64,000 nt of DNA from a virus (IMGVR_UViG_3300017613_002557:26005-90004); one strand, 5' to 3'; counted from the first letter of the stretch, positions 1 through 64,000 are shown. Numbers and translations are program-made. Notes: generated by a model from the letters alone, not told the origin.

Positions 1-80
1 AGTCAATTTATGGCCGCCCGATCAGTTACTTTATTAAATGCCCGCCAATAAAAATTCCCTTTAGCTTCAAAAAGCGCGGA

Positions 81-665
81 ATGCTGCTGTTTACAAAGAA
101 AGATCCCAACACCGGCGAAGACATATATCACATCCTTGATCATGTTGGTATGCAATATCAGGTTGCTGATATGATCGAGGAGGTGAGGGCGCATGGGTTG
201 TCTCGGAAAACCCATGAAAACTTTCCGTTTGATAAGCTGGATCCGTTCAAAAGCAAAATCTGGCTGTGTCACTCACAAGCGTGGATTCGTAGAATGACAG
301 ACACATTTGAGACGTGGGAGTGTCAAAAAAAACTTGTGGCCCATATGCCGGATTACATGCGAGAAAATACTCCGGAACTGTGCTGTAGTGGCGGCTGGTA
401 TCAAAACATCCGCGATGCTGTGCCTTATGTGAAAACAGATGTTATCGATCTGTTCCCGCGTCCTGTTGAACGAACATTAGAAGGAGGACATACATACATT
501 GGATCAGCATCTCCAGAAGACTGTGAACTTGAGTATAACGAAGCGGTTTTTTTGGTGCTGCCGATTACCAATATTTCGGTCCCTGAATATGGGGCCGAAT
601 CAAGACGGGTTGTTCAAAAAATCAGAGAAAAGTCTGATATTCCAGTTCTCGAAACGGAGGCATAG
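81..665 (+). CDS. Hypothetical phage protein (true start may lie upstream of the window)
   Basis: 194-aa ORF, co-oriented with and tightly packed against the next gene. Confidence 0.6.
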   Translation: MLLFTKKDPNTGEDIYHILDHVGMQYQVADMIEEVRAHGLSRKTHENFPFDKLDPFKSKIWLCHSQAWIRRMTDTFETWECQKKLVAHMPDYMRENTPELCCSGGWYQNIRDAVPYVKTDVIDLFPRPVERTLEGGHTYIGSASPEDCELEYNEAVFLVLPITNISVPEYGAESRRVVQKIREKSDIPVLETEA

Positions 666-666
666 T

Positions 667-897
667 ATGTACCAAAACAACACGTTTAAAAGTGACTGCA
701 TCTATAGCAGACATGCGTCTGTCAATAAATACGGCGAAATAGATCCAACCACTAGAAGAAAAGGATTTTTTATGGAGTGGCATCAATCAAACAACAGAGT
801 TCGTGCAATTGTGGTTGACGCCGAAACGCAAGCACCTGTTATGGTTGGTTTACGTCAAATTAAGTTCGTGCCTGAAATTAATAACACAGAATCATGA
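667..897 (+). CDS. Hypothetical protein (MYQNNTFK...)
   Basis: ATG at 667 preceded by GGAGG, directly after the upstream stop codon. Confidence 0.6.
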   Translation: MYQNNTFKSDCIYSRHASVNKYGEIDPTTRRKGFFMEWHQSNNRVRAIVVDAETQAPVMVGLRQIKFVPEINNTES

Positions 898-940
898 AAG
901 TATGTATGTGTTGCATGCACATATATACGATCAATAGATT

Positions 941-2263
941 ATGCAAGAAACACCAAATCACAAAATACACGCATTGATTAAAGAAACGTTCGGGGACCAT
1001 CCGGTTTTTCTCAAAACCGGTGATTTTTACACCACCTATAACGCCGATGCACACACAGTAAGCGGCATTATTGGTGTCAAAATACAGAAAATTGACAATG
1101 ATACCGGGACATACGAGATGCTGGAAATTCCGCCAGACAGCAATGGACACTTCGACAGCATCAAACACTTGCGCCCGGTCATGGTCAATGATACAAAAGA
1201 TCCATTCAATACTTTCCGCTATTACGGCGAAGACAAGCCAAAGCAAACTGAACTCTGGGAATTGCCTGATCAACCGATAATACGGCCAAAACGGCGAATA
1301 CTTCTGCTCGACCAATTTGAGCCAAATGATAAATTCCATCGGTTGCCACCAACTGAAGATTTTGTCACAAGCATGCGATACGTTTTGATCAATGACATTG
1401 CGGTCGCTGAACCAGACGAAGATGGTGAATTTTTCAAAGTCGCTGCTGGTCAAGGGCGCATATGGTCTGCAAGAATCCTGAACGAACGACTCGGAGAAGA
1501 ATCACCATATTGGGGCGGTATCAGATCAAATGTGTGGCCGAAAAACACACCACTTGATTGGATTCGACTCATTGAGAATAAAATCCGTGAAGAGAACGTT
1601 CTAAGCGACTTATTCGCTTATAAGAACCTTCTTCAATCCGGCAGAACGGTTGCTGAAGTCTCCAGAATGGTCGGGAAAAAGCAGAGCGCTGTTAAACGGA
1701 CTCTGTCACTCGATGCGCTGGTTCCGGAATTGCGTCAACGGCTTATGACCGGCGATATGTCAGCAACTACGGCATTACATGTGGCCCGTAAAAAGTGGAG
1801 TGAGAAAACACAGCAGGCGTTTACTAAAGACTGCAAAACACGCAACGTATCGGACAGGATTATTGGGAAAGATGTGATGGAATTCCTGAAGGTTCACGAG
1901 GGCAGGCAAGAGTTTTTTGATTCAATTAATGATGACACCAGGTCGCTTGAAGAACTCAAGGAAGAGAATATCAAAGAGACGACTAAACAGAATCCTGGTG
2001 AATACACGTGCCACGATTGTGGCGGTACTGGCTTGTACCCGACCGGAAAAGGTGTTGCTGGGGTAACATCTGCGATTGTCAAAAAAAACGCCTACAACGC
2101 TGCTGATGAATCAGAAGAACCATGTTACCATGATGAGGTGACAATTGTCTTTTCATTTCAGTCGCCACTGAATTCAAAAGCTCCATTGAGTATGACGATC
2201 TATGCTCAGGACGGGCAAAAGTACGCCAAAGAAAATTTTCACATTGACGCTGAGGTCAAGTAG
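941..2263 (+). CDS. ParB/Srx-family protein with N-terminal MutS domain I-like region and a C-terminal CxxCxGxG motif
   Basis: FLKTGDFYTTYNADAHTVSGIIG resembles MutS-I; VAAGQGRIWSA, LIENKIRE and an HTH (GRTVAEVSRMVGKKQSAV) resemble ParB; CHDCGGTG. Confidence 0.7.
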   Translation: MQETPNHKIHALIKETFGDHPVFLKTGDFYTTYNADAHTVSGIIGVKIQKIDNDTGTYEMLEIPPDSNGHFDSIKHLRPVMVNDTKDPFNTFRYYGEDKPKQTELWELPDQPIIRPKRRILLLDQFEPNDKFHRLPPTEDFVTSMRYVLINDIAVAEPDEDGEFFKVAAGQGRIWSARILNERLGEESPYWGGIRSNVWPKNTPLDWIRLIENKIREENVLSDLFAYKNLLQSGRTVAEVSRMVGKKQSAVKRTLSLDALVPELRQRLMTGDMSATTALHVARKKWSEKTQQAFTKDCKTRNVSDRIIGKDVMEFLKVHEGRQEFFDSINDDTRSLEELKEENIKETTKQNPGEYTCHDCGGTGLYPTGKGVAGVTSAIVKKNAYNAADESEEPCYHDEVTIVFSFQSPLNSKAPLSMTIYAQDGQKYAKENFHIDAEVK

Positions 2264-2325
2264 GTTTAGAATTGGTCAAATACTGAGGCTGGGATCCCCG
2301 CCTCAACATAGCATTGGAGAATAGT

Positions 2326-2967
2326 ATGAAACCCTACATCAGACAAAAAGTAAAGAGGGCACGAGAGGTGTTTTTGAGTCGGTTCGACATCGAGCTTTCA
2401 ATGAAGATGCACAATCAATTGGTCGGGCAGATTACGAATGGAAACGCTGAACTTGTGGCACATAAAGATAGAAACACCGCCCTGTATAGAATGACGATAC
2501 GTGGGCAAAAGATGGTCGTTGTCTATCATAAAAAGGATCAGTACATTGTGACGGCTCTGTTTGATAAAGAGCAAACCCATACATTAGCCTGGGAATGCGG
2601 GTTTAAATGCGGACTTGCTCGTCAACAGACGAAAAACCCGCACCCAGAAGACACACAGGAATACTGGGAATTTGAACACGGCAGAATTGCCGGTAGAAAC
2701 CGGAGTATTGAGAGCGCGAACATGCCGTCTGCAAAAGAGTACAAAGAAACTCATGGGAAAATCCCGTACGGCACAATTCTTTTGCTGTGTGACGATACCT
2801 ACATTTTTTCTGAGCGTTCTAATGGGTTTGTAGTTACTGGCAGGACGTCAGGAAATAGTGACAAGGGCATCGACTTGCGTCAAAGAGGTGCGCGGGTTGC
2901 AGGAAGATGTTCAGACATAAATACGTGGCTTCGATATGGCTCAATTTTTCCGCTTGAGGAGGTATAG
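2326..2967 (+). CDS. Hypothetical protein
   Basis: ORF with a GGAG RBS before ATG 2326. Confidence 0.6.
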   Translation: MKPYIRQKVKRAREVFLSRFDIELSMKMHNQLVGQITNGNAELVAHKDRNTALYRMTIRGQKMVVVYHKKDQYIVTALFDKEQTHTLAWECGFKCGLARQQTKNPHPEDTQEYWEFEHGRIAGRNRSIESANMPSAKEYKETHGKIPYGTILLLCDDTYIFSERSNGFVVTGRTSGNSDKGIDLRQRGARVAGRCSDINTWLRYGSIFPLEEV

Positions 2968-2968
2968 T

Positions 2969-4729
2969 TTGACTCACAAACGTATTCCTGATACGGTGCT
3001 TACTGAAATCAGACAACAAGCTGACATTGTCGAAGTGATTTCAGAATACGTCGCATTGACGAAGTCCGGGAAAAACTATAAGGGACTGTGCCCATTCCAT
3101 CAGGAAAAAACGCCGTCCTTTGTGGTCAGTCCTGAAAAGAAAATTTTTCACTGTTATGGCTGCGGTGTCGGTGGAAATATCTTCTCTTTTCTTGTAAAGC
3201 ATGAAAAGTGCTCGTTTCCTGAATCTGTCGGTATGTTGGCAAAACGCGCCGGTATCAACATGTCGGACAATACTGACACACAAGGCACACAAGGCACACA
3301 GCAGATTGAACACAAAGATCAACTGTATCGGCTACACAAGGATGTTAGCGAGTATTTCACAACACAACTTGTCAGCAATCATAACGCTACTGAGCGCCTT
3401 CGGCAACGAGAGGTCTGCGCGGCAGCGGCACAGTCATTTTCACTAGGATATGCACTCCCGTCATGGGAGAATATACAGAAACACTTTGCCAGCAAATACC
3501 CGATCGATCTGCTTCTTGAAAGCGGCTTGCTAATACAGCGTAAAAATGGCAATGGATACTATGACCGGTTTCGTGATCGGATCATAATTCCAATCACAGA
3601 TGATCGCGGCCGGGTGATCGCGTTTGGCGGGAGAGCAGTCAATGATGACCTAAAATATGTAAACTCGTCAGAATCACCGATCTTTCAGAAAAACCGGGTA
3701 CTGTTTGGACTCAGTCATGCAAAACAAGCCATTCACCAGCATGGGTATGTCGTAATTGTCGAAGGTTATTTTGACATGATTGTGCCCTTTAGTCTGGGTG
3801 TGCAAAATATCGTTGCCACAATGGGAACGGCATTAACACAGCAGCACTTACGTGTACTTCAGCGGTATACCCGCAATGTTGTTCTGATGTTTGATGGCGA
3901 TCACGCCGGAATCACTGCTGTGCAGCGTTCTCTCGATCTGTTTCTTGAGTCTGGGTTTACTGTGACGGCTGCTGTTCTACCAAAAGATATTGACCCAGAT
4001 AAGATGATTCGAGAAATGGGAGTAGACCAATTTAAGCAATGTATCACACAGGCGCACCCACTGCTCGATTTTATCCGTGGTCATATCATGGCACAATACG
4101 ATCTTTCGCGTACCGATCAACGTGTCGCCTGCGCGAATAAAATCTTGGCGACAATTGTCAAAATTCAAAATATTCCAGAACGCAATACCCAGATCAGTAA
4201 AACTGCCGGGTTGCTCCAAATAACGGATGCGGACAAAGCTCTTCTGGATGAATTTCGTAAAGGGACACGTACCGGCAAGCCACGTGTGACAATTCCGGTA
4301 AAGACAGAGATCGCACTTCCTCCTCTGGAGCGCTTTCTAGTGAAAGCCCTGTTGAAAGACAAACAGCTTATTAAATATGTCAAACATGTTGGGCCAGCTA
4401 CTTTTTCGCACACAATCACACGTAAAGTAATTGAGGTGTTGCTGTTTAACGAAACATCTGAGTGCGAGTCACGTGTTTTAGACCACTTTCACACAGCAGA
4501 CTACCAATCATACCTCACAGAACTGTTTCTGCAAGTAGATGAGGTTGTGGACCCAGAGACGACAGTCAGAGATTGTTTGAACAGACTACAACAACAGACA
4601 GCCAGGAAACGTGCATGTAAGGACACATTGCGGCTGCAAGAACTACAAGAGCAAACAGACAGTGTCGAATTCGCTGCGCTTATCCAGCGCAAAAATAAAC
4701 AACTTCAGGAAAAGCGACATCAAAAATAG
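2969..4729 (+). CDS. dnaG: DNA primase DnaG (CHC2 zinc finger, TOPRIM, C-terminal helical domain)
   Basis: GLCPFHQEKTPSF...HCYGC, YDRFRDRIIIP, AFGGR, KYVNSSE, VEGYFD, FDGDHAG, DPD; TTG start at 2969 after GAGGAGG. Confidence 0.96.
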   Translation: MTHKRIPDTVLTEIRQQADIVEVISEYVALTKSGKNYKGLCPFHQEKTPSFVVSPEKKIFHCYGCGVGGNIFSFLVKHEKCSFPESVGMLAKRAGINMSDNTDTQGTQGTQQIEHKDQLYRLHKDVSEYFTTQLVSNHNATERLRQREVCAAAAQSFSLGYALPSWENIQKHFASKYPIDLLLESGLLIQRKNGNGYYDRFRDRIIIPITDDRGRVIAFGGRAVNDDLKYVNSSESPIFQKNRVLFGLSHAKQAIHQHGYVVIVEGYFDMIVPFSLGVQNIVATMGTALTQQHLRVLQRYTRNVVLMFDGDHAGITAVQRSLDLFLESGFTVTAAVLPKDIDPDKMIREMGVDQFKQCITQAHPLLDFIRGHIMAQYDLSRTDQRVACANKILATIVKIQNIPERNTQISKTAGLLQITDADKALLDEFRKGTRTGKPRVTIPVKTEIALPPLERFLVKALLKDKQLIKYVKHVGPATFSHTITRKVIEVLLFNETSECESRVLDHFHTADYQSYLTELFLQVDEVVDPETTVRDCLNRLQQQTARKRACKDTLRLQELQEQTDSVEFAALIQRKNKQLQEKRHQK

Positions 4730-4741
4730 GAGCGTACGCCG

Positions 4742-4939
4742 ATGTTATCAAACGAGCAAGTTACCAAAATTCAGGCTGCTATTCAGGCTATTGAGACAGC
4801 AGAAGAAGTTAGTATTTGTCATACTTTTCTGACCGATGCAAAAATACTGTTACAAGAAGTGCTTGGCGAAGATCAGTCTGATCAATATCTTGACATTGAG
4901 GCTAAAATATTCGATGAAAGCGATTTTGACGAGGGCTAA
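4742..4939 (+). CDS. Small acidic hypothetical protein
   Basis: AGGAG RBS, 65 aa. Confidence 0.6.
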   Translation: MLSNEQVTKIQAAIQAIETAEEVSICHTFLTDAKILLQEVLGEDQSDQYLDIEAKIFDESDFDEG

Positions 4940-4943
4940 ATAT

Positions 4944-5180
4944 ATGACAAACGAACAAAAGTTACACCTTGCTCTTGCAACTTTACGAGGTATCGTAGAC
5001 TATGAAAGATCGCTAAAAGACACTCCAGGATTCGATGGTGCTGTATGGGTAATGTCATATACAGGACTAAACATGTGTGGATATTTGGACAAAGATTTTG
5101 GCGATCTTCATGCATACCCAACAGAGAAAGAGAACCCTCAAAGGTGGGTAGCAGAAAGACAACAATGTCATGCAAAATAG
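4944..5180 (+). CDS. Hypothetical protein (MTNEQKLH...)
   Basis: ATG 4 nt after the previous stop, GAGG upstream. Confidence 0.55.
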   Translation: MTNEQKLHLALATLRGIVDYERSLKDTPGFDGAVWVMSYTGLNMCGYLDKDFGDLHAYPTEKENPQRWVAERQQCHAK

Positions 5181-5348
5181 CACTGCCGGTATTTAAATGG
5201 CACACAAGACGTGATTTTTATCACGAGTAAGTCGTGACAATTATATTGTTATACGCCTTGCGGCAGCGCAGTTCCTTGAAAAAAAAGTTTCTCCTTGTTT
5301 TCCTGTTATACAGGCGAAATCAGACACGGGGCAAAAATGTTTCATTTA

Positions 5349-5392
5349 TTTTGTTTAATCTACTTGACAAATTAAACAAAAAGACTTATTGT
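5349..5392 (+). promoter_or_regulatory. Sigma70-type promoter with an inverted-repeat operator around the -35 box
   Basis: TTGACA(5364)-17-TATTGT(5387); TTTTGTTTAAT (5349-5359) / ATTAAACAAAA (5371-5381) flank the -35. Confidence 0.65.
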
Positions 5393-5448
5393 GTATATTA
5401 CAAGACGGAAACAAGGTAAAACAAACAATCAAAACAAGGAGAAAAATC

Positions 5449-5679
5449 ATGAGAGATTACACACAAGAAGAAGCTGACCGGAAAGAATTAGTTGCAATGA
5501 ATCAGGCTATTGAAGACGCCTCGCAAGGTATGAGCTACGAAGAAATGATGAAAGATCCAAAGGTTGTGGTATTAATCCAAAAACGTGATGACTTCAAAGA
5601 ACAAATCGAGGCGATGGCACAGGAAGAACTCGACGAATACAAAAAAGAAAATCCTTTTTTCAGTGAGTTATTAGCATGA
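5449..5679 (+). CDS. Small acidic hypothetical protein (cassette gene)
   Basis: AAGGAG RBS; ATGA overlap with the next gene. Confidence 0.7.
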   Translation: MRDYTQEEADRKELVAMNQAIEDASQGMSYEEMMKDPKVVVLIQKRDDFKEQIEAMAQEELDEYKKENPFFSELLA

Positions 5680-5885
5680 AGAAAGAAACGAGAGGTGGCG
5701 CAGGCAGGAATCAAGGCTTGCGCCCCGGAACCTATAAAAACGCACAGAAGCCGCCGGAATTTAAGCATAGTATCAAAAAGCAAGTAAGCTACACGCCGGA
5801 ACAGTGGCAGCGTGTAGAGGCAAAAATGAAAGAATACGGCATAAAGAAATTTAGCGATTATGCCAGAATGTTAACTTTATCATAG
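5676..5885 (+). CDS. Small basic DNA-binding protein, possibly ribbon-helix-helix
   Basis: N-terminal RGGAGRNQG motif followed by an RHH-like strand-helix-helix (KQVSYTPEQWQRV...FSDYAR). Confidence 0.6.
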   Translation: MKKETRGGAGRNQGLRPGTYKNAQKPPEFKHSIKKQVSYTPEQWQRVEAKMKEYGIKKFSDYARMLTLS

Positions 5886-5889
5886 CGGC

Positions 5890-5951
5890 GCATAACAAAA
5901 AATTGTACGCGACCGGAAAAAGCGCCCGGCGCGTAAATTTCGCCGTTATGC
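5890..5951 (+). mobile_element. Integron attC-like recombination site 1
   Basis: GCATAAC...GTTATGC; inner arms AATT(G)TACGCG(A)CCGG / CCGGCGCGTAAATT pair with two extrahelical bases; 62 bp. Confidence 0.85.
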
Positions 5952-5973
5952 AACTTATGTTTGGAGGTAACGC

Positions 5974-6714
5974 ATGAAAATAGAACAACATATTTTAGAT
6001 ATAATCGAAGAAGGCAAAACAGACGGGAATTTATTTTTTCTGCCAAATCGTCAGCTTGACCGCAAGGTTTACCAGGATGTAAACAAGGTTCTTGGGTGTC
6101 TCGGAGGAAAGTGGAATCGGAAATTTAAGGCCCATGTGTTTGAGTCTGATATTTCAGGCGCTATTGATGATGTACTTTTAACCGGCGAAGTTATTAGCAA
6201 GAAACAAGAGTTTCAGTTTTTTGAAACGCCGGAACCTATTGTCAACCAACTTATCGAATTAGCAGAAATTGAAGTAGGGCATAAATGTCTTGAACCTTCT
6301 GCCGGTCATGGGAATATCGCTGAAGCATTGCGCGAAATTGTTGGCGATAACGTGACGTGTGTTGAAATGATGCCGGAAAATGTTGCTGTCCTTGTAAGCA
6401 AAGGTTTTCAGGTGCATGAAGGTGACTTTTTGCAGTATCTTTCCGGCGTAGGTTATGACAGAATTATCATGAATCCTCCATTCACACGACAACAGGACAT
6501 CGCCCATGTCGAAAAAGCTTTAATGCATCTGAAGGATGGCAGTATTCTTGTTTCTGTGATGTCTGTCGGCGTAACGTTTCGACATGACAAAAAGACAACT
6601 GACTTTTGGTATAAACTTAGTGGATACGATTATGAGATTATTGAGTTGCCAATAGGAGCGTTTAAGGTTTCCGGTACTATGGTCAATGCAATAATCTTGA
6701 AGGTCGTTGCATAA
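5974..6714 (+). CDS. N6-adenine DNA methyltransferase (cassette-borne)
   Basis: FFETP, LEPSAGHGNIA (motif I), IIMNPPF (motif IV); the stop codon lies within the attC R'' box. Confidence 0.88.
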   Translation: MKIEQHILDIIEEGKTDGNLFFLPNRQLDRKVYQDVNKVLGCLGGKWNRKFKAHVFESDISGAIDDVLLTGEVISKKQEFQFFETPEPIVNQLIELAEIEVGHKCLEPSAGHGNIAEALREIVGDNVTCVEMMPENVAVLVSKGFQVHEGDFLQYLSGVGYDRIIMNPPFTRQQDIAHVEKALMHLKDGSILVSVMSVGVTFRHDKKTTDFWYKLSGYDYEIIELPIGAFKVSGTMVNAIILKVVA

Positions 6715-6817
6715 CAACCGCTTGCAGCCAGATTTGACCGCGTGGGTTCAAATCTGGCTGCTAAATTACAAGCTTCGGTGGCGCGTGGGTTCAAACTGCT
6801 GAAGCGGAACGTTAGTA
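6709..6817 (+). mobile_element. Integron attC-like recombination site 2
   Basis: GCATAAC AACCGCTT(G)CAGC...GCTGAAGCGGAAC GTTAGTA, with one extrahelical base and an internal hairpin; 109 bp. Confidence 0.85.
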
Positions 6818-6839
6818 GTGCTTGAGAGGGATAATAATT

Positions 6840-7130
6840 ATGGACGGGAAAGAGATGTGTGCATTATTGAAACAGGAGGCACAAAAAGGAAATATTTGTT
6901 TTTTCGCTACACCTGATGAACTTGTAAAAGTGAACCTTGATGAGTTTATCAGGCAACCAGCAGAAGGTATGCTGTATGATTTGAATAGAAACAAAATCAC
7001 CGTATTACATTTCATCACTCAAGGGAACATGAAATGGGTGAATAATTATGCAGTGGCATTAGTGATAGAAAAATTAAGAGAGGTTGTTGGCCGTACTGCT
7101 AACAAAACATTGGAAACGACACAGGGCTGA
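6840..7130 (+). CDS. Hypothetical protein (cassette gene)
   Basis: Starts 23 nt after attC2 with a GAGGG RBS; reads through an attC-like half-site. Confidence 0.7.
   Translation: MDGKEMCALLKQEAQKGNICFFATPDELVKVNLDEFIRQPAEGMLYDLNRNKITVLHFITQGNMKWVNNYAVALVIEKLREVVGRTANKTLETTQG
7097..7120 (+). mobile_element. Left half of a degenerate attC-like site 3
   Basis: TGCTAAC AAAACATTGGAAACGAC has the R''/L'' pattern; no matching right arm nearby, but a complementary GTTAGCA occurs at 7404-7410. Confidence 0.5.
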
Positions 7131-7189
7131 GCGGTGAACTTGCGGAAGCATTTAAAAATTAGATCCTCTGTTGAGCCGCCTTTTAAAAT

Positions 7190-7408
7190 ATGAAATATTT
7201 TTCTGATGATGAAATGTTGAAGAAAAGTCAGTTTTTTGCTTTTGCCTGCATTGGTGGGATGAAAGAAGGTTTTGACTATTCAGAGACGAAGGCGCTTTGT
7301 AAATATTGGGGCGAACAACGGCGAAAAAATCACTATCATGGTGGGTTTTTTAAGGAAGTTTCAGGTCAGCAGGCGTTGCGTCTACAGCGCCAGACTAGCA
7401 AAAGTTAG
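7190..7408 (+). CDS. Hypothetical protein
   Basis: 72-aa ORF, weak RBS. Confidence 0.35.
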   Translation: MKYFSDDEMLKKSQFFAFACIGGMKEGFDYSETKALCKYWGEQRRKNHYHGGFFKEVSGQQALRLQRQTSKS

Positions 7409-7451
7409 CAAATGACTGCTGTGACGCGCATCGCTTGAGAGGTGAAATAGC

Positions 7452-7835
7452 ATGAATTGGAATACACATTTTTACTTGTATGCAAAAGGCCACTATCAGA
7501 AAACTGACCTGATTGAGGATCTCAAGAAGGTTTTTGCAAAACGTTCAGCGGTTCCATTAGAGTGTTGTCAGCCAAGGGATGTGGCAATAGCATTGCTTGA
7601 ATTAGCATGGAAGCACATTGCTGAAAGTGGGAATCCTGAATATCAATTTATTGAATTTATCAGCAGGCTCAGCCCCGTTGATATATTTGGACAAGAGCGT
7701 TGGTCTGGGGGTGATGGTTTCTGGAAAGTTTTGTTGAATGATTGCCTGCCTGTGCTACGGAATACGAAAGTGGCAGGTTTGGATTTAGGGGAAGCTGATC
7801 CGAAAGTGCTGCCGTTAAGATCGCCAAAGCATTAA
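7452..7835 (+). CDS. Hypothetical protein
   Basis: GAGGTG RBS, 127 aa. Confidence 0.7.
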   Translation: MNWNTHFYLYAKGHYQKTDLIEDLKKVFAKRSAVPLECCQPRDVAIALLELAWKHIAESGNPEYQFIEFISRLSPVDIFGQERWSGGDGFWKVLLNDCLPVLRNTKVAGLDLGEADPKVLPLRSPKH

Positions 7836-7944
7836 GAAAGGATATTGATATGTCAAAACATAGAGCACTTGACGTATAGACGAAAAAAGCCTCGACGTTT
7901 TTATGGGCAAGTCAAACGGGAGATTCTGCGCATAGCACAAAACA

Positions 7945-8367
7945 ATGCACAAAACACGTATTTCAATCAATGATACCCCACCAATAGCAATGCTGCGAAG
8001 CTGTCTTGCCGTTGCGTATGATCGGGTCATCCCCTCTGATTACATCGGTGATGCAGAACGAGAAGAGGGCTATTTTGAAGGTCGTTTTGTTGCTATTGCG
8101 GCCCTGCCTATTTCACATCGTTTGTGCTTCCTCGTGCGTCTCGCCGGCGAACGCTACGCTCAGATTTATACCAACTGTAACGCGCCAAAAATCTTTAAGA
8201 CAAAATACTATTGTGTGGACGAGTGGCACGATGGAATTGGGAAGATTGATGCATCCAGGGCATTTTCGACCAAGAAAACCGCCCTGGAATATGGGCATGA
8301 GGTGCTTAAAGGGACTGAAATCTTAAATGATCTCGAACATTACGAGATCACCATTCTTTTTTCATGA
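7945..8367 (+). CDS. Hypothetical protein
   Basis: 140-aa ORF converging on the minus-strand operon. Confidence 0.55.
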   Translation: MHKTRISINDTPPIAMLRSCLAVAYDRVIPSDYIGDAEREEGYFEGRFVAIAALPISHRLCFLVRLAGERYAQIYTNCNAPKIFKTKYYCVDEWHDGIGKIDASRAFSTKKTALEYGHEVLKGTEILNDLEHYEITILFS

Positions 8368-8368
8368 T

Positions 8369-9046
8369 TTACACCGGAGGTTCTGCTTTTGCAAAGCCAC
8401 TATTGTTAATCACCATCCAGCCTGTCGTTGAACCGGCTGGAACCAACTCACAATATTGATAGTCTGTGCCACTACTCTCAATATCATCAGTGTCCGTGTC
8501 ACTCCCCAATGTGATATTGTCGCTTCCACTGGCCTCTATTGTGACTTCAGCACTATTACGAGCCCAAACTGTGATTCTTCCGGTTTCACCTGCTGAAAAC
8601 CCGGAAAGTGCAGGCAATGTAATCGTCGTTGATCCATACACTTCAATAATAATCCCGGCCTTGATCTCATCGACCGTAACCGACTTTGTGCTATTCGTTT
8701 CAACATATTCATTGGCAGCACCACTTCCAACTTCATACGAAGTAGATCCGCCATCGTTTGTAAACGTCCACACACCACCAACGACCGAAATCAGGTTTTG
8801 ATCGTCAGATGACTCAAGCTCGTCTAGTTGAATTGTCTGAACACCGGCTGCATCAGAGACAGTTCCGGGAATGAGAAGATCCCGCATGACAGCCGATGTG
8901 CTGCCATCAGAGACAAGAACATTGGTAACTCGCGATCTTGGCTGATCCCCTTCAGGAAGTGAACGAAGAAGCGGCCACCCTTCATAACATCCGGATAGAA
9001 TAATTATACACACCAAACATATTGCTATATGCCCTAATTTTTTCAT
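8369..9046 (-). CDS. Putative lipoprotein, acidic and S/T/G-rich (virion- or surface-like)
   Basis: MKKLGHIAICLVCIIILSG-C lipobox; GAGGG RBS. Confidence 0.65.
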   Translation of the reverse strand: MKKLGHIAICLVCIIILSGCYEGWPLLRSLPEGDQPRSRVTNVLVSDGSTSAVMRDLLIPGTVSDAAGVQTIQLDELESSDDQNLISVVGGVWTFTNDGGSTSYEVGSGAANEYVETNSTKSVTVDEIKAGIIIEVYGSTTITLPALSGFSAGETGRITVWARNSAEVTIEASGSDNITLGSDTDTDDIESSGTDYQYCELVPAGSTTGWMVINNSGFAKAEPPV

Positions 9047-9057
9047 AATCCCCTCTC

Positions 9058-10821
9058 TTATGGTCCACCACCAAAACAATCATCAGTGCCATCAACGGTG
9101 CTGTCAACACCAGCGCCGTCACACAAACATAGGTGATCGTCTGTGTCATTATAAAAAATCGTACCCTCTGTCAATGTGCCACACGGATCTGCTGTATATT
9201 TAGACAATTCTACGACAAAAATATCCAGCGTGGCAGTTCCGTCACTTTCTGTAATCGACACCTCATCATCATCAAAGACAATCGCAACTGTGTTTGATGA
9301 TGTTGTTGTGCCATTGGACACCGAGAGATCCCAGACGGGCGTCGTTTCAAACAGGATCTCAACGACAAGATCGGCTGATGCAGTCGGGGCGGACTCAACC
9401 TCCATCTGCAGAACACTGGGCTCAAGCACAATCGTATCAACAAGATCCGTGCTCGTGTCCGTCTGGTTTGTCCCACTGTTCGCCGTAATTGTGGGTTTTG
9501 TTCCGCCAGCCGCGTATAAGCTTGTTCCGTCACGTAAAAGATCAACCACGAGATTTGATCCGCCCGTTCCGGTATCCTCCAGGACGGCAGATACGTTGAC
9601 AATGTTTCCAGGAATATACGTTTTACGAGGCAGGTCGAGCGTTCCGGTCGTTACGCTTCCGGAAACCTTCCAGACTGCTTTTGAATACGTGCGCTGCTCC
9701 TCATGTTCGACTAATAAGGTGACACTTAAGTCCTCAGCACCCGTAGGGACAGACTCAATTTCCATCGACACAAGATTTGTTGACGAAATTGCGGTGGTGT
9801 CAAAATCAGACGTGCTGTCGCTTTGTCTGGATCCTGAATTTGCAGTGATCGAAAGCTTTGTCCCACCAGCACCTACAAAACTCGTGCCGCTTTCATTATT
9901 GATGTCAACCACAAGATTCGATCCGCCCGTTCCGGTATCCTCCAGGACGGCAGTTGCATATTGAATGGTAGAGGTAAGTCCTGGAAAACGAAATAAGTCA
10001 AGAACCGTTCCGGTTGTCAAGTTCCCGGATACCGTCCATGTGTAGGCTGTCAACGCTTGAGTTTGATAAACCCTGATCAATGCCTCAACAACAAGATTTT
10101 CTGAGCCTGTCGGATAGGTTTCTATCTCAGCCGTTAGCAAGTCACTCGCTGTGATTAACGGATCATCAAACGACAGTACAAGTGATGATTCTGTTGAACT
10201 GCCAGCACTCACAGACGGTTTCGTCGCCGTTCCGATCATGCTGGATCCGTCATTAAGAATGTCAATGACCAGATCATTCCCGGAATCGCCGGTATCATCA
10301 AGATACGCACTGAGCGCAACAAGCTGAGACTTAACGCCAGGAAATCGAGGTAAGTCAAATTCTCCGGTCGCCGCCAGCGGCCCTGAAATAGTCCAGGTAT
10401 AGTACACATACACTCCGGATGATCCAATTCCGCTTGACTCACCCCCGGATGACCCGGACGCCCCCCCAATATTCAGCCATGTTTCTCCGGCATTTTTGTA
10501 CTGAACCACGCCTGAATAGTTCCTAAACTGGATATTTCTTGCTGGATTTGAATACTCGACTGTAAGCGTTTCCTCAAGCGTGTCTACGGACACTTCCGCT
10601 GTGCCACCGGCTACATCAAAGTTCTGTGTATCAAATTCCCTGATGATGTTTCCAGATGTATCGGCTAAAACAGAACGACGCGCCGTTACATCACCTTCAA
10701 TATCTATAATAACGGGTGCAGTCCGGATGTCTTCTATTTGCCGCGAAAGGTAGACATGATCAGCAGCTATACCGACAATCAGGGCGATGCCTATAACAAT
10801 CGTAATGATCGCACGTTTCAT
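9058..10821 (-). CDS. Tail-fibre/structural-like protein with an N-terminal hydrophobic segment and three ~120-aa repeats
   Basis: WT(I/V)SG...DL(P/F)R...LEDTGTGGSNLVVD...TKP recurs three times; an identical 34-bp DNA repeat at 9557-9590 and 9920-9953. Confidence 0.65.
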   Translation of the reverse strand: MKRAIITIVIGIALIVGIAADHVYLSRQIEDIRTAPVIIDIEGDVTARRSVLADTSGNIIREFDTQNFDVAGGTAEVSVDTLEETLTVEYSNPARNIQFRNYSGVVQYKNAGETWLNIGGASGSSGGESSGIGSSGVYVYYTWTISGPLAATGEFDLPRFPGVKSQLVALSAYLDDTGDSGNDLVIDILNDGSSMIGTATKPSVSAGSSTESSLVLSFDDPLITASDLLTAEIETYPTGSENLVVEALIRVYQTQALTAYTWTVSGNLTTGTVLDLFRFPGLTSTIQYATAVLEDTGTGGSNLVVDINNESGTSFVGAGGTKLSITANSGSRQSDSTSDFDTTAISSTNLVSMEIESVPTGAEDLSVTLLVEHEEQRTYSKAVWKVSGSVTTGTLDLPRKTYIPGNIVNVSAVLEDTGTGGSNLVVDLLRDGTSLYAAGGTKPTITANSGTNQTDTSTDLVDTIVLEPSVLQMEVESAPTASADLVVEILFETTPVWDLSVSNGTTTSSNTVAIVFDDDEVSITESDGTATLDIFVVELSKYTADPCGTLTEGTIFYNDTDDHLCLCDGAGVDSTVDGTDDCFGGGP

Positions 10822-10823
10822 TG

Positions 10824-11246
10824 TTATCCCTCACTTGCAGCGACAACTTCAGCTTTGAATTCATTAAACGTCCTGTCTGCTCTATACGTCGGATTCGCTT
10901 TGATGATTTCAGCCGCTATCGGTAATAAATCGGCTGCTTCCATGTCAGCATACATGGCTCGCTGTGCCGCTGTCATTGGAATATCGTTCATCAGGTATTG
11001 GTAAAGCGTGGTTCTCCATGTTGATTGCGGAATAGTTGGCGTCTCAAGAACAAGACTGAGTCCTTTGGCTTCGAGTGCAAGTGCGACACGTTTAACAAGA
11101 CGCGAGTATACTGGCTTATATCCATACATTATGAACACAATGAGGATATTTCCCCACTGCTCGATCAGCTTTGCAAAATTGTCCATTAAGTTAGCTTTTG
11201 TGACGACAATCGGTGTCGAAATTATTGGCTTTGTAAAAAGTCCCAT
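10824..11246 (-). CDS. Hypothetical protein
   Basis: GAGG RBS, within an operon. Confidence 0.65.
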   Translation of the reverse strand: MGLFTKPIISTPIVVTKANLMDNFAKLIEQWGNILIVFIMYGYKPVYSRLVKRVALALEAKGLSLVLETPTIPQSTWRTTLYQYLMNDIPMTAAQRAMYADMEAADLLPIAAEIIKANPTYRADRTFNEFKAEVVAASEG

Positions 11247-11260
11247 GTTGTTTTCCTCTC

Positions 11261-11755
11261 TTATCTTAAAACGTACTCAAATTCATCAATCTGACCGGCA
11301 GTCGCGCCAGCAGTTCCAGCCTGTACGTATAAAGCGATTGCCGGAGTAGATCCGTCAAGATCAACCTCAAGAATATAGGTGTCGTCCGCATCAACATCAA
11401 GTTCAAAATAGGACTCGGCTGTCGCATCGAGTGTCGAAAGACGAAGCCTAATCTTATTCGGATCAAAATACCCCTCAAGCCCACCAACCTCACTTAATGC
11501 CGATACACGGATCCTGACATTTTCAGCGTCGTTAATATCAACCACAATCCAACCCTTAAACGACATCCTATCAATCGTGAGGATGTCTGACCCTAATTGT
11601 ACCCAGGATGCTGTAATATCCTGGGCCGCAGCGATCAACGGGACCGGGCTGGCTGATAATAGAAAGGCTTCATTTAGCTGGTTTGTCTCAAGACCTGTAT
11701 CTTCTGCCGAGAGTGATGAACTCCCAGTACTTCGTCTTGGTGTTACATTTATCAT
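11261..11755 (-). CDS. Hypothetical virion-like acidic beta protein
   Basis: ATGA overlap with the upstream gene. Confidence 0.65.
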   Translation of the reverse strand: MINVTPRRSTGSSSLSAEDTGLETNQLNEAFLLSASPVPLIAAAQDITASWVQLGSDILTIDRMSFKGWIVVDINDAENVRIRVSALSEVGGLEGYFDPNKIRLRLSTLDATAESYFELDVDADDTYILEVDLDGSTPAIALYVQAGTAGATAGQIDEFEYVLR

Positions 11756-12174
11756 GGCGTTACCTCGTCGATTTTAATTCCGATCACACCACTGTTTGTG
11801 GCGTCCGTCGCGGTAATTTTTAAAGCAATGCGCAATCCGGCAACATCCTCACAGATTGTTATGTTGTGGTATGGCGCTGTAATAGACTGTAGTTCATCAT
11901 CATCATCCAGCGCATCATCACCAAAAATCAGATCGCTTCCGGTAATCCAATCACCATAGTCAGTAAGTGCGCTGTCAGGAAGAATTGTTACCAATGCGTC
12001 TAGCGTACATCCAGCTACTAGAAACGGTTCAACAACAAGCGCGCCGGTCACATCTGGCAGCACAACATAGTGTGCCTCAACCGCAATATCTTCAAATGAC
12101 AACAAATAGACCCTACGGAATCCAATTTGCAGGTCGTTAAGTTCTGAGATTTTTACAAGATCATCCGCATCCAT
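11752..12174 (-). CDS. Hypothetical virion-like acidic protein
   Basis: GAGGTG RBS. Confidence 0.65.
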   Translation of the reverse strand: MDADDLVKISELNDLQIGFRRVYLLSFEDIAVEAHYVVLPDVTGALVVEPFLVAGCTLDALVTILPDSALTDYGDWITGSDLIFGDDALDDDDELQSITAPYHNITICEDVAGLRIALKITATDATNSGVIGIKIDEVTP

Positions 12175-12215
12175 AGCTTCACCTCTATCTTTTGTACCAA
12201 GTTTGTATTAAAAAA

Positions 12216-13982
12216 TCAAGTCTGTGCCAATGACACATCAGTGATAATATCCCCATCAACATGTTCATGTGACGGAGGCAACATACCGTGTATCTCAATC
12301 AATAAATCACGAGCACGCAGCAGATAGCCAAGCGCGTGAAGATAATCGTCATTTCTGCCGGATCGTTTCTTCCATGTATATGAGGTTGTTTCCACACTTC
12401 CATCAATGGTCTGTACAACCGGGATCTTAACGTTGGATGTCATGTGAGCAATAAATTCTTTGTTGTGTCGCGCCGATTCCGGAAACCGGACGTCTCCGTT
12501 ACGCAGCGCATTAAAAATATCATCCAACAACAAATCTCGCGTGCAGTGAAGAACTCTTTTTGAACGAAACACGCGCTCTGCTCTTTTATAAAACGCAGAC
12601 CACAACAAAGGATATAGCCGCTCATCATTGGAAAGCTGTTCTCTAATAATGCGGCCACCCATGCCTTGAGCATCAAGTAGAGCAAGCCTGACTGCGAACG
12701 CCCCAAATGCAGTTTTTTTAAACTTCACCGTATCAACTTCTTTGCCAAGATACAGCACAGTAATGGAATAATCATTTTCAAGGCGTCCAACCATAAAATG
12801 CCACCACTGTGTTTTAATATCGCCACCAACCAGACACACGGCTCGTGACGATGTTGTGGCAGCATAAGAATCAATGCATGAGTACACAAGATCCGTCGTA
12901 ATGGAATCTGTGTCGCCTGCTTCGTATCCAATTCCAAGATTCGACCGATAAAACGCCTGCATTTTCTTTGGATTCTTTACAGCCTGTCCAAAAAACTCAC
13001 GCTCCATTTCACGTATGATGGTACGGCCAGGAAGACTTACCATCATACGTGAGATTTGGTAACTTTCTACGTCACGTCCCGGCTCCTTAGCAACCCACTC
13101 AGCCATAGGAGTCAAACGATCCATTGTGCCTGAGCACTGCTCACATACATAGGGGATGTCCTCATGTTCCGGAATGGTTGCATGATCAACAACGCTTTCG
13201 TATGTTATCCGATCAACCTTTCTCACAAATCCCGTAAACCAATTAAGTTGTTGCCAGTGATTGCAGCGATGACACTTCACCATCCATACCCGCTGATCTC
13301 CAAGATGATACTCCCCATCGATCATCACATCAGCCGCATAGGGGTTCCCAAGTTTCGTGACATCGGGAGCATCAGCCCCCTTTTCACGGTCCTCAGCCTG
13401 GGCGACAATGTCTTCACCATTTTGCCGAATTAACGTGTCATACTCATCATAGATTAGCACGTCCATAGGAAACCCTTCGACGTATGTTTCTTGACTGGCA
13501 CCAACAAACATAGCAGTTCCGCTACCAAACGTTTTCATGATGGTGTTCGAGATTTGTGTCTCTGAGCTTGTCACAAGATGCCGGTAAAAAGGAGTGCGAC
13601 CAAGCAGCTTATCAACACGTTCTCGAACAAAAAGACGTGCGATGCTCAACGATGGTAGCATATATAGCACATTTCGACCCTCAGAGCACGGCACAAGCAC
13701 TTTCTTGATCAAGAATGTCTCTGTTTGAAGCACTTGAACGGCCTTCATAATTACGACACGTGGTGCGGTCGTATCGTAAATAGCATACAAAAAAGGATTG
13801 TTTGATAACGACAGGCGGCGATAGTTGCCGGTACGTTTATTTTTGCGGTGGGTAGAATGATGCCCAATTGCAAGACGACTGTGCGGCGAAAACCGATCAA
13901 TCGCATCCAGACCGTATTGTGTTGCTAAGATGAGATTATTGCGACTTGACAAATTTTTACTCTTTATGGATTCTTGAACCAT
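12216..13982 (-). CDS. Terminase large subunit, lambda GpA family
   Basis: VVIMKAVQVLQTE (GpA-type Walker A), LIYDEYD (Walker B), CHRC/CEQC zinc motifs, nuclease-like GGDI and DDYLHA; start uncertain (ORF is open to 14156). Confidence 0.88.
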   Translation of the reverse strand: MVQESIKSKNLSSRNNLILATQYGLDAIDRFSPHSRLAIGHHSTHRKNKRTGNYRRLSLSNNPFLYAIYDTTAPRVVIMKAVQVLQTETFLIKKVLVPCSEGRNVLYMLPSLSIARLFVRERVDKLLGRTPFYRHLVTSSETQISNTIMKTFGSGTAMFVGASQETYVEGFPMDVLIYDEYDTLIRQNGEDIVAQAEDREKGADAPDVTKLGNPYAADVMIDGEYHLGDQRVWMVKCHRCNHWQQLNWFTGFVRKVDRITYESVVDHATIPEHEDIPYVCEQCSGTMDRLTPMAEWVAKEPGRDVESYQISRMMVSLPGRTIIREMEREFFGQAVKNPKKMQAFYRSNLGIGYEAGDTDSITTDLVYSCIDSYAATTSSRAVCLVGGDIKTQWWHFMVGRLENDYSITVLYLGKEVDTVKFKKTAFGAFAVRLALLDAQGMGGRIIREQLSNDERLYPLLWSAFYKRAERVFRSKRVLHCTRDLLLDDIFNALRNGDVRFPESARHNKEFIAHMTSNVKIPVVQTIDGSVETTSYTWKKRSGRNDDYLHALGYLLRARDLLIEIHGMLPPSHEHVDGDIITDVSLAQT

Positions 13983-14030
13983 ACGTGTAGTTATACCGAT
14001 ATTGGAAGAAAAGTCAAGAAGAGGAGTGCC

Positions 14031-14819
14031 ATGGCGCAATTTGTTAGAATACCAAAAGACGAGGATCTTAACACCCAGGAAGTCCTGTGGAGAGATGAAC
14101 ACGATCCGGAACATAAGCTGAATCTGAATCAAGTCCAGTTCAGAACGAAACAACACGCCAAGTTTATGTTACAAGCCGAGGAACGCAAAGAACGCGAGTT
14201 GGCACTTAAAGAAAAAGCGCATGATCTTGTCATGAAAAAACAGGAAGCTAAGGAAGATGCAGTTTTGAGAAGAGATGAGTTCAAACAAAACGAACTGTTA
14301 CGAGATCGCATTGAGCGCATTCAGCATGAATTACACGAAGAACGTACAAAAAATTCGCAAAAACCAACAAGCGTGTCGGTTGAGGAATTTATGGCGTCTG
14401 CCAGGGATCTCTCAGAAAAAGCTACCGTAGATGATCTTATGCAAGTGCTCCAGGCCCGAATGATTATGGCCTCACAGCACATGGAATTACGACCGCAAGA
14501 TTATATCGCCTCGGTAAAAATGCTCCGCGAACTCACACGAGAAGAAAACCCGGTAGAAGTACAAGACCCATACGAGCTGACAATACTCGATGATGAAGAA
14601 CTCTGCGAAGTTTTTATTGAGACTCTTTTGGTCCACTTTAGGCATTGGGAATCACAGCAGCAGCCTGAAGTGCGCCTCCATTGGATCCCAACGTTCATAC
14701 GTGAACTTATTTTGACGATTGTGTTGAATCGCGAGTGCCCGGAATTGTTAAAAGATGTCTCTATGTGTGTCAACGTATCTGTAGCCGCAAGAAGTGGAAA
14801 GCAAGACACAGAAATTTGA
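14031..14819 (+). CDS. Hypothetical coiled-coil protein (possible small terminase, divergently transcribed)
   Basis: GAGGAG RBS; the functional guess rests only on adjacency to the terminase. Confidence 0.55.
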   Translation: MAQFVRIPKDEDLNTQEVLWRDEHDPEHKLNLNQVQFRTKQHAKFMLQAEERKERELALKEKAHDLVMKKQEAKEDAVLRRDEFKQNELLRDRIERIQHELHEERTKNSQKPTSVSVEEFMASARDLSEKATVDDLMQVLQARMIMASQHMELRPQDYIASVKMLRELTREENPVEVQDPYELTILDDEELCEVFIETLLVHFRHWESQQQPEVRLHWIPTFIRELILTIVLNRECPELLKDVSMCVNVSVAARSGKQDTEI

Positions 14820-14894
14820 CTTTTTTTCCATGTCTGCCTATACTTTTGTCAGAATAGCACAATATACACATATTTCTATACAGGGGGATACACC

Positions 14895-16352
14895 ATGAAA
14901 GAAAATATCCATCGATTGATTTTTCAATCATTAGGTCAAAAGAAACGCCATGAGCCACAAATTGTGACTGCCTTTCTTGCTGACTTATCATCTCGTGGAA
15001 TCACAGAGAACCTTGAGGAGATTAAATGCGCTTTTGTTGAAGCATTGGCATCTTTCGATGCTCTCGGTTTCGAGGCATCTGTTGAAGAGACAGATAATGA
15101 CAAAATGGATCCGGTTTCAAAGATCAAGGCGGCGGTCGTGGCATACCTCGCTGCAAAAAAAACACCGGCAGCATCCATCTTACCGCCAATTGAGTTCCCT
15201 GCTTTGATGGACACAGAGGCGTTAAATGCGGTAGTTGATACGCTGAAAGAAAAAATACATGCATCAGACGAGTATGTCACAGCATTAAAAACCGCTATTG
15301 AGAATCTTGACACGTTTACGGTCAAAGAACTCGATGCGATCTGTTTTACCCCGAAGGCACTTTTGACGCACATCTCAACAAGTGAGATTATCAATCTGTC
15401 GGAAAACCATGAGGGGATTGCTGAAGACGTACTTCTGCACGCATTAGAACCGCTGTTTGAAAAAACAATCGCAGCGTATGTAAGTGCTGGATTTGAAGTA
15501 CAGGACGGAAAAATCAGGAAAACAGGCGGTGACGTGGATGAATGGATCGTTCCAACTGTTCTCACCGACACACAGGAGAAGAATACCGATACCGAAGAAG
15601 TCACGTTGTCACATGACGCTTGGATCTTTTTTGATAAAACGTTTCTCTCAGAGGCCATGCGTGTTGAGGTGATCGAAGGGCTTGCGGCATACAATACGAT
15701 ACATCCGGACGCCAGAATCTCAGAGGGCACTGTCGTTCAGACGATCAAAGCAGTCCTGTCAAAAGTGCCGATCATGAAAGTCAAACAGTTGGACAGCGCG
15801 GTCTGCACAAAAGTGTCGTCATTCAACGCGATTGATGCCGATCTGTTCGCAGGATCTCTGTCAGCACTTGCCGAATACACACAGAAACAGGTGGCCCTGT
15901 TGTTAGAGCAGTGCGTTCAGGATGCGGTCAACCTCAGTGTGCTGATTGCACAACAAGCAGGCTTAACTTACGACACAACAACCGGCACGTTTTTGAAGGA
16001 TGATGAGGTACAAGAGCCACAAACCTCAATGTCACTGACATTTCTGAGCCGACCACAGAAATACATCAGTGAAATGCACCTGATGTATCTCAAGGACGTT
16101 GCCCTGGAAATGGTGTGGAACGCACTTGGAGAGCAATGGAAAGAACATCTCCAGCAAGGTGAAGCCGAAGAGATGATGTTTTCGCTCGATCAAATGCTGC
16201 TCGATGCATACGCCACCTTACTTGAGACAACAGGGATCGTTTCAAGAAAGGATCTTCATAAAAGCATCGACGTACATTTAGACGCACTGAGCAAGAAACT
16301 GCCAGAAGGATCCCATAAAAAGATGTTCGCACTCATTACATCGGTGCTGTAG
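14895..16352 (+). CDS. Hypothetical acidic helical protein
   Basis: 485-aa ORF with a GGGGGA RBS. Confidence 0.75.
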   Translation: MKENIHRLIFQSLGQKKRHEPQIVTAFLADLSSRGITENLEEIKCAFVEALASFDALGFEASVEETDNDKMDPVSKIKAAVVAYLAAKKTPAASILPPIEFPALMDTEALNAVVDTLKEKIHASDEYVTALKTAIENLDTFTVKELDAICFTPKALLTHISTSEIINLSENHEGIAEDVLLHALEPLFEKTIAAYVSAGFEVQDGKIRKTGGDVDEWIVPTVLTDTQEKNTDTEEVTLSHDAWIFFDKTFLSEAMRVEVIEGLAAYNTIHPDARISEGTVVQTIKAVLSKVPIMKVKQLDSAVCTKVSSFNAIDADLFAGSLSALAEYTQKQVALLLEQCVQDAVNLSVLIAQQAGLTYDTTTGTFLKDDEVQEPQTSMSLTFLSRPQKYISEMHLMYLKDVALEMVWNALGEQWKEHLQQGEAEEMMFSLDQMLLDAYATLLETTGIVSRKDLHKSIDVHLDALSKKLPEGSHKKMFALITSVL

Positions 16353-16365
16353 TCTTTTCTGTCTG

Positions 16366-16390
16366 TGGCGCACGACAGTGTCGTGCGCCA
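16366..16390 (+). terminator. Perfect hairpin, probable terminator
   Basis: TGGCGCACGACA-G-TGTCGTGCGCCA, followed by pyrimidine-rich sequence. Confidence 0.55.
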
Positions 16391-16474
16391 TCCTCGTCCA
16401 TTTTCGTCTTTTATTCTCCCTATCTACCGCTATATCTATATTTTTATCTTTTTAAGAAAAAATGTACTTTTTTC

Positions 16475-16503
16475 TTGACAAAGCCTTTTTTCTTTGCTAG
16501 ACT
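16475..16503 (+). promoter_or_regulatory. Sigma70-type promoter
   Basis: TTGACA-17-TAGACT with an extended TG; inverted repeat CTTTGCTA...TAGCAAAG overlaps the -10/+1 region. Confidence 0.7.
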
Positions 16504-16572
16504 CTCCTTGTTAGCAAAGAATAATAAGGGTAAATTTGTTTTCTAGCAAACCCAAAAAAGGAGGATGCAAAT

Positions 16573-17133
16573 ATGATCGAGCTTATGAGAACTCCGCAAC
16601 CATTACAGCAAATTCGAGAAAAAAAGCAGCGTAGACTCTCCGAGGATGCAAAGACGGTTTCTCTCTGTAGACCGCTTGTAAATACTTCTGTTGGAGGAAG
16701 AACAATCAGCGCAAACGATGTTGTGGCAGTAGAACGTGACGGAACCGGGGACCAGACGTTTTTTCTGCTGGAATCCTCTGAGCTTCGGCTACAAAACGAT
16801 GGGCTACTTTATTATATCACTTCAAACTGGTCATACAGAGAGGCTGAGCCTTGCCTTGAACGCTGCTATTGGGAACTGTCTACAATTGACGACTTTGCGG
16901 TGGATCAGGACGAAATGGATGATCAATGTGTCGTTGTGATTCAACACACGCTTGAAGATCCACTGAAAGAAGAGGCCCCATATTTGAAACTTGAATACGC
17001 ACAAAGAGATATTGAACCAATCGTCTTTTCATGTGCCCATGATGCCGAAGAGTGGATCCAAGAATACTTACATGACTACGGACGCATTCGTGGAGAACAC
17101 AGCGATCCAAGATGCGCGGTGTGGCCAGTGTAA
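16573..17133 (+). CDS. Hypothetical protein
   Basis: AAGGAGG RBS. Confidence 0.75.
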   Translation: MIELMRTPQPLQQIREKKQRRLSEDAKTVSLCRPLVNTSVGGRTISANDVVAVERDGTGDQTFFLLESSELRLQNDGLLYYITSNWSYREAEPCLERCYWELSTIDDFAVDQDEMDDQCVVVIQHTLEDPLKEEAPYLKLEYAQRDIEPIVFSCAHDAEEWIQEYLHDYGRIRGEHSDPRCAVWPV

Positions 17134-17157
17134 CTCTCAGGAAAGAGAAAAACAACA

Positions 17158-17322
17158 ATGTCAAAAGGAATAAGGAACGATGAAGAACGCAGGATGTGAG
17201 TACTAAACGATGAGTACCTGTACAACATGTTCTGTGCATCGAAACATACAAGTGAAATGGCGTTTGTGCGAAACAACAGAAAGCTCATCGACAATTATAT
17301 TGATGGCGTGCTTACTCGATAG
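17158..17322 (+). pseudogene. Small phage gene interrupted by an in-frame TGA (17197-17199)
   Basis: Reads MSKGIRNDEERRM*VLNDEYLYNMF...LTR* in one frame. Confidence 0.55.
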
Positions 17323-17354
17323 GTTGCGCCGGAACACACCCAAAAGGAAACATT

Positions 17355-17507
17355 ATGAAAAAACAATTCAGTAGAAGAAAGACGACACGCAAACAAAAAA
17401 CCATCCTCAATGAATTCGGCGCCGATAAGAAGAAAAAGGGACGTCGCAAGGGGGCATCACAGACGACAGAGAAATTGCTCAAAACTGTCGAACAACAGAC
17501 GACGTAA
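17355..17507 (+). CDS. Small basic protein, 50 aa (not in ORF track)
   Basis: AAGGA RBS; MKKQFSRRKTTRKQK...; the next gene's RBS overlaps its stop. Confidence 0.6.
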   Translation: MKKQFSRRKTTRKQKTILNEFGADKKKKGRRKGASQTTEKLLKTVEQQTT

Positions 17508-17515
17508 AGGAGTTT

Positions 17516-18124
17516 ATGGATACCTATTTACTTGAGCTGTTTTGCGCCAATACGAGAGTCCAGCATACGACAACAGCACTTGAAGGCGTATATGCCGTAG
17601 GAGACAGCAAGTTTTTTCGGGAGTTTAGCGGGAAAACACGCGGGGCCTGTTACGATCTGGCTGAGGCGAACAAGTGGAAGATCAGCCGACTGTTCAAAAT
17701 CGGGGTGTGCCCCGTGTGCAGATCACATGGAATATATCCCTATACCATCGTCATACAGCGCATCCTCGGAATCGTTGATGTTATGACGAGCATCGTCTTT
17801 ACATCGCCAACCACACAGACGTCCAGAAAACCACATCTTATAACGGATGAACAGGAGATTATGCGGTATCTGCTTTCTCAGGATGAACTGACAATTCCTG
17901 TGGTCCTTTGCCTGCCAGATCACACTTCGGCCCAGTCTATAACAGCTATCCTGCTGATGGCCGATTCTGACACGGCGGTCAAAAGCGATAGAATGATCGG
18001 CACGACAGGGCTGTGCTTCCAGTGCGAAGTCGAACGATCACAAGTTGCACAGTTCGCACATGTTCTGTGCAAAATGAACGGTGGGATCTATGTGGACAAC
18101 CTGCACCACGTGAACTATTTTTAA
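17516..18124 (+). CDS. Hypothetical protein
   Basis: AAGGAG RBS; CPVC motif. Confidence 0.7.
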   Translation: MDTYLLELFCANTRVQHTTTALEGVYAVGDSKFFREFSGKTRGACYDLAEANKWKISRLFKIGVCPVCRSHGIYPYTIVIQRILGIVDVMTSIVFTSPTTQTSRKPHLITDEQEIMRYLLSQDELTIPVVLCLPDHTSAQSITAILLMADSDTAVKSDRMIGTTGLCFQCEVERSQVAQFAHVLCKMNGGIYVDNLHHVNYF

Positions 18125-18136
18125 GAGGAGAATACT

Positions 18137-18733
18137 ATGATAACACACGGATTTTTCATCTGCCGAAATGACGATCCAAGCGTCGTGATCGACGGACCAT
18201 ATAAATTTGCCAGTGCAGCGGCAAATGTGATCGCCGCACAATATAGTGGTACAGTTTATGGAACTGCATCACGGTACGGACTCCGCGCACCATATCCGTT
18301 GACAGAAGTTGGCGATGACAAGCTTAAACAGGTACTCGCACAGAACTTAGGCGTAATTGTCACGGATAAATTCAATCATCCAAACTATTTTGGCGTGCCG
18401 AATATGGCAAGTCGATATAGCATGTTGGGACTCTATAACATCGGGCTGTATCTCGGTATAGAACAAGACCTTCTGAAAACTATCGTGGATCAGGACGCAA
18501 TTGATGAAATGAAACGTACCGCAAACCCTGTGACATTCGACATGTTTTTCGCCCTCTGCGTACCACCGGATGATGCACATGAAACACGGAATATCTATGG
18601 TGCTGATAAAGAATGCACGTGTATCAGCACGTTACAGACACTTCACACAAACATTTTGTCAGTGGCCTATGCCAGTCTAAATGAACAGACACTCTTCTGG
18701 ACACTGCACAGATCATGGGAGAATTTAGCATGA
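18137..18733 (+). CDS. Hypothetical protein
   Basis: GAGGAG RBS. Confidence 0.7.
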   Translation: MITHGFFICRNDDPSVVIDGPYKFASAAANVIAAQYSGTVYGTASRYGLRAPYPLTEVGDDKLKQVLAQNLGVIVTDKFNHPNYFGVPNMASRYSMLGLYNIGLYLGIEQDLLKTIVDQDAIDEMKRTANPVTFDMFFALCVPPDDAHETRNIYGADKECTCISTLQTLHTNILSVAYASLNEQTLFWTLHRSWENLA

Positions 18734-19203
18734 AGGTACTCAGTGTTAATCAACCGTATGCCTGGCTGCTGTTTTACCCGCTAGATCGATGTAAAACCGT
18801 CGAAAACCGGCCTTGGAACACGGACTATCGAGGCCCGCTGTTGATTCATGCCGGAAAGGTGCCGAATGTCGATTTTTCAACAGATCGATGTACAATAGAT
18901 CTTGCGCGGCTCGAACAATACCTGTCAACCAAACAGATCAGCGTGCAGGAGCTTGAACGATGGGTGGTCGCTCACGGACGCGCAAGCGTGCAGGATATTT
19001 TTCTGTACGGCGGCATCATCGGGATTGTGACATTGCGCGATGTCGGACACGATCCGAAAAACGTCTGGGCGCTCCCGAATCTCCTGCAATGGCAACTTAG
19101 AAATCCGGTCCCGCTGCCATTCACACGATGCAGCGGACGATACGGACTCTTTGATGTCACGCTGCCACGGCGCGTGATGGATATTATCAACACATATAGG
19201 TGA
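18730..19203 (+). CDS. ASCH domain protein
   Basis: MKVLSVNQPYAWL...KTVENRPWNTDYRGPLLIHAGK...GIIGIV...G-x-x-GLF. Confidence 0.9.
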   Translation: MKVLSVNQPYAWLLFYPLDRCKTVENRPWNTDYRGPLLIHAGKVPNVDFSTDRCTIDLARLEQYLSTKQISVQELERWVVAHGRASVQDIFLYGGIIGIVTLRDVGHDPKNVWALPNLLQWQLRNPVPLPFTRCSGRYGLFDVTLPRRVMDIINTYR

Positions 19204-19207
19204 ATTT

Positions 19208-19576
19208 ATGGAAACACGCCATTTTAACGTATATCTTGGGACATCTCATAAAGACGACATTACCAGCGCTATACACACAATTGCCGATCACTGGGCAATG
19301 CTCGGAATGAAAAAAATCAGACTCTTTCCATGCTGTCAGCGAATGCGGCTCTTTCTGGTAATTACTGCGAACGGATGGGGTCGCCTGGATATTCTGGATC
19401 TTGAGAATATCTTTACTACCGGGTGCATGCGGCAAAAAAGACAATATACGTATCCGAATCCGCAAAAACGCTATACCGGAGAGTGGTACACATACACCAC
19501 ACCACAAACACTGCGACATACCACCTGCTTTGAGGATACACCACGACATAAAAGTAAAGCAATATGGAGCAAATAA
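19208..19576 (+). CDS. Hypothetical protein
   Basis: AGGTG RBS, within an operon. Confidence 0.5.
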   Translation: METRHFNVYLGTSHKDDITSAIHTIADHWAMLGMKKIRLFPCCQRMRLFLVITANGWGRLDILDLENIFTTGCMRQKRQYTYPNPQKRYTGEWYTYTTPQTLRHTTCFEDTPRHKSKAIWSK

Positions 19577-20529
19577 GTACCATCTTAATAGTCGATGATG
19601 ACACCAACACCCGCAGCGCGATGGGCGCATTGTTAGCTCATGAAGGCTACCGTTTAGTGTTTGCGAAGAGTGGTCAGGAAGCGTTGAAAAAAGCAGCAGA
19701 GATACAAATAGATGTGGTATTACTAGACATTATGATGCCGGATATGAACGGATATGAGGTCTGCCGACAGTTACGAGCCTCCCCTTTTTCGGCAGAAGTC
19801 CCGGTAATTATGGTGACAGCTTTGGATAATCGGGATGCTCGCTTACAAGGTATCGAGGCCGGAGCAGATGAGTTTGTGTCGAAACCGTTTGACCGTGTGG
19901 AATTACGTATGCGTATCCGCACCATCGTGCGACTCAACCGCTACCGTCAGTTGCTCAATGAACGTGCCGATCTGGAAAAAGCCTATGACGATACCTTAAA
20001 AGGCTGGTCATTAGCCCTGGAATTACGCGATAATGAGACGCAAGGCCATAGTCAGCGGGTCACACAGATGACGCTCACCCTGGCACGTATGATGGGAATT
20101 CCGGAAATTGAATTTCCGCATGTGTATCGTGGCGCACTCTTGCATGATATTGGAAAGATGGGCATTCCCGATAGCATTTTGCATAAACCCGGACCATTAA
20201 CCGATGAAGAATGGACGATTATGCGGAAACACCCGGTATATGCCTATGAGTTACTGTCATCGATTGCTTATCTCCGACCGGCACTGGACATCCCCTATTG
20301 CCATCACGAGCATTGGGACGGTTCGGGATACCCGCGTGGATTACACGCCGAAAACATCCCGCAATCAGCCCGTATCTTTGCCATCGTGGACGTGTGGGAC
20401 GCCTTGCGTTCAGATCGTCCGTATCGCAAAGCATGGTCAGAAGAACGTGTCAGGGACCATCTGCAAGAACAATGCGAAATCCTATTTGATCCGCAGGTGG
20501 TTGCCATGTTTCTGACAATAGAGGTGTGA
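19564..20529 (+). CDS. Response regulator receiver + HD-GYP cyclic-dinucleotide phosphodiesterase (RpfG-like)
   Basis: ILIVDD, LLDIMMPDMNG, VTA, KPF; TQGHSQRV, LHDIGK, HHEHWDGSGYPRGL, DVWDALRSDRPYRK. Confidence 0.95.
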   Translation: MEQISTILIVDDDTNTRSAMGALLAHEGYRLVFAKSGQEALKKAAEIQIDVVLLDIMMPDMNGYEVCRQLRASPFSAEVPVIMVTALDNRDARLQGIEAGADEFVSKPFDRVELRMRIRTIVRLNRYRQLLNERADLEKAYDDTLKGWSLALELRDNETQGHSQRVTQMTLTLARMMGIPEIEFPHVYRGALLHDIGKMGIPDSILHKPGPLTDEEWTIMRKHPVYAYELLSSIAYLRPALDIPYCHHEHWDGSGYPRGLHAENIPQSARIFAIVDVWDALRSDRPYRKAWSEERVRDHLQEQCEILFDPQVVAMFLTIEV

Positions 20530-20726
20530 CTTTGAAAGTACATACATGCCCACATTGTAGCAGTCAGGACGTGATCGTTCGACAGGAGACGCTGTTTTGT
20601 AAAACGTGCCGGAAACATTCAGCGGTCACAAAGCCGGAAGAGATTATCTATAGTCGTGCGTTTTATCTTGCTGCCAAGGTGCCTGCAGCACAGATTACGT
20701 CACTGAAGAACAGGAAAAACGGCTGA
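20526..20726 (+). CDS. Small zinc-ribbon protein
   Basis: CPHC...CKTC; GTGA overlap with the upstream gene. Confidence 0.6.
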   Translation: MTLKVHTCPHCSSQDVIVRQETLFCKTCRKHSAVTKPEEIIYSRAFYLAAKVPAAQITSLKNRKNG

Positions 20727-20826
20727 AATATGAGACACTTCTGCGTGCATGACACGTTGCCTCTTTTTTGGCGCACATGCGTCGTTTTTGCCGGGCAGAC
20801 ACATGTGTGCAGAGGTGCTTTTTATT

Positions 20827-21816
20827 ATGAAAGATGCTGAGTTTACATTCGGCTCTGTGTTCGCCGGAGCCGGTGGTTTCGATCTTGGGCTGGAGCGTGC
20901 CGGGATGACGTGTAAATGGCAGATTGAGAAAGATCGGTTTTGTCTCGATGTGCTCTCAACGCATTGGCCCGATGTGCCAAAATATCACGATGTTATCGAC
21001 TGCGGAAACCACAACCTCTCACCAGTTAGCCTTATTTGCGGGGGATTTCCATGCACAGACATTTCATGTGGAGGAAGCCGCGAGGGATTGGCTGGAAAAT
21101 CCTCACAGCTTTGGTTCCCGATGCTCCGAATTTTTGAAGAATTGCGTTCAGCATGGGTACTTATTGAAAACGTACAAAATTTACTGTATTCCAATGGAGG
21201 GGCTGACTTTGCCGCCATCATTTCAGGGCTGGTTGAATGCGGGTATCGCGTGGCATGGAGGTGCTTTGACTCTCAGAACTTCGGACTCGCCCAACAACGC
21301 AAGCGCCTCTATATTGTCGGACATCTTGGAGACGGATGCGCCGCGCAAATACTTTTTGAGCCCGACTGCCTGTCGCGGTATTCTGAGACGCGCACAGCGC
21401 AGAGGAGTGAAAATCCCCTTGGCGTTGAAGCGTCACTTGATGATCATTGCGAACGAGCAGACTACACCCCAGCAACCCTGACCCATTCGCATGGACGCAA
21501 TAGACCGGATGAAACCTTTGTGTCATACGGATTCGGAAAATACAAGAAGTCCGATGTCATCCATACGATTCGTGCGTCCGGGGGTGATAGTGGACGTGGC
21601 AGCGAGGCATTATATGTGGTGCCGCAACGTGGTATCCGAAAACTCATGCCACTCGAACACGAACGCTTGCAAGGATTCCCGGATCATTGGGCGGCGATGT
21701 GTTCCGATACACAACGTTACCGCATGATGGGAAATGCCGTGTCCATCCCCGTTGTCGAATGGATCGGGCGCCGTATCTATGCGCTAAAAGATTATGAATT
21801 ACAAACAATGTCCTAA
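20827..21816 (+). CDS. dcm: DNA (cytosine-5)-methyltransferase
   Basis: FAGAGG, GGFPC, ENV, QQRKR, ERLQGFPD, GNAV. Confidence 0.95.
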   Translation: MKDAEFTFGSVFAGAGGFDLGLERAGMTCKWQIEKDRFCLDVLSTHWPDVPKYHDVIDCGNHNLSPVSLICGGFPCTDISCGGSREGLAGKSSQLWFPMLRIFEELRSAWVLIENVQNLLYSNGGADFAAIISGLVECGYRVAWRCFDSQNFGLAQQRKRLYIVGHLGDGCAAQILFEPDCLSRYSETRTAQRSENPLGVEASLDDHCERADYTPATLTHSHGRNRPDETFVSYGFGKYKKSDVIHTIRASGGDSGRGSEALYVVPQRGIRKLMPLEHERLQGFPDHWAAMCSDTQRYRMMGNAVSIPVVEWIGRRIYALKDYELQTMS

Positions 21817-22471
21817 AATCAGCGCGGCACTCTGGAAAGCCGGGATTCACACAAAAGGAATCGACGCGGTCATTCACGCCTGCTGCGCGTTGCTCACGGA
21901 AGGTTATTCGCTCAGACATGTCGCGAACATCTGTCAGATTCACAAGAACACGCTCGCGCACCATCTTCGCGATGAAGACTTACCCGCATCGTATCCCGGA
22001 GAATGGCATCGATTTCCGTTTATCCGCGAGGCCATGCACGCGCAGTATGTGTTCGTACGCACGCCGGATGATATGGATATGTGGTGTGCGTTGGAACATC
22101 GTGGCGGGTATTCGTGCAACCGCTTGGCAGATGTGATCGGAATCACGTCTGGCACTGTGCGGCAGCATGTGAAACGCGGGAAAACCCTGCTGATTACACA
22201 CGCCCCTCCGGCATTACCTCCACTTCCGTATCATATTACCGTGCCGATCCCAAAATTGGACCCTGGCACACTGGTAAAGGTCGCGCACCCGCGCTATTGT
22301 CTGATGGGTACGTTTCTGCGCTGGAGCGTGACCAAACACCATACGCGCATTAATGTGGAGGTCAACGGCCATCCGGTGGCTGTAAATCAAAAACGAATCG
22401 AGTTGTATTCAACCACACCGGCACAAGCGGTCGAACCGGTCACAGACGATGATTTTATAAAATTCACTTGA
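21794..22471 (+). CDS. HTH DNA-binding protein
   Basis: Two HTH-like segments (GYSLRHVANICQIHKNTL; GYSCNRLADVIGITSGTV). Confidence 0.6.
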   Translation: MNYKQCPKISAALWKAGIHTKGIDAVIHACCALLTEGYSLRHVANICQIHKNTLAHHLRDEDLPASYPGEWHRFPFIREAMHAQYVFVRTPDDMDMWCALEHRGGYSCNRLADVIGITSGTVRQHVKRGKTLLITHAPPALPPLPYHITVPIPKLDPGTLVKVAHPRYCLMGTFLRWSVTKHHTRINVEVNGHPVAVNQKRIELYSTTPAQAVEPVTDDDFIKFT

Positions 22472-22508
22472 CGGAAAATTGCGCCACCGGTAGGGTATGT
22501 ACGCAGAC

Positions 22509-22538
22509 ACACCGAGGGTTTCGTGAAACCCTCGGTGT
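22509..22538. repeat. Perfect inverted repeat with 14-bp arms
   Basis: ACACCGAGGGTTTC-GT-GAAACCCTCGGTGT. Confidence 0.85.
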
Positions 22539-22679
22539 ATTGGTTATGCATGTATCCCGGACAAGTTACTCAGAAGAGGCACACAGAGTGCCAGAACGGA
22601 CGGTATGGGAAGTCTCTGTGATTCGTGAGGTTTTGTCAAGAACTTTTTTCACAAGCTCACGAACATACCGCAAAAAATC

Positions 22680-24788
22680 ATGCCATCACTCAAAATTTCA
22701 GACCTGCCAGCAACTATTCAGCAGGATAAACAATTAACCGTGTCGATGAAGCGGATCTGTCTACGAATCCTGTATCAAACACTCCATTATGGGGCCTGTT
22801 ACGATGCCAATAAAGAGTTCGTTACACTGTTAAAACGCGGACACAGACCGGCACAAGTCAGCACACGATCAGTGCGGCGCTGGATGATCATGCTTCAAGA
22901 GAAACAGATCGTGATTGTGACCTCAGAACCCCACGCCGTGCGGCGCTGTCTGATCATGAATCCTGACTTAACAATGCAGGTGAAAACCGATCAATATCCG
23001 GAAATTCAGCGGTACACACAAGTCTGTCGAAAAATCCTGGAAATGACCGGGACTACGTCGTTTTCAGAGTTGCTAAGGATTGACACAAGTCGAATTGACA
23101 TACTTTTGGGTATTCACATTGAGACACTGCCGAGACATGCGGATAAGTCTCGTGAAAACAAACTGTTAGAACGGTTTGTGTCCGCGCTTTTGAATGATGA
23201 GCGCGGCGTTACAAACGTTAGCCAAGGAGCGTCAGAAGGGGTGGGCGAGAAAGAGGTTGGAATCCCTCTGAGAGAAGCAAAAGTCAGGACAAAATCAGAG
23301 GATGGAAAACAGGGCAATGTCCGTCCAGAAGATCCTGGAAGTAGTAACAAAGATAATGAGTTACAAGGTGAAATGTCCGCGCAGAAGTTTTGGAATGTTG
23401 CTGCGCCAGGGTACGGTGTCCGTCCAGAAGATCCTGGAAGTAGTAACAAAGATAATGAGTTACAAGGTGAAATGTCCGCGCAGAAAAACGACAATGTCCG
23501 TCCAGAAGATCCTGGAAGTAGTAACAAAGATAATGAGTTACAAGGTGAAATGTCCGACCGAGAGATCGATGACCCAAAGGCGGACATTTCGGACAATGTT
23601 CGCCTGAGAGATCCTGGAAGTAGTAACAAAGATAATGAGTTACAAGGTGAAATGTCCGCGCAGGACATCGACCGGGTAGGTTTTGGGCAATTTTCTGGTG
23701 TCCGTTCAAGAGATCCCGAAAGTGGTAATGGCAATAATGACTTACAAGGTGAAATGTCCGCCGAGAGATCGGAAAACGGTGCTACAATGTGGGGGCGGAC
23801 ATTCCGCGGACATTCCGCGGACACAAACTTTTGTAAATCCGTCGCTGGAAACGCCCGCCAGCAGGGCGAAGACAACCCCTCCTCGCGCGCGCATTCCGGA
23901 TCTCGGATCTCGGTAAAAGAAAGAGTCGGATCTGGGATCTTGAAAGAGGATCGCGAGGCCCTATCAAACTTTTCCGCTCCGCTTTTCTTTTCTTTTTTTC
24001 AAGAGCAGGAACACAGCAACCCCTCGGCGCTCTTCGGACTTGCGTCGGTAAATCTGCTGTTCGGCCCGATTTACGGGCCTATAGACCCCACAACCCATGC
24101 TGCGTTTTTCGCCACTTTTGCGGAGTATAACCCCCCCCAACCCGTCCTGCAACCCGCAACTATCACGGTGTTTAGCGCCTGGATCGCTCAACAATATTCG
24201 CATTTTACGGACACAGGAGAATTGACGTTTCAACCAACCAACGGGTATGCGGTGATTCAACAGTTTTTGGCAGATGCCCATACCACGGCGTACCCACAGT
24301 TTCCAGAGACAAACGACGCACTCGATATGTTTCGGTTATGCTTCGCCGTCTCCCTGTCGGTACAGCAGCAACGTCTGATTATGGCCACTGTCAGGAATCT
24401 TGAACTGTGGCAACACACGCTGTCGGAATGGGCCGATCAACCAGGACGGTCAGGCCAAGGATGGAATCCGGCGAATGTCCCCGGACTTCTAGACCGCTAC
24501 CGGAGAAAATGCCGCGCTGTCGATGTGCTGTTTCACGAACACCAACCCACAGGCTTAACGGTGATCGAACTCCCCACAGAGGAACGGGTCGCCTATTGGC
24601 TGAAACTGGAAATCAGCGAAACGCAACGAAAGTTTTTGGAACACGCTGTCAACAATCCGGAATTTCCCGCTATCACCAGCCTGGAAACCGTGTTTCAACA
24701 CCCGGAACTTCTCCCCGAAACAGACGCATGTCGGGATATTCTGGCAAACTTTACGCAACATGGTGAAAATATCGAAAAAAGTGCTTGA
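22680..24788 (+). CDS. Putative replication initiator (N-terminal winged HTH, central DNA repeats)
   Basis: GACYDANKEF...VSTRSVRRWMIMLQEKQIV resembles phage Rep wHTH; internal iteron-like repeats as in lambda O-type genes. Confidence 0.7.
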   Translation: MPSLKISDLPATIQQDKQLTVSMKRICLRILYQTLHYGACYDANKEFVTLLKRGHRPAQVSTRSVRRWMIMLQEKQIVIVTSEPHAVRRCLIMNPDLTMQVKTDQYPEIQRYTQVCRKILEMTGTTSFSELLRIDTSRIDILLGIHIETLPRHADKSRENKLLERFVSALLNDERGVTNVSQGASEGVGEKEVGIPLREAKVRTKSEDGKQGNVRPEDPGSSNKDNELQGEMSAQKFWNVAAPGYGVRPEDPGSSNKDNELQGEMSAQKNDNVRPEDPGSSNKDNELQGEMSDREIDDPKADISDNVRLRDPGSSNKDNELQGEMSAQDIDRVGFGQFSGVRSRDPESGNGNNDLQGEMSAERSENGATMWGRTFRGHSADTNFCKSVAGNARQQGEDNPSSRAHSGSRISVKERVGSGILKEDREALSNFSAPLFFSFFQEQEHSNPSALFGLASVNLLFGPIYGPIDPTTHAAFFATFAEYNPPQPVLQPATITVFSAWIAQQYSHFTDTGELTFQPTNGYAVIQQFLADAHTTAYPQFPETNDALDMFRLCFAVSLSVQQQRLIMATVRNLELWQHTLSEWADQPGRSGQGWNPANVPGLLDRYRRKCRAVDVLFHEHQPTGLTVIELPTEERVAYWLKLEISETQRKFLEHAVNNPEFPAITSLETVFQHPELLPETDACRDILANFTQHGENIEKSA
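23319..23760 (+). repeat. Five 61-bp direct repeats inside the Rep gene
   Basis: Copies at 23319, 23418 and 23496 are identical; 23598 and 23700 have diverged; unit GTCCGTCCAGAAGATCCTGGAAGTAGTAACAAAGATAATGAGTTACAAGGTGAAATGTCCG. Confidence 0.95.
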
Positions 24789-24813
24789 CAAAATCACGTT
24801 CCACCAGTAAGCT
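24785..24813 (+). promoter_or_regulatory. Sigma70-type promoter facing the long non-coding region
   Basis: TTGACA-17-TAAGCT, overlapping the Rep stop codon. Confidence 0.5.
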
Positions 24814-25219
24814 TTTCTGCAATACAGACCGTGAAATCCGTGGATCCTCCATAATGACGGGGAATACACGCTGATTTTATGCAATGGAGACACCCACAAA
24901 ACATAATTTGGCGCCCGCCATGAGATATAACGTCCTGGCCTGGATGGGGATTACCCCCTGAGCCTTCCGAGGTTGCTCTGCACTTGTCGAATTAATATAA
25001 ACGAATACGAAGCTACTACTCTGAGATTTTGTCGCATCCTGGGGCAAATTTGGAAGCTATTTGAACACCCACAATCCCATACCACCACCCACACTCCCCA
25101 TAATGTGAACAATAACCGTACCACGTTGTGGCAGTGTCCGATTTCCGACATATCTACTGTCTAATTTACGACCCCCCCCTATGCCTGGCTAACATATTCC
25201 CGCCCACCCTATCCCCACC

Positions 25220-25379
25220 GTTGCAAAATGCAACACCCCCCACACCATACCATTTCATATTGAAACACCCAACCCCAATCCAGCCAGTATATACTCAACC
25301 CCACTAGCCACTATACCCCATATTACTGTTTCAATATGAAACACTGTTGCATTCTGCAACAGTGTTGCATTCTGCAACA
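25220..25379. repeat. Cluster of parS-like palindromes TGTTKCA-N3-TGMAACA
   Basis: Partial copies at 25220-25234 and 25253-25265; full copies at 25327-25343, 25345-25361 and 25363-25379. Confidence 0.8.
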
Positions 25380-26222
25380 CCCCCTCCGTAAATCCCCCAT
25401 AAACACACCCATACTAACTTAAAATAACTTAAAATAACTTAAACTGACTTATGCCCACTCAACACTTACTCAACACTTACCCATAAACTATCCAACACCT
25501 GCTCAATACTTGACCATAATTTGACCATAATTGAAACAAATTACAGGTAGGTTTTGGAGCAAAATTGGGAGTATGCTAGCTTTTTCCTGGGATTTGTTAG
25601 GACATTCGTGATCCTGGGTTCGCCTTCTATCAGGGCGATAAAAGGGGGGTGAAGGATTTATTACTTTCTTTTCTTTGTGCTTTTTCTGCGTTTTTTCTGC
25701 GGTTCGATAATTTTTACGAAATCGGTGAGAAATTGTTGGGCAACTTTTGAGTAACTTTTGATATTATTGGGGTAGTGCGGCAAAAATTCGCAGTTGGCAG
25801 ATATGATGCTACAATGTGGTATGATGACTGTCACATTGTAGCATGGTGTTTTTAAGAGGAGAAATATACTTTCCTATTTTTTGATATTTCGTTTATGGGA
25901 AAAAGTGCCTTGTTTTTGATGGTGCATGCATCTTTTTCGTTGACATGTGCTGGTTAATTTGGCAGGGTTTAGGAATGCGAACATTTTTTATTACTATGGA
26001 CAGCAACATTTACGCACGAAGGCCATATCATGTAATGGCCTCGAATGGCTGCTGTGTTGGCAAGAAGAGGACACTTGCGGCGGCGCGTGTATGTAAGACC
26101 AGTCGCGAGAAAGAGGAGTTTCGGAAGGTGGTGCGGGATATATACCGGGCAAGGTGGGGCAAACAGAGACAGAACGAGCGGTATTGAAAAGGTGTCCACT
26201 TGTATTTATGTCACCTGATCAG

Positions 26223-29200
26223 TCAGGATCTCGCAATCTTTCTGACGATTTCCTGTGGCGATGCCATATTCACCCTATTTGTGGTATTGGTTGTGACATG
26301 GCACTTTAGGCCATGCGTGATATTCAGGTGAATCGCGGTTGTTTCGGCGAGTGCTTCACCTGCCGACATGCCAGGACGTTTCTGAATGTTCGCATGGTTA
26401 TAGTCTGGGTACGTCACGACAAGAATAATTTCCATCGTATTATCCTCCAGTTTTCTGGTTTAGACGCGGTTACGCGGGTTTTTCTGGGCGTTTCGATAGT
26501 GTCGATCAGCTTCACGCAGTCCCATTTCGTAAAAATATTCCCGGTTACTGGTAGCTGCGCGCCCGCGTAGTGACTTCTCTCGTTTTGTTCCGGCGCTAGA
26601 AATGAACCTTCCATTTAGACGTACAGTATAGTGGTATGCGTCGTATTCTATGGTATACCCTGCTTTTCTAAGGGTGTCAACATTTATTCCGGGGATATTC
26701 ATGGTTTTCTCCTGGTTTTAGAAGGGGTTCGCGTTCTTTTTGGTCGAAGATCATGATGTAGGCGTGTTCGTCGTTACCGAGGGGGACGAAAAATGGGCTG
26801 GCTTTTGCTCTAATGAGCAGCGAATTCCAGGCTTCTTCGTCGTTTTTTGGGGTAGCTGGATGTGGGTTGTCATGTGAGGGGTGGTCGCAGAATCCGGCTA
26901 TATATTGGCACTTATCGAAGATATTGAGTTCTACTTGTTTTTTATGGCTGCATACGGTAGCTACTCCGGCGTATGCATGGATGATAAACCCGTGTTTTTC
27001 GTAGTCTTTCATGAGTTTTTCCCAGTCTATTCTACGTTGTTCCTTGTTATTCATAGTTACCTCACTTGTATTTGTGGGGCATATTCAGTCTACCTGTATT
27101 TGTCCCGCTGATTCAGTCAGTATAATTGGGTTGTCTAGTCTCTTTTCTCTGCCACCTTATTGCACTTGTTGAAACGCCGACGTATTCTTGGCGCGTATAC
27201 ACGGCTGTCAATATAGTAGGGTTCCCCACGTTTCCATTCTCTTTCAGCGGCAGATGCTATCCACGGGCAATCGTGAGTGTGGCGCAGTTCGTACAGGACA
27301 GCTTTTTGTTCATCTGTGTGTGTTTTTTTCATTGTTATTTTCCTTAAATGTCCTATGAGAGATTCTGTAAACGGTGTAATTACAATAGTTTGCAAGGCAA
27401 TTTGTCCGTTGAGAGTTAGTATAGAGGGCCATATTGCGCGAGTTCTCTTTTGCTTACTGGACCTGGCATATCGCGTTCATAGTGTGTGGCGCAGTAGGTT
27501 CCGCATGTCGGTTCATCGTCGCAGGTTAGGAAGACTCTTTCTCCGACGTAGATTACTTGTCCGCACCAGGCACAGTGGCATTCTTCGCTGTGATGGTCTA
27601 CGATATAGAAATTTCTCATAATGGCTCACCTCCTTGTTGTTGCTCTGTCAGGGTTTTGTGGTGTTGACGCCATTTTTTCTCTTTATGTTTTGTCAGGACG
27701 GTAACTGCCATAGACCTGATTGTATTGCGACTTGTGATAAAGAGGTGGCGTATGATTGTGTGTTCTTTTCCCAGGAGTCCACCGGTTGTGAGGTGGTCCA
27801 CAAGGTACGGTTTATTCTTCATTGGGTTCTGCATTTTTTTACGTCGCACGATCAGCAGATTCTTTGTGCCTTTATGCGTGATTGTGACGGCATATTCAAT
27901 CGTATCATCATTGGGCGGATCTTCTGGAAGTTGTCGTTCTACTTCTTTGCGGATTTGTGTGTTGGTCATCATAGTAATGTTTCCTTTCGTTGTTCTGGCG
28001 TACAATTCTGTTAATTTTGGTTTAATGCATTATTCATTGTTTCCACAAATGGGCATTATGTTTAAGATACAAGGGCAAGCTGAAAATTTTGAACTTGTTC
28101 TTCAGTAAGTTCAAAAGGATAATCAACTACCCCGAACTTGAATTTAGGGTGTTCTCTATTGCTTTGAATAATCCATCCATCGGGCACCTGTGCTTTGGCA
28201 AGCGGTCTGTATTTCAATCCGTATGACCAGCGTCTCCCCGTATAAGTATCATTGAAAATAGCCTTCATTTCACTCACTCCTTTTTCTGTTCAGCAAGAGT
28301 CCCTGACAGGGTTTTATGGCGTTCAATCCATCCCAAAGCGTCTTGTTTGCTGATGAGTTCGTACCCATCGCTGAGAAGCGTATTTTGTCTTGTAAGCTGA
28401 AAGTATTTCAGTATAAGTCTATTTTTACCGCTTACTGGTTGTTTTGACAGCTTTTCAATGTGGATTGTATCACATCCTGTCTTGTGAATCCGTTTAAAGC
28501 TGGCAAAGATGAGGCGTTCTTCGCCATTGACCCTGATAATTACAGGGTATTGTGTATGTGTGGCTCGTATTGAGCTGAGCTGATCTTCTATTTGGTGTCT
28601 AATCTCAACGTACATTGTCGTACCTCCATTCCTGGTGTGATAAATACTTGGAGTGTATTTTCGCGTCGAAACAGCACGAGACCTCCAAAGATTTCATCGT
28701 AGTGCTGTATAAGATGCAAAACCATGCCCCTTGTGTATTGAACGTCATAGGTGAACGTTTTTCTATTCAGCTTTGTGATCGTGCCGGAGACACAGCCGCG
28801 AATACCGTCGCGTGGACTATAGATATAATCGCCCACTTCGAGATGCTGTTTTATTTCTTCTGGTGTCGTGATCTGAATATCGTTACCGTATGTGAACCTG
28901 TCTAATAGTTGTGGTCTGGTGAATTGTTTCATAGTGTTTCCTCCCTTTCAATGTGTGTGATTTCGTGTGTTGTTAGTCCATCACGGAGAGCGGCAGTTTT
29001 CATGTCGTGAATCCAGGCATTCACACGTTGTATGTTTGGGTCATCGACAAGGCAGCGTACTCCATGTACGGTTCTTGGTGGCAGTGTTGGTCTATTATGA
29101 GATGTTTCCATGATATTGACAGCGTATCCTGTTTTCTTTTTTGCGGCGACAAGGAGTCGTCTTATAAAAAGAATAATGTTGTCGTATTCTTGTTTTGTGA

Positions 29201-29582
29201 ATTGTTTCATGGTATATGTCCACTTGTATTTGTGGGAGCTATTCAGAAAGAATAATTCTCACAAACTCGGAAGTGTAAATGTTGCGGCGATGTATTGGTC
29301 CGGATGTTGTTCTTGATAGGCTTTACGAATTGCCGTGATTGATATTCCTAACCTAAAAGCAAAATCTGCCATGACCTTTTCTGTGCTTGCATTGAACTCA
29401 CTACACCGTTTTTGCCACTCACGTCTACTGTAGACACCGGCACGAGCCAAACTGCTAAAGTGATTAATTGCGTGAATGGCGGCTGCATATATTTCTGGTT
29501 TTGTGCATGGGGTGTTTGCAGTGAGTGCAATAATAATGTAAGAGCGGTCCTTTCGAGTTTCTGTTCTGATTGTGTGTCGCAT
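26223..29582 (-). CDS. Cluster of small hypothetical early-type genes (26223-26435, 26460-26702, 26677-27054, 27135-27395, 27416-27619, 27616-28005, 28274-28615, 28588-28932, 28929-29210, 29259-29582)
   Basis: Tightly packed, co-oriented ORFs with RBSs and ATGA overlaps. Confidence 0.65.
28062..28277 (-). CDS. DarA C-terminal-like domain protein
   Basis: YGLKYRP...QVPDG...FGVVDYPFELTEEQVQNFQL matches the DarA_C pattern as I recall it. Confidence 0.6.
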   Translation of the reverse strand: MSEMKAIFNDTYTGRRWSYGLKYRPLAKAQVPDGWIIQSNREHPKFKFGVVDYPFELTEEQVQNFQLALVS

Positions 29583-29654
29583 GTGTTCACCTGTATGTGT
29601 GTGAGGGATTCAGAAGGGATCCCCCCATTTAGTTGATTTTGATATGTTGCCGCC

Positions 29655-30485
29655 TCAATTTGGCAGATGTCCTCTGATTGATTTGTACTGGATTGCTTCA
29701 GCGACATGTTCCGGTTTTATGGTGGTCATATCATCCATCTGAGCAATTGTACGTGCTATATTAATAATGGTACTGAATTCTTGAGTGGCCTGGAGTGTAT
29801 CGTTACAGATGATTGTTACGATTCCATCAATGTTCAGATGTTGTTTTGCCAGCATGAGGAGCCGGTGACAACTGTCAATATCTAGGACAGTGAACAGATC
29901 AGGTGAGCGGTAGTCCAGACTGATCGCGTCTGTAAAGTCTTTCCAGGCAGCTTGTCGTTCAGGGAAGTATTCTGAGAACGGCAGGATTTCGGTAGTGATG
30001 TCTGCATTTCTGCACATCCAGGGTTGTATATCTTTCTCGGTGGTAAGCCAGACTCGTGCATCTGGTCCGAGGAGTTCTTTGGCGAATGTGACAATAATTC
30101 CTCGTTCTTCTTCTGTAGTGTCCGGATGTGCAACAAATAGGATGGAGTACTCACCGTTTTTTGCAATGCTGAGTGCTCGGTCGATGTGTGCGTTGTTGTT
30201 ATATGACATGAATCGACGTTGCAGTGGCGTAATTGGTGTTTTGATTAGCGGCGTAATTGGTGTTGTCTCAAGTTCTTTTGCATATTCGTGAATCCCGTTT
30301 GCACGGCAGAGAATCTTTCCGCTTGCGAAGCGGACACTGAACGGAGTCAGACTTTTGTGTTTGCCGCAAGACCCCTCTATATGTCTGATGTCGTCTTGTC
30401 GGACAATTTTGCTCAATGATTGATAGACTGGTTTTGAGATGCTTTGATCTCTGAGTAATAGGTCAAGTATTTGTTGTGTTGTCAT
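29655..30485 (-). CDS. Protein with degenerate YifB/ComM (Mg-chelatase-like) segments
   Basis: RALSIAKNGEYSILFV and IARTIAQMDDMTTIKPEHVAEAIQYK; no intact Walker A; start uncertain. Confidence 0.55.
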   Translation of the reverse strand: MTTQQILDLLLRDQSISKPVYQSLSKIVRQDDIRHIEGSCGKHKSLTPFSVRFASGKILCRANGIHEYAKELETTPITPLIKTPITPLQRRFMSYNNNAHIDRALSIAKNGEYSILFVAHPDTTEEERGIIVTFAKELLGPDARVWLTTEKDIQPWMCRNADITTEILPFSEYFPERQAAWKDFTDAISLDYRSPDLFTVLDIDSCHRLLMLAKQHLNIDGIVTIICNDTLQATQEFSTIINIARTIAQMDDMTTIKPEHVAEAIQYKSIRGHLPN

Positions 30486-31189
30486 GATAATGGCCCTCCA
30501 TTGATAAACGTGGTTGCTTGCTTGATGCCTTCTTCGATATATGATCTGGCGTATGTTGTTTGTTTGCATGAAAATGATCCGTTACTTCCTACGATGATGT
30601 GATCGAGAAAATCAATTCCTACCAGTTTTGTTGCACAGGCGAGTCGTTTTGTTAGCTGAAGATCCTCTTGACTGGGTTCCGGATCTCCTGATGGGTGGTT
30701 GTGTGCCATGATCGTTGCGGACCCCTGTTTTTCAATCAGGTATCGCAATATAACTCTTGCATCACAGAGACAGGCACCAAGACCGCCAGTAAACAACACC
30801 TTGTGTGCGATAATGGTGCTTTTAATATCGAGTGCTGCGAACACAATCACCTCACGTTCTTCTTGCCGCAAAAATGAGAAATACTGCATGGCGTCAAATT
30901 CATTTCTGATGATGACACGATCTTTGTGTTCTGAGAAGTAGGATCTTCCCATGTTGATGGCTGACATGATTTTTGCTTCATCCTCAAACGTGATTCCTGA
31001 CATTCCGTGAAGCTGTCCGAGTGCTGCGCCAGCATAGATGTCACGCAAACTGTTGTTATACTTTCTGATGATTGTATGTGCTTTCTTTTGAGAACCGAGG
31101 ACCATGCCGAGAAAATCAACGGTTGTCGGGTCTTGTATTTTTTGTTCCTTGACGACCATCGCCAGTTCTTGTCGTTCCTGATAGTTCAT
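30482..31189 (-). CDS. radC: RadC-family JAB domain protein
   Basis: EREV...AHNHPSGDPEPSQED...DHIIVG. Confidence 0.93.
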   Translation of the reverse strand: MNYQERQELAMVVKEQKIQDPTTVDFLGMVLGSQKKAHTIIRKYNNSLRDIYAGAALGQLHGMSGITFEDEAKIMSAINMGRSYFSEHKDRVIIRNEFDAMQYFSFLRQEEREVIVFAALDIKSTIIAHKVLFTGGLGACLCDARVILRYLIEKQGSATIMAHNHPSGDPEPSQEDLQLTKRLACATKLVGIDFLDHIIVGSNGSFSCKQTTYARSYIEEGIKQATTFINGGPLS

Positions 31190-31222
31190 AGTGTGCTCCT
31201 TTTTTTGGATGTCTGCCATTGG

Positions 31223-31405
31223 TTAGTGATGTTTTTTGTTAATCCAGCGACTTGTTTTGAAATTATCTGGAACAAATCGGACGCGCCAATATTCTGTGTC
31301 AGTATCCTGCTTGAGTCGTTCGATCAAAAATGCCGTTCCTTCCGGTTTTGTACATGTGATCGGATCCTGGTAAATCGTGACTTGTTCTCCTGATGTAAGT
31401 GTCAT
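31223..31405 (-). CDS. Small hypothetical protein
   Basis: GAGG RBS, 60 aa. Confidence 0.55.
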   Translation of the reverse strand: MTLTSGEQVTIYQDPITCTKPEGTAFLIERLKQDTDTEYWRVRFVPDNFKTSRWINKKHH

Positions 31406-31799
31406 ACTGTTTATTCCTCTGTGTATCCGTCAAACCAGTTGTCGTGTTTGTTGGATGTTTTTGGATCGTTACAATGTGTCTGAGCTTCTGCCAGTGTCAG
31501 TCCACGTTTCATAACTTTTGCTTTTTCCCCGTATTTCTTGAAGTGCCTGACAATTTTGTATGTCGTCATAATGTTATATAGTTGGTGGCATGGAAGATTT
31601 CACCGCGTGAAAAAATCCATGCCACGTAGGGGTTATTTGTCGATTCCGAAGTTGACGCTGATAAACGCCACATATATTGTCATATCCCATCCGTTTACAT
31701 TGTATGATGTAAACGAAATCCAAAGCGGCACGATAGACAGTCCGATATGGATATATGCACGTTTAAAGAGAATATTTACATAGTTTCGTGTATGTGATT

Positions 31800-33653
31800 T
31801 CATAATGCACCATCCATTTGAATGAAATGAAGTTCATTGATCGCTCGTAAACACGCCACTGCATACAACAAATTCCATTCCTGTGTAACAAGTTCAGGTG
31901 TTGTGACCATTGGATGTGGGAACATTTCACGCTGGTCAACATTGGTTAGTGTAAATACGCGATTCCACTCCAGACCTTTTGCCTTGTGTGCTGAGGACAA
32001 GGTAATAATTGCGTGCCGCGTCCCGTTCACAAGGTCGCTAAACATTCCATTGACCGTGTCGAGGATTTCGTTGAGTGTCATTCCTGGCTGGACGCCTTCA
32101 CAGATTGCGCGGATTGTTTCTGCTTGATCCTGAACGAAGATCCGGTTTGTTGACGAGCCAGAGCAATATTTTTCTTCCCACGTGTGTGAGGCGGAAATGA
32201 ATTCCCATGCTGTTTGACAGTCATATGTTGCGGCGAGATTCTTGAACAGACCAGTGATATTTTCCGCAACTTCACGCCCTTTGATAATGGCACCTTTTCC
32301 AAGCCTGAGTAGCTCAAAGTAGATTTTGACGGTTGGTGCGTTCGTTCGACTGAGCACAGCGTCACCTGGCTGCAGCGATCTGATAATTGCATTGAACTCT
32401 TCAGGTCCATGTTGCTGAACTGGCAGACCATGAAATGCGTCAGGATGTGCTTTTAATTGTGGAATGTAGCGGTCTCTGACATATTCGATAACGTGCAGGT
32501 TTTTTGTTCTCAGGTTTACTGTGAGTGGCAAAGAAATTAACTTTCCACGGTCAATTGCTTTGGCACCTTCATCCATTGCGTCTGTGAGCGCTCCAGTAAA
32601 CCCCATAATGGCTTGAAATGTGTCACCAACGATAATCATATGGACCATTAAGTCTGCCAGTTGTTTTGTGATCCACACTCTCAGAGGGTTCTGGTCCTGA
32701 TATTCGTCGATACAGACAAGACGAATCCAGGATGGCAGTGTAATCTCTATGTCGTAGTACCAAAGGAAATACAGCATGTCGCTGTAATCACACTGGCTGG
32801 TGTCGTTAACAGATTCCAAAAATAAGCGGTTACAATCATCCAGAAAGGTTGTGTCATCGTGTGGAAGTGAAACGTCAAAGAATGCGGCAACTTGACTGGC
32901 TTTTGCAAAGAACTCATCCCCTGGACGGATGCACAGGTTTTTCATTTTGTCGATAAGCTTCCACATCATTGCCATTCTAAATGACTCTTTTTTATACTCC
33001 TTCGAGCCATACTCAAGCGCTCGAATATCAGTAAAAATCTCATTATACATGTACTGGATTTTTTTCGGAACGGCTGTTTTTCTGGTGTCACGCCCGAAAT
33101 GTTGTTTTACGAGTTGGAATCCAAAACGATGGATTGTTGATGACGTGGCAATGAGTGGAGAAATCCGTGTTGTCGCTTCATTCGCATTATCCGCATTAAA
33201 TACAAGGTATTGTGCGAATGGCTTGTCATTTGGGAATATCTTTGCCAGTGTGAGTGTATTCATGGTGAGTTCTAGCACTGATGTTTTCCCGGTTCCTGCC
33301 AATGCTTTGATCACCAGACTTAACGGACTCATCTGGTCAGAAGTTGTGCCAAATAGATCGTCATCGACATGTTGATCTTCATACTTTTTGATGTACTCAA
33401 CTGCCGTATCAGTGATTGTGTGTTGTTCGTCGGTCGGTGTCCAGTCCGGAAGTTTTCCGACTGCCGTTGTTTCTTGTGGAACGCAGTCATAATGAATGAC
33501 ACGTTTCTCGCCAGTGGTGAAGTCGAATTTTGCCCACTGGTTCTTTGAGATAATGTTTCCACAGATCCAGCAGGGGGTTTTGCCTGTAAATCTGGCTTCA
33601 AACACGCCATGCGGCATATTTGGATCTCGTTGTTTGCGCCGTTTACTTCTCAT
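31800..33653 (-). CDS. UvrD/Rep-like superfamily 1 helicase
   Basis: ALAGTGKT, LVFN, TIHRFG, DEYQD, VGDTFQAIMGF, SAHKAKGLEW, LLYAVACLRA. Confidence 0.92.
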   Translation of the reverse strand: MRSKRRKQRDPNMPHGVFEARFTGKTPCWICGNIISKNQWAKFDFTTGEKRVIHYDCVPQETTAVGKLPDWTPTDEQHTITDTAVEYIKKYEDQHVDDDLFGTTSDQMSPLSLVIKALAGTGKTSVLELTMNTLTLAKIFPNDKPFAQYLVFNADNANEATTRISPLIATSSTIHRFGFQLVKQHFGRDTRKTAVPKKIQYMYNEIFTDIRALEYGSKEYKKESFRMAMMWKLIDKMKNLCIRPGDEFFAKASQVAAFFDVSLPHDDTTFLDDCNRLFLESVNDTSQCDYSDMLYFLWYYDIEITLPSWIRLVCIDEYQDQNPLRVWITKQLADLMVHMIIVGDTFQAIMGFTGALTDAMDEGAKAIDRGKLISLPLTVNLRTKNLHVIEYVRDRYIPQLKAHPDAFHGLPVQQHGPEEFNAIIRSLQPGDAVLSRTNAPTVKIYFELLRLGKGAIIKGREVAENITGLFKNLAATYDCQTAWEFISASHTWEEKYCSGSSTNRIFVQDQAETIRAICEGVQPGMTLNEILDTVNGMFSDLVNGTRHAIITLSSAHKAKGLEWNRVFTLTNVDQREMFPHPMVTTPELVTQEWNLLYAVACLRAINELHFIQMDGAL

Positions 33654-33680
33654 AATTTCTCCTTTTTTTGGATGTGGCGA

Positions 33681-33710
33681 CGCTGAAATGTCCGCGTGAA
33701 CATTTCAGCG
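33681..33710. terminator. Intergenic hairpin
   Basis: CGCTGAAATGT-N8-ACATTTCAGCG. Confidence 0.45.
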
Positions 33711-33720
33711 CCATGTGGAA

Positions 33721-34161
33721 TTATTTTGCGAATTGCAGGTTAATGATTTCTACGCCAGGATACTTTTCTAAAATTGCGGCATGAACTTCACTTGTGAACC
33801 TGCGATTGATCGGGCGGTATGTTTCTTTTTTATCACCCGGCAGACGGATCAATGTTTTTGTGCGGCAGAGACGTTTGAACTTTCTTTCAACTTTAAGATC
33901 ATCAACCAGTTCGCTGATAAGAAAAACAATACAATACTCAATACCATTGCTAGACCATTCTGACTCACGAGGTGGCTGATTACTGCACCATTCCTCAATT
34001 TCTTTGTGTGCGTGACGATTTATTATGTCAACACTACCTTCGCCACTATTTCTATCTTCTGAGTAGCAAAACGCACGTTTTCCGCGCAGATATACTGAGC
34101 ATTGATCCATCCCCATAAACGTTTTTAGTCCTTTGATTGTGACTTCTTGTTTGTCTTTCAT
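33721..34161 (-). CDS. Hypothetical protein
   Basis: AAGGAGG RBS. Confidence 0.7.
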   Translation of the reverse strand: MKDKQEVTIKGLKTFMGMDQCSVYLRGKRAFCYSEDRNSGEGSVDIINRHAHKEIEEWCSNQPPRESEWSSNGIEYCIVFLISELVDDLKVERKFKRLCRTKTLIRLPGDKKETYRPINRRFTSEVHAAILEKYPGVEIINLQFAK

Positions 34162-34194
34162 GATGTGCCTCCTTTTTTTGGTTAATGATTGTGA

Positions 34195-34584
34195 TTATTC
34201 TGCGAGTGTACTGAGAATTGTACGTGCCCCATCTGTGAGTCCGTACAACGTGGCTTCGTGACTACTAACCATTGACAAGCATAACTTTTTCGTTGTGTAT
34301 GGACGGGTAAAAATCTTTACACGGACACAGATAACGCCATCATTATATGCTTGTGTGTTGATCTGAATTGACGAGACGGTGTAATAAACACCTCTGTCTT
34401 TCAGGATGACTTCTTTTTCCGGCAGGTAGTTGAGTCTGCTATTGATTTCATCCATATTTAACGTTTTGGCGTGAAGGTGTTTGACTGAAATGTCATACAC
34501 ACTAACCGCATGAACGGGAGTATATTCGTAGTGGTTGCCAGAAATGACGTGTTGTGTGGCGAGAACTGTGTTATGTTGTGACAT
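34195..34584 (-). CDS. Hypothetical protein, first gene of the early-type operon
   Basis: AAGGAGGT RBS before ATG 34584. Confidence 0.7.
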   Translation of the reverse strand: MSQHNTVLATQHVISGNHYEYTPVHAVSVYDISVKHLHAKTLNMDEINSRLNYLPEKEVILKDRGVYYTVSSIQINTQAYNDGVICVRVKIFTRPYTTKKLCLSMVSSHEATLYGLTDGARTILSTLAE

Positions 34585-34651
34585 GGTGTAAACCTCCTTA
34601 TAGTAGGAAAAGCGGTTAGTGTTGTGGAAATGGTTTTCTAAATCCAAAAAG

Positions 34652-34680
34652 ATTCTAGCAAAAAAATTCATGGATGTCAA
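34652..34680 (-). promoter_or_regulatory. Strong sigma70-type promoter for the minus-strand early operon
   Basis: TTGACA-17-TAGAAT with an extended TG. Confidence 0.75.
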
Positions 34681-34941
34681 GAAAAAAATGTAAAAAGGTA
34701 CTTTTTTCTCAAGATCCACAAATGTGAGATATATTATATTATATAGTGTATATTTCCAGTAATGTCCAGAAAAAAGAGGTTAAAAAAGTGCTTTTCATTA
34801 GACAAAGGGGGGAAGTAAGGACAAGGAGAGAGAGGGGTACTTGCCACTTCAAAACGCCACAAACGTTCGTTTGGCGCATGATCTGATCTGTCGGATAACA
34901 AATGTGTGTTTTCGATTTGTGCTGTCAAGTGCATGTGCTGC

Positions 34942-35490
34942 CTAATGAACGTGTGCCCATTGTTTGACGTGTCACATGAAGCATACTAACTAATGAACGT
35001 GTGGACATTATTTGACGTGTCACATGGTAACGACACATCAATAAACGTGTGGACACTATCTGACTGGATAAAGGAAGTGACACGGTAAACATCTGTCACC
35101 ATATCCCCACAAGTACAGATGGTGACTGCTTGTAATGTCCCAGGTTCCCCTTATTAGCAGTTAATCCCAGATTTTGACCTGGATTCTGTGTCATGTTGTC
35201 ATGACATATTTTCGGGGAAAGTGACACTTTTTGTCCGTTTGTCAAAAAGTGTCACCTGGGGGAACTAAATTTTGTCACCCTTCCCAGGTTCCCCCTGGTA
35301 GCAGTCAATTTCAGGTCTATAAATCTTTCAAATCTTGCTGAAATTGCGAAATATTGACGTTTTTCGCAAGGGTGCTTGACAAAAAGTGTCGCTTTTCGGG
35401 TGGTGTAACCATTGTTGACACCCTTCAAAACTCCTCTTAAAATCTTTTTTTGAAAAAATAATTCTCCTGGTAGCAGTCATTTCCAGGTTT
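34942..35490. repeat. Intergenic direct repeats and TGTCAC boxes
   Basis: 37-bp units at 34942 and 34990 (partial at 35039); CCCAGGTTCCCC at 35139 and 35283; CCTGGTAGCAGTCA twice. Confidence 0.75.
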
Positions 35491-35605
35491 TTCGGGGGAA
35501 AAATAAAAAAATATCCCAAAAAACGTCAATGTTGGTATGGGTACTGCATTATATATGGTGTAAGCAACAAGATAAACCAACATTAACTAAACGGGAGAAA
35601 AAAAC

Positions 35606-35974
35606 ATGGAAAAGCGCATCATAGCAGGAATCGAAATAGACGAAGAAAAAAACGCTCAGGACGTCGCAGAATTGGAAGCAGTCGTCAATATGCAGAGTCT
35701 TACAGAAAAAGCTGCTATGATGCGTTTACGACGTAACAGAGGGGATAGGAAGAGCAAATGTAACCAAGTACGCAAGATTGAAAAGAAAGCTACCCCAGAA
35801 GTAGAGTTGAGTCTGTATGATGCAGAAACCGGAACATGGAAACTCAACGTTGACGGGTGCATTGACAGCGAAAAACGTCAACAGGATGCACAGGAAATTA
35901 CAGAGAGCGATTCTTTTTCTGCTCTCCTGAGTCAAGCAGGACAGATGAAAAGCAGAAGAAGCGCAAGAGCATAA
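35606..35974 (+). CDS. Hypothetical protein
   Basis: GGGAG RBS. Confidence 0.7.
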   Translation: MEKRIIAGIEIDEEKNAQDVAELEAVVNMQSLTEKAAMMRLRRNRGDRKSKCNQVRKIEKKATPEVELSLYDAETGTWKLNVDGCIDSEKRQQDAQEITESDSFSALLSQAGQMKSRRSARA

Positions 35975-35986
35975 GGAGAAACACAC

Positions 35987-36214
35987 ATGATATTAACTAC
36001 CCATCAAAAAAAAGTGAGAATCAATAATCTCTGGGATTGTGAGATTGACGTCATGAACAGAGATATAACAAAACATCTGTTCGTGTTGGTTGACGACAAG
36101 AATAATATTGTCAAGACAAAGTACATGCTGAAACATGTTGCATGTGGACTCAATGCAGCGATACGAAAAACGTGTAATACGCTGTCGTGGGAGCAAGTCA
36201 TATTGTCAGGTTGA
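35987..36214 (+). CDS. Hypothetical protein
   Basis: AAGGAG RBS. Confidence 0.65.
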   Translation: MILTTHQKKVRINNLWDCEIDVMNRDITKHLFVLVDDKNNIVKTKYMLKHVACGLNAAIRKTCNTLSWEQVILSG

Positions 36215-36512
36215 AAAAAAATGACTTTTGTCAAAAATAAAACTTGACAAAAGTAACAAGGTGAATCAATATAATAAGTATAGTCAGTAAGTTCTTTTGA
36301 TAGTCAGAAAGATAGACCGGGAAATGAAAGGGACTAACGGTCAAGCGGAACATGTAAGCGTATATGTTCAACGTACAGAAAATTAAAAATTCTGGTACGA
36401 ACAAACAGAACATAGCTTTTAAAATCTGTGAGATTTGAGAAACCTTATAAACTCCCAAATTGTAGACAAATTAAATCACTAACAACGTTTCAAAAAAAGC
36501 GAGGAAAACATC

Positions 36513-37013
36513 ATGGAAAAGGTAGCAAAACAAATCGATGCAAAAATGTCGGGAAGTAATGGGACCATGTCGATTGAGATGATCAAGGGGTACGCAAAAT
36601 CTTTCAAGGATTTCAAAAACCGTGAAGAAGTTGACGAGTTCTGGAATGAAACCCTTGTACTCGTGGAGCAAGCAGTATATCGCGTGTTCACCTTGATCAA
36701 GTCCAATCTGTTCGAGTATTCTGAACTGCTCCCGGACGATCAGCAAAAAGCAAAGGATTCCTTGCGTGATCGGTTTTACGATCTTGCTGCATGGGTGCGC
36801 TTCGCAGAAAATACTCAACGGACCTATGTGGTGTACCGTGACAAGGATTCTGGTCAAGATACTTTTGCAGTCGTTCCCCAGGAAGAGCGTTTTGTCATGC
36901 CGGACAGCAAGAAAAAACAGATCAATGATGCTGTCAGGTTGCTTGACAGCATCCTGAACTATACTCCGGATAAACCGAAACCTCAGAAGAATCATGAGCG
37001 GTTAACCTTCTGA
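36513..37013 (+). CDS. Hypothetical protein
   Basis: GAGG RBS; followed by a terminator. Confidence 0.75.
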   Translation: MEKVAKQIDAKMSGSNGTMSIEMIKGYAKSFKDFKNREEVDEFWNETLVLVEQAVYRVFTLIKSNLFEYSELLPDDQQKAKDSLRDRFYDLAAWVRFAENTQRTYVVYRDKDSGQDTFAVVPQEERFVMPDSKKKQINDAVRLLDSILNYTPDKPKPQKNHERLTF

Positions 37014-37030
37014 CAGATCCAGGTGTCATC

Positions 37031-37071
37031 TTTCCCCCTGCACGAAATATGCGGGGGGAAGGGATTTTTTT
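37031..37071 (+). terminator. Rho-independent terminator
   Basis: TTCCCCCTGCA...TGCGGGGGGAA followed by a T-tract. Confidence 0.65.
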
Positions 37072-37110
37072 GAGCCCTGCTATGTTCTCTTCCCCCCCAC
37101 AATCTCGGCA

Positions 37111-37296
37111 GGGTTTTAGGTTTCATAGGAAAGAAGTCTATTTCAGTTCAGGATTTTGTATTTCATGGGAAAGAGGTTTAAGGGTTTAGGTTTCACAGGA
37201 AAGAAGTTTACTTTGGTACTGGGTTTTAGGTTTCATGAGGAAGAAGTCTCGCCGAGGTTTTGTGTTTCATGAGGAAAAGGTCTATTTCAGTTCAGG
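37111..37296 (+). repeat. Five ~20-30-bp degenerate direct repeats
   Basis: Core TTTCAY(N)GGAA(A)GARGTYT at 37121, 37161, 37191, 37231 and 37265. Confidence 0.85.
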
Positions 37297-37330
37297 TGTA
37301 ATCTACTATATTTACATGGAGGTATTTAAG

Positions 37331-37876
37331 ATGCGAGAGTACACGGAAGTGCAGGAGTTGGAGTGTGGGGAAATTCGTCGATATGATGAGTGGTTGGATG
37401 CGGCGCAGGAGTTGGGATATGGGACAGTAGTGGAGGCGTTGGTGGGGGAGTATGAGGCGTCATTTCGGCGGGAGGTAGGGGAGTGTGTACGTGGGTATCG
37501 GTATGTGGCGGCGCGGTTTGTGGGGGCGGGTCACAGTGAGGCGTTATACACGTTAGTGGGTCGATATTTACGGAAGTTTGCTCCGGGTGTGGTACGTGGT
37601 CGTGGTGGGGCGCATAATGTACGTGGTGGGGTGGTGAAGCATCGGTATGGGGATCGGTCATTGAAGGCGGTATGTCGAGAGATCGTGGGAGAGGGAGGTA
37701 GTGAGCGGGAGGTAGAGACGTTATACATGCGGATATTGGTCAGGGTAAAGTCAGGGTGGAGTATAGAGCGTGCGGTAAGTGAGCCGGTGGTATTGCCTGG
37801 GGATCGGAATCGTGGCAAGGGGTATCGTCAGCGGCGTCGGTTAGCGCGGAAGCTGAGGGGTGGTGTAGAGGGATGA
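37331..37876 (+). CDS. Hypothetical DNA-binding protein
   Basis: GGAGGT RBS; RVKSGWSIERAVSEPV resembles nuclease-associated DNA-binding tails. Confidence 0.6.
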   Translation: MREYTEVQELECGEIRRYDEWLDAAQELGYGTVVEALVGEYEASFRREVGECVRGYRYVAARFVGAGHSEALYTLVGRYLRKFAPGVVRGRGGAHNVRGGVVKHRYGDRSLKAVCREIVGEGGSEREVETLYMRILVRVKSGWSIERAVSEPVVLPGDRNRGKGYRQRRRLARKLRGGVEG

Positions 37877-38403
37877 GGGAGCGTAAGGGCAAGCGGTGTA
37901 CGAAGTGTGGGCGGTGGTATTCATGGTCTGGGTTTTACAGGAACCGTTCACGTCCGGATGGTCGTGGGTCGCAGTGCATAGTGTGTGTAAAGGAGTTGAG
38001 CAGGCGGCCGGAGGCGGTGGAGCGGCGCAGGCGGTATTATGAGGAGCATCGTGAGGAGATGGTGGCGGCGTCGCGCAAGTGGTATTATGATCACAGGGAG
38101 GAAGTGCGGATGTGGGCCAAGGCGTATTATCGTCGCAAGAAGAGGCACATACAGCGGTATGCGCGCAGGTATCGGCGTGGTCATCGGGAGTATTTTCGGG
38201 AGAAGGTCCGTGAGTATCGGGCGCGGGTACGTGGGTTGCGGGTACGTGGGTATCGGGAGTTGACTGAGGTGGAGCGTATGGGTCGTATGGAGCGTGAGCG
38301 GGTGTATCAGGCGGCGTATTTTCAGCGGAACAAGGAGCGCATACGGGAGTATCGTCGGGAGTATTACAGGCGCAAGCGGGAGGAGGTGCGGGGGAAAACT
38401 TGA
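37873..38403 (+). CDS. Arg/Glu/Tyr-rich protein with an N-terminal CxxC...CxxC module
   Basis: KRCTKC...FYRNRSRPDGRGSQCIVC resembles the N-terminus of phage HNH/EndoVII proteins; no nuclease domain follows. Confidence 0.65.
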   Translation: MRERKGKRCTKCGRWYSWSGFYRNRSRPDGRGSQCIVCVKELSRRPEAVERRRRYYEEHREEMVAASRKWYYDHREEVRMWAKAYYRRKKRHIQRYARRYRRGHREYFREKVREYRARVRGLRVRGYRELTEVERMGRMERERVYQAAYFQRNKERIREYRREYYRRKREEVRGKT

Positions 38404-38590
38404 CAAGGGGGTATATATTATGGTAGGGTAGTGGTGTCTAGGAATGGGGATCATTCTGATTTGATGGATGTTTGGTTAGGGGGATGCCGTGTTATCTTTG
38501 GGGGTGAAGCCTTGGGGGTGCGCGGCATTTTTTATTGGTTTAATACTTTTATCTTTTGGGCAAAGCTTTAGAAGCTGGTAGAGTATTCAC

Positions 38591-38619
38591 TTGACAGGTG
38601 GGTGGGGATCTGGTAGAGT
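38591..38619 (+). promoter_or_regulatory. Sigma70-type promoter
   Basis: TTGACA-17-TAGAGT. Confidence 0.55.
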
Positions 38620-38675
38620 ATGTAGAGAAATTGGGAAGTGGGGGAAACAATAATATGATATTGGAGGAGCAGATT

Positions 38676-39644
38676 ATGAAAAAATTCACAAGTTGGATAG
38701 TTGTGATGGTGGTGGTGAGTCTTTTAGGGTTGGGTGTATGGGCTGATTATCCGTACACGCGTGAGCCTGCGTCGTATGGTGCTGGTGGGTTGTACATTCC
38801 GGCGTTGGTGGAGGGGTTAGCGGAGCAGACGGCGTACACGATAGGGAACAAGGCCACGACCACGACGATGGTATTTGATGAGTTAATTTTGAGTACATTA
38901 GCGAACAGTGGGTTTCGGTTTGCGACGTACACGGCGAATGCGGAGGCAGAGGGAGACGGGGCGTTTACGATTCCGGTCAATGTTCCTGCTGGGGCGGTCA
39001 TTTTGAGTGCGCAGTTGCGGGTGGATCGGTTGATAGAGGCGACGACTGGTGTATCGTGGGCTGCGGCGTTTGCGACGGGGTCTACGGCTTCGATTGGGTC
39101 TGGGTTGGCATTTGCGCAGAACACGAAGGCGGCGGCATTTTTTGATGCGAATGGTGCGACGGCGATCACTTCAGATGTGACGACGATTACGATTACGCCG
39201 AATGCGGGGACGTTAGATGAGGGCATTATTACGGCGGTGGTAGTGGCCTTGGTATTTGAGACGATGGCGGACACGGTAGCGGTCACGTATTCGGCGGAGA
39301 CATTTACTGAGGCGGTGGCGAATGACGGCACGATCAACAACACGACGCCGGTGACGATCACGTTAAGTGGGGCGACGTTTGCGTGGGCGAACGCGGTAGA
39401 TTTTGTATCGAGTGGGTATTTAGTGGTGGCGAATTTACCGGTCTCATTGGTGGTGGTGGCTTCGCGCACGAGTTCGACGGTTTTGAGTGTGACGATTACG
39501 GGGTCTGCGGATGATCATGAGAATGCGGATGATGTGGCGGACTTGACATTTACGTTACAGGATTCGGCGTTTGCCTATGGGGTCTTGGCGGCGGATGTTG
39601 TAGGGTATGCGAAGGCGGATTTAGCGTTAGACTTCTCGGATTGA
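38676..39644 (+). CDS. Signal-peptide-bearing Ala/Thr-rich structural- or surface-like protein
   Basis: GGAGG RBS; MKKFTSWIVVMVVVSLLGLGVWA signal peptide. Confidence 0.75.
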   Translation: MKKFTSWIVVMVVVSLLGLGVWADYPYTREPASYGAGGLYIPALVEGLAEQTAYTIGNKATTTTMVFDELILSTLANSGFRFATYTANAEAEGDGAFTIPVNVPAGAVILSAQLRVDRLIEATTGVSWAAAFATGSTASIGSGLAFAQNTKAAAFFDANGATAITSDVTTITITPNAGTLDEGIITAVVVALVFETMADTVAVTYSAETFTEAVANDGTINNTTPVTITLSGATFAWANAVDFVSSGYLVVANLPVSLVVVASRTSSTVLSVTITGSADDHENADDVADLTFTLQDSAFAYGVLAADVVGYAKADLALDFSD

Positions 39645-39660
39645 GATGTGGTTTTGGGTG

Positions 39661-39691
39661 GGCCGGTGGTTTCTATCACCGGCCTTTTTTT
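39661..39691 (+). terminator. Rho-independent terminator
   Basis: GGCCGGTGG-TTTCT-ATCACCGGCC-TTTTTTT. Confidence 0.75.
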
Positions 39692-39856
39692 GTTGTAAGA
39701 TCGAACATCAATCTTGGTGGTTGGCTGGCTAATCGGCAGTACACATCATTTTTGGGGTATTTATCTGGTCGCCAATGCAGGAATTCTTGCCAGTCGTCAT
39801 CTTTTGGGAAGGCCGGATTGTATGTTCATTTCCCCCTTTTTGGTTGTGTGACACAC

Positions 39857-40084
39857 CTATCGTGCCATGTTGCCATGAAAAATACATTCTGAACCACGGG
39901 CAATTTCACGCCACAGTTCATCGGTTTCCTGTTTAATGGCAATCTTACCTTGTTCAAATATTTGAATCGTCCAGGAGTGCGAATCACATTCAGGGCAATT
40001 ATTCATACGGCATAATTCACCAGCGAGTCCATAAACAGCCCCACAGACACCACAGCGTATAATTCCATCTATCCTAGTGAGCAT
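39857..40084 (-). CDS. Zinc-ribbon protein
   Basis: CGVC...CPEC; AGGAG RBS; own promoter TTGACA-16-TATAAT at 40152-40125. Confidence 0.65.
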   Translation of the reverse strand: MLTRIDGIIRCGVCGAVYGLAGELCRMNNCPECDSHSWTIQIFEQGKIAIKQETDELWREIARGSECIFHGNMAR

Positions 40085-40360
40085 AATTTCTCCTAATCTT
40101 GGATCGTCATTGAATACAGGTGTGATTATACTATAGATTTCAGCTTTGTCAAGAAAAAAGTTTAACAGAAATCAATAAAAATATAAAACTAAATAGAGTT
40201 TTTGCAGAGAGGGGGTGGGATCCCTTTTCTCAGAGCAGCTAAGAGGTGATGCGTTTTTTCTTTTTGGTGATTGTTTTCGGTCTGACGCGCTGGATATAGG
40301 GTTTCCCCTGGGGTCTGGTTCTCGTTTTTACAACTTTGCCCTTTCTAATGATAGTGTGTT

Positions 40361-41776
40361 TCATGAGGTGTCTTCTTGCATGAAGTGAATAGGCGTGCCG
40401 TTTACTGAAATTGACAGTGCGTCTGTATGCGCGGTATCGAGCCATTGTTGCAGGGTTGTTTTTATACATTCTTGTGAAATATCGATCCCGCAGCATCTTC
40501 GTGATGCCATTTCTGCGGCGGCGAATGTGGATCCTGATCCGACGAACGGGTCAAGGACGGTTTCTTGTGGGTCTGTGAGCGCCAGAATATAGTCATACGG
40601 AAGTTCTACCGGAAACGGGGCTGAGTGGCTATATTTTCTCGTGCCTGGGACTGGAAGTTGCCGTAAGACTGACGGGAGTTTTCTAAATTCATGGACCGGA
40701 TATGTTGTCAGGGCCAGTGTGCCGTCCGGATCGCGCTGTGGAGTAAAGCCTGTCTTTCCTGCGGCGCGTTCAATGCTTTGTTCGTAGTGTGAGCATGGCA
40801 CTGTCCGGTTGATTTCTTTACGTGTATGTCCGAAGACAAAGATCCACTCATGTTCGAGGGGAAACATTGGGGCTGTTTGTGCATTAATAGAGCCGGGTTT
40901 CAACCGATCCCAGACGTTCCATGCCAGGAGTTTATAGCCTGATTGTTTGGCGGCTTGTTTATAGACTTCCCAATAGTCAAACACCTCACCGTGTCTCATT
41001 TGTAATCCGAGGTTGACGACAGCGTATGGGATATGTTTGGCGGTATGTGTGAGGAACTGTGTGAGGAACTGTGCGAGGCTTTCCGGGGTGAGATCATCGG
41101 CTGTAAGTCCGTCATATTCGCGTTGATTTGAATATGGTGGGCTGGTGATGGTGCAGTCGATATGGCCGGCCACATCGAACAGAGCATCATAGGTTGCTTT
41201 CTCTCTTGCATCTCCATAGATGAGGACATGGGGCTTCGTGACTTTTTGTGACAGACACGTAATGATGTCGCCGTGTGAGAATTCCGGAAAATCAATCGTG
41301 AATACTTGGGTTTCTCGTTGCTCATCCATCGTGATCGGACGATCTGTGAGTTCCTGCATTTTTTTGAATTGTTTAATTTCTTGCTCGAACATCCAGCCAA
41401 TATCGAGGCGTTGATCGTGAAAGTCTTCAGTGATAATGGTAGGATCCCATGTCAGGTTTGTTTCGGCGGTGCGGTTATCTGCGAAGGCCAGTTCTCTGGC
41501 TTTTGGATCTTCGTAGAGATTCAGGTCGGTGCGTTTGACGGCGATCAGTTCTGAGCCGTCCGTTTCGATCACGCGCACGGTTTCGATGCCTTGTTCGTTG
41601 GCTTCTTTAAAGGTTTTATTTCCGGCGATAATATTATTGTCATTATCAACGAGGATAGATCGCCCGTATCCCAGGCTTTCTACGGAGTGTTTGAGCATTT
41701 CACGCCCGGCCTTTGTGCCGGTATTCGCGTTTCTGACATCTGGTTTTGGGGTGACGGTAGTTGATTTAGTCTTCAT
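40361..41776 (-). CDS. ParB-like N-terminal domain fused to an N4/N6 DNA methyltransferase
   Basis: GYGRSILVD...IIAGNKT...ADNRTAE; ITSPPY; HSAPFP; VLDPFVGSGST. Confidence 0.9.
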   Translation of the reverse strand: MKTKSTTVTPKPDVRNANTGTKAGREMLKHSVESLGYGRSILVDNDNNIIAGNKTFKEANEQGIETVRVIETDGSELIAVKRTDLNLYEDPKARELAFADNRTAETNLTWDPTIITEDFHDQRLDIGWMFEQEIKQFKKMQELTDRPITMDEQRETQVFTIDFPEFSHGDIITCLSQKVTKPHVLIYGDAREKATYDALFDVAGHIDCTITSPPYSNQREYDGLTADDLTPESLAQFLTQFLTHTAKHIPYAVVNLGLQMRHGEVFDYWEVYKQAAKQSGYKLLAWNVWDRLKPGSINAQTAPMFPLEHEWIFVFGHTRKEINRTVPCSHYEQSIERAAGKTGFTPQRDPDGTLALTTYPVHEFRKLPSVLRQLPVPGTRKYSHSAPFPVELPYDYILALTDPQETVLDPFVGSGSTFAAAEMASRRCCGIDISQECIKTTLQQWLDTAHTDALSISVNGTPIHFMQEDTS

Positions 41777-42287
41777 AGGCGTGTTCGACATCGAGTTGAT
41801 CTTCAACCTCGTTAAAATACAGAAAATCACCATGTACAGGGGCGCTGCTGCTTGGTGGTTGTACTGGTGCATCGCTTGGGACATAGCGTCCGAGCAAATC
41901 CAGAATGATAGTCAGGCGGGTTTTATTCAGCATGGTTTGTTTGGTGTCGATGGTGGGGTAGCGGTACGAGACGCTGGCGAAATCCGGAATTGATTCTGAT
42001 GAGATTTGCCCGCCTGTTGACAGGGTCATGCCGTGTTGGTGGTACATGTCGTTAATCAGGCACAGGGCCATGCAGCGTTGTAGTTTGGTTTTAAAGTCAT
42101 CATCTGTAGCATAGGTGTCATAGACATCTTCCGTGACGTAATATTTAATATCCACGACGATGTCATTCAGCAGGTACACCATCAGGTTTTCAAAATTTAC
42201 CGCCGACATTGGTGGGTGAAATTGTGCCTCACTCAGATGGTACAGGACTTTCAGATCGTCTGTATCCCAGGGTCCGACAGTTGCCAT
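41766..42287 (-). CDS. Putative head-tail adaptor
   Basis: Position after the capsid gene; ISSESIPDFASVSY resembles adaptor beta-hairpin motifs. Confidence 0.55.
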   Translation of the reverse strand: MATVGPWDTDDLKVLYHLSEAQFHPPMSAVNFENLMVYLLNDIVVDIKYYVTEDVYDTYATDDDFKTKLQRCMALCLINDMYHQHGMTLSTGGQISSESIPDFASVSYRYPTIDTKQTMLNKTRLTIILDLLGRYVPSDAPVQPPSSSAPVHGDFLYFNEVEDQLDVEHAYED

Positions 42288-42925
42288 TAGTTAGTCAGCA
42301 CATATGGGCAGTCAGTGCTCGGCGCTTTCCGGTGTTTCTCGGATGGTGTTGAGACTGAGAGCATAGTGCTTTCGATCAGATAGCATGGTGTTGTACGTTG
42401 ACGTTCGTGCATCATCAGGGCCAGACTGATCGACCCTTTGACAATGGGGTTCGCATAGACAAGATCGTGGTGTTTACTGTAGTGTGCAAATTGAAGTTTT
42501 GCACGTCCGAGTTGTTCGCTATATTCTCTGGCGGCGTAAAACTCCATTGCCAGTAATTGCATATCGTCAAGCGGCACATTGAGTGGTGTCCAGGTTTTTT
42601 GAGCTTTGGCGTAATACTGTGACAAGGTTTTCGGATACCCGACGCCGTGAATGTGAAACGTGACTGGACCTGTGGCTCTGGTGTGCATGCGCAAGAGTTC
42701 TCCGGTGATACGCAGTTGATGTGTGATCATATCGTACCAGCGTGCGGCCAGTCCTGGAAAAAAGTGTTCCCAATGCAACAAGGTGGCGTGATCGATAAAA
42801 TACAGTCCGCTGGACATTTTCGTGACCGTGCTGGCTGCGAACTGGACGGTTTGATCGGAGGCAAGGGTGCTCTTAGAAAAGAGCACCCCTGCGGTTACAC
42901 GTTGGACGACTCCAAAGTCTTCCAT
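42287..42925 (-). CDS. Hypothetical protein in the head operon
   Basis: TAATG coupling to the next gene. Confidence 0.65.
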   Translation of the reverse strand: MEDFGVVQRVTAGVLFSKSTLASDQTVQFAASTVTKMSSGLYFIDHATLLHWEHFFPGLAARWYDMITHQLRITGELLRMHTRATGPVTFHIHGVGYPKTLSQYYAKAQKTWTPLNVPLDDMQLLAMEFYAAREYSEQLGRAKLQFAHYSKHHDLVYANPIVKGSISLALMMHERQRTTPCYLIESTMLSVSTPSEKHRKAPSTDCPYVLTN

Positions 42926-42931
42926 GTATTA

Positions 42932-44194
42932 CTATGCTGGCAGATCAAGCGGCTGCAAATACGTATAGTTTGTGAACATATACGTACTTTCCGATAAGCG
43001 GCTATGATCTTCATCGATCACGATTCGAGCATCTCGCCAGAGGTTTCCGATCATGGCGTAGAATGAGACTTTTGCCACCTCAGTTTCTCCAACGATGTTT
43101 TTTTGTGACTCTGTCAAAACCGGCCTTACATTGAATTTGACCGCTGCTCTGGCAGAATCAAGTGCGATAATCTGGGTATCTGTCAGCGTTGACTTGACGA
43201 ACAAGTTGGCATCGCTGGGCAGATTCAGATTATTCTTTTTGAGTTTCACCAGTGGATCACCGACATTCTGACGATCTTTGAATTCTGGCAGACCCATGAT
43301 GTGCTCGATGCGTGAGGTATTTCCGATCAGGGTGTTCAGAATGATGCCGCGTTGGGCCATCCAGGTCCAGTAGTGAACGAGGTCTGTGTACTGGAGTTTA
43401 CTGGTGGTATTTGCAACCCCCAATACCCCGGCGCCCATAACACTGGTATCGGCATCATCACCATTGATCAGCACGTCACAGAATTCTGAGTCAACTTCCA
43501 TCCCGACGCTGTATCCGATGCGCTCCATAAAGAGCGACAGGATGTCAACGGTTGCGAACCAGATCATATCATACGGAATTTCAATAGCACGCCCGAATTT
43601 CTTGGCGCGTACAGTACGTTCCGTAAATGTTGCGGTTCCCAACGGGATTGTTTCCCCTTCGGCGGTGCGTTGTGCACGGTTGCCGGTGTCTAAATCGACA
43701 GTTGGCATAGAGACATCCCGTGCTGGTGCGTTGCCTTCGGTGGCGATAAGATCCTGATGAATCGGTGCGCTGAAGATTCCGGCGATCAGGGCTTCACGGA
43801 CGCGCTCGTTGAGCAGTCCGGCCATGTCTTCGGTACCCATCAGGGTTTCAATGCGGACTCGTTTGAGATCGCCAATGCCGAGATCATGCAGGAAGGCCAT
43901 CTCGATTTCTTTCAAGTTTTGATCAGTAATACTGGTGAGTTCTCCGATGGTGACTTTCTCATCGTCAAACTCGGAACTCAGGAAAGCCTGGGCGTTCAGA
44001 GTCTCTGATACAGGATGTCCTGATTTCACTTTTTGTTTGCCCCAAAGGATCAGAAACTCAGGCAGACTAATTTCCACGCCGGTAGAGCGCAGTTCGTAGA
44101 GTTCCTTATAGATCGCTGGAGCATGGTCTTTCAGTCCGACATTATGACGCGGCTCGATCAGCCCGTCTCGATACAATTGATACATGTCTTTCAT
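42932..44194 (-). CDS. Major capsid protein (HK97 fold)
   Basis: AEGETIP...KKFGRAIEIPYD...DVLINGD; follows the protease and decoration genes. Confidence 0.88.
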   Translation of the reverse strand: MKDMYQLYRDGLIEPRHNVGLKDHAPAIYKELYELRSTGVEISLPEFLILWGKQKVKSGHPVSETLNAQAFLSSEFDDEKVTIGELTSITDQNLKEIEMAFLHDLGIGDLKRVRIETLMGTEDMAGLLNERVREALIAGIFSAPIHQDLIATEGNAPARDVSMPTVDLDTGNRAQRTAEGETIPLGTATFTERTVRAKKFGRAIEIPYDMIWFATVDILSLFMERIGYSVGMEVDSEFCDVLINGDDADTSVMGAGVLGVANTTSKLQYTDLVHYWTWMAQRGIILNTLIGNTSRIEHIMGLPEFKDRQNVGDPLVKLKKNNLNLPSDANLFVKSTLTDTQIIALDSARAAVKFNVRPVLTESQKNIVGETEVAKVSFYAMIGNLWRDARIVIDEDHSRLSESTYMFTNYTYLQPLDLPA

Positions 44195-44243
44195 GATATT
44201 CTCCTTTTCAGTCGCGTAGGTTTGTCAATCGTAAGATTCAGCA

Positions 44244-44645
44244 CTAGAATCCGACGATCACATCCTCATCTGCTCCTGTGGCTGCTTCAAAGATTGTACA
44301 ATTGTGATCAAGGGCATCGTCCGAGCCGGACACATACGTTTTTACCTTTTGACCATTCAAACATCCTCGTGCTGGCGCTGAAATCGCGGCAGCAGACGCA
44401 ATGCTCATGAGGGTATTAAAGATCAGTTCAACCACACAGTAGCTTGCGCTTCCATCTGCGGTGCGTTGAAAGATCGTTCCCACGAATTTTCCGGTTGAGT
44501 TTGTTGCAGCCGGAATTTCCTGAACTTCATTATCGTTAGAGGTGAGCTCAACGCGATCCCCGACCGTTGGAGTATATCCACTGGCAACGGCCATTTTATG
44601 CCGAATTGGACCGTTGAATCGTTTTTTAGTGGCAATTGTACTCAT
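44244..44645 (-). CDS. Putative capsid decoration/cement protein
   Basis: 133 aa, Ala/Gly-rich, between the protease and capsid genes. Confidence 0.65.
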   Translation of the reverse strand: MSTIATKKRFNGPIRHKMAVASGYTPTVGDRVELTSNDNEVQEIPAATNSTGKFVGTIFQRTADGSASYCVVELIFNTLMSIASAAAISAPARGCLNGQKVKTYVSGSDDALDHNCTIFEAATGADEDVIVGF

Positions 44646-46021
44646 AATAGCATATGAGACTGTCCTTTGGGTAGCCGACTGGCGAAGTTTCTGCGGTACT
44701 CAGAGGACATCTCAAAAAATGAAGGTTGTTGTGATGGATCAATGGCCTTTGACACCCGATTTCTCGGAATTACCGTCAATGCCTTCGATGTGAATGTGAT
44801 GCCCATTTTTTCGACCATATCAATGGGCGCTGTCTTGATGAGTTGAATCGTTTGAGTCTGCTGGTCATGTGGTATCTGGTGAATTTGTGAATCACACATG
44901 AGACGAAAAGCATGAATGGCGTTTTCACGGATTTTCCTGTGGTATGCCCGTCCTGAATCAGCCAGTGTTTCCAATTGTGCCATCGTTTCTTGTTGTGACT
45001 CAACGGTGTCTGATAATGACTGGTTTTTTGTTGACAGTTGTGATACACGTTGTTCGAGTGTGCTAATTCTTGTGTCTTTATTGGTGAGTGCTTGTGCCAA
45101 GCACTCATCAGCATTTTCCTGTAAATCAGAGATTTCCTGGTGAAGCTTTTGGTTTTCTTGGCACATAAAATCTAAGGCAGTGTCGAGACTGCCCATGTCT
45201 TTTTTTGTCGTGTCTTCAATGTTGGGGCTATTGGGAGCCGCAAGTGTTTTTAGAAAACTGTGCTGTGAGTGTTTCCAAAAACGCCGATGTGGTTGTGTAT
45301 AGGTTTCAATATGGTTGTCATAAACACTTGCCAAAATATCTTTTTGTTTGATGGAGTGTGAAAGCAATTCTGAAGAAAGTCGTTTTGCATACTCGTCTGC
45401 CCCAAAAAGCACCAGAGATAATTCGACGATAGACAAGATTCGTTGAATGATCATACGGACCTCTTGTCCGTCAATGACCGTACCCATAGCTCTGAAAAAT
45501 TCATGTGGCTGGAGTGGATGTGATTGTTTAAATGCGTGTACTACGCCGGTTGAGACACGTGTAATGACGCCATCGATAATACCTTTTGTGGTTTTATAGT
45601 CATCCGGACAAATCACGTGCCCGAGTGGATCCACACCTTTCCAGATTTTTGTTTTGACATTTATGCCTGGAATCGGAAAATCTTCTGTCGATTCATTTGA
45701 CCACACAGCCGAAAGGATGATCCCTTTCCAGCGTTCAATGTCGTGCATGTGGTTTGGATAGATTCCAACTCCAGGGTACAGTGGGGCGGCGGTTTCTAAA
45801 ATGTCGCCTTCTGAGAAATCGAGCACAATCATTCCGTTCGCAGTGCGTTTTCGAGCAAGTCCCTTGCTGAGTGCTCTGAAATCCGGATAGATATATTCCT
45901 TGTCTTGTGTCAATGTTGGCGGGGATTTTTTGGTTGGAGGCGTCTGTTGTGTTCGCAAAAAATCAAAGTTATCAAGGAAAGAGATTCCCTGAAGTTCCCC
46001 GTTGTTTTTAAAAAAGATCAT
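44642..46021 (-). CDS. Putative prohead protease/scaffold
   Basis: NH, VSTG and ELSLVLFGAD motifs plus a C-terminal coiled coil; upstream of the capsid gene. Confidence 0.7.
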   Translation of the reverse strand: MIFFKNNGELQGISFLDNFDFLRTQQTPPTKKSPPTLTQDKEYIYPDFRALSKGLARKRTANGMIVLDFSEGDILETAAPLYPGVGIYPNHMHDIERWKGIILSAVWSNESTEDFPIPGINVKTKIWKGVDPLGHVICPDDYKTTKGIIDGVITRVSTGVVHAFKQSHPLQPHEFFRAMGTVIDGQEVRMIIQRILSIVELSLVLFGADEYAKRLSSELLSHSIKQKDILASVYDNHIETYTQPHRRFWKHSQHSFLKTLAAPNSPNIEDTTKKDMGSLDTALDFMCQENQKLHQEISDLQENADECLAQALTNKDTRISTLEQRVSQLSTKNQSLSDTVESQQETMAQLETLADSGRAYHRKIRENAIHAFRLMCDSQIHQIPHDQQTQTIQLIKTAPIDMVEKMGITFTSKALTVIPRNRVSKAIDPSQQPSFFEMSSEYRRNFASRLPKGQSHMLL

Positions 46022-46044
46022 AATTCTCCTTTACAAAACCGTAT

Positions 46045-46917
46045 ATGCCCCTATTATCGAAACATTGGCGATGCATTTTCCATAATAGTATGCAGCAAGT
46101 CGTATGTAAAAGTCAAGTTCACCCCCTTTTTTTGAATGAGCGTTTCAGGTATGATGAGTTGTATATTGCGAACTTCTTTTTTAATCGCAACATGCGCCTG
46201 ATAATGGATGAGTTGCCGTGGGGCATGCGTGTTCGTGAACGCATGATCATCCGGTCAGCGCGGACTTCAAAAATGTATGCTCATCAAACACGTGAAGCCT
46301 TGCAATTGCTGCGTGGATTGGACGCAATACAAGGGGAATACGTCGAAGAGTGGCATATTGCCTGGACGTTTGATGAAATTTTTTCACGGCAACACCGTAT
46401 TAGTGAAAAGTATTTACGGAGGTTTTACAACCGCGCTACGCGGCGAACGTTTTTTGACCTCGCGTATGAGCTTGAGTCCCAAGAAGAGCTCGAGGATCGG
46501 GTAAGGTTTCGAGAAACGCTTGCCATGCGTTCAACCAAGTTTATCGCCTCATTTCCGCAAAGATCAGATATTTCAGCCTACATGAGTAAGCTTCACGAGC
46601 CGACAAAGCACCGCTATCTCACCTATACCGCTACGCCGTTCATTCCATCTTCACGTGTTATTCGTCTTTATCTTTCTATTCTGGCAACGGTATTTCATGT
46701 CCGTGGGATTACGCTGGAGGTATTATACGAGCAAGAGATTCCATTTACGCCGTTTTCTCTTTTTGGAATAGGGTTGGATGATTTTTCAGAACTAACAAAA
46801 CATCTTCCTGGGATTGTCCATGATCATGGTGTCGTTTGGATAGTTGACTTTTATTATGGGGATGTATATAATTTTGTCAAAACGTCACTCAATCAGATTA
46901 AAAGGAGAAAGCTATGA
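46045..46917 (+). CDS. Hypothetical protein (start uncertain)
   Basis: Long ORF with an ATGA overlap to the next gene. Confidence 0.6.
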   Translation: MPLLSKHWRCIFHNSMQQVVCKSQVHPLFLNERFRYDELYIANFFFNRNMRLIMDELPWGMRVRERMIIRSARTSKMYAHQTREALQLLRGLDAIQGEYVEEWHIAWTFDEIFSRQHRISEKYLRRFYNRATRRTFFDLAYELESQEELEDRVRFRETLAMRSTKFIASFPQRSDISAYMSKLHEPTKHRYLTYTATPFIPSSRVIRLYLSILATVFHVRGITLEVLYEQEIPFTPFSLFGIGLDDFSELTKHLPGIVHDHGVVWIVDFYYGDVYNFVKTSLNQIKRRKL

Positions 46918-47501
46918 AATCACAAACAAAGTCACTTGCTAGAACGCTTCCGTTATGGGTTGGCAGTGGCACAGTGAAAGAAAAAGAAAAGCTGATTTTG
47001 GCATCATGCATGGAGCGCATTCGTCAAATTCCTGTTGATGATGATGTATGTCAACAGGTCGAAGAGGTGTTGACTTCGTTGTTTGGCCTTAATAAAGAGG
47101 ATGATGTGTCGCCACCAGATGAGACAGACGATACAGTCCTTGAAGATAAAACTGTCCCGGATAAAGCGGGTGCAGATGATGATGACTTGTCTGTCATTTC
47201 TGACGGATCTATCCAGCAGTATGTTAAGGCGATCATGGATCGCATCAGAGAAGTCTTAGCGTGGAAAGTTCTTGATGATATAGACTCGCTGGTGTCAATC
47301 GTTTTGACGGTGGCCCTTGAGTCCGCAAAAGACCAAGGTGCGTTCGACGTTGATGTCATTATGGGCTATATTTCCAAAGGTTTTGATGAGATTGCGTCGA
47401 TGCCTGATGCACCAGTGATAGGAGACCTAGATGTGCTTTTATTTGTAATCAAAGGATCCTTGCAAAAGATTGCGGCTGTCCTTAATGTGGTCCAGGAATA
47501 G
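46914..47501 (+). CDS. Hypothetical acidic protein
   Basis: AAGGAG RBS. Confidence 0.7.
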   Translation: MKSQTKSLARTLPLWVGSGTVKEKEKLILASCMERIRQIPVDDDVCQQVEEVLTSLFGLNKEDDVSPPDETDDTVLEDKTVPDKAGADDDDLSVISDGSIQQYVKAIMDRIREVLAWKVLDDIDSLVSIVLTVALESAKDQGAFDVDVIMGYISKGFDEIASMPDAPVIGDLDVLLFVIKGSLQKIAAVLNVVQE

Positions 47502-47510
47502 GGGGATATT

Positions 47511-48206
47511 ATGCCATTAACTAACGTTCCATTTGGGATTCCAGGCCCATTAAAAAGTATTACGTTGGCGTGGTCATTTGAAGAAAGGCGGATCAAGATG
47601 TGTGATGGAACTTACATCTTATATCTTGATGGTGCCCAAACATCCACGTTGGAGCGCGACATCTATAATGCATATGGGATCGAGTGTAATGCTGGCGGGG
47701 TATCTGAGGCGGTAACTGGCATCACTCTGAATGAGTCCGAGGAAATCGCCGGTCAGCATAAGGTTGCGCGTAGCCCGAATACGACACCTGCCGAAGATCG
47801 TCTTGTAAAGACTGATTACATGATGATTGTGGGATTGTCACGCACGCTGTCAATCAATGGAATGGGCGCGTTGCCGACTGACTTTGAAGATACTGACATT
47901 GGTCGTATTGTCGGCGTGTTGACGTTTTCAACACGGTATGGAACCTTTGATATTGAGACTGGCACATTGACAGTCTTGCGTGATGTATCTGAAGTACGAC
48001 AACTTACAGAGTTTCACACGTACACGCTTGCTATGGAAGAGTACCAGGACACCAGCGATTCAGATGCTCAGGACCATATGATCACACTTGATGCAGAGCT
48101 TGAGGCATATACCGAAACGTTTCATACCAGGGCACGCAGTTATGCCATGTCTCAAGATGCTGTACCGACAGATACGACGACCATTGTCAACTTCTTAGAC
48201 GACTAG
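47511..48206 (+). CDS. Acidic Thr-rich protein, possible tail tube
   Basis: Composition and size only. Confidence 0.45.
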   Translation: MPLTNVPFGIPGPLKSITLAWSFEERRIKMCDGTYILYLDGAQTSTLERDIYNAYGIECNAGGVSEAVTGITLNESEEIAGQHKVARSPNTTPAEDRLVKTDYMMIVGLSRTLSINGMGALPTDFEDTDIGRIVGVLTFSTRYGTFDIETGTLTVLRDVSEVRQLTEFHTYTLAMEEYQDTSDSDAQDHMITLDAELEAYTETFHTRARSYAMSQDAVPTDTTTIVNFLDD

Positions 48207-48210
48207 AGCT

Positions 48211-48528
48211 ATGCTTACAAAAATAGTCCGCGTGTTCGGGGCTGTGCAGATACACGCTCGTACACCGTTAAACAATGGGTACGAGCGTATCCAATCATTA
48301 GGCTTTATTCAAAGAAAAGTGGTCAGTCTTGATCTGGCGAATGATTCTGAGGTTAGAGGAATTATTCTTGATGAATTTCCAGCCAGAGGTGAGGGAGATT
48401 TTTGTCTGGATGGAGATCCGTCTTATGCGGATTTTGTCAACAAGACCTTTGAACATCAGAATATTGTATTGACCGGTAGCCGCCGCATCCCGGAGTATGA
48501 ATCCGGCTATTTTGAATGTCACACCTAA
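48211..48528 (+). CDS. Hypothetical protein
   Basis: Within an operon. Confidence 0.55.
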   Translation: MLTKIVRVFGAVQIHARTPLNNGYERIQSLGFIQRKVVSLDLANDSEVRGIILDEFPARGEGDFCLDGDPSYADFVNKTFEHQNIVLTGSRRIPEYESGYFECHT

Positions 48529-48571
48529 AAAAACTTGACAAATCCTACCAATATCTTCCAAAATCCCACAC

Positions 48572-49138
48572 ATGAAATTTGTTCCATCGCGAATTGCTGC
48601 TGCGATTCTTGGTGTTCACAGAAACACGTTGCGGAATTGGGCCAATAACGGGACGATTAATTATGTCCGGACGCCTGGAAATCACCGGCTATATGATGTG
48701 CACTCGGTGTGTCATGCCACGCAAAAAGAATCGTTTTGCTATTGTCGGATAAGTTCTGAAACCTACAATGAACTTCTGCTGCTTCAAACAGAGTACATGT
48801 CTGCTCATTATCCTGAGCATACACTTATCACAGATATTGGGAACGGGTTGTTGTTTAACAGAGAGGGCTTACAGACGATTTTAATGGCGGCGTTATGCGG
48901 GTCTGTTGACGAGGTGGTTGTAATGCACAGGGATCGGCTATCGCTTGTTGCATTTCAGCTTATCGAGTGGATAGTCAAAGAATGTGGTGGACGTATTTCA
49001 GTCATTCGTAGTGGTTCGTTATTATCAACACGTGAGTTTTTGGATGATTTGTTATTATGCTGTAAGTTGGCACAAAGACATACGCCGATACTACAACATA
49101 TAGTGACAAGCGTTCATAAAACACTACATGAGGTATGA
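48572..49138 (+). CDS. IS607-family TnpA-like serine recombinase (MerR-type HTH + resolvase), solitary
   Basis: AAAILGVHRNTLRNW...RTPGNHRLYD; YCRISS; TDIGNG; HRDRL; no tnpB next to it. Confidence 0.85.
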   Translation: MKFVPSRIAAAILGVHRNTLRNWANNGTINYVRTPGNHRLYDVHSVCHATQKESFCYCRISSETYNELLLLQTEYMSAHYPEHTLITDIGNGLLFNREGLQTILMAALCGSVDEVVVMHRDRLSLVAFQLIEWIVKECGGRISVIRSGSLLSTREFLDDLLLCCKLAQRHTPILQHIVTSVHKTLHEV

Positions 49139-50171
49139 TATGCTTTTAACAGAAGAACAGCTTGCAACACTGACAGATGGCAGTGATGTACTTGCTGACG
49201 AGATGATCCGGCATGATGCACGTCCGATTCTTCTTTTTCAGTCAGTAGTTGAACGGGTAGCGGATCCGGATTCTGGCGAAATTGTTGAGCATGATTCCGG
49301 TCTTCAATTGACAAAAAACTACATCACATCTCCGAAAATTAGAGAGTCGGTTGCGCTGCAAACACATCTTGAGAAAGTGCTTGAATTGATCAGCCCAAAG
49401 CGCCAATGTTCATGTGTGGCTGAAAAGGAGAGGCTGGAACGTATGCTGTACGGTGACGGGAATATTCCGCCGTTATCACTTGGCATTGAAGAGATGCAGC
49501 GTGGGGTAGAGGAAGGGAAGTTTAATCTTACAAATCTGTTGAAGATTTCAGGTCTGCAGCCTTCTGATGATGTCGATCAGATGATTAATGATCGGCTTGC
49601 TGAACTTCAGAAATATGCAGGATTATCTGGCTTGGCATATGTAGCACTTGATAAGAAGCTACAGGAAGAGGTTGTCGGTCTGGTTGACTTTAAGGACGCA
49701 TACACGAATCAGCAGCGTGTGATAGGAAGTCATGAGCTTCAAATTCCTGAATTTACCCGGCGTTTAGGAGACGCTAAAAAGACGTTGGATAAGTGGCCGA
49801 AGAATAATCCGATTGAGCTAACAACATCTGAAGTGGTCACGTGTGGACGTTGCAAGCGTACCGTTCCTGTGCCATTATCGATTGTTTATGCTGATGACAC
49901 AACCCTTGATCCGATTTCGCAGATTATTTTTGAGCGCCCCTGGACAGAGATGCGTGAAATTTTGCCGATGACGCAAATAAAAGTGCTGTTGACTGCTGTT
50001 TACGTGTGGGCCTTCAAGCCGCTGGAGGATGTCACAAACCCTTTCGCCCGAAACATGAGGGAAATTATGGGCGTCGTGGAGGGCAGGGTTCCGAAGAATC
50101 GGAGATGGCTTCGGTACATCATGGAGCACAGACAAATCGAGGCATCAAGAGACGAGACAGCGCCGTCTTAA
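49128..50171 (+). CDS. Hypothetical protein, possible tail assembly chaperone
   Basis: 347 aa; followed by an overlapping -1-frame ORF. Confidence 0.65.
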   Translation: MRYDMLLTEEQLATLTDGSDVLADEMIRHDARPILLFQSVVERVADPDSGEIVEHDSGLQLTKNYITSPKIRESVALQTHLEKVLELISPKRQCSCVAEKERLERMLYGDGNIPPLSLGIEEMQRGVEEGKFNLTNLLKISGLQPSDDVDQMINDRLAELQKYAGLSGLAYVALDKKLQEEVVGLVDFKDAYTNQQRVIGSHELQIPEFTRRLGDAKKTLDKWPKNNPIELTTSEVVTCGRCKRTVPVPLSIVYADDTTLDPISQIIFERPWTEMREILPMTQIKVLLTAVYVWAFKPLEDVTNPFARNMREIMGVVEGRVPKNRRWLRYIMEHRQIEASRDETAPS

Positions 50172-50830
50172 ATGATGCAAGGATCCGCACATATTGGTTT
50201 ACATTGGGGTACACATCGCGACAGATTTTTGAGAAGCTGACCTATAAAGAATATATCGAAGGATATTTGTTTGCCCAATATCGTGAGTGGGAATCCATTC
50301 TGAAGCAGCAGGTTGCGGTCGCGGCCGGAATTCAGACCGGTGCATTCGGAAAGCCGCGTCTGACAATGGAGGATCTGTTTTTTGGGACACAGTCAGATAC
50401 GACAACATTTGAGTACCAGGGGCTTAGGTTGCTTGAAAACTTTCCATATGATACGCCGATGCTGCCGCATAAAAGCGTCGTTGATCTGCTTAATTACTCG
50501 AAGAAAAAGAAAACCAATCTCTGGGATGACGTGCGCGGAAAGGCGGCATTGAATGAAGGGGATCGTTTGTTGTCGCGTGTCGCTCAGGATGACTACTTAT
50601 GGAAAAAATGGACATATGCGCTTGAAACGTCTTCTGCGCGTCCATCTGTTGATATAGTTCGTCAATGGGCTGAAAACGAGGCAAACAGCAGGCTTTTACA
50701 TCCTCCTGGATATTATATTGACATGTGTGTTAGAAAAGGTAAAGATCCGCAAAAAGAATGGACCAGAGCACTTGGCCCATCAGGTCAAGCTATTCAAGAA
50801 CAACTTTTTAGCGGCATGTTACATGCGTGA
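50006..50830 (+). CDS. Hypothetical protein with no convincing start (possible frameshift extension)
   Basis: Overlaps the upstream ORF by 166 nt in the -1 frame. Confidence 0.55.
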   Translation: MGLQAAGGCHKPFRPKHEGNYGRRGGQGSEESEMASVHHGAQTNRGIKRRDSAVLNDARIRTYWFTLGYTSRQIFEKLTYKEYIEGYLFAQYREWESILKQQVAVAAGIQTGAFGKPRLTMEDLFFGTQSDTTTFEYQGLRLLENFPYDTPMLPHKSVVDLLNYSKKKKTNLWDDVRGKAALNEGDRLLSRVAQDDYLWKKWTYALETSSARPSVDIVRQWAENEANSRLLHPPGYYIDMCVRKGKDPQKEWTRALGPSGQAIQEQLFSGMLHA

Positions 50831-51040
50831 GGAGCACTGTCAAAGACATCTCAGTAGGTTGGCCTAGAAGCAGCCATCCTTGAAAGAGTGGGATCGGGTG
50901 GGACGGCACAAAAAACCTTCATCGAGTGACAAGAGAGACTGAAGTACCTTTAAGGTGTGTGTCGAACCGAGTAAAAAAATATCCGTTGTCACCAATTAGT
51001 ACCTTTGGCGTAGCAGCACACTAGATTAGACAGTGTTCCT
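50830..51040 (+). ncRNA. 23S rRNA GTPase-associated-centre (H43-H44, L11-binding) mimic RNA with an insertion
   Basis: GTAGGTTGGCCTAGAAGCAGCCATCCTTGAAAGAGT[118 nt]GCGTAGCAGCACACTAG, enclosed by the stem AGGAGCACTGTC/GACAGTGTTCCT. Confidence 0.82.
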
Positions 51041-51113
51041 TGCTTGTATATGGACAAGTATTATGACCATTATGTGATTTAATACATGTTATAACCCACA
51101 CAGGAGCGACTAT

Positions 51114-51611
51114 ATGAGCATAGCACAATGTTTTGATAAGAACTTTGAGCCTATTCCTACTTTTGGACTGGAATCAATTAATGCTGATACATTTCAAATC
51201 ATAGATCGCACGTCTGGCACAGAGATGTGTGTCATCTCAACATACCCAGAAGAGCCGATAAGCGCAAAAGATCGAGCTGAATTTGTGCTTTCAGCCCTGC
51301 ATAGTGAACGGGTAAGGCAACAAAAACAACGTACTAGAAAAAACATAAAGACAATATGTTATGATTGTGGTCTTGAATATGGCGGTATATCTTGGATAGA
51401 GACAACTCTTCCAGATAATATTTGGGACCTTATAAAACCGGCAGAATGTCATGATGGTGGTGGGATTCTGTGTATCTCTTGCATTGTGAGACGATTGAAT
51501 AAAAAGGGGTTAAAAGATATTCCGATATGGTTATGTGGAACCGAACCTATAAAAGTTATTGGCGGAGATCCAAGTGATTATTTGAAAATCATCCGTGAAT
51601 ATGCTCTGTAA
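51114..51611 (+). CDS. Hypothetical protein with a C-terminal Cys-rich module
   Basis: AGGAG RBS; CYDC...LCISC. Confidence 0.7.
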   Translation: MSIAQCFDKNFEPIPTFGLESINADTFQIIDRTSGTEMCVISTYPEEPISAKDRAEFVLSALHSERVRQQKQRTRKNIKTICYDCGLEYGGISWIETTLPDNIWDLIKPAECHDGGGILCISCIVRRLNKKGLKDIPIWLCGTEPIKVIGGDPSDYLKIIREYAL

Positions 51612-51635
51612 TTATGCAAGGCGCTTAGAAATGTC

Positions 51636-52151
51636 ATGATTCTTTGTGATAAGCACCTTAAAATCTGGGCTGAAAATGGTGGCGTTACGCCATATGATGA
51701 GCATTTAGTGAATCCGGCCAGTATTGATTTACGTCTTGGTCCAACATATCGAGTCCCTGTGAAAACAGGACAGACGTATTCATGGAGTGATGAGCGTTAT
51801 ATTCCACTAAGTGGGCTTGTTATCAGTCCACATGCGTTTGTCTTGTGTCGTTCATTAGAAATCACGGTCATTCCAAAAGATTGCGCTGCAAAATTGTTTC
51901 TCAAATCCACATCTGGCAGAGGCGGACTTGAGCATCTACATACCGGATATAGGGATCCTGGGTTTTCGGGTTCATGGACATTTGAGTTGACTTCACTATG
52001 GCCCGGATGTCTTCGTGTGTTCCCGCAAGAACGTTTGTTTCAGCTTACCCTCGAAACATTGTCAGACAATCCTGAGAAGAATTATGAACAAACCGGCCGG
52101 TATTGCGGTCAAATTGAAGTTACTACTGCAAGACCTCCGCGCCCTTCGTAA
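51636..52151 (+). CDS. dcd: dCTP deaminase (trimeric dUTPase-like fold)
   Basis: MILCD...VNPASIDLRLG...KSTSGRGG...DPGFSG...GRYCGQ. Confidence 0.9.
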   Translation: MILCDKHLKIWAENGGVTPYDEHLVNPASIDLRLGPTYRVPVKTGQTYSWSDERYIPLSGLVISPHAFVLCRSLEITVIPKDCAAKLFLKSTSGRGGLEHLHTGYRDPGFSGSWTFELTSLWPGCLRVFPQERLFQLTLETLSDNPEKNYEQTGRYCGQIEVTTARPPRPS

Positions 52152-52327
52152 CGGTAGTGTGACGTGGATTCAGCCACACAGTTGCGCCTTCATCTCCATG
52201 CAGCTTTGATGCAGCAATGCGGGCGTAACGTGTTCCTTTTGCAATAACGGTAATCTGCGTCTTAACGTCGTTTGTGACCAGGATATGTGGGCGCAGTTCC
52301 AGCGTCCATTTATAGGTTTTTCAGCGT

Positions 52328-52678
52328 TTAGGGCAAGGTTTCGCCATAGAAAATGTGTTCGAGCTCGAGTAATTGTTGGTAAAAAAGATCGTCGCTAATT
52401 ATAGCGCGTGAATGTTGCATGGCATTTTTTAGATCGATCATAGCTTTCGCAAACTCTTCTGTCGCATGAAACCATGTGGTTGCAGGTTCAACTACTGGTA
52501 CCCCATACCGATCTTCGAGCGCCTGCATTCCGGCAATATTTTCTTCCTTGTTGTTTTTCAAGAAAGCAATTGTCGTCTGGAGATAGAGCGAAATTGTAGA
52601 CGGCGATTTAGCGGACGGGACAACTGCACATCCTGCAATAAAAAGAACCAAACAAATCAACAATATACGTGTTTTCAT
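52328..52678 (-). CDS. Small lipoprotein
   Basis: MKTRILLICLVLFIAG-C lipobox. Confidence 0.7.
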   Translation of the reverse strand: MKTRILLICLVLFIAGCAVVPSAKSPSTISLYLQTTIAFLKNNKEENIAGMQALEDRYGVPVVEPATTWFHATEEFAKAMIDLKNAMQHSRAIISDDLFYQQLLELEHIFYGETLP

Positions 52679-54291
52679 GGAATCAGGTTTTGAAAATCAA
52701 ATGGATCGAATGCGTCCGGCATGCTAGTGGCAACCGAAAAATTAATACGAATGGCCTTATGACATAAGGCATAGTTGTTGTGTAAAATGTGTTTTGATAC
52801 GTCCTCTGATACTGTCATCCATCGTCTGATATGTTCTCTTTTTGAGAATGTGTGTTGAAACGTGAGCAACTTTAAGGCTTCGACATACTCTTCTTGCGCC
52901 TCTTCTGAAGGCCATCCACTTGGAAAATTTGGGTAATCGAACCTGACTGATGGACTATCCTCCCAATCAGCAGATTCGCCTTCTGTCATGTATGAGGAGA
53001 TCATATCGAATTGTTTGATTAAAAGTCCATCGAAGATAACATAGTTATTATACGTGCCATAATTATCATCTGCAATGGTGATTTTTATGCCGAATGGGTT
53101 GACTGTGATCGAAAAGGTTTCCTTTTTACCAAATGTGGCATCTGACTCGTTTGGAATAGTACCTACGTTTGACTCTGCTTCACAATTGTCAATAACATAT
53201 GTATCGTCAGCATAGCCAAGATGTATCTGTACTAAAACCTCGCCACCTTTTGGTGAAATATTGTAATGCAGGCGTGAGCCATCTACTACACACACACTAT
53301 TTTGCCATTCTTCTGCTTCTGTATAGTCCTGTTCTTGTTCAAGATAGACCACTTTTACATCAGGAAGGTTTGTATATATGGGCGAAACAACATCACTATT
53401 GAGTCTATACAGCCGCGACATTGAGTATTTCCAACCCGACATGTCCGGAACATCCTCATAGTATTTATATTCTCCGTGTGAAAGTGGATATGTTGAGGGT
53501 GGATTTATAGACTCCCAATATTCTTCGATCTTGTCAAGCAGGTCTGCCGCATCACCAGCAGATAAAAGATCCAAAAGTGACCAACCAGTCATATAGGATC
53601 TAATCATCCCCTCTGGGACCATATTTAGGAACTCAAGCCTGATTGTTGATGGCCCTCCTAAATTAACATATCTAAAACCTGCGTCATAGACATCCGAGAT
53701 ATAGGCTGGATATGCGGCAAGCTTTGTGTTGACATAGCTTTGCCAGTCTGTTTGCACACTATAGGAAACGTTGACCATTGTGGCAATGATGGTCAGTACG
53801 GCTGAAGGCCATTCATCTAAAATCCATTGTTGATAGTCTGAATTTGTAATGCCCCACACATTTGAATTTCCGGTTGGATCTAGATATTGCATCTCTCTAT
53901 TATAGGTCATTCCCCAATGATTGTAACTATTCATAGTCGTTGATTGAGAGAATTCTTGTGCCCCGACAATTTGCGGGTTCGGGTGGTCAATGTGTTGGTA
54001 GAATCCATACAAGTCAAATGTTTGTGGAAATAGATAAGGCTCGCCTTGTGACGGTATCGCTGGAGTTACCACTTTATGTTGTGCTGCCTGTAGCTGAATG
54101 TTTTTTTGTGGCATAATTGGCAATAGTCTGGTTCCGGTCTTAATTTCTGGGGCGTACACATGGCCTTTACCATCATTAATTCCTGTTTTAATCGTGTCGG
54201 TGTTCACTTCAACCACTTCGTTTCTATCAGTGATCGCGGCATGCGCTCCAAGATGCTTGCGGATGTGTGAGAGATGAGCGAGATCTTTCAT
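52675..54291 (-). CDS. Putative tail-associated protein
   Basis: 538 aa, Tyr/Asp-rich, downstream of the tape measure gene. Confidence 0.55.
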   Translation of the reverse strand: MKDLAHLSHIRKHLGAHAAITDRNEVVEVNTDTIKTGINDGKGHVYAPEIKTGTRLLPIMPQKNIQLQAAQHKVVTPAIPSQGEPYLFPQTFDLYGFYQHIDHPNPQIVGAQEFSQSTTMNSYNHWGMTYNREMQYLDPTGNSNVWGITNSDYQQWILDEWPSAVLTIIATMVNVSYSVQTDWQSYVNTKLAAYPAYISDVYDAGFRYVNLGGPSTIRLEFLNMVPEGMIRSYMTGWSLLDLLSAGDAADLLDKIEEYWESINPPSTYPLSHGEYKYYEDVPDMSGWKYSMSRLYRLNSDVVSPIYTNLPDVKVVYLEQEQDYTEAEEWQNSVCVVDGSRLHYNISPKGGEVLVQIHLGYADDTYVIDNCEAESNVGTIPNESDATFGKKETFSITVNPFGIKITIADDNYGTYNNYVIFDGLLIKQFDMISSYMTEGESADWEDSPSVRFDYPNFPSGWPSEEAQEEYVEALKLLTFQHTFSKREHIRRWMTVSEDVSKHILHNNYALCHKAIRINFSVATSMPDAFDPFDFQNLIP

Positions 54292-54873
54292 TTATGCACG
54301 TGCCTCCCGCAAAAATCGTTGCTGTTGTGCTTCTGAAATGGCTGGACCGTGTGGTTCTGATGGTCTTCGTTTTGCGGCTTCCCAGAGGTTTCGCTGAGCC
54401 AATTCTTGACTGCTGACACTAACATGCACATGGGCTTTTTTGAGTTGCGATCCACCATCACGGTATTCTTGTAAGATGCTGGCCGTAATCTGTTTGAACG
54501 CTTCGTCAAACTTTTTGCCTGATGGTCGTGTTGAGAGTAATACCTGTCTATTGTATTCTATTTGAAGTAATGGTCGTGATAAGATTCCTCCGATGTTCTT
54601 TTTGCCAAGTAAGAGCGCGTGAAAGGATTGGAATACAAACTGTGAGACGATCTTTTCGCCGTATTCCTCGGTATGTCCTGGCGGGACATAGGCGACTGTG
54701 GATAAAGTAATCTCGAAATTTGAGTGCGTGTCGTGCGATAGATCAATTTTTCCAAGTGGGTACTTGATCTCCCAAAGCAGCCGTTTTTTTCCGATAGGGA
54801 CGTGCCTGTTAATGACAGCATGAATAAGATGTACATCCGAGTCTTCTATAACTTTGGGGTACACAATCTCCAT
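54292..54873 (-). CDS. Hypothetical tail-region protein
   Basis: GGAG RBS immediately after the tape measure stop. Confidence 0.6.
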   Translation of the reverse strand: MEIVYPKVIEDSDVHLIHAVINRHVPIGKKRLLWEIKYPLGKIDLSHDTHSNFEITLSTVAYVPPGHTEEYGEKIVSQFVFQSFHALLLGKKNIGGILSRPLLQIEYNRQVLLSTRPSGKKFDEAFKQITASILQEYRDGGSQLKKAHVHVSVSSQELAQRNLWEAAKRRPSEPHGPAISEAQQQRFLREARA

Positions 54874-54877
54874 TATC

Positions 54878-57800
54878 TCACTCCTGTACGTTACTGAGCA
54901 GCGGAACGCCATTTTCTCCATAGCCAATGGTAAACTCGCTTGCCCGTCCGACAATGTTAGTAAAAAGCGGAATCCCGTCTTCTCTGATGGTGCGTTCAAC
55001 TGGCCCTAATCGGGAGAGATTGTTGACAGGTCCGCCTGTATCTGTGACACCAATCATAGCAAGTTCTTCTGTGGATCTGCTGCCCTCAAGTCCGGCTTTT
55101 TCTGCGTTCAGTCTGGTGTTTTTCTCAATGAGTTCCAGGATGCTTAATTGCTTTTGCTGGACGGCAATTTGTTCGCGGGTGGCTTCGCGGGTCGCTTCAC
55201 CAAGCTGTGATTCCAACTTAAGTGATTCAAGAACACGCTCGTCACCGCCTCGTTTTGCAATAGCCAACATTTCTTGTAAGATTGGCTGTCGTTCTTGCCC
55301 TGTTTCAGCAGCAGATAATTGTGATTTTAAATTCCAGTAGGTCGATTCATCGAGGTCGCGCTGGAGTTTTACCCGTTTTTCCTCAATTACGCCACTGCGC
55401 TGCCGCTCACTTGCCGCACGATCAATGGCGGGGATGTATTGCCCCTGAATTAGTGCTTCCTGTTCTGCTTTTGATGTGGTTAATGAGGCCATATCTTTGA
55501 TTACAGCGGCTTGTTTTTCAAGGACTGATGCGCGTTCCGAAGAGGTCTGTGTGAGGTCGAGCACTCGCCCTAGTTCACGCATGCGATCACTCAAGACATC
55601 TTTCTGTCGTTTATTAACCTCTTCATCGGAGAGACCCAGGAACTCCTGTTCTGTTTTGATTTGACCCTGCCGGATTGAAAGAATTGCACTTGATGTCGTA
55701 TCACGTATTTGAGCGATTTTTTGAAGATACTCGTTGACCGGCTCAAGCAACCACTTCTTCATTTCAGTGCCGACTTGTGCAATTTGCAAGGCTGATTTGA
55801 GTTCCATGTTGGCAATTTCAAATGTAGTATCTCTAACCTCTTTTGTCGCCTTATCGACTCCTTGCACGGTTTTGAGCCATTCCAGCGCACGCTCATTGGT
55901 TTCAACGGCGCCTTCAATCTCAAGAACGCGCTGCGCTTTAATACGATCTTGTTGAGCTTTTACAGCAGCAATATGAGCTTCTTCAATGGCCCTGATTGGC
56001 TCAGCAATAATATTCCCAAGGGCTTTTAGTGAGCCTTCTCGTTGTGCAGATTCAACAAATCCCTTTCCAACTTCCTGGGCGGCTCCTTCAAGATGGGCTT
56101 TTGCTGATTTATAAGCAGCGGTAAGCCCACCCATGAGAATTGCGCCTGTACTAGGCCCTGCCCCCGGTGCTGCAGTAGAGACGCCTTGTCGTTCACGTAC
56201 TATATTTATAGCTTCACGTAACAATGTCTCATCAACGCCCTGAAGTGTTCCAAGCTGTCTAACGGTTAACGCTGACTGTGCAACCATAGCGTCAGCGAGT
56301 GATGCAATGTCCTCTGGTTTAATCTCTGCAATGAGTGGCTTTCCGCTTTTAGCACCTTCAAGGCTGGCAAGCACATCTTCTGCAATTTTCCGTGACCACT
56401 TAGGCAGTTCTTCTGTAAATGGTCCTGTTCCTGCAATTTGTGCCCGCAGTGCTTCTGGAGAACGTCTCATAAACTCTTCACGTGCATTTGTAAGTTGATC
56501 AGCCCTGGTTTTTCTAAAAGAATCGTCAAAAAATGCCCTGAATGGAGTTGTGATCGTTGGTTGGATTCGCTCCTGATAAACGTCTCTCGATATTGCTGAA
56601 CGCTCTTGCCCCTGTACTTTTGCAAGCTCGCCAAGTGCGGCCGGCAGTCCAATTGACAGTACGTTTACTACGCCATGCATAAACGTTTTTCCAAACTCAT
56701 ACCCTAGTGGAACAGCAATTTTTACTAACTTTGAATGAAGCGTTTCCCCTAGATCGTCAATGCCAAGTAAATCAGCCAGCATACCAGGAAGGTACATATT
56801 GCCTGTGTCTGTAAAACGCTCTACAAAGATTGCCGTGATCGCCTCTCCGATAAATGTTGCAGCATCCGATACTGCGGCCTTAATTGTTCCGATAAGTTCT
56901 GAAAGTTCAGGACCAACGGCCTGCACAATATCACGGAATCCAGTGCGGAGTGTTTCGCGGTTAAAGCCGTTTTTCTCAATTTGCTCACGCATTGTTGTCA
57001 GACCCTCTCCAATGGCAATAAGCACGCCATGTGTTTCTTTGCGGATCTGCGTCATCGGTTCAACCATAAAGTCAAACAATGCGATTTGGATAGCTTCTGC
57101 GGCGGATGCAACAATTTGTACGGTGTTTTTGTAGGTGGATCTAATCCGTTCTGTCAATGACGCCGTAACTCCTTCAACATTTCTGTAACTGTCTGCCATT
57201 TCATCGGCTCTTTTTGCGCCCGCTGTCATCAAGACATTCATGGATGTCATGGCGCGAAGTCCGGCGAGACTATTGGAAATCCTATTTTTCTCTGATGCTG
57301 ACAGACGATTATATGCGTCGGAAATATCAGCCAGCAATTCTTTTGCGGATCGCTGATAGGTCATGGTCCGCCCATATGCATCAGTTTCCTTGCGTGTCAG
57401 TGAAATATGTGTTCCTGTGTAACGGTTGAGTTCCTGGATTCCGGTTTTGACACTTCCGATACCGGCACTTAACCGGGCGTAAATAGAACGCAACATTCGA
57501 CCGGCTTGTCCGGCGCGAATATTTTGGTTTGCGAGAATTCCGAGGTGTGCAGCAACATCCGCAAGATCAAAACCGGCTTCTTTGGCAACCGGCCCAACGA
57601 ATTTGAGAGCTTGCGCCATGTCCGTTACGGAAGCGGCGCTTGTCAGGTGGGCTTGGTTTAAAACGTCATGGACCTTTATGAGGTTGCGTGAATATTGTTC
57701 AGCGTTTTTTGTGTCGAGGCCAAACTGCCGCATTGTATTGGCTGAAATGTCGATGGCCTTTTTAAGTTCTAAGTGCCTGGATGTTGCAAAGTCAGCCATC

Positions 57801-58906
57801 TGTCCGAGGGATTGTGTGATTTTTGCTGCATCAAATCCCATTTGGATGTATGACTGTGTGCCTTCTGCCATCTGCCGATATGTGTGCTCAGTAATAGAGC
57901 CTTGTCGTTTTACCTCTCCGATAACAGAAGAAATTGAGGTTTGTGCTTCTTGTGAAGCGGTCGCCGTCACCAAAAGCATTTCCTTAATTTCCATCGTGGC
58001 CTGTTGGAAATCGCCACCAACATTAAGGATTTTCCCCATGTACTCGGTGATCGGTCGAAATACACGTGCAGCAAAAATTAAACCCTTGTTCCAGGTATTC
58101 CACACTCCAACAAGCCGGGTTGTGCTATGAGACATGGCTTTAATTTTGTTGTGTAACCAACTTTTAGTACGCTGCCATCGAGTCGCTTGCTTGTTAATCG
58201 CCTTGAGGTTTTCAACTTCCTGGACGGTTACTTTGACAATGCCGACACCCTCTTTATAGACCTCCCTGGTAGTTCTGGCGAGTTCACCGCTGGCGGCAGT
58301 TGCAGCAACAATTTCTTTTTTGACTTTTGTATATGTTGTTGCGGCAGCGGTTTGGGTTCTTGATACACCGGCTGTACTATCTATTGAGCCTGCTAATGCG
58401 CCGCTTGGGGTTTTGCTTGATTTACTGATTGGCGACCCAAACAGACTTCCACTAGGGTCATAAGTGCTTTCGTCAATTTTTATTGGCCGCTCTGGAGCAG
58501 TAAACCCGGCTGTCTTGCCGGTGCGTGAAGGTGTGGGAAGTGTGCCTCCTGTTTTTGCCGTAATGCTATCAACGAGTTTTTGTGTTTTTTGGAGGTTTGT
58601 ATTGACTTCCAGGACCGCTGCGTTAATCTCTTGTTTAAAATGGCTTCCGACTTGTGAAATGCTGGCTTTGAGATTGTTGACAATCTTTGCAGTTCCGCTC
58701 GATGGCCCAAGTGTGGTATTTAGGCCAGCTATTGCAGCCGTCAGTTTTTTGGCTTCGCCGCTAATTCCAGTAAAATCACTCCCAAGCTTCTCTTGTAGCT
58801 TGAGCATTTTCATCATTGTCTCGGTGATTTGATTAAATGCCCGGACAAGTTGTTTTTCATCGACGGCTGTTAATTTGAGAACGTCTGCGCTTCCTGATGC
58901 TGCCAT
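54878..58906 (-). CDS. Tail tape measure protein (TP901-family core)
   Basis: 1342 aa, helical; DMAQALKFVGPVAKEAG...GILANQNIRAGQAGRMLRS. Confidence 0.92.
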   Translation of the reverse strand: MAASGSADVLKLTAVDEKQLVRAFNQITETMMKMLKLQEKLGSDFTGISGEAKKLTAAIAGLNTTLGPSSGTAKIVNNLKASISQVGSHFKQEINAAVLEVNTNLQKTQKLVDSITAKTGGTLPTPSRTGKTAGFTAPERPIKIDESTYDPSGSLFGSPISKSSKTPSGALAGSIDSTAGVSRTQTAAATTYTKVKKEIVAATAASGELARTTREVYKEGVGIVKVTVQEVENLKAINKQATRWQRTKSWLHNKIKAMSHSTTRLVGVWNTWNKGLIFAARVFRPITEYMGKILNVGGDFQQATMEIKEMLLVTATASQEAQTSISSVIGEVKRQGSITEHTYRQMAEGTQSYIQMGFDAAKITQSLGQMADFATSRHLELKKAIDISANTMRQFGLDTKNAEQYSRNLIKVHDVLNQAHLTSAASVTDMAQALKFVGPVAKEAGFDLADVAAHLGILANQNIRAGQAGRMLRSIYARLSAGIGSVKTGIQELNRYTGTHISLTRKETDAYGRTMTYQRSAKELLADISDAYNRLSASEKNRISNSLAGLRAMTSMNVLMTAGAKRADEMADSYRNVEGVTASLTERIRSTYKNTVQIVASAAEAIQIALFDFMVEPMTQIRKETHGVLIAIGEGLTTMREQIEKNGFNRETLRTGFRDIVQAVGPELSELIGTIKAAVSDAATFIGEAITAIFVERFTDTGNMYLPGMLADLLGIDDLGETLHSKLVKIAVPLGYEFGKTFMHGVVNVLSIGLPAALGELAKVQGQERSAISRDVYQERIQPTITTPFRAFFDDSFRKTRADQLTNAREEFMRRSPEALRAQIAGTGPFTEELPKWSRKIAEDVLASLEGAKSGKPLIAEIKPEDIASLADAMVAQSALTVRQLGTLQGVDETLLREAINIVRERQGVSTAAPGAGPSTGAILMGGLTAAYKSAKAHLEGAAQEVGKGFVESAQREGSLKALGNIIAEPIRAIEEAHIAAVKAQQDRIKAQRVLEIEGAVETNERALEWLKTVQGVDKATKEVRDTTFEIANMELKSALQIAQVGTEMKKWLLEPVNEYLQKIAQIRDTTSSAILSIRQGQIKTEQEFLGLSDEEVNKRQKDVLSDRMRELGRVLDLTQTSSERASVLEKQAAVIKDMASLTTSKAEQEALIQGQYIPAIDRAASERQRSGVIEEKRVKLQRDLDESTYWNLKSQLSAAETGQERQPILQEMLAIAKRGGDERVLESLKLESQLGEATREATREQIAVQQKQLSILELIEKNTRLNAEKAGLEGSRSTEELAMIGVTDTGGPVNNLSRLGPVERTIREDGIPLFTNIVGRASEFTIGYGENGVPLLSNVQE

Positions 58907-59505
58907 TATTTTGTATACCCCCGTCTTCTTCTGCCAGAAATCAAACTTTCTAACTCAGCATTAACCGGCGATTGAAAATCAACCTTGTAATCGCCACGAT
59001 GACGCAAGTAAGCACTGAGTCGTTTGAAAAAGTTATGTGCGGTAATACCGCGCACGAACCGTGTTCTCCACACGAGTTTCCCTTTCTTCGTGATTGTATT
59101 CCCAGTGCCTTCTTTTTCATATTTCCCTACAAACTCCATAAAGTCAGACTTAAGAGGCTCATGACCGTCAGTACCGACATCAAGAAAATGGATCACGTCT
59201 TGAACACGCACCAGATCCCCGGTCAGTGCATTTTTCTTCTGTTTTTGATCCTGTGTGACTGGCTCATTCCAGCGTGTATGCTGCCATATCACTCTGAATG
59301 TTTTTTTGTCAACAGAATATCCCCATCCTTCAAGCGTCGTGCGCGGCATAATGCTATCGAGAAACCGCGCACCAAGTTTTCCTAGTCGCTCTGCTTGCTG
59401 TTGTTTTCGTGCGGCAATAAGCGACTGAACATCTTTGAAACCTCTGCTCTTCTTTCTGGAAAGTTCAGCTACGCGCTGTTTTGTATATTCTGAGACAATG
59501 CCCAT
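58906..59505 (-). CDS. Basic virion morphogenesis protein (HK97 gp10-like)
   Basis: FLDVGTDGH...VRGITAHNFF; start probably 59505. Confidence 0.55.
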   Translation of the reverse strand: MGIVSEYTKQRVAELSRKKSRGFKDVQSLIAARKQQQAERLGKLGARFLDSIMPRTTLEGWGYSVDKKTFRVIWQHTRWNEPVTQDQKQKKNALTGDLVRVQDVIHFLDVGTDGHEPLKSDFMEFVGKYEKEGTGNTITKKGKLVWRTRFVRGITAHNFFKRLSAYLRHRGDYKVDFQSPVNAELESLISGRRRRGYTK

Positions 59506-59506
59506 A

Positions 59507-60073
59507 TTAAAGTGTGTGCATAACGCCCCACGGCATGAAGTGACTCTTACCATGTAGCTGTTCAGCAACAAGTCCTGAACTTTGCTGAAATCGTGCAGCA
59601 TGATCTTTTGGATATTGACAACGATTTAGTAATGACATGGTTTTTATGTTGCCGTTGTCTGTGAATTTTTTTATTTCGCGTGTGTATGGAATAGAAAATC
59701 TGGCAATGCCGGTATAGGTTACATGCTGAAATTCAATTGGTTGCTCGTACAGCGACACAACACGTGCAACCTTTGAAAGTGCTTGGTGTGTTGTGAGTAG
59801 ATGATAATGACGATCCAGTCCCCCTATAACACACGGAGCTTGACTGAGTTCACAGATTGATTGCTCTCCGATCGGCGTGTTTGCATTGAGTATAATTGCG
59901 CCAGTTCTGTTCGTAGCATAGTACAGACTCCCCTGTTTCATGACGTGTGGGAAGGCAGAGACAGCAATGGCGACTCCTGTCTCCACAGCAGCCGTTGTTA
60001 TGCCACGGATGCCTGAAGAAAGCGATTCTCTTCTGGTTGCTGCACCTCGTTTTCTATGTGCGCGGATTGCCAT
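59507..60073 (-). CDS. Hypothetical protein
   Basis: Within an operon. Confidence 0.5.
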   Translation of the reverse strand: MAIRAHRKRGAATRRESLSSGIRGITTAAVETGVAIAVSAFPHVMKQGSLYYATNRTGAIILNANTPIGEQSICELSQAPCVIGGLDRHYHLLTTHQALSKVARVVSLYEQPIEFQHVTYTGIARFSIPYTREIKKFTDNGNIKTMSLLNRCQYPKDHAARFQQSSGLVAEQLHGKSHFMPWGVMHTL

Positions 60074-60674
60074 TTTTGATTAAAGGTCTTGGAAAAGACT
60101 ATCGGGCATGTTGTCTTTTCCAGTCCTTTGACTTGAGGACCATAATACAAGACAGCGTCAGGGCGGATCCTATGAAGCATTTCATAAAACCCTTGCAAAA
60201 ACAACTGCATGAAACACGCATTTTTGCCCACACCAAGTGACGAAATTGCAACAGTTGATCCTACCTCAATTCCAAGAAAGCAAAAATCATAACTACGTTC
60301 ATTGCCCAGGACACTGTCGGAATTACGGGAATTTCATGGAATTGCCAAAATGCTCCGAAAAACCTGTTTCTGCGGACATTAAACAACTGATCCACTAACG
60401 GCCAATCCCACGGCGTTGAAAAATCCGGACTCAGCGCCCCTTTAAATCGTCTGATCCTTGTCAGTGCGTTAATCGGATCAGCCCACATCCCGGAAAAATG
60501 TTTGTCATCTATAAAAAAATGTGCAAAATGCGTTTTGCTGTCATCCGATGGCTGATGATATGGGCATAGCGTGATTTGTGTAATGTCAAATATCTGTTTT
60601 GCAATAACCGTAATGTCCCAAACCGGCTCCGTTGGGAGCATTACGATCTCATGGTTAAACGCATCTCGTCTCAT
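59998..60674 (-). pseudogene. DUF4417-like gene split by a 1-nt frameshift near 60305
   Basis: HFFIDD...LSPDFS...IPTVSW continues in another frame as NERSYDFCFLG...STVAISS...VLYYG. Confidence 0.75.
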
Positions 60675-62122
60675 ACATCAGATATGGCGAAATTGTGAAT
60701 TTTTTCGAGAGTGTAGTGTCGTCCGTGCTTGTTGTGTAGAGAAAACCTAAAAATGCCCTGGTGCAGTCTGTTGTAAATCGTGCTATATGGACGCAATGAC
60801 GACATAACTGCGTCTTTTACTTTTTCCTGTGTTCCGCCATTGTCTGGTTCGTGCTGATTGTCAGCACCCATGCCAACATTTACATTAATGTAACGCAAAG
60901 CTTCAGACGGATCCACTCCTAATTCAACAAGATTTTTGGCGACTTCTCCTTTTACAAGCTCATTCTCCCAATAGCGCACTGAGTCTTGATCGAGCGACAA
61001 AGATGTTGTCAGCACAGTAAACCCTCTAACAAGACCCTGCAGTGCAAGGTGCAGCCGTGTCCATTGTTCGATAGGTCCGGTTACGAGGTGCTGATAATGT
61101 ACCATCTCATTGAGAATCTTTTCATAGACAATTGATAGGAATGTGCTTTGCTCTCTGGTTGAGGCCCAGTCGTTTTGTAAAGACTGCGCCATACGTTGGC
61201 GTTCGTGTTCGAGCAACGGGAGTGTTTTAGAGAACTCAGCTCCAAAATTTGTAAATTTAAAATCAAGTTGCCCATAATGCGCGTAAATGCCCTGAGAAAG
61301 ACTTTTTCCGAGCATGGTTACGACACTTGAAAGAATGCTTCTAAGTCTGGTAGTGTAATCTGTGTCCTCTTCATTCTCACCTTGTTCTGGAGTCTCAATA
61401 GTGGCATCCATAATGCCAAGTAATCCAATTTTTTCCATAGCTCTATCAATACTATGAAGCATGTTCTTTTGGCGTCGTGCCTCTGATAGTCCTGCGATCA
61501 TTGGCGGCACAGGATACGGAGGATTCGGATCAGGCAACGGCTTAAAAACCTGTAGATGATACATTTTATCAGGCAACATGACAGGATCACGGACACCTTT
61601 TTGCTTCTGGAACGGAAGATACCCAAAGTATTTTTTAGAGTATTGCAATTCAAGGCTTCTTACATCGACCTGATGAATTCCGGCAATGCGTGTTGGAAAT
61701 GGCCCATCAAATCCAGGAAGTGTCTCAAATTCTGCCTCAGCCTCAGCCGACACTGCGCCGTCTGTAGCAAGTTGCGAAAGAAGCTGATTAATGACGCCGT
61801 TTATACCGCCAGTTCGAGCTCGCACATCAACAGTGAATTCGTTGAGAGATTCTTCTGCCATTCTTAGGTCATCTTTTGTTGGGCATACAAGTGAAAATGT
61901 ATGCCCTGTATTACACAACCGTATGATGTTTGACTTTACAGTTGCAAAGTCACTATGCAGTTCACTAAGCGCTCGAATTATCGGAAGAAGCCTTTTTATT
62001 GTAGGCCAAGAAACATGAGTTTCAGTAAACTCAGGAATATCAGAGACTCGATGATCTGGAATACCAGATGGCGCAAAAGACAAGGTGCGTGCCTGATTAT
62101 ATGTGTGGCGTTTCGTGTCCAT
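60671..62122 (-). CDS. Portal protein
   Basis: 483 aa; QLATDGAVSAE, PYPVPPMIAGL; first long gene of the structural operon. Confidence 0.72.
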   Translation of the reverse strand: MDTKRHTYNQARTLSFAPSGIPDHRVSDIPEFTETHVSWPTIKRLLPIIRALSELHSDFATVKSNIIRLCNTGHTFSLVCPTKDDLRMAEESLNEFTVDVRARTGGINGVINQLLSQLATDGAVSAEAEAEFETLPGFDGPFPTRIAGIHQVDVRSLELQYSKKYFGYLPFQKQKGVRDPVMLPDKMYHLQVFKPLPDPNPPYPVPPMIAGLSEARRQKNMLHSIDRAMEKIGLLGIMDATIETPEQGENEEDTDYTTRLRSILSSVVTMLGKSLSQGIYAHYGQLDFKFTNFGAEFSKTLPLLEHERQRMAQSLQNDWASTREQSTFLSIVYEKILNEMVHYQHLVTGPIEQWTRLHLALQGLVRGFTVLTTSLSLDQDSVRYWENELVKGEVAKNLVELGVDPSEALRYINVNVGMGADNQHEPDNGGTQEKVKDAVMSSLRPYSTIYNRLHQGIFRFSLHNKHGRHYTLEKIHNFAISDV

Positions 62123-62136
62123 ATAGCTCCTAATCT

Positions 62137-62589
62137 TTATTTACTGTTTTTGCGTGCAATAGGCTTTTTGCGTCGTTGTGTGGATGCCGACTTTGGTGTA
62201 TATTCTGGCTCTGCTTCTTTAACGTCCAATATACGCGGCGCATGTTTTTCTTTATAGGCGCCAATGTCTTTTTTACGCATAACCTCATAGCCATATTTTT
62301 CCTCGTGCGCTTCGACTTCTTCAAGCGTTCTGCCGCGTGACAAAAGCAGCCTAATGGCCTCATCAGCACTCAACGATTTCAAGTTTGGAGTGCGGAGTGT
62401 AAACTGCCGTTTTGTACGATCTGATATTCGTTTGGGACACGGTTTAATATACGAAATTGGCGTATCTGGGGCATCATTTTGGCCGACATGCGATACCAGA
62501 TTAAGGGATATGTGTTTTCCATTATCGTCAAAACTGTAAGTGCCTGCATAAAACTGCATATGTGGCAGGATATAGATGTATGCTTTCAT
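62137..62589 (-). CDS. Hypothetical basic protein
   Basis: AGGAG RBS. Confidence 0.65.
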   Translation of the reverse strand: MKAYIYILPHMQFYAGTYSFDDNGKHISLNLVSHVGQNDAPDTPISYIKPCPKRISDRTKRQFTLRTPNLKSLSADEAIRLLLSRGRTLEEVEAHEEKYGYEVMRKKDIGAYKEKHAPRILDVKEAEPEYTPKSASTQRRKKPIARKNSK

Positions 62590-62645
62590 GTTATGTCTCC
62601 TATTTGTTAAATTTGCTGCTGTAAGCCTGTATGTTCTGCAACATG

Positions 62646-62720
62646 ACTATACTATATGAAATCATGCATGTCAACTCTAGTAGTAAGCAAACTTGACATA
62701 TCTGTGTGTCTATATATCAT
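62646..62720. promoter_or_regulatory. Back-to-back divergent sigma70-type promoters
   Basis: Minus strand TTGACA(62674)-17-TATAGT; plus strand TTGACA(62693)-16-TATCAT. Confidence 0.65.
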
Positions 62721-62778
62721 ATTTGTATGGCAGTTTTTTATTTATCACTACTACGGGAATTCCAAGCCGAGGACTCTT

Positions 62779-64000
62779 ATGAGCCTAGTCTTTAATTTTG
62801 ACCCACAGTTAGGATCGTTTCGTGATCAGGTGAGTGGGACATTGCCGACTAACACGGATGTTTTAGGGAGACAAACCGTTAAAGGGATGGCGGCGTACTT
62901 TCCTATCGGGGCTGAACTTAATGCTTTTGGAGTCTTGTCTGGGCTAAAAACTATTGTGCTTTATATTGTCTCCACAACAAATACACCATTGCTTTTAGAC
63001 GATGGGGTGGCTATTTTATCCCTTAGCGCAGGGGATGTCAGTGGGTCAGGGCTCACAGAATGTTATGTGAATAACGAGGATACGGATGCAGTGGTGTTTT
63101 CACAATGGCAATGTATTATTGCCGAATTTAGTGCAGGGATAAGCTTTTCAACAGATTGTGAAATTGACCCTACAGCAGCATGTTGGGTAGCCTGTGTAAA
63201 AGGCTATGATGCTCTTTTATCTGATTCTGAGCGTGAGGAAGCCTGGCAGGAATTCCGAAAACGCACCGCAATTCATACGCCTATTGTTCTTAATAGACGG
63301 TCCTCTGATTTAATTTTCAATGAGCAATTGCAGAATATTCCTGCTGATTTTCGGACATATACGGCAGGTGAGTATGTTGGGAAATGGTATGTGGAATCTG
63401 GCTCTGTCCAACCGACCGAAACAGCAGCCGTGAAAAGTTTGGATTGTCTCTCGAATGCTGTGTTGAAGTATCGCGGGGTCAACCTTGGAGTGTTACTTGA
63501 AAATGGTTATCTCGCTACCGTCGAAGGAACTGGGATTTCAGGAGAACAAGGCAAAGCCGTTGAGGATAGTTCGATCATCACCTGGGCAAATAACATCATT
63601 ACGGTGAATCTTACTACAGGCCAGAGTTTAGAAAAGCTTGTGATCTCTAAAAATCCGACATTATATGCCGATTCGATTCTGTTTCAGTCAGATGAGGCGG
63701 AGGTAGATGTGAGTTTCGTTGCCACAGGATCGCCTGAAATTTTGTGGGAATGGGCGGACGGGCACATTGACTCTGGGGCTGACCCTGGGACACAAAACTT
63801 TAGGACAGATAAAACACGGGAACACTTGGTACACTGTGATGATTGGACAACAATTACACAATTTATTTTTAATAGCTCGGCTTTAAGCGGATCAATTCCG
63901 GCAGCACTGGGAAATTTATCAAGTCTGACACGTTTGTATTTGAACTCGAATGCTTTAAGTGGAGCGATTCCGGCAGTACTGGGAAATTTATCAAGTCTGA
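62779..64000 (+). CDS. Truncated large protein with a beta-rich (LamG-like) N-terminus and plant-specific-type LRRs; not in ORF track
   Basis: Manual translation from ATG 62779 (GAGG RBS) is open to the window end and finishes LSGSIPAALGNLSSLTRLYLNSNALSGAIPAVLGNLSSL. Confidence 0.85.
   Translation, partial: MSLVFNFDPQLGSFRDQVSGTLPTNTDVLGRQTVKGMAAYFPIGAELNAFGVLSGLKTIVLYIVSTTNTPLLLDDGVAILSLSAGDVSGSGLTECYVNNEDTDAVVFSQWQCIIAEFSAGISFSTDCEIDPTAACWVACVKGYDALLSDSEREEAWQEFRKRTAIHTPIVLNRRSSDLIFNEQLQNIPADFRTYTAGEYVGKWYVESGSVQPTETAAVKSLDCLSNAVLKYRGVNLGVLLENGYLATVEGTGISGEQGKAVEDSSIITWANNIITVNLTTGQSLEKLVISKNPTLYADSILFQSDEAEVDVSFVATGSPEILWEWADGHIDSGADPGTQNFRTDKTREHLVHCDDWTTITQFIFNSSALSGSIPAALGNLSSLTRLYLNSNALSGAIPAVLGNLSSL

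What the first reader, a model, noticed from the sequence alone, without database searches (positions are those of the whole stretch)
5248..7410. Integron-like attC gene-cassette array carried by a phage, with no integrase in view
Seen: two complete attC-like sites (5890-5951, 6709-6817) with R''/R' boxes and extrahelical bases, plus a half-site at 7097. Each unit's 5' end complements its own 3' R'' flank: GTTATACGCC(5248) vs GGCGCATAAC (9/10), GTTATGCAAC(5945) vs GTTGCATAAC (10/10), GTTAGTAGTGC(6811) vs GTACTGCTAAC (9/11). Known: this is the footprint of cassettes that inserted as circles by IntI-type recombination. Inference: the phage gains or shuffles accessory genes using a host or distant integrase, or maintains its own cassette pool, since the cargo looks phage-like.
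Basis: partly seen in the sequence, partly recalled or inferred. Interest (0 to 1): 0.85.

Follow-up and report, generated by a model that had tools for sequence, protein, structure and literature searches.

The report
Integron gene cassettes in a phage
This 90-kb tailed phage carries real integron-type gene cassettes, one encoding a DNA methyltransferase, at two sites that each start with the same roughly 40-base docking sequence, yet it encodes no integrase, so it probably depends on a host enzyme to load accessory genes.

Summary
A covariance model built only from 57 attC sites next to IntI genes in 20 bacterial genomes gives, as its five best hits in 91 kb, the two window sites, a third site 11 kb upstream in the same phage, and two sites on an unrelated 1-kb metagenome contig. 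It finds nothing in 1.08 Mb of unrelated viral DNA. All five sites share the geometry that is modal in bacterial arrays: AAC, then 8 nt, then an extrahelical base. Here that base is G on the top strand, a minority variant (15 of 74).

The cassette ends obey the integron chain rule: each R' matches the next cassette's R''. The 7097 half-site is a real R''-L'' half of a decayed attC.

Both phage arrays and the metagenome contig begin with the same 37-bp leader ending at the GTT crossover, and their cargo is unrelated. The 90-kb record (about 70% complete) has no tyrosine recombinase.

Best reading: integron-type cassettes inserted at an attI-like docking site by an IntI-type enzyme supplied in trans.

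attC clusters in phages are already published (Qi et al. 2023), and this scan has reported integrase-less phage platforms on other DNA. The new element is the multi-copy docking leader. An unrelated complete phage (G406) shows the same design.

The parts
5205..5252 (+). Conserved leader (attI-like docking site). It holds the inverted repeat TTATCAC-N9-GTGACAA, then TWATATT, and ends in GTTAT. The inferred crossover is G|TT at 5248|5249. It also matches a sigma-70-like promoter (TTATCA-18-TATATT).
   Evidence: The block 5216-5252 has 30 of 37 positions invariant across three copies: window, genome 20206-20242 and metagenome contig L170 12-48. The two inner pairs of the inverted repeat covary (AA/TT versus GA/TC). 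Only two copies exist in the 90 kb. Promoter-like match 9/12.
5249..5945 (+). Cassette W-c1. It has its own promoter-like site (5364-5392) and two small ORFs: 5449-5679 (76 aa) and 5676-5885 (69 aa, weak ribbon-helix-helix NikA-like match). It ends in attC W1.
   Evidence: The 5' end GTTATACGCC matches the reverse complement of its own R'' flank GGCGCATAAC at 9/10. ORFs; Pfam; promoter scan 10/12.
5890..5951 (+). attC W1 (62 nt): R'' GCATAAC, 8 nt, extrahelical G, L'' TACGCG-A-CCGG, L', spacer, R' GTTATGC.
   Evidence: Bacterial attC model R1: 40.0 bits, E 9e-8, full-length alignment. Hairpin fold.
5946..6811 (+). Cassette W-c2: an N6-adenine-type DNA methyltransferase (5974-6714, 246 aa, NPPF motif). 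Its stop codon TAA lies inside R''.
   Evidence: The 5' end GTTATGCAAC matches the reverse complement of its own R'' flank GTTGCATAAC at 10/10. Pfam MTS and PHROG DNA methyltransferase families.
6709..6817 (+). attC W2 (109 nt): R'' GCATAAC, AACCGCTT, extrahelical G, CAGC ... GCTG-AAGCGG, AAC, chimeric R' GTTAGTA. The long variable part holds a 16-bp hairpin and a 13-nt direct repeat (6740-6752, 6783-6795).
   Evidence: Model R1: 23.2 bits, E 0.0018. R' matches its own hairpin partner at only 4/7 but the next R'' (7101-7107) at 6/7.
6812..7122 (+). Cassette W-c3: ORF 6840-7130 (96 aa, no family) with a truncated attC. R'' TGCTAAC (7101-7107), the spacer AAAACATT and the G are kept; L' and R' are missing.
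   Evidence: The 5' end GTTAGTAGTGC matches the reverse complement of GTACTGCTAAC at 9/11. No fold (z +0.7) and no model hit.

Best explanation
These are genuine integron-type gene cassettes. Each unit is one or two ORFs plus an attC site that folds, as single-stranded DNA, into the R-box / spacer / L-box hairpin with extrahelical bases recognised by integron integrases. The units entered as circles by recombination at G|TT. The entry point is a conserved roughly 40-bp leader present twice in this phage, which acts like an attI docking site and probably also supplies a promoter. The phage record encodes no tyrosine recombinase. The enzyme is therefore most likely the host's integron integrase acting in trans during infection or carriage, or a gene in the missing ~30% of the genome. 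Some attC sites have decayed, which fixes those cassettes in place. At least one cargo gene, an orphan DNA methyltransferase, would protect phage DNA from host restriction. Shown: site architecture, model hits, chimeric junctions, leader conservation with unrelated cargo, and absence of an integrase in the record. Inferred: the enzyme, the trans action, the leader's role and current mobility.
For: (1) Model R1 was built only from 57 attC sites of 20 IntI-adjacent bacterial arrays. Its five best hits in 91 kb are W1, W2, A1 (L003 3585-3714 = genome 20584-20713), M1 and M2 (L170). All are on the + strand and full length. The next hit has E 0.26. There were 0 hits in 1.08 Mb of unrelated viral DNA. 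(2) An unbiased geometry scan of the bacterial arrays gave AAC+8 nt+bulge as the mode: top-strand C 50, G 15, T 5, A 4. All five phage or contig sites are AAC+8+G. (3) Chain rule: in bacterial arrays R'(n) equals the complement of R''(n+1) at 4/4 variable positions in 42 of 76 consecutive pairs, against 10 of 76 for the same hairpin. Here W2 to W3 is 6/7 versus 4/7, M1 to M2 is 7/7 versus 4/7, and cassette 5' ends match their own R'' flank at 9/10, 10/10, 9/11 and 10/10. (4) The same leader heads three arrays whose cargo is entirely different. Only two copies exist in the genome, and both are followed by cassettes. (5) No IntI or tyrosine recombinase was found. (6) An unrelated complete phage (G406: direct terminal repeats, 100% complete) has 12 model hits in four clusters, a conserved 15-nt leader before GTT at each array head, and no tyrosine recombinase. 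(7) Phage attC sites recombine with IntI1 experimentally (Qi et al. 2023, PMC9892861).
Against: No recombination event was observed. No close relatives of the phage were found, so there is no presence/absence polymorphism at the same locus. No sequencing run could be listed for junction reads. The host and its integron are unidentified. The leader was not found beside any intI in the genomes searched. The extrahelical base is G, not the usual C, on the top strand. Two of the sites are truncated, which also fits a fossil array. The training sites for R1 were picked with a structural scanner of my own, so the model is not fully independent of my definition of the architecture. E-values are rough because calibration was short.
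Confidence: 0.7

Rival explanations
1. Fossil capture. Fragments of a host chromosomal integron array were picked up by illegitimate or homologous recombination and are now inert passengers. The phage has no cassette system.
For: There is no integrase in the record. Two truncated attC sites are present: window 7097-7122, and R'' only at genome 20385-20397. Qi et al. 2023 describe integron fragments in Vibrio phages.
Against: Random capture does not explain why the same 37-bp leader sits exactly at the first G|TT boundary at two loci of this phage and on a third contig with different cassettes. It also does not explain why the complete phage G406 shows four arrays, each behind a shared leader. 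The methyltransferase cargo belongs to a phage gene family.
Confidence: 0.15
2. The leader is not a dedicated attI. It is a phage promoter/operator that happens to be a good secondary target for a host IntI, like the GWT 'attG' genome sites of Loot et al. Cassettes landed there by chance and were kept because they are expressed.
For: IntI1-3 insert cassettes at double-stranded genome sites with only a GWT consensus (bioRxiv 10.1101/2022.09.11.507474). The leader matches a sigma-70 promoter at 9/12 and carries an operator-like inverted repeat.
Against: All three known copies are followed by cassettes, and no cassette-free copy exists in the 90 kb. Multi-cassette arrays at one site imply repeated use.
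Confidence: 0.1
3. A phage-encoded, non-IntI recombinase runs the system. It could be a small Xer-like tyrosine recombinase in the missing ~30% of the genome, as earlier notes of this scan report for Bacteroidota phages, or the HTH-resolvase at 48572-49138.
For: The record is only ~70% complete. A small serine recombinase with an N-terminal MerR-type HTH is present. Earlier scan notes describe phage cassette systems with Xer-like enzymes (not checked here).
Against: The sites have the exact IntI-type attC geometry and sequence consensus of bacterial integrons. Serine recombinases act on double-stranded sites, not folded hairpins. G406 is complete and has no tyrosine recombinase.
Confidence: 0.05

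Closest known systems
Clusters of attC sites lacking an integron integrase (CALIN) in phage genomes (Qi, Rajabal, Ghaly, Tetu, Gillings 2023, Front Microbiol, PMC9892861)
   Same: attC-bounded cassettes lie in one orientation inside tailed-phage genomes without intI. DNA methyltransferases are among the cargo. Phage attC sites were shown to be substrates of IntI1.
   Different: Here, and in G406, each array starts at a conserved leader present in several copies per genome. This points to dedicated docking sites, not stray attC clusters. The section of that paper I read (3.4) describes no attI-like leader at these integrase-less clusters. Nothing has been tested experimentally here.
Classical integrons (intI, attI, Pc, attC cassettes), chromosomal or mobile
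   Same: Same attC geometry (AAC + 8 nt + extrahelical base), R''/R' cores, chimeric R' junctions, cassette sizes of 0.4-0.9 kb, stop codons in or beside R'', and an array head that ends in GTT with a promoter-like element.
   Different: There is no intI next to the array head or anywhere in the record. There are two array heads per genome. The extrahelical base is G on the top strand in 5 of 5 sites, against 15 of 74 in the reference arrays. The carrier is a phage.
attG route: IntI-mediated cassette insertion at genome sites outside integrons (Loot et al., bioRxiv 10.1101/2022.09.11.507474)
   Same: Cassettes sit outside an integron platform, inserted at a GTT in double-stranded DNA, and are expressed from a nearby promoter.
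   Different: attG sites share only GWT. Here about 37 bp are conserved between copies, and the site has been used repeatedly (2-3 cassettes).
Phage morons
   Same: Small accessory genes are inserted between conserved phage genes. Cassette W-c1 has its own promoter-like site.
   Different: Morons are not bounded by attC hairpins and show no circular-permutation footprint.

Membership tests
Integron attC recombination site | Inverse core R'' (RYYYAAC) and core R' (GTTRRRY), complementary, 50-150 nt apart | tested here: met
   GCATAAC/GTTATGC (W1), GCATAAC/GTTAGTA (W2), GCATAAC/GTTATGA (A1). GCATAAC departs from RYYY at one position, but the same core occurs in IntI-adjacent bacterial arrays.
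Integron attC recombination site | Second inverted repeat L''/L' separated from R by an unpaired spacer, with an extrahelical base at a fixed place on the R''-L'' arm | tested here: met
   All five sites are AAC + 8 nt + bulged G followed by a paired L box. AAC+8 is the mode in 20 bacterial arrays. Base identity is the minority G (15/74), not C (50/74).
Integron attC recombination site | Detected by an attC covariance model | tested here: met
   Own model R1, built from 57 bacterial attC sites, scores 40.0, 23.2, 22.0, 21.9 and 18.3 bits and finds nothing in 1.08 Mb of control DNA. IntegronFinder's own model was not available.
Integron attC recombination site | Chimeric R': the bases after G|TT belong to the next cassette and match that cassette's own R'' | tested here: met
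   Cassette 5' ends match their own R'' flank at 9/10, 10/10, 9/11 and 10/10. W2 and M1 R' match their own hairpin partner at only 4/7. The same rule was measured in bacterial arrays.
Integron attC recombination site | Recombined by an integron integrase as a folded bottom strand | not testable with these tools
   This needs the attC x attI conjugation assay.
Complete integron | intI gene (tyrosine recombinase with the IntI-specific insertion) adjacent to the array | tested here: not met
   No TIGR02249 or PF00589 match in 90,004 bp. IntI HMM best E 0.12. The record is ~70% complete.
Complete integron | attI site at the array head, next to intI, specific to the cognate integrase | tested here: inconclusive
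   A conserved leader ends at the first G|TT in three arrays. It is not next to an intI, and it was not found beside intI in the genomes searched.
CALIN (at least two attC sites, no integrase nearby) | Two or more attC sites within 4 kb, in the same orientation, with no intI | tested here: met
   W1 and W2 are 758 nt apart on the + strand with no intI. The upstream locus has a single complete attC.
Phage cassette systems run by Xer-like recombinases (earlier notes of this scan) | A small Xer-like tyrosine recombinase beside arrays of homogeneous hairpin sites | tested here: not met
   No tyrosine recombinase in the record. The sites differ in sequence and length (62-130 nt), as in classical attC sites.

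The most novel reading that the evidence does not exclude
Some phages keep several copies of a short attI-like docking site, with a built-in promoter, but no integrase. They would then use the host's integron integrase to load cassettes from a shared pool, including anti-restriction methyltransferases: an integrase-less, parasitic integron platform. The extrahelical-base identity is uniform within each phage (G here in 5 of 5 sites, T in G406 in 10 of 13) and differs from the C-dominant reference arrays. This suggests each phage is tuned to one host integron lineage.
Probability: 0.4. Interest if true: 0.8.

Novelty: new variant of a known kind. Interest (0 to 1): 0.6.

Why it matters
Integrons are usually treated as bacterial gene-capture devices. 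If phages carry docking sites that recruit the host integrase, cassette pools are shared between bacteria and their viruses. Phages could then pick up counter-defence genes such as methyltransferases one cassette at a time, and could move cassettes between hosts. The leader also gives a concrete, testable candidate for an attI that works without a linked integrase. The methyltransferase exists both as a cassette here and as an ordinary phage gene elsewhere, which bears on the open question of how cassettes originate.

Tried and rejected
- **Rfam:** a scan of both loci gave no family at E<=1.
- **Leader elsewhere:** a 19-mer search in IMG/VR gave five chance hits inside coding regions. A relaxed leader pattern gave none. 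The metagenome scan gave one true hit, L170.
- **Close relatives of the phage:** primase and terminase searches in IMG/VR found none.
- **Tools:** No sequencing run was listed, so read mapping was not possible.
- **First integron flanks fetched:** two MAGs with intI had no usable arrays.
- **Leader in bacteria:** a search of 401 bacterial genomes gave chance-level hits only, none at an intI.
- **Methyltransferase relatives:** the closest ones (L231, L232) are not cassette-borne.
- **Terminator or promoter reading of the hairpins:** the scans were at background level.
- **Y1 HUH transposase:** none found.
- **My first crude R''/R' scanner:** it was not specific and was replaced.

Full report
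**Context.** The window is bases 26005-90004 of a 90,004-bp IMG/VR virus record, linear and about 70% complete by CheckV. It is a tailed phage. It encodes a large terminase, portal, major head protein, head protease, helicase and a DnaG-type primase. A RecA-like protein and an exonuclease lie upstream. The finding sits in the plus-strand replication module, about 500 bp downstream of the primase.

**Checking the observation.** Site 5890-5951 folds into a two-stem hairpin with an unpaired spacer and bulged bases. Site 6709-6817 has the same outer architecture around a long inner hairpin. The 7097 element keeps R'', the 8-nt spacer and the G at the extrahelical position, but has no partner arm and no significant fold.

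A third site lies outside the window at genome 20584-20713. This upstream locus and the window locus both begin with the same sequence: TTTTATCAC-N9-GTGACAAT-W-ATATTGTTAT. Identity ends just after GTTAT, where cassette sequence starts. The inner two pairs of the inverted repeat covary between the two copies.

A metagenome scan for the leader returned one 1,054-bp contig, L170. It has the leader at 12-48, followed by two different cassettes with attC-like sites at 329-456 and 944-1039. In the three-way alignment 30 of the 37 leader positions are invariant. Only two leader copies exist in the 90 kb. No cargo protein is shared among the three arrays.

**Independent test of attC identity.**
- I located IntI genes above the NCBIfam cut-off in 156 of 401 bacterial genomes and fetched 12 kb on the cassette side of 20 of them.
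- I scanned these for R''...R' pairs with an L-box stem carrying one bulged base. The distance from AAC to the bulge was allowed to vary from 4 to 12 nt, and any base was accepted.
- Hits were strongly oriented: 141 forward against 46 reverse. The mode was a distance of 8 nt, with top-strand C (50), G (15), T (5) and A (4).
- All five phage or contig sites have exactly AAC + 8 nt + G. They also share the flanking consensus seen in the bacterial sites: AA after AAC, T before the bulge, and ...GA about seven bases later.
- I aligned 57 of the bacterial sites and checked the helices, which showed covariation well above the shuffled and slid controls. I then built model R1.

Searched with filters off over the whole phage plus L170 (91 kb, both strands), R1's five best hits were:

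| Site | Location | Bits | E-value |
|---|---|---|---|
| W1 | window 5890-5951 | 40.0 | 9e-8 |
| W2 | window 6709-6817 | 23.2 | 0.0018 |
| A1 | genome 20584-20713 | 22.0 | 0.0034 |
| M1 | L170 329-456 | 21.9 | 0.0038 |
| M2 | L170 944-1039 | 18.3 | 0.03 |

The next hit was 14.7 bits, E 0.26. In 1.08 Mb of 70 unrelated viral stretches there was no hit at E<=10. A combined 1.17-Mb search returned only the same five.

Caveats: the training sites were chosen with my own structural scanner, and the calibration is short, so E-values are rough.

**Footprint of circular insertion.** In the bacterial arrays the four variable bases of R'(n) match the complement of R''(n+1) perfectly in 42 of 76 consecutive pairs. 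They match their own hairpin partner perfectly in only 10 of 76. The phage arrays behave the same way:
- W2's R' GTTAGTA fits its own R'' at 4/7, but fits the next R'' (7101-7107) at 6/7.
- M1's R' fits its own partner at 4/7 and M2's R'' at 7/7, extending to 10/10.
- Cassette 5' ends match their own R'' flanks at 9/10, 10/10, 9/11 and 10/10.

This is what recombination at G|TT of a circular cassette produces.

**No recombinase of the right kind.** The whole record has no match to the integron-integrase model or to the tyrosine-recombinase domain. An HMM built from 30 IntI proteins and run without filters on all 774 ORFs gave nothing better than E 0.12. There is no Y1 transposase. The only recombinase is a 188-aa protein with a MerR-type HTH and a resolvase domain at 48572-49138. 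That is a serine enzyme and an unlikely actor on folded hairpins.

**Cargo.**
- W-c1 has its own promoter-like site and two small ORFs, one a weak ribbon-helix-helix match.
- W-c2 is a 246-aa N6-adenine-type DNA methyltransferase.
- The remaining cargo ORFs have no family.
- The methyltransferase has many 67-87% identical relatives in metagenomes. Its closest IMG/VR relatives (68-69%) are ordinary phage genes without attC. So the cassette carries a phage-type gene.

**An independent parallel.** One more distant methyltransferase relative lies in IMGVR_UViG_3300033145_000424 (G406). This is a complete 48.5-kb phage with direct terminal repeats. R1 finds 12 sites there at 19-37 bits in four clusters. 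The record has no tyrosine recombinase. Each array head carries a conserved 15-nt leader immediately before the GTT, in two variants with two copies each. Its extrahelical base is mostly T (10 of 13 sites). So a second, unrelated and complete phage shows the same design: multi-copy docking leaders, canonical attC cassettes and no integrase.

**Comparison with what is known.** Qi et al. 2023 (PMC9892861) reported 17 attC clusters lacking an integrase in phages, including virulent ones. They found five methyltransferase cassettes and showed that five phage attC sites recombine with IntI1. The basic phenomenon is therefore published. Loot et al. showed that IntI can insert cassettes at GWT genome sites, which gives a rival reading of the leader.

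This scan has also reported integron-like cassette platforms in phages on other DNA. One was an integrase-less platform in a planctomycete phage, and several were run by Xer-like enzymes. I did not check those notes. First-reader notes on this same genome had already seen the second locus and the twin leader, and my analysis confirms both.

**Verdict.** The arrays are integron-type cassettes, and the window array formally qualifies as a CALIN. The added element is the conserved, multi-copy attI-like leader. What remains inferred is the enzyme (most likely a host IntI in trans), the leader's docking role, and whether the cassettes still move. The host is unidentified; the primase's closest named relatives are candidate division KSB3 at 49-50% identity.

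Noticed in passing
L274 / G406 (IMGVR_UViG_3300033145_000424), sites at 6192-8187, 11156-11240, 16114-19256 (- strand) and 46096-48254 (+ strand): This is a complete 48.5-kb phage with direct terminal repeats. It has 12 hits of the bacterial attC model (19-37 bits) in four clusters and no tyrosine recombinase. Each array head carries a conserved 15-nt leader directly before GTT (two variants, two copies each). The top-strand extrahelical base is mostly T.
   Followed up: partly
outside the window: genome 20238-20397 (L003 3239-3398): A 160-nt element without an ORF sits directly after the upstream leader. It is closed by a ~20-bp stem made of GTTATGCGTCTAC...GTAGACGCATAAC. It folds far better than shuffles (z -5.4 on + and -6.6 on -) and has no Rfam match. 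It could be a structured RNA cassette or a cassette whose attC was truncated after R''.
   Followed up: partly
window 48572-49138 (+): A 188-aa protein with an N-terminal MerR-type HTH and a resolvase catalytic domain, an IS607 TnpA-like architecture. The adjacent 347-aa ORF (49128-50171) has no Pfam match.
   Followed up: partly
window 6740-6752 and 6783-6795: A 13-nt direct repeat GCGTGGGTTCAAA lies inside the variable part of attC W2, next to a 16-bp hairpin (6724-6761). It suggests an internal duplication. The motif resembles a tRNA T-arm.
   Followed up: no
window 2936-4729 (+): The phage primase is a full bacterial-type DnaG. Its best named homologues (49-50% identity) are from candidate division KSB3 (Vecturithrix and relatives), on contigs up to 10 Mb. 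This is a host lead.
   Followed up: partly
window 5974-6714 (+): The methyltransferase family has dozens of 67-87% identical members on 1-2 kb metagenome contigs. Such short contigs would fit poorly assembling cassette arrays, but their context could not be fetched.
   Followed up: no
reference arrays L207-L226, this phage, G406: The identity of the extrahelical base looks lineage-specific. On the top strand it is C-dominant in the 20 reference arrays, G in 5 of 5 sites here, and T in 10 of 13 sites in G406.
   Followed up: partly
window 6819-6828 and 7432-7441: The same 10-mer GCTTGAGAGG precedes the start codons of the ORFs at 6840 and 7452. At 7405 a GTTAGCA is the exact complement of the half-site core TGCTAAC (7101-7107). 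This may be a remnant of a further cassette boundary.
   Followed up: no
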